The notes: generated by a model from the letters alone, not told the origin. A stretch of 16,693 nucleotides of DNA from Promethearchaeia archaeon (GCA_046483985.1 JAWOCD010000064.1:1-16693), one strand, 5' to 3'; numbered from the stretch's first letter, positions 1 to 16,693 are shown. Numbers and translations: made by a program.

Positions 1-228
1 GAGATTTCCGTCGGTCTTAAAATAACAATTTTCAAAAATAAATTATTCTTATATCTTTATAGATAGACTCATATTGCGCAGTGCAAAGATTCTCACCTTC
101 ATTAATAATTTAAAAGCAGAACTTAAACTTTCCCATTAGAGTGCGAGAAAGTATCTTTTGATATATTGAAGTTGTATGTAGAAGAACAACGGGGGAGGAG
201 TATGAAATTTCAAAATTTGATAAATTCT

Positions 229-252
229 CAAAAAAGAAAAAAAATTAAAAAA
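229..252 (-). terminator. Putative archaeal oligo(T) terminator for the 436-aa gene
   Basis: A-rich run on + (aaaaaagaaaaaaaattaaaaa) reads as T-tracts on the - strand, about 20-45 nt after the stop at 274. Confidence 0.4.
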
Positions 253-273
253 TTAAGATTAAATTTTGCTCAA

Positions 274-1584
274 TTAAGTCCAACCGAATGCTGGTTCGAA
301 ACCATATATAAAGCCGAGATAGATACAAACCAGAGCTGCACCAATAATTAGTGCGTAAAGAATGAGCCGCCCGTTTCGTGTTTGGAAGAACCCCTCGAAA
401 ATACCGGACTCATCGATCTTTTCGGGATTCTCCATATATTCCAAATTATCTTTTTTGGGTTTTCGAATTGTTAATGTCCCGAGATCCATAAAATCACTTG
501 CCCGAATTCTCACATTGTTTACCCATTTTTCATGGAAAAAAGATAAATACACCACCGAAACTAAAAATGGAATTGCTGCACCCATCAAAACTATCAACCC
601 AAACCAGATCAGTGTGGTGTATCCTAATTCAATTGCGAGTGCTGGACTTGCCATTAATTCCGAATATTCTATCCCTTTTTCTCCGAGTAAGAATGAAGTA
701 GCAAAGTCTTGAGCCAAATTAAAGACTAAAACTATTCCAAAGAATCCGAGAATTTTACTTAATAATCCAGTTCTCAAATAGTACCCTAAACGATGAGTAT
801 CGTGGTACCGATCAATGCGGTATGCTTGGGTATCTTCGGAAATCCAAAATATAGGCATAACAAACATAAGAATCAGTAAGGTAAGTGGACCCATATAAAG
901 CGTCAAATCAATAATCATTTCCTCGACGTTCCAATATAACTCCGGATCCCATGCATAAACGGGTCCCCACAGAAACGGTGCAACAACTTGAGCAATTATA
1001 ACGCTCATACCCAAAGAAATGGATACCACTTCCATAACTCTCTTGAGCACAGTTTTTGTATGAGCAAAATTACTTCCTAAATCCAAATCTACGGGATATG
1101 CTTCAAGGTAATAAAGATCTTTAGTTCTTATAGGATACCCCAGGATGATTTCCGTGGGTTTTGGAAATTTTCTGGCCACTGTTTTTCTTAAGTATTTGAC
1201 AATGCTGGTTGAGGCAAGTCTTGACCCAATTTCACCCCATGATAAAATGATAATTACCGAAAGTCCTAGAAAAACGAGTGGAGCCCACCAATAGAACCAA
1301 CCTTCAAGTTCCCAGACAGAACTAACGCCTTCATAAGCAAAAACCTCTTCCATAGTTTCAGGATAAAGCACCTCCAAGTAAATTCCGCTGAAATAAAAGA
1401 ATTGTGCCAAAAAGAGCGCCACAAAAATAATAATAAGTACGGCAAGATTCGTTTTTGGCATAATTACCTCAAACTTATCATCGGAAGTCGTTTCATCTAT
1501 ATGGTCTGGACCCCTTCGATAAATATACTTAGAATCTTGGTACGATTGCAAATTTTCTTTTTCATTTTGTTTTGCGTTCGACAT
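274..1584 (-). CDS. Hypothetical polytopic membrane protein (436 aa, about 7-8 TM helices)
   Basis: Long ATG-initiated ORF with repeated hydrophobic segments (LAVLIIIFVALFLAQFFYF, WWAPLVFLGLSVIIILSW, GPLTLLILMFVMPIFW, ILGFFGIVLVFNLA, LIWFGLIVLMGAAIPFLVSVVYL, LILYALIIGAALVCIYLGFIY) separated by charged loops. No family motif recognised. Confidence 0.85.
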   Translation of the reverse strand: MSNAKQNEKENLQSYQDSKYIYRRGPDHIDETTSDDKFEVIMPKTNLAVLIIIFVALFLAQFFYFSGIYLEVLYPETMEEVFAYEGVSSVWELEGWFYWWAPLVFLGLSVIIILSWGEIGSRLASTSIVKYLRKTVARKFPKPTEIILGYPIRTKDLYYLEAYPVDLDLGSNFAHTKTVLKRVMEVVSISLGMSVIIAQVVAPFLWGPVYAWDPELYWNVEEMIIDLTLYMGPLTLLILMFVMPIFWISEDTQAYRIDRYHDTHRLGYYLRTGLLSKILGFFGIVLVFNLAQDFATSFLLGEKGIEYSELMASPALAIELGYTTLIWFGLIVLMGAAIPFLVSVVYLSFFHEKWVNNVRIRASDFMDLGTLTIRKPKKDNLEYMENPEKIDESGIFEGFFQTRNGRLILYALIIGAALVCIYLGFIYGFEPAFGWT

Positions 1585-1792
1585 AGATAATATTTCCTTT
1601 TTTTATTAAATATATTGAATATAAATAATATTTCTTCACTCTTTAAATATTTTTATTTAAACCTTTATGTTTACATATAGTGTTAAGGTTATTTCATCGA
1701 ACCCTTATAGATGAAATTATATATATTAAAGGTTAATTATAACTCATTAAACTCATTTAATTTCATAATAACAGATTTAGAAGTGAAAAGAA
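1585..1792. promoter_or_regulatory. Divergent promoter region (membrane protein / JAMM pair)
   Basis: Very AT-rich intergenic segment between divergent genes with several TATA-like boxes (ttatatatatt ~1716-1727, aaggttaattataa ~1729-1742, tttaaatattttt ~1642-1654). The functional boxes cannot be assigned. Confidence 0.5.
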
Positions 1793-3331
1793 TTGTCAAC
1801 AAAACGCCAAGTTTCTCAAATGGACGATAATAAAACCGTTACTGTTAAGCCATTGGCTTATTACAAAATGTTAGTCCATATTTTACGGTTTGGTAATAAA
1901 GTGCGTGATAAACGGCAATATAAAGAAGTCATGGGAATTCTAATTGGGAGATTAGAAGGAGAAAAAGATGAACATGGGGTGCAAGATGTAATTATTGAAG
2001 ACGCTGTCCCCATCTCTCACGGAGGATCCATAGAAGTTGCATTTAAACAAGAAGATTATATCTCATTTTCGATGGTGGATGCAAAATACGCGGAAAGAGA
2101 TCCACCGCTGTTTAGTGTCGGATGGTATCACTCCCACCCTAACCTGAATATATTTTTCTCTTCCACCGATATCAAAAATCAACTCGGATGGCAAACACCA
2201 AATCCCAGCGCGGTGGGAATCGTTTTTGATCATACGTATTTAGAAAATCCAAACGATCTTGGATTTCGCACATTTCGATTGGACGATCCATCGAAAGGAC
2301 CGATGTCTGCATACCACGAGGTAAAAACGATCGTAGAGCCGCCTGATGATCTGGACTTTTATATTAAAATAATGAATTTAATTGGCAGTATTCATTCCAA
2401 AGAACCTCCAATTTTGGAACTCAATGAAACCCCGGACTTGTTCGGGGACGTAATTATTCCTGGCCAAAGTCAGGTTATGCCCAAGCAACCGACTTTTCAA
2501 GTGACTGACTTTCTCTCCTCGCTCAAAAGTTCACTTTCACAATTTATTGAACTGTCCGTGGAACCGCTTATCCGGTATTTAAATAGTTGGACGGAGGCCT
2601 TGACCAAGCAAATACGAGATACGAATTTAGCTATGAGAAATAAAATCGTATCCCTAAAAAATATTATCGGTCAAGGGATTGAAAAGATTCAGAACACCTT
2701 TAAAATTCAATTACGCGATAAATTAAATGAGATTGACATTTACTTTGATGACCGGTTTGAGGATTTTGACGCGCAGTCCCAAGCCATCAGCGATGCACTT
2801 GCTTCATTAACGGAAAGCGTAACCCAAAAAATAGATGATTTATTTGAAGAGAAAGTTACTCCTTCTGTGGACAAACTGCTTGAATCATTCGATGAAAATG
2901 AAGAGGAACTTAAAGGACTGAATGATTCCTATACGACCTATAATGAAAACTTAAACTCTCAAGAGAATAACATTGCTGAGGTTTTGGACAATTTTAAAGA
3001 GGTAAAAGAATCCTCAAAAGCCAACCTTGCGGAATTAAAGAGTTCCTTTAACGTAAAGCTGGAAGAAAATATCGGGAATATGGAATCAAACATGTTGAAT
3101 TTATACAAAAAATTTGGGGACCTTTCCAATAATTTTGAAATCATCACTGAATTTCTTGAAAGTGCCCAAGAGAGTATCCCAAAAAAGCTCAAAGAGTTAG
3201 AGGAGGAAAATGAGCAGTTGAAATCCGAAATCGAACGACTAAAGTCAAACAAAAGTAAAACATCTAAAAACGAATCAAATAAAAGTGAAACATCTAAAAA
3301 CGAATCAAACAATACACAAGGAGGAGTCTAA
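1793..3331 (+). CDS. MPN+/JAMM metallo-isopeptidase (Rpn11/CSN5-like) with long C-terminal helical/coiled-coil region, paralog 1; alternative and probably true start is ATG 1820
   Basis: KMLVH helix; catalytic Glu in EVMGILIG (codon 1925); complete JAMM motif GWYHSHPNLNIFFSSTD (H-S-H-x7-S-x2-D, nt 2129-2170); GIVFD and FRTFRL strands. The C-terminal ~280 aa are E/K/L/N-rich and heptad-like. Confidence 0.93.
   Translation: MSTKRQVSQMDDNKTVTVKPLAYYKMLVHILRFGNKVRDKRQYKEVMGILIGRLEGEKDEHGVQDVIIEDAVPISHGGSIEVAFKQEDYISFSMVDAKYAERDPPLFSVGWYHSHPNLNIFFSSTDIKNQLGWQTPNPSAVGIVFDHTYLENPNDLGFRTFRLDDPSKGPMSAYHEVKTIVEPPDDLDFYIKIMNLIGSIHSKEPPILELNETPDLFGDVIIPGQSQVMPKQPTFQVTDFLSSLKSSLSQFIELSVEPLIRYLNSWTEALTKQIRDTNLAMRNKIVSLKNIIGQGIEKIQNTFKIQLRDKLNEIDIYFDDRFEDFDAQSQAISDALASLTESVTQKIDDLFEEKVTPSVDKLLESFDENEEELKGLNDSYTTYNENLNSQENNIAEVLDNFKEVKESSKANLAELKSSFNVKLEENIGNMESNMLNLYKKFGDLSNNFEIITEFLESAQESIPKKLKELEEENEQLKSEIERLKSNKSKTSKNESNKSETSKNESNNTQGGV
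3245..3310 (+). repeat. In-frame 30-bp tandem duplication (about 2.2 copies) encoding SNKS(K/E)TSKNE
   Basis: 3251-3280 aaaagtaaaacatctaaaaacgaatcaaat versus 3281-3310 aaaagtgaaacatctaaaaacgaatcaaac (28/30 identical), preceded by a partial tcaaac. Confidence 0.9.
3319..3326 (+). promoter_or_regulatory. Shine-Dalgarno site for JAMM paralog 2, embedded in the end of paralog 1
   Basis: aggaggag ends 7 nt before ATG 3334, and only 2 nt separate TAA (3331) from that ATG, indicating an operon with translational coupling. Confidence 0.75.
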
Positions 3332-3333
3332 AG

Positions 3334-4737
3334 ATGTCTAATCAACCTACCAGAATTCCAGAAAATTTAAAGACCGATGAAGACGAGAGACCGGTTACAG
3401 AAGAAGGAAAAGTAATTATCACCAAGGAAGCCTTCTTCAAAATGATGACACATGTATTGCGGTTTGCCCATGAGGACTTAGATAAAAGTATTGAGGTAAT
3501 GGGCGTTTGCATCGGCAAGCAAGAAGCCGATTCCATTAAAGTCGTGAATGCAGTCCCAATTACCCACGGTAATAAAGTAGAAGTTGGATTTTCGCAAGAA
3601 GATTACGCTGCGTTTGCCAAAGTTGATGAGCATTACTCCGAAAAAGGCCTATATTCTGTTGGATGGTATCACTCTCATCCCGGATGGGGGCTCTTTTTTT
3701 CCGACACGGACAAGAAAAATCAATTATCATACCAATCTGAACAATCACCCTACGGGTTTGGCATCGTATTTGATCATACGTTGATGGGCGAGGAGGAAAA
3801 TTTGGGATTTGATGTTTACCGACTTGCAGACCCTTCCAAAGGTCCAAACAGCGACTATGTCAGAGTGACATATGAACTCGAAGAACCGAACTCCTTAAAT
3901 TATTTTGATTGGGTCAAAAAATTAGTGGAGGATACTCAGAGAAAAGAACCCGTGTTAATTAAAGAATTAAAGGAGAAAAATGTCGGGGCCCCAGGAGAAC
4001 TTCAGGAGATACCCACAACCGAGGAGCAAGAGGCAAAATCCGAAGATAAATATCCGCAGATCAATCCCGTTATTGAGGGGTTTGATGAAGGGACGGCTAA
4101 GATTTCGGAAGTATTTTTAAACGACCTCAAAGATCAACTTGGGATGTGGACTAAGGATATGAATCTCGGCGTGTTAAGCGGGTCGAAGCACCTGAAAAAT
4201 ACCCTCACCGAAATGGAAGAAGGGTTTTCGTTTGGGATTGATAAAGTTCAAGAATGGTTTGAGAGTAAATTAGGAGAAATTACGGGCGAATTTAAAGAAG
4301 AAGTTTCTGGTTACTTAGATAAACGGATGAATGCGCAAGAGGAATTAAAAACGGATGCTCTGGAAGTTTCAGACACGCTCTCAGAGAATGTCGAAGAGAG
4401 TGTAAGCTCGAAATTAACCGAAATACTATCCCAGGTAGAAGATAGATCCGCTCAATTGACTGAATCGATTAGCAGTATACAGGAAAAAGGAGAGAAAACA
4501 AATTCATCTATTGAACAAAATTCGGAAACAATCTCCAAGTTAAAAACGGAACTCCACAATTTAAGCGATTCAGTGAAAGATGGGCTTAAAGAAAGCGGGA
4601 GCACCCTTGAAAAAAATTTTATCAAGCAGATGAAAACGTTAAGCGAAGGGGTTTCGAAGTTGGAGAATGCTTATTCCGAGTTGGAAGGAATCAGCAAAAA
4701 TTTGAAAGAAATTTCAATGGAATTCCGCAATCTCTAA
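3334..4737 (+). CDS. MPN+/JAMM metallo-isopeptidase (Rpn11/CSN5-like) with long C-terminal helical/coiled-coil region, paralog 2 (467 aa)
   Basis: KMMTH helix; EVMGVCIG (Glu codon 3493); complete JAMM motif GWYHSHPGWGLFFSDTD (nt 3670-3711), close to Rpn11 GWYHSHPGFGCWLSGVD; GIVFDHT and FDVYRL. Acidic helical C-terminal half. Confidence 0.94.
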   Translation: MSNQPTRIPENLKTDEDERPVTEEGKVIITKEAFFKMMTHVLRFAHEDLDKSIEVMGVCIGKQEADSIKVVNAVPITHGNKVEVGFSQEDYAAFAKVDEHYSEKGLYSVGWYHSHPGWGLFFSDTDKKNQLSYQSEQSPYGFGIVFDHTLMGEEENLGFDVYRLADPSKGPNSDYVRVTYELEEPNSLNYFDWVKKLVEDTQRKEPVLIKELKEKNVGAPGELQEIPTTEEQEAKSEDKYPQINPVIEGFDEGTAKISEVFLNDLKDQLGMWTKDMNLGVLSGSKHLKNTLTEMEEGFSFGIDKVQEWFESKLGEITGEFKEEVSGYLDKRMNAQEELKTDALEVSDTLSENVEESVSSKLTEILSQVEDRSAQLTESISSIQEKGEKTNSSIEQNSETISKLKTELHNLSDSVKDGLKESGSTLEKNFIKQMKTLSEGVSKLENAYSELEGISKNLKEISMEFRNL

Positions 4738-4765
4738 TTTATTTATTTTTTAAAAATTTCCTTTC
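4738..4765 (+). terminator. Putative T-rich terminator after the JAMM pair
   Basis: tttatttattttttaaaaatttcctttc directly follows the stop codon. TATA-like boxes (ctttaataa ~4771, ttatataaa ~4795) precede the next ATG. Confidence 0.4.
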
Positions 4766-4812
4766 TTAACCTTTAATAATTTCTCATCTAAACATTATAT
4801 AAACACCTAAAA

Positions 4813-7152
4813 ATGTCCGTAATAACTCAAAAACTAATAAATAAAAAATCAATCCTAATTTTAGCAGTATTTCTAATTTTACTTATAAGTATTCCGCTTT
4901 TACTATTCGCTTCTCTTACCTATGCTAATGATTTTTCCGTTGAACGGGAGTATTATCGAAGTTCTGACGATACCGTTTTTTCTGGCATCATATATCGCCC
5001 AGACCCGGATGTATTCCCCGGTGAAAGACCAGGAATTATCGGGTTGCATGACTTTATGGAATCAAAGGAATCTATGAAACGATATGCCGAAAATTTGGTG
5101 TCATCTGGTTATGTAGTACTTCTCTACGACCAACGCGGTTTTGGAAATAGCGAGGGACGATGTCATTTTGCCGATGTTGGGTATGAACTAAAAGATTTAG
5201 ATGCTTCCATTAGCTTTCTTCAATCGTTAGACTATGTCGATGCGGATTTGATTGGGACTTTTGGGATGGGGTATGGAGCTTCCATTGCAATAATGGGGGC
5301 GGGACTGTATAACGATAAAATAAATACCACCTTTGCAATAAATCCGTATTATAACCTTACTGATACATTTGACGTTAATTATAATTCTCTCCAAGGAGAG
5401 ATAATGAAAAAGATAGCAAATGATTTAGGTTATATCCCTCATTTAGTTTATCCCAACCCCATAAATAAAACACAAAAGCATACCTTAGAGAGTTTCTTAG
5501 ATATGTTAAGCGATATACCTGCTACCTCGGAATTTGAAAGTTTTTTTGATGTTAAAGCGGATGAATTTTCGTTTAACATTGAAGAGTTAGAAAGACGCTC
5601 CCCCCTTAACCATCTTTCAACGATTAATAATGAATCGCTCTTTCTAGCGAGCGGCACAGAGAATTCTGTCTATCCTCCTCAGAGCGAGGAAATAGATAAA
5701 GATCTGCGGCAAAATTATCAAATCTATTCATATTACCATAAATTTGAAAAAGAAGGTCACAATATTTTAGATGAAAAATTAGATTATGCCTTGATTAACT
5801 TTTTCAATTTTAGGTTGAAACAAGAAACCGTAGAAGAGCACGCGTTTCTTGAAAAACCCTACATCTCTGAGTTAGATAAAGAATTAAATTTTGAAGCTAA
5901 AGATACCACTCCCTATAGTGAAGATAATTTACTCCTTTTGCATATCTCTATCCTCCTTTCAATCATCCCATTGGGTTTTCTCATTCCTTTTATCGTTTTT
6001 ATAGTCTTATTTTATCTGCTTATCTTGCTCATCCCCCATGTCGAAGCCAAGCGAAAACAGCGCCAGAAACGATATATCACCCAACTCGACGAAAAAGAAT
6101 CCAAAAAAGGCTCTAAGAATCCGAAAAAAAAATTTACAGTTAGTGAGAATGGAATGGAGATATTGATCTATTTAATTACTCTTATAAGTTTAATACTTAT
6201 TCCGATTGTGGGAATGATCTATTTAGGGAATTACCTCTTAGCAATCATTATAATAACCTTAATTGCAGATTTTCTTATTTCGGTTTTTATGTATAAGAAA
6301 ATTTCAACTAGAAAAAAGCCGCTCCTTCAGTCCCAACTTCTGGTTCAAGATAAAGTTAAAAATAGCAATAAAGTTAAAGAAAATAATCGAAAAGCAAAAG
6401 ATAAAATAGATCTATTGTTACAATTCTTGAATAAAAATCCGTTTTGGCAGTTTATATTTGTTCTTGCGGTATTTAGCGGTCTTGTGTTATTTATCTCGTT
6501 CATCGCAGTTCCGATTGTGATGGTCTTATTTGATTCTCTCTTTAATCCGATCTTTTTGAACATTATCACCTCAAGTCTTCTCCTCACAATAGGAAGTAGT
6601 GTACTTCTTGTAATTGATAAGAGTATTTTTAATCCCCGATTACATTTCAACGATTACGGCTTATCGCCCCAAAAAATCCTAAAGGGAATCGGCTTTGGCA
6701 TCTATATCGTACAAATGCCCGTAATTATATTAATTATCGCCAGTTATTTCTTAATTTTGCCGCAACCGTTGCTGCAAATAGGGTATGCACCTTTCTATTT
6801 ATTATTGCCTTTTATTTTTTTATTCTTTTTTAGTTTTGATGTAGTCCTTAGAGTGTTGATTCAGGAAAAGATTAAAGGAAATACATTGCCCAAGAAAATT
6901 GGAGAATTTTGTATTGGAAGTTTGTTATACGCACAAGGTATTGGATTGTTCGGATATTTACTTTTCTTTCACTCGAATTCAACCATCTTCATCTTTTCGG
7001 GACTTTCTTTTGGTCTGGGCGGATTATTCGGATTTATGCTTATTTTTTTTAGTGCTATTGGGACACTAAATTATATGGTTATAAGATCCCCGCTCGCTTC
7101 AAGTACAGCAAATACACTAATCCTATTTGCAATTCTCGTAGTTATTCTTTGA
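4813..7152 (+). CDS. Membrane protein: N-terminal signal/TM, alpha/beta-hydrolase fold (probably inactive) and C-terminal multi-TM region resembling a degenerate CPBP/Rce1-like domain (779 aa)
   Basis: Hydrolase-fold hallmarks GIIYRP, PGIIGLHDF, GYVVLLYDQRGFGNSEG, DLDASISFLQSLDYVDADLIGTFG, RSPLNHL, FEKEGHN. About 9-10 hydrophobic helices follow residue ~375. Confidence 0.88.
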   Translation: MSVITQKLINKKSILILAVFLILLISIPLLLFASLTYANDFSVEREYYRSSDDTVFSGIIYRPDPDVFPGERPGIIGLHDFMESKESMKRYAENLVSSGYVVLLYDQRGFGNSEGRCHFADVGYELKDLDASISFLQSLDYVDADLIGTFGMGYGASIAIMGAGLYNDKINTTFAINPYYNLTDTFDVNYNSLQGEIMKKIANDLGYIPHLVYPNPINKTQKHTLESFLDMLSDIPATSEFESFFDVKADEFSFNIEELERRSPLNHLSTINNESLFLASGTENSVYPPQSEEIDKDLRQNYQIYSYYHKFEKEGHNILDEKLDYALINFFNFRLKQETVEEHAFLEKPYISELDKELNFEAKDTTPYSEDNLLLLHISILLSIIPLGFLIPFIVFIVLFYLLILLIPHVEAKRKQRQKRYITQLDEKESKKGSKNPKKKFTVSENGMEILIYLITLISLILIPIVGMIYLGNYLLAIIIITLIADFLISVFMYKKISTRKKPLLQSQLLVQDKVKNSNKVKENNRKAKDKIDLLLQFLNKNPFWQFIFVLAVFSGLVLFISFIAVPIVMVLFDSLFNPIFLNIITSSLLLTIGSSVLLVIDKSIFNPRLHFNDYGLSPQKILKGIGFGIYIVQMPVIILIIASYFLILPQPLLQIGYAPFYLLLPFIFLFFFSFDVVLRVLIQEKIKGNTLPKKIGEFCIGSLLYAQGIGLFGYLLFFHSNSTIFIFSGLSFGLGGLFGFMLIFFSAIGTLNYMVIRSPLASSTANTLILFAILVVIL

Positions 7153-7196
7153 TTTAAATTGAAGTATCCCCGCCCTAAAGGACGGGAATTTAAATT
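7152..7196. mobile_element. Short GC-rich hairpin resembling an IS200/IS605-family end (solo remnant); may also act as a terminator between convergent genes
   Basis: gaagtatccccgccctaaaggacggga (7161-7187): stem cccgccc/ggacggg (one mismatch) with a taaa loop, flanked by atttaaatt at 7152-7160 and 7188-7196. No transposase gene in the window. Confidence 0.5.
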
Positions 7197-7277
7197 AAAC
7201 GATAATAATTAATGAGACTCATTTTGGAAACATCGGAATAAACATTTACCCGTACTTTCTTTCTTTATCAAATCTGT

Positions 7278-8360
7278 CTACTCTTGGGCTTTAATTTCTT
7301 CCAAATTTTCTTCTGGCTTCGCTGCTTCGATTCCTTGTTTTCTTAAATCCTCTATTCTTAACTTAATTTTATGGATCAGTTCCATTTTAGGCTCGAAAAC
7401 CTCAAACTCATTTACGCTTTCCTCCTCTTTTAAATTAACCCCTTCTTTTGCTCTTTCTAAACAATATAAAGAATAATCCAATTGATTTGATTTCTCGTAA
7501 TAGTTGGCAAAATTGGTCCAGACTATGATCAAATGGTAATCATTATTTGCAACGGCTAATGCTTCTTTTAAACACATTTTTGCCGAATTCAGTTTATTTA
7601 CTCTAAAATACGCATCAGCTAAGTTGATCCAAAACGATGAGTTATCGGGTTCGAGTTTGATTGCCTCTTTAAAACTGTCGATGGCATCTTGTATATTTAT
7701 CTCATACAGATTCAATAGTCCCAATAAATTATAAAGATAGGGTTTCTTTATAAATTGAAGTGCCTCGGTTAATACATCAATTCCCCTTTTATAGTTATTG
7801 CTTTTAAAGTAGGCTAACCCTAATTTATACCATGCCAACCCATGCCGTGGCTTATTTTCGACCACTTTTTTCAATAACTCTTTAGCGGTTTTATATTCGT
7901 CTTTATTTAAACAAATTGACCCCTGCAAATAATGGGCAACAGCATTTGAAGGATCTATGGACAAAGCAGATTCTACTAATTCTAATGCGATCTCCTCCTG
8001 TTCATTTTGGAAAATTAAAGCCAAATTAAGTAAAGAATAAAGGTCCTTCGGATCCCGTTCGATCGTTTCGGTCAAATATTTCTTGGCGCATGATTTCATT
8101 TTTTTGATGGTACATATTTCCCCTAATTTTCGATATGCAAACCAATTTTCGGGATTTAGTTCTATTGCGGTCTTGAAATATTCCGATGCGGTCTTATACT
8201 CTTCTTGCAGAAAATAGGTTATGCCGATATAGTTAGGGTAAAGAGTATTATCCTTTTCTTTTTTGTGGAGCTTCTTAAAATGATCTAATGCTTCATCATA
8301 TTTTTCTTCTAGGATTAAATTCTTTCCATGCTCTATGTCTTCCGTATTAAATTTATCCAT
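7278..8360 (-). CDS. Tetratricopeptide repeat (TPR) protein (360 aa, about 8-9 repeats)
   Basis: 34-residue periodic TPR consensus: YIGITYFLQEEYKTASEYFKTAIELNPEN, AHYLQGSICLNKDEYKTAKELLKKVVENKP, AWYKLGLAYFKSNNYKRGIDVLTEAL, DAIDSFKEAIKLEPDNSSFWINLADAY. No TM segment or enzymatic domain. Confidence 0.93.
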   Translation of the reverse strand: MDKFNTEDIEHGKNLILEEKYDEALDHFKKLHKKEKDNTLYPNYIGITYFLQEEYKTASEYFKTAIELNPENWFAYRKLGEICTIKKMKSCAKKYLTETIERDPKDLYSLLNLALIFQNEQEEIALELVESALSIDPSNAVAHYLQGSICLNKDEYKTAKELLKKVVENKPRHGLAWYKLGLAYFKSNNYKRGIDVLTEALQFIKKPYLYNLLGLLNLYEINIQDAIDSFKEAIKLEPDNSSFWINLADAYFRVNKLNSAKMCLKEALAVANNDYHLIIVWTNFANYYEKSNQLDYSLYCLERAKEGVNLKEEESVNEFEVFEPKMELIHKIKLRIEDLRKQGIEAAKPEENLEEIKAQE

Positions 8361-8382
8361 AGGTATTAAATGGTGCTATATG

Positions 8383-8397
8383 TTAATATATTTTTTT
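8383..8397 (-). promoter_or_regulatory. Putative BRE-TATA promoter of the TPR gene (near-leaderless)
   Basis: The - strand reads aaaaaaa-TATATTAA, with the TATA box 23-30 nt upstream of ATG 8360, typical archaeal spacing. Confidence 0.5.
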
Positions 8398-8558
8398 GTT
8401 TAATTTTTACTTTCGAAACTGCGAAACCTATTTTTTGCTTTTAATTCATTATGGACGAATTTTATACGTAGTTCTTCGGAGATGGTCCTATTTCTGTTCT
8501 CTCTTATTGATTTAAGCTTGAGATGATAAGTTTAAGTTCATGAATCAAATTAATTTTT

Positions 8559-11500
8559 TTAATTAGTTTGTTCGTTCATCCGCTTGCCCTGTTTTTCCTT
8601 TTCATTAAACTTCTTTTTTTCGTAATCAGATGGTTTTCGTAGAAAAAGCCAGAAATACGAAATAATGACAATAGTTGAGATAGACAATGATGTTATGATG
8701 AATAAGAATATCGTGGTAAAATCGTCAGGTTTTATCTCTTTCCGTATTTCTAAGGTTAATTCTTCTGAAAGGCTACTATTTCCATACTCTCCTATTGATT
8801 TGACTCTAAGATAATAATTCCCTTGACTCAAGTTAGATAACGAAAATTCATTTGTCATAACCTCATATATCTTTATATTATCCTTCTCCGAAACATTAAA
8901 ACCCGTTTTAGTTGAAAGATAAATCTTATAGGAAATCGCATATAAAATGTTCTCCCATGATAATATATTTTCTGGATCAAATCTCATACTTGTAGACTCG
9001 AAATATGGCGCTATGGGGATATACCTTATCTGAGTATATACATTATTGGAAATTGTAGAATTCTTAGAATAATTGCTCGCTATTATTGCATAGTAATATG
9101 TTTCACCTTGTGCAAAGTCTGAAGAATCTGTATAACTGCTCGTGGAAGTGTTGCCTAATACAGATACAGAAGGATGAGTATAATTCTCCTTCGTAATTTC
9201 ATCGGTTGCGCGTAATACATAATAGGTTTTAGCACCGTTATGGGATTCCCACATTAAATTTACAGTACCTCCATAGTTTGGGGATTCTATATCGTAGAGA
9301 TGCGGTTTACTTGAAAAATTAACCGAGTAACTCAAAATAACTTTATGAACGCTCGAATTATATATCGCTATTTCGAAGAGACCTTGATCTTTTCCATTAT
9401 TAATGGGCACCTTGATCCCTCCATTATGCACCTTTATTTGGGTTCCAGGGATATTCGGCGCTTGATCCTCCACTTTGACCTCTCCTTTAGTGGTAATAAC
9501 AGTAAAGAGAGTTCCGTTCGGAATTTGATCGCCGGTTACATTCCTTAATTCATCATATGACAACTCAAATTCTATGTCCTTGAAATTAAATTCGCTGACA
9601 TTGGATCGAAGTTCATATTTTTTATTAAATTCCCCGGTTCTCATCCAATAATAAAAAAAGTCATTAAAATAATGCGAATCATCGAAATAGGTATTTATGA
9701 AATAATTTAAAATTCCAGCCCCTAATATTTTTGAAGTATAGCCCAAAGTGCAATTTAATTCGGTAAAATAGGTCTCATTTTCTCCCATATTACCGCTGGT
9801 TCCGAATATGGTCCGATGATCTCCCCATGATGTGGAAGGATAACCTCCTAATTCTTTGGTAAAATCCGAAGTAGTATTGATAATTGCTGTCATGTAAGAA
9901 GAAAGATTGTAAAAGGAAGAATTGGCACCAATCAGTTTCGGAAAATAGATTTTATTGTTTTTATTATTATCAGAATCGCATACGATATATCGAACAAAAT
10001 CGATGCCGTATGAGGAAGATATGTTATTAATGGGGACATTCCTTTTAAGAGAATACTCTTCAAGAAATCCTGACATATAATCTTCTATCTCGAAGGAGGA
10101 ATAAGGGACATTGAAAAAAATCAATCTCGTGCCGTTTTCGGAAGAATGATTTAACAATTCGATCGTCTTTGGGGAATACTCTTCCAATGGATTTGCAATT
10201 ATAATATTGGAAAACTCGGAATAATTAAGCATTTTATGCGCAGCTTGCACATTAAATCCATGAGTATGCATTTGATATGCAAAAGCTAATAGACCATCAG
10301 GAGACGGATTAATTGCCCGGGAATAATTATTCTGTAAAAATAAGACCTTTTCCTCTAATCCTCCATCTTTTTCAAAAAAATATACGAGTACCGAAAACGT
10401 ACCGTTTAACGATGTTTTATTAAAAAAAAATTGAATATATCCGTCTGACTCAACAGACACATTCCATGTGGTTTTTCCGCTCGCATTTTCCTTAAACAAT
10501 GGGTCTACCTCACCCCCTTCAATTTGTGCAGTCACATTATATTCGTTGGAGAGGGAAAGGTTTAATGGGAACGTATCATTCTGTGCAGCAGTGAACAAGG
10601 TATATTCAGGCTCGATTTCTAACCCCTCTTCAACCTCCTCGCTCAAAGTGATATTGTAAAACCAATCCAAAACGTTTAAAAATAATTTAGAATTATTTCC
10701 GTAATTTATACCTGGGTAAGAGCTATTGAGGTTCCATAACCATTCGGTATCGGTGGCGCAAAACACCTTCCCGCCGTCTGGCTCTTCGTATCCTCCCATG
10801 ACTGTTGCGCTTTCATTTTCGTAAGAAACATTTGCAATGGAAAAGGCGTCATTATAGGTATTCAATTCGGCTACAGCCATCATACTAAGATTATTCAAGT
10901 TAAAATAATGTGATTCAAAAATAGGCCAATCACTCTCATCAAGTACATAATCATCTGAATTAAAAATATCGTCTGTAGTTAGCTCCATATCAAATTTTTC
11001 CAAAAGAGGGTTTTGAAATTCGCTGATATTAAACACATTATGCTCCCCCAAGATGATTAGATTCCCCCCTCTTTTTACAAATTCCTCTATTGCATCCAAT
11101 TCTTCCTCCGCATAGCTACCCCATTTAACTACGTTTAGAAAAAGGGTATCATTTTCGGTAAATGTGTCGATGTGATTTAAAAGTCCATCGGTTATGGTGG
11201 ACACCTCAAGAAAGTATCGTTGTAATAAGATATTTAACTCCGAATACCCCATATAGCCTGTATCCCACACAGAAAATAGCTGCTCGTGTGACATATCAAA
11301 AAAGATTCGCCTTCTCGACACATTTCTCGACAAAGGTGGTAAATCTCCTGTTATGGCCTCATCTTCTTTTATGTCCGTTGTTTCGTTTTCGGATAATACT
11401 TCGTTCTCCTGCAATTTATAACCTTCGTTTTCTGGAGTTATAGCATTGTTCGTTCTATAATTGTTATTTGAATTTATTTGATAAGAAACACCGGATTCGC

Positions 11501-11720
11501 TCATATGGGGGATTATTCCTACTGAAATCATTAACGGTATTAAAAAAAGGCGAGTTAATAAGATAAAATTCTTTTTTTCTGATCTCAATTTCATCCCCAT
11601 AAAATTCGAACGAGTCTTATAATAATCTAATTGTTTATACATCTCATTCCATAAAAAATTTTTCAACGTGGGGGAAAACTTATCTTTGGTTCCGAATATC
11701 CCAAATGAAAATATACTCAC
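8559..11720 (-). CDS. Type I membrane-anchored surface glycoprotein with two GIFT (GldG/IFT52, DUF4350/GATase-like) domains, Ig-like spacers and two FN3-like domains; true start may be ATG 11600 or 11594
   Basis: Signal-like KK-NFILLTRLFLIPLMISVGII. GIFT-like IFFDMSHEQ...GYSELNILL...YAEEELDAIEEFVKRGGNLIILGEH...NPLLEKF...NSKLFLNVLDW (~11313-10660) and a second diverged copy (~10350-9642). FN3-like VNLMWES...YYVLR...SYTD...GETYYYAIIASN and LSWE...YKIY...GNYYLRVKSIG. C-terminal TM (~8715-8640) with a Lys-rich tail. Dozens of N-x-S/T sequons. Confidence 0.85.
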   Translation of the reverse strand: MSIFSFGIFGTKDKFSPTLKNFLWNEMYKQLDYYKTRSNFMGMKLRSEKKNFILLTRLFLIPLMISVGIIPHMSESGVSYQINSNNNYRTNNAITPENEGYKLQENEVLSENETTDIKEDEAITGDLPPLSRNVSRRRIFFDMSHEQLFSVWDTGYMGYSELNILLQRYFLEVSTITDGLLNHIDTFTENDTLFLNVVKWGSYAEEELDAIEEFVKRGGNLIILGEHNVFNISEFQNPLLEKFDMELTTDDIFNSDDYVLDESDWPIFESHYFNLNNLSMMAVAELNTYNDAFSIANVSYENESATVMGGYEEPDGGKVFCATDTEWLWNLNSSYPGINYGNNSKLFLNVLDWFYNITLSEEVEEGLEIEPEYTLFTAAQNDTFPLNLSLSNEYNVTAQIEGGEVDPLFKENASGKTTWNVSVESDGYIQFFFNKTSLNGTFSVLVYFFEKDGGLEEKVLFLQNNYSRAINPSPDGLLAFAYQMHTHGFNVQAAHKMLNYSEFSNIIIANPLEEYSPKTIELLNHSSENGTRLIFFNVPYSSFEIEDYMSGFLEEYSLKRNVPINNISSSYGIDFVRYIVCDSDNNKNNKIYFPKLIGANSSFYNLSSYMTAIINTTSDFTKELGGYPSTSWGDHRTIFGTSGNMGENETYFTELNCTLGYTSKILGAGILNYFINTYFDDSHYFNDFFYYWMRTGEFNKKYELRSNVSEFNFKDIEFELSYDELRNVTGDQIPNGTLFTVITTKGEVKVEDQAPNIPGTQIKVHNGGIKVPINNGKDQGLFEIAIYNSSVHKVILSYSVNFSSKPHLYDIESPNYGGTVNLMWESHNGAKTYYVLRATDEITKENYTHPSVSVLGNTSTSSYTDSSDFAQGETYYYAIIASNYSKNSTISNNVYTQIRYIPIAPYFESTSMRFDPENILSWENILYAISYKIYLSTKTGFNVSEKDNIKIYEVMTNEFSLSNLSQGNYYLRVKSIGEYGNSSLSEELTLEIRKEIKPDDFTTIFLFIITSLSISTIVIISYFWLFLRKPSDYEKKKFNEKEKQGKRMNEQTN

Positions 11721-11882
11721 AAATTATATATATTTGTTTCTTATAATTATTAATTAAGTTATTTTAAGAACACCTTAGTAGAGTTGAAAAATGCTCAATA
11801 TATATCCGATGGATATTACTTTTATTAAAAAATTTATTACAAACGGGAATAGTTCCCAGTTCTTAAAATAACCAATATATTT

Positions 11883-11897
11883 AAAAAGTTTTAAATA
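11883..11897 (+). promoter_or_regulatory. Putative BRE-TATA promoter for the giant surface protein
   Basis: aaaaagt-TTTAAATA, ending 30 nt upstream of ATG 11927, inside an AT-rich divergent intergenic region. Confidence 0.5.
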
Positions 11898-11926
11898 CCT
11901 AAGAATATAAATAGGATAGAACAAAA

Positions 11927-14900
11927 ATGGAAAGAAATTTAACGCACACGCGAAAGCGCCAATTGGCTTTTTTATGTATTGGCGTTTTAGCGTTACAATT
12001 TGTAGTTTTTGGTTTACTTTTAAACAACGAAAATGCAATGACTACGATAGATAACGGGAATGAGAATAATGATAATGATGATTTGGGTAAGAACGAAGAA
12101 ATTCTTTCTGGAGAGGGGACCTTACCGAACATTACGCGGGAAGATGCACCCCTCATTTTAAAGAATGAGTCTAACCCAGATCTATGGGCTAAACTCCACG
12201 GATTATCCGTGGAGAACATACGAATTGCATATTTTACCGAAGGAAACGATTGGGAATTGGCTCCTTTCCAGTTGGATGAAAAGGGCTACTTGCGAACATT
12301 TAAATATGAGATGGCTTATGCCGCAGATGTGAGTACTAGTTGGACATTGGGGAGTCTTGATGATCTTGCCCTCAACAGTTGGGGGCACTATGAGGTGAGA
12401 CACGGATATGTCGGCAGACATATTGACGCGACTCCGGGTGATGCTCGGGAAGACCAACAACTGACGAAGACCGAGGCGGAACAATCCATCTATGACTACA
12501 GGGAAAATGAAACATATTTTGAAGATCCTTATCCGGAACCGAGTGAGGAAGAAGAATGGAACAGCACTATACATTCGGAAGATGACCCTCCCAAGTTGGA
12601 GCAATTAAATTATCGGATAGATTACGATGATGAGCTGGTCTTTCCCGCCAAAAACGGGAAAACAGTCGGCGAACATTCGTGGTGGAACTATGAGGAATTT
12701 CCCAATCGATATCGGGTGGAAATAACCGACCCCGTGGACGGCGGTCAGAGTTGGCTGTATATCTATTACAACGAAGAGGACACAAGTCGAGATCCAGAAT
12801 CGGGAAAATTCACTACCAATGCCCCGGAAAAAAGTTCTTACATCCCGCCGGGAGAAAAAAGCTATGTGGATTGGGACAAAGAGAACCTTCAGATCACTGC
12901 AGACACATACGAGCTGGGTTTTGATCCGGATAATTTAAACCTTCAGGAATCCTTAAGAATTAAAGAGTCGGGATTAGCGCCGAACGACCTTCTTACCACC
13001 AAGGATAAGCAGTATTTTTCGATTTGGTTTCATGCCTATATGAGCGAGTCCGGAGCAACCCTGGATGTGACCGATTCCACGGAGGTATGGAGGGACGGAG
13101 AATGGTATGAGGGAACGTATAACGACCAATATTCCGCACTGGGGTACGGCATCGCCATGGATCATTCGTGGGAAGATGCTACTTCGGGGGAACGTACCGC
13201 TCATCCCGATGATTATAATGACGGAAATGACCCGGTGACCCAAGGTTTATGTACTGAGGAGGAAACCAATACGGTGCAAGATGATGGGGATGATACCGGA
13301 GGTATTGACCCAGACCAGGATCAAGACGGCAACACGGCTGAAGATCTTCCGTTCGTTCGAGGCTGGTTTTACAATGCGAGTCGAGAGATCGAACGGGACG
13401 GCACCGGCAATATCAACAATCTTAACAGGGATGATTACTTGGTGCCGCGGCATGATTTAACCGCCCCGCAAGGGTATACGGGTACACACGAAGCCGCAAT
13501 CGATGGTCCAGTGAGAACTATTTTGGACAGGTTCACGGTACAGATGATTAATTTAGATGTAGGCGATCAAATAGGGTATGCGGAGTTATGGACTACAGAA
13601 ACGGAGACCTATAAGTTTTACGGAGATATGCTGGAACATGATCCCATGCAATTGAACTTGACAGAAATTGCCGGCGATGACGATTTGATAACCTTGTATC
13701 CCCATTATGCGTTTATCTTCGGTGAGCGATATAGTGATTTTGTTCGGCAAGATGCTGAAGCGGGAAACGCATTTACAGCATTGGGACGTGCTCCTTCTAA
13801 TGTTCCTGGCATAAAAGAAGATTATCAACAATGTGATGACGAGGGAAAAACTAAATGGACTAATGACTATGCAAATAATTATGAGACCAATTCACTTATA
13901 CTTACGCCCGATGGGCAAGGAGGCGATGATGTTTCGAGCCCAACTGTTGGAAGCTGGGATGATGACTACTACAATAATCCATCAGAGGGTCATTATGATG
14001 ATTCTACACCATTAGTACCGGATAATGCCTCAAATCCGTTAAGTGACTGGAAATATCTACACACCAGTTCTGGTGGGATGTGGTCCTATGTCCCGTACCA
14101 AGAGTGGTGGGCGATGTTCCAACAAGATGGAGGATATTTAAGTACCTATTGGGCCGATGAGGCTGATTATTCGGAATTATCGGTATTCGGACATCGCGGA
14201 GATACGATGGGGTCAACTGAAGAATTTGAGCGAAGATACGTATTCGGTAATTTCACCTATTGGGAAAGCTTACGGGAATACGCCAGAATGAAGGATGATA
14301 TCAACGAGAATGTTGAATATGTCGAAGAGGAGTGGCCGGGGGGCGTCATTTTCGAAGACTCCTCCGTGTACGTCAACGACGAACTCCAGTCGGAAACGGC
14401 ATATTTAAAAAACGGAGATGAGGTAAATATTTTAGTCGATCTATATTATAACGAGAGTTTAACTAAGGACCTTTTTACGGTTGATACGTCAAGTTTCAAC
14501 TCAAATAATGATTCTAAGGTGGAGGTATTTGATGAAAGCAGGGACATTTGGAATATTTCGTTTACCGTGGACTCAGACGAACCCGACCGCGTTCCTCCTT
14601 CATCTGGATACGCTGTGAATATTACGGTTGAGGTGGATCCCGAGGGATCTTATATCGAAGAGTTATATCTGGATAACGACCCACCGAACCCGCCCGATAC
14701 GTTTAATGGAGAACAACCTGCTGGGGTTGCACAAGTGGATCTTAACTGGAGCGGCGCCTCGGATAACGGGAAATTAGACTATTACGTGATCTATCGAAAC
14801 GGACAACCTGTCAAGACATTGGATGCTCCCGCCAGCGAATGGACGGACACCGATGTTACCGATGGAGAGACCTATACTTACTCTATCAGAGTGTACGATA

Positions 14901-16693
14901 TGGCCGGTAATTATAAAGAATCGACCAAACAACCAGAAGTTACCATTGACTTGGATTTCACGCCCGCAACGCCAGCGCCTTTAGACCCCTACTTTAATGA
15001 CACGGTCACGCTTGACTGGTCGGAAAATCCCGGCAATACCACGATAATTGACTATTATCGGGTTCACTGGGCAAAGGATTCCGAAGGGCCGTGGGATTCG
15101 CTTGAATGGTTAGCCGGTGATGAGACGACATATGAGTTTGATCCGATGGCACATGACACTTCTCCCGAGAACGGGACCTATTATTTGAAATTAGAATCTT
15201 ATAATGACGATGAAGGGATGGGGCTCTTTTCGGGCTCGGAATCCTCGTTCTATGATACCGAGACACCGATACCGGGGGCAATAACGGATATTCCCGACGA
15301 ATATTACCCGTCCACGGCGGAAATTTATGTGGATTGGGGCGGACACTTTGACGCTTTCGCGGGCATCGATTATTTTGAATTATATCGAAGCGAGAATAGC
15401 AATGCACCCGAAGATTATGAAAAAATTGCGACTCGCCCCGAGGACAAGTCCTATTATTACGATACCGACCTTACGAATGAAACTACCTATCGATATTTTG
15501 TACGCGTATACGATAAAGCAGGGAATTTTGACGAAACGTCGGTAGAAAAAGTGACCTATTACGATACCTATGTGGATGCCGAACCCAATCTGAAAGTCGA
15601 CACGATAGAGATTTCGAAGGAGGAAGCGCAAAGAGGGTCGGACTATCCATTCGACGTAAATGTAACCGTTAATAATATCGGCAAAGCCGAAGGAGATGTA
15701 AGTTCAATTTGGTTGAAGTTTCAGCATCCTACATACGGAAATGTTACGGATCAATACAATGTTACGGATCCAGATCCGAATGTACCCAAGACCGTTCCCG
15801 CTGAAGATTCCGTCACATTTACCTTCACCGATTGCTACGCATACGAATACGCATATGAGGGGTCAATTACGGTCGATGCGGCGATTCGCGGAGACACGAA
15901 CGATACTAATGCCGATACCACGGATTCGATATTGATTGAAGATGTCGTCATCCCGAATTTCATAAGCGCAGAAGTATCTCCAGACCCCTTAGAATCAGGA
16001 AACGAGCTAACGATTGAAACGGAGATAGACGATAAAGGAGTTAACGTCAAAACTGTAACTGCCGCGATCTTTACCCCAGGTGATGAGAAATTGGGTGAAA
16101 TTGAGTTGATAGAAAGCGATGGAGTATGGAACGGAACATGGGACTCTTCGGCTACTGATCCAAATGAGGATTATTATACCAATATTACCGCATCAAATGA
16201 ACAAGAACAGACGAATACAACAACCGTATTTTTTGATATCGTGGAAGAAGACACGGAACCTCCCGAGGTGAGCATTACGGATGCAGATACATCGGCAGAA
16301 TATGAAACCGGTTCGATTTCTGTCAACGCAACGGTCACGGACAACCGTGAATTGGACACGGTCAATATCACATTTTACGAACCCGATGCTACTCTTATCG
16401 GTACCTATGAGATGGACAATTCATCAGGTGGCACCTTTACCTACACGTGGGATGTGGGAACATACGCACCCGCAGAAGATTATAACTTTACGATCATTGC
16501 CGAGGATGTATCCGGAAACGTCAACGATACCGAAGGGGATACCTTTGCCATCGAGGACACGGTACCTCCCGAGGTGACAGATATTGTTGCCGAAGAGTCG
16601 GTAGAGTACGGAACCGAGTTAAATGTCAACGCAACGGTCACGGACACCCACGAATTGGACACGGTCAATATCACGTTTTACGAACCCGATGCT
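11927..16693 (+). CDS. Giant secreted/surface acidic protein, 3'-partial (at least 1589 aa): signal/TM, ~750-aa unknown domain, Ig-like, 3 FN3-like, CARDB-like and repeated Ig-like domains
   Basis: Manual translation from ATG 11927 (MERNLTHTRKRQLAFLCIGVLALQFVVFGLLL...) finds no stop before the window end, which explains its absence from the ORF track. FN3: DPPNPP...VDLNWSGASDNGKLDYYVIYRNG...WTDTDVTDGETYTYSIRVYDMAGN (~14670-14915) plus two more to ~15540. CARDB-like PNLKVDTIEIS...VNVTVNNIGKAEG (~15583). DTxPPEV...VNATVTD repeats from ~16250. Confidence 0.92.
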   Translation, partial: MERNLTHTRKRQLAFLCIGVLALQFVVFGLLLNNENAMTTIDNGNENNDNDDLGKNEEILSGEGTLPNITREDAPLILKNESNPDLWAKLHGLSVENIRIAYFTEGNDWELAPFQLDEKGYLRTFKYEMAYAADVSTSWTLGSLDDLALNSWGHYEVRHGYVGRHIDATPGDAREDQQLTKTEAEQSIYDYRENETYFEDPYPEPSEEEEWNSTIHSEDDPPKLEQLNYRIDYDDELVFPAKNGKTVGEHSWWNYEEFPNRYRVEITDPVDGGQSWLYIYYNEEDTSRDPESGKFTTNAPEKSSYIPPGEKSYVDWDKENLQITADTYELGFDPDNLNLQESLRIKESGLAPNDLLTTKDKQYFSIWFHAYMSESGATLDVTDSTEVWRDGEWYEGTYNDQYSALGYGIAMDHSWEDATSGERTAHPDDYNDGNDPVTQGLCTEEETNTVQDDGDDTGGIDPDQDQDGNTAEDLPFVRGWFYNASREIERDGTGNINNLNRDDYLVPRHDLTAPQGYTGTHEAAIDGPVRTILDRFTVQMINLDVGDQIGYAELWTTETETYKFYGDMLEHDPMQLNLTEIAGDDDLITLYPHYAFIFGERYSDFVRQDAEAGNAFTALGRAPSNVPGIKEDYQQCDDEGKTKWTNDYANNYETNSLILTPDGQGGDDVSSPTVGSWDDDYYNNPSEGHYDDSTPLVPDNASNPLSDWKYLHTSSGGMWSYVPYQEWWAMFQQDGGYLSTYWADEADYSELSVFGHRGDTMGSTEEFERRYVFGNFTYWESLREYARMKDDINENVEYVEEEWPGGVIFEDSSVYVNDELQSETAYLKNGDEVNILVDLYYNESLTKDLFTVDTSSFNSNNDSKVEVFDESRDIWNISFTVDSDEPDRVPPSSGYAVNITVEVDPEGSYIEELYLDNDPPNPPDTFNGEQPAGVAQVDLNWSGASDNGKLDYYVIYRNGQPVKTLDAPASEWTDTDVTDGETYTYSIRVYDMAGNYKESTKQPEVTIDLDFTPATPAPLDPYFNDTVTLDWSENPGNTTIIDYYRVHWAKDSEGPWDSLEWLAGDETTYEFDPMAHDTSPENGTYYLKLESYNDDEGMGLFSGSESSFYDTETPIPGAITDIPDEYYPSTAEIYVDWGGHFDAFAGIDYFELYRSENSNAPEDYEKIATRPEDKSYYYDTDLTNETTYRYFVRVYDKAGNFDETSVEKVTYYDTYVDAEPNLKVDTIEISKEEAQRGSDYPFDVNVTVNNIGKAEGDVSSIWLKFQHPTYGNVTDQYNVTDPDPNVPKTVPAEDSVTFTFTDCYAYEYAYEGSITVDAAIRGDTNDTNADTTDSILIEDVVIPNFISAEVSPDPLESGNELTIETEIDDKGVNVKTVTAAIFTPGDEKLGEIELIESDGVWNGTWDSSATDPNEDYYTNITASNEQEQTNTTTVFFDIVEEDTEPPEVSITDADTSAEYETGSISVNATVTDNRELDTVNITFYEPDATLIGTYEMDNSSGGTFTYTWDVGTYAPAEDYNFTIIAEDVSGNVNDTEGDTFAIEDTVPPEVTDIVAEESVEYGTELNVNATVTDTHELDTVNITFYEPDA
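16247..16693 (+). repeat. Intragenic tandem repeat with a ~303-306 bp unit (Ig-like domain); second copy truncated by the window end
   Basis: 16321-16390 and 16624-16693 match at 66/70 nt. gacacgg(a/t)acctcccgaggtga occurs at 16250 and 16556. Confidence 0.92.

Follow-up and report, generated by a model that had tools for sequence, protein, structure and literature searches.

The proteasome lid, the COP9 signalosome (CSN), eIF3 and BRISC/BRCA1-A each have a heterodimer of one active and one inactive MPN subunit as the catalytic core. To our knowledge, such heterodimers are regarded as eukaryotic inventions. A locus of a Promethearchaeia archaeon raises the question of whether a prokaryote also builds an enzyme on this logic. 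The window, that is, the whole stretch of DNA analysed (16,693 nucleotides), carries two adjacent genes, A and B, which a sequence-only reading had taken for a translationally coupled pair of eukaryote-like JAMM isopeptidases and a candidate heterodimer. Among archaeal Rpn11 homologues, the only one characterised so far is monomeric, and archaea are not known to have PCI complexes (PMC6043591). The analysis described below favours, with a probability of roughly 0.6, a two-gene operon for a heterodimeric JAMM/MPN isopeptidase of the Rpn11/CSN5/BRCC36 type, its activity being presumed from its motifs.

Organization of the A-B locus

The features of the locus are listed in Table 1. Direct reading of the sequence bears out the two open reading frames, the 2-nt gap between them (A stop TAA at 3329-3331, B ATG at 3334) and the internal Shine-Dalgarno sequence from which coupling had been proposed. 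The motifs cited at that stage, KMLVHILRF/KMMTHVLRF, EVMG, GWYHSHP, GIVFDHT and FRLDDPSKGP/YRLADPSKGP, are all present in the translations. BLASTP aligns A and B over 461 columns with 31% identity (E 1e-61); the paralogy claimed for the MPN domain therefore stands, and the likeness extends beyond it into the tails. The JAMM motif E...H-x-H-x7-S-x2-D is complete in both proteins, as E45, H113, H115, S123 and D126 in A and as E54, H113, H115, S123 and D126 in B.

Table 1. Features of the A-B locus, in positions of the window
Feature	Position	Strand	Remarks
AT-rich TATA-like block	1718-1746	+	Upstream of A; conserved among the window, L054 and L055
GAAGTGA Shine-Dalgarno-like element	1780-1786	+	6 nt 5' of the A TTG; kept in L054 and L055
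Gene A	1793-3331	+	ORF, 512 aa, TTG start; MPN+ (JAMM) protein
MPN domain of A	1838-2392	+	About residues 16-200; AF2 model shows an MPN fold
Helical stalk of A	2537-3244	+	Single predicted AF2 helix, about 236 residues (about 35 nm)
GGAGGAG Shine-Dalgarno of B	3320-3326	+	7 nt 5' of the B ATG, within the last A codons; direct sequence reading
Gene B	3334-4737	+	ORF, 467 aa, ATG start; MPN protein paralogous to A
MPN domain of B	3394-3936	+	About residues 21-201; AF2 model ma5a58e13321e
Helical stalk of B	4054-4731	+	Predicted AF2 helices 241-298 and 302-466
T-rich run	4738-4751	+	Immediately 3' of the B stop; direct sequence reading

The assignment of TTG 1793 as the start of A is supported because the closest relative (locus L054) has an ATG at the aligned position, behind the conserved GAAGTGA; a second related locus (L055) likewise has ATG there. 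All but one of the 29 positions of the TATA-like block are invariant among the window and these two loci, and the flanks farther upstream are unrelated. This block is likely the archaeal promoter of the A-B unit. At the other end, collinear similarity between the window and L054 stops at 4740, and the T-rich run that follows B is likely an archaeal terminator.

Conservation of the pair and its neighbours

The pair proved to be conserved in related genomes. In a synteny survey made up entirely of close kin, the A-to-B tandem was present in all 15 genomes sampled from the same GTDB family, in 13/13 relatives' loci (gaps of 0-12 nt) and in all 43 species-level genomes whose contig permits the check. 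In this last set, the genes overlap or lie no more than 15 nt apart, with a single exception of 57 nt. The tight coupling does not reflect chance, since the short gap recurs across both sets of loci. Full-length A and B are confined to one family-level clade of Lokiarchaeia.

In most relatives, the pair ends a wider gene order, AAA-vWA(-)/MPN-C(-)/Zn-ribbon(+)/A/B, in which a third MPN+ protein, MPN-C, is encoded about 1 kb upstream of A (32/45 species loci). In the present genome, the MPN-C, zinc-ribbon and AAA-vWA genes lie on another contig (C95), and A-B is separated from its usual neighbours. The persistence of this order and the nearness of MPN-C elsewhere would suit a larger PCI-less assembly, with A-B as its core and MPN-C, the zinc-ribbon protein and the AAA+-vWA protein as further subunits, following an MPN/vWA logic like that of the lid (Rpn11/Rpn8/Rpn10) or BRISC (BRCC36/Abraxas/MERIT40). 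Such an assembly is on balance unlikely. A-B has here been parted from those genes and retains its own conserved promoter block, and the genomes compared are all so closely related that shared synteny is weak evidence. An MPN-C orthologue also occurs in Promethearchaeum MK-D1, where A and B were not found with the query used, which indicates that the modules can exist apart.

The window's own neighbours are different genes. At 1e-3, BLAST of ORFs 274-1584, 4813-7152, 7278-8360 and 8559-11720 against the 13 relatives' loci finds nothing, and L054 shares a downstream TPR gene, a 1053-aa gene and a giant Ig-repeat gene and lacks the genes at 274-1584 and 4813-7152. These neighbours are therefore not conserved partners. 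Pfam assigns no gene of the window to a PCI, UEV or vWA family, the AAA-vWA gene being a conserved neighbour of A-B in relatives, and Rfam finds nothing there at gathering score. A PCI model does match elsewhere in the genome, and the same model also matches in bacterial control genomes.

Pfam likewise matches no ubiquitin, E1, E2 or RING family among the other ORFs of the window, which is thus not the canonical archaeal ubiquitin operon, as the sequence-only reading had maintained. Ubiquitin, E1 and E2 genes are found on contig C99, where they adjoin an operon-type Rpn11-like gene of their own (C99:32662-33465, 267 aa) that falls in a clade separate from A and B; further ubiquitin, E1 and E2 genes occur elsewhere in the genome. 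The most likely substrates of A-B would be conjugates or precursors of ubiquitin-like proteins encoded elsewhere in the genome. This is a guess, because ubiquitin-system genes are linked to A-B neither in the window nor in any relative's locus examined.

Asymmetry and predicted pairing of A and B

Across relatives, the two paralogues have fared very differently. The E-HxH-S-D residues are intact in 131 of 134 orthologues of A, the other three being N-truncated. They are intact in 39/132 B proteins and lost in about 70%. Counted by species, the JAMM motif is intact in A in 44/44 and in B in 8/44, and in about 80% of species B is missing a zinc ligand or the catalytic Glu. In pairwise comparison of the MPN domain, A orthologues are on average 64% identical to one another and B orthologues 45%. 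A catalytically dead (MPN-) partner is found in 36/44 species and is not found in the window, where B has all five residues. Judged from these motifs, the pair is an MPN+/MPN(+/-) system. The degeneracy of B in most relatives could not have been known to the reader of this single sequence. Both subunits are intact in this genome, so that B could be an enzyme itself, an observation that counts against the heterodimer.

Judged by dN/dS, degenerate B is under purifying selection rather than decaying, with values of 0.12-0.17 in motif-degenerate lineages that lie close to those of A in the same species pairs (0.06-0.15). The parsimony minimum of changes between intact and degenerate states on the B tree is 3, with gains and losses indistinguishable, and the five-residue motif string changes 20 times. 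Given this variety of degeneration, and provided that a site once lost is never rebuilt, B probably lost its active site many times independently.

The proposed heterodimer was also recovered by complex prediction. Three runs of the A-B model gave ipSAE values of 0.61, 0.66 and 0.68, with a median of 0.66, where the highest-scoring of 3 controls reached 0.00. The model passed a mark that 58/80 solved complexes and 2/110 mismatched pairs reach; this score expresses model confidence, and the pass may partly mirror likeness to already solved MPN-MPN dimers. Partner pLDDT was 65-71, and at least 40% of contacts agreed among the runs. The predicted contacts join segments 11-29 and 174-197 of A (numbered from ATG 1820; add 9 for the TTG start) to segments 34-49 and 182-208 of B. 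The modelled interface consists of the canonical contact made by helix alpha1 and the post-MPN helix, together with a parallel coiled coil whose strands lie in register and touch at a spacing of 11 residues. In B, interface positions are more conserved than the remaining MPN domain (0.734 vs 0.655, permutation p 0.02). The model supports a correspondence between these segments and the contact described for BRCC36-KIAA0157, which combines an alpha1-centred MPN-MPN contact with a helical bundle (PMC4579573). Dimerisation of MPN domains is not automatic, because the best-matching solved protein, CsRpn11, is monomeric in solution (PMC6043591).

These data bear on whether A and B might instead be independent enzymes, acting as monomers or homodimers on substrates of their own and standing in tandem only through tandem duplication and a common promoter. 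This is improbable. It would accommodate the full motifs of both proteins in this genome and the species in which B is intact, and it has precedents in CsRpn11, which works as a monomer (PMC6043591), and in BRCC36, which can also form homodimers (PMC4579573). It fits poorly with a B that is motif-degenerate in most species and yet remains selected and coupled to A, with the finding that no genome has A but lacks B where the contig permits the check, and with a heterodimer prediction that beats its controls.

Helical stalks

Both AF2 monomer models consist of an MPN domain, a linker and then one long helix of about 230 residues. In A, the helix spans residues 240-475 (ATG-1820 numbering) with pLDDT up to 94. 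The stalks of A and B share a hydrophobic period of 3.65 (11/3) and contain about 28-30% hydrophobic residues. In the predicted complex, they lie in register, with contacts every 11 residues at conserved hydrophobic positions. The sequence-only reading made no mention of these tails.

A period of 3.65 is equally compatible with surface-active amphipathic helices. The tails could in principle be apolipoprotein- or perilipin-like helices that lay the MPN domains on a membrane or lipid, with A-B a deubiquitinase like AMSH at ESCRT sites; this seems distinctly improbable, even though it is compatible with a coiled coil. Besides the period, it draws on matches to the Pfam Apolipoprotein family (PF01442) of 26.2 bits for A and 22.6 bits for B, far under the 90-bit cut-off, and on matches of the family profile to apoA-IV, apoA-I and apolipophorin-III chains (E 1.7e-7 to 7e-4) that may be compositional. 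The in-register contacts of the complex model point away from it, and the hydrophobic content suits a two-stranded coiled coil. Membership of the tails in the apolipoprotein family was ruled out by the Pfam scores. Exchangeable apolipoproteins such as these three resemble the tails in their long amphipathic helices, 11/3 periodicity and weak profile similarity. Unlike them, the A and B tails have no Pro-punctuated 22-mer organisation and are predicted to pair mutually rather than to fold back.

Relation to known MPN families

Both proteins exceed the curated Pfam cut-off for JAB (PF01398, 22.5 bits), at 52.8 bits for A and 59.5 bits for B, and match Prok-JAB (PF14464) more weakly, at 26.3 and 34.2 bits. 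They also pass the 24.4-bit cut-off of UPF0172, the EMC8/9 family, with 31.3 and 45.4 bits. The AF2 model of A (mean pLDDT 73.6) matches EMC9, CsRpn11, Rpn11, CSN5 and BRCC36 with VIA Z scores of 15.1, 14.1, 14.1, 13.5 and 13.1, tied within about 2 and not discriminating among them. It superimposes on CsRpn11 with an rmsd of 2.8 over 145 residues and on Rpn11 with an rmsd of 3.5 over 160. The predicted model of B has the same order of secondary structure as that of A. The best 50 structural matches are all eukaryotic MPN subunits plus CsRpn11 (Z 12.7-15.1).

Against PDB chains, the family profile finds the Caldiarchaeum Rpn11 homologue at E 1e-14, Rpn11 at 1e-11, BRCC36 and CSN5 at 1e-9 to 1e-10 and AMSH at 1e-7; in single-sequence comparison, CsRpn11 is the best match among solved structures, at 1e-10. 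Chains of the AfJAMM/PfJAMM type are absent from the PDB hits at E <= 1e-3 and from the top 50 structural matches, which does not prove unrelatedness. These profile and structure matches uphold the assignment of A and B to the Rpn11/CSN5/BRCC36 type rather than to generic prokaryotic JAB proteins. A tree restricted to Asgard MPN paralogues places A and B next to each other and to one more paralogue (C126). Because of this proximity and the confinement of the pair to one family, A and B apparently arose by a lineage-specific duplication independent of the eukaryotic pairs.

A non-proteolytic scaffold with a vestigial JAMM site, like eIF3f/h, the Prp8 MPN domain or EMC8/9, is very improbable: the UPF0172 scores and the top structural rank of EMC9 (with Rpn11 and CsRpn11 only about 1 Z behind) are what it would predict, but no full-length orthologue of A departs from its five catalytic residues, an invariance for which catalysis is the sole ready explanation.

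Proposed mechanism and significance

In the favoured heterodimer, catalysis would fall to A, as a zinc metalloprotease of the Rpn11/CSN5/BRCC36 type, and B would be a paralogous partner that binds it through the canonical MPN-MPN interface, formed by helix alpha1 and the helix after the MPN core. The two would also be joined by a coiled coil of two parallel strands in register, about 230 residues or about 35 nm long and with a periodicity of 11 residues, a stalk that may serve as a spacer or tether. Because the active site is lost in most species, the conserved role of B would be structural or allosteric, as in Rpn8, CSN6 and Abraxas/KIAA0157. The dimer of this genome may nevertheless hold two active sites, since B keeps every catalytic residue here.

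A more elaborate proposal, to be taken as tentative and given rather less than even odds, is that A-B is a prokaryotic enzyme/pseudo-enzyme MPN heterodimer of independent origin, with species caught at different stages of partner death (B being intact here) and with the stalk of about 35 nm tethering a deubiquitinase to some platform, possibly together with MPN-C, the zinc-ribbon protein and AAA-vWA as a PCI-less lid- or BRISC-like machine.

A-B would bring the eukaryotic active/inactive MPN logic to a prokaryote and add a stalk, which eukaryotic MPN complexes have not been seen to carry. A site lost in many ways, in a partner that is still selected, provides a natural series for the evolution of a pseudo-enzyme from a duplicated enzyme, and A-B offers a simple two-gene system in which the evolution of such a partner could be tested. 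The importance of the pair is limited by its restriction to one Lokiarchaeia family and by the fact that it is probably convergent with the eukaryotic pairs rather than their ancestor. A literature search found no paper describing it, an absence that is not proof of novelty.

Comparison with known systems

CsRpn11, from the ubiquitin operon of Caldiarchaeum subterraneum (PDB 6FJU/6FJV), has the same JAMM motif and can be aligned with A and B through Ins-1. It is about 200 aa long, monomeric in solution and encoded within a Ub-E1-E2-RING operon (PMC6043591), whereas A and B are long-stalked, paired and without ubiquitin-system neighbours. They do not belong with the short stand-alone JAMM proteins encoded inside Ub-E1-E2(-RING) operons.

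With Rpn11-Rpn8 of the 26S proteasome lid and CSN5-CSN6 of the COP9 signalosome, A-B would share the logic of an active/inactive MPN heterodimer, and Rpn11 and CSN5 are among the matches of the family profile (E 1e-11 and 1e-9) and of the A model (VIA Z 14.1 and 13.5). In contrast to these pairs, the A-B locus has no PCI subunits, and A and B have no Pfam match to MitMem_reg or CSN5_C, the lid-type helical-bundle tails. A-B also has no evident tie to a proteasomal ATPase.

BRCC36-KIAA0157 (ABRO1) and BRCC36-Abraxas, the cores of BRISC and BRCA1-A (PMC4579573), differ from A-B in several respects. The BRCC36 pair is joined by a short two-helix bundle, whereas each A-B subunit would contribute a single helix of about 230 residues. 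All the catalytic residues of B are retained here, and the motif is complete in 8/44 species. For A-B, a UEV partner (like BRCC45) or a stand-alone vWA partner (like MERIT40) would be hypothetical. A-B is also limited to one Lokiarchaeia family and probably stems from its own duplication. Nevertheless, BRCC36 is among the best matches of A and B in both sequence and structure, and its complexes combine, as proposed for A-B, an MPN+ enzyme and a paralogue of it that in most species is a pseudo-enzyme. The alpha1-centred MPN-MPN contact of BRCC36-KIAA0157, with C-terminal helices forming a coiled coil (PMC4579573), is the arrangement predicted for A-B.

Catalytic asymmetry of the two paralogues

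The main new result is a catalytic asymmetry between A and B, the adjacent genes for two MPN/JAMM paralogues with long helical tails (stalks). At five catalytic or zinc-ligand positions of the JAMM motif, A carries EHHSD in 131 of 134 orthologues, the remaining three being N-terminally truncated, whereas B carries it in only 39 of 132, the others having QHHSD, EIRTT, EHRSD, ESHSE, ELHSG and many more variants. Counted by species, with one genome each, the motif is intact in 44/44 A and 8/44 B proteins. The B tree contains 20 changes of the motif string and places intact B in three separate positions, one of them that of the window. Mean pairwise identity of the MPN domain is 64% for A and 45% for B.

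Degenerate B genes are not decaying. Between close species of the QHHSD, EHRSD and EIRTT lineages they are under constraint (dN/dS 0.12-0.17), similar to A in the same pairs, and the invariant or near-invariant residues of B cluster outside the active site, in helix α1, the linker and the helix behind the MPN domain. Motif loss in most species, purifying selection and conservation of these segments together are what one would expect of a partner that serves as a scaffold or allosteric element and whose own catalysis is dispensable, like Rpn8, CSN6 and Abraxas/KIAA0157.

Gene unit and protein architecture

The source MAG is an Asgard genome of 4.06 Mb (97% complete), and the window is one complete contig of it, C39 (16,693 bp). 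The sequence-only reading of two paralogous genes 2 nt apart with an internal Shine-Dalgarno (SD) sequence holds on each point: the stop codon of A (3329-3331) is followed by the ATG of B at 3334, a GGAGGAG precedes that ATG, and the proteins are paralogous over their whole length (BLASTP, 31% identity, E 1e-61). The start of A is likely the TTG at 1793, since the closest relative has an ATG at the aligned codon with the same GAAGTGA before it. The two loci are collinear from 1718 to 4740, and a T-run lies directly 3′ of the B stop codon. Given the short gap, the SD, the conserved TATA-like block and the 3′ T-run, A-B looks like a self-contained bicistronic unit.

Features of the window and of related loci (C, contigs of the source genome; L054, locus of the closest relative; L007, fetched locus on C95; L041, a further fetched locus)
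Feature	Location	Strand	Remarks
Gene A	1793-3331	+	512 aa ORF
Gene B	3334-4737	+	467 aa ORF
GGAGGAG	3320-3326	+	before ATG of B, read from sequence
TATA-like block, 29 nt	1718-1746	+	conserved with closest relative; sequence farther upstream unrelated
Multi-pass membrane protein, 436 aa	274-1584	-	no Pfam match
α/β-hydrolase fused to membrane domain, 779 aa	4813-7152	+	extra gene after B
Giant Ig-repeat surface protein, start	11927-16693	+	open at contig end; 4342 aa in L054
Two abutting short MPN- genes, 196 + 208 aa	C95:2136-3353 (L007 1267-2484)	-	downstream of zinc-ribbon gene
AAA+-vWA fusion, 734 aa	L041:3280-5484; equivalent C95:5551-7725		conserved, adjoins MPN-C

Both window proteins have an N-terminal MPN domain with the full JAMM motif (E...HxH-x7-S-x2-D), which scores 52.8 (A) and 59.5 (B) bits against Pfam JAB and only 26.3 and 34.2 bits against Prok-JAB. 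As single sequences, their best solved-structure matches are the Rpn11 homologue of Caldiarchaeum subterraneum (CsRpn11), CSN5, Rpn11 and BRCC36, followed at lower strength by AMSH; the order becomes sharper with a profile built from 86 A orthologues, which gives CsRpn11 (1e-14), Rpn11 (1e-11), BRCC36 and CSN5 (1e-9 to 1e-10) and AMSH (1e-7). This ranking bears out the Rpn11/CSN5/BRCC36-like signatures noticed earlier.

AlphaFold2 monomer models (mean pLDDT 73.6 for A, 75.3 for B) predict that the MPN domain is followed by a ~40-residue linker with little order and then by one very long helix, spanning residues 240-475 of A (numbered from the ATG at 1820; add 9 for the TTG start) and 241-298 plus 302-466 of B. 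The linker carries conserved motifs, ELNET...P in A and LQEIP in B, and the distal end of the stalk is likewise conserved. In structure comparison, the top 50 matches to the head comprise CsRpn11 and MPN subunits from eukaryotic complexes, and their tied Z scores (12.7-15.1) favour no particular MPN family. Hydrophobic residues recur in the tails with a period of 3.65, equal to 11/3, and the tails weakly resemble exchangeable apolipoproteins, below threshold (Pfam and profile).

Predicted A-B complex

The proposed heterodimer was modelled from A (1-478) and B (1-467), with a separate alignment for each chain. The prediction speaks for the pair: ipSAE was 0.61, 0.66 and 0.68 (median 0.66), against 0.00 for the best of three controls, with a partner pLDDT of 65-71 and at least 40% of contacts agreeing between runs. 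In the benchmark, 58 of 80 solved complexes and 2 of 110 mismatched pairs reached this mark. Because MPN-MPN dimers have already been solved, the result may partly reflect resemblance to those structures.

Confident contacts join residues 11-29 and 174-197 of A with 34-49 and 182-208 of B. In both chains these segments correspond to helix α1 and to the helix following the MPN core. Stalk-stalk contacts run in register with 4-3-4 spacing (11 residues). This predicted interface has the geometry of BRCC36-KIAA0157, in which pseudo-two-fold MPN packing centred on α1 is combined with a coiled-coil helical bundle (PMC4579573). The predicted MPN interface of B is somewhat more conserved than the remaining domain (p 0.02); in the stalks, contacts fall on conserved hydrophobics (p 1e-4), as would be true of any amphipathic helix.

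Distribution and origin of the pair

Among 121 genomes searched across the phylum, full-length A/B relatives are confined to the window's own GTDB family. A survey of synteny upheld the pairing throughout: relatives occur, always in tandem, in each of the 15 genomes sampled from four other genera of the family; A precedes B with gaps of 0-12 nt in all 13 fetched neighbourhoods; and with each species represented by a single genome, 45 species had full-length A, with B directly after it wherever the contig extends beyond A (43 of 43). Database matches to A and B likewise bear consecutive NCBI locus tags, e.g. JSV62_12125 and JSV62_12130.

In Sigynarchaeum and two other bins, more distantly related A-like genes that encode tails occur singly, not accompanied by B. 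These lone proteins (loci L101, L102 and L103, the last from Candidatus Sigynarchaeum springense; 25-32% identity over ~420-460 residues) may represent the pre-duplication state. In Promethearchaeum MK-D1 the sole match to the query was MPN-C, a third MPN+ protein encoded near A-B in relatives, and A and B were not found. An unrooted, quickly built tree of Asgard MPN domains resolves A (support 99) and B (support 96) as separate, near-neighbour clades with a further paralogue on C126, apart from the MPN-C clade and from the Rpn11-like clade of the ubiquitin operon, and suggests that A and B arose by a lineage-specific duplication.

Genomic context

In most relatives A-B closes a conserved block: a Roadblock protein, an ATP-grasp protein, an AAA+ (ChlI/MoxR-like)-vWA protein (~734 aa), the divergently transcribed MPN-C (~316 aa), a Lys/Glu-rich protein with a C-terminal double zinc ribbon, A and then B. 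The AAA+-vWA protein beside MPN-C is reminiscent of Rpn10 and MERIT40, vWA partners of eukaryotic MPN dimers. In the closest relative (A 79%, B 74% identical), the zinc-ribbon gene and A are separated by two short MPN- genes of 208 and 196 aa, so that four MPN genes stand in tandem, in addition to the divergent MPN-C.

In the source genome the block is split: C95 holds Roadblock through two MPN- genes, and C39 holds A-B. The short genes on C95 occupy the place of A-B in relatives and have lost the zinc ligands (WYRST, WARNS). On C39, A-B lies downstream of the unrelated 436-aa membrane protein and a repeat common to five other contigs. The closest relative lacks the 436-aa and 779-aa genes flanking A-B at its syntenic locus; by this comparison they are read as insertions or rearrangements. 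The end of C22 (12770-12963) is 99.5% identical to window 4551-4743, the 3′ end of B, and then leads into other genes, one of them homologous to the ~94-aa gene located after B in other genera. The divergence may reflect an assembly fork or a strain variant, with other contexts downstream of B possible; because of this fork, the separation of A-B from the block may be either real or an assembly or strain artefact.

Dispersed repeats were also observed. Window 1-75, at the contig edge, has 94-99% identical copies on C2, C127, C126, C70 and C45 and is perhaps the reason for the assembly break. A 35-nt GC-rich hairpin-like element (7156-7190, core CCCGCCC-TAAA-GGACGGG) just 3′ of the 779-aa gene stop, without an Rfam match, is a dispersed intergenic repeat with 94-97% identical copies on at least 15 other contigs. 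G+C rises from ~0.32 to 0.45 at the start of the Ig-repeat gene, whose final 440 bases match tandem repeats on C92.

Ubiquitin system and other MPN genes

A-B was rightly set apart from the canonical ubiquitin operon: the genome has its own, of the classical archaeal type, on C99, with Ub, E1, E2 and an Rpn11-like protein of 267 aa. Additional genes for Ub, E1 and E2 lie elsewhere (ubiquitin genes include C99:30566-30733 and C70:3975-4166), and the genome has at least 11 MPN ORFs. Ubiquitin-like candidate substrates are thus encoded, without any link to A-B. On C97, a 193-aa MPN protein lacking the JAMM motif (22475-23056) lies ~2.7 kb from a 990-aa ORF with a PCI model match (25747-25935, 26.4 bits), a model that also matches bacterial control genomes; this could be an MPN-/PCI neighbourhood.

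Comparison with known MPN pairs

The best-supported reading of A-B is a putative heterodimeric JAMM isopeptidase. A would be the constant catalytic subunit and B its paralogous partner, still MPN+ in the source genome, the two being joined through their MPN domains and by a ~35-nm parallel coiled coil. Candidate roles of the stalk are spacer, tether or membrane contact. A literature search turned up no account of an MPN+/MPN- pair from archaea; according to Fuchs et al., archaea are not known to have PCI complexes and CsRpn11 is a monomer in solution (PMC6043591). Because the distribution argues for an origin independent of the eukaryotic pairs, A-B is not classed as a member of the BRCC36-Abraxas or Rpn11-Rpn8 families, although it is proposed to work as those pairs do.
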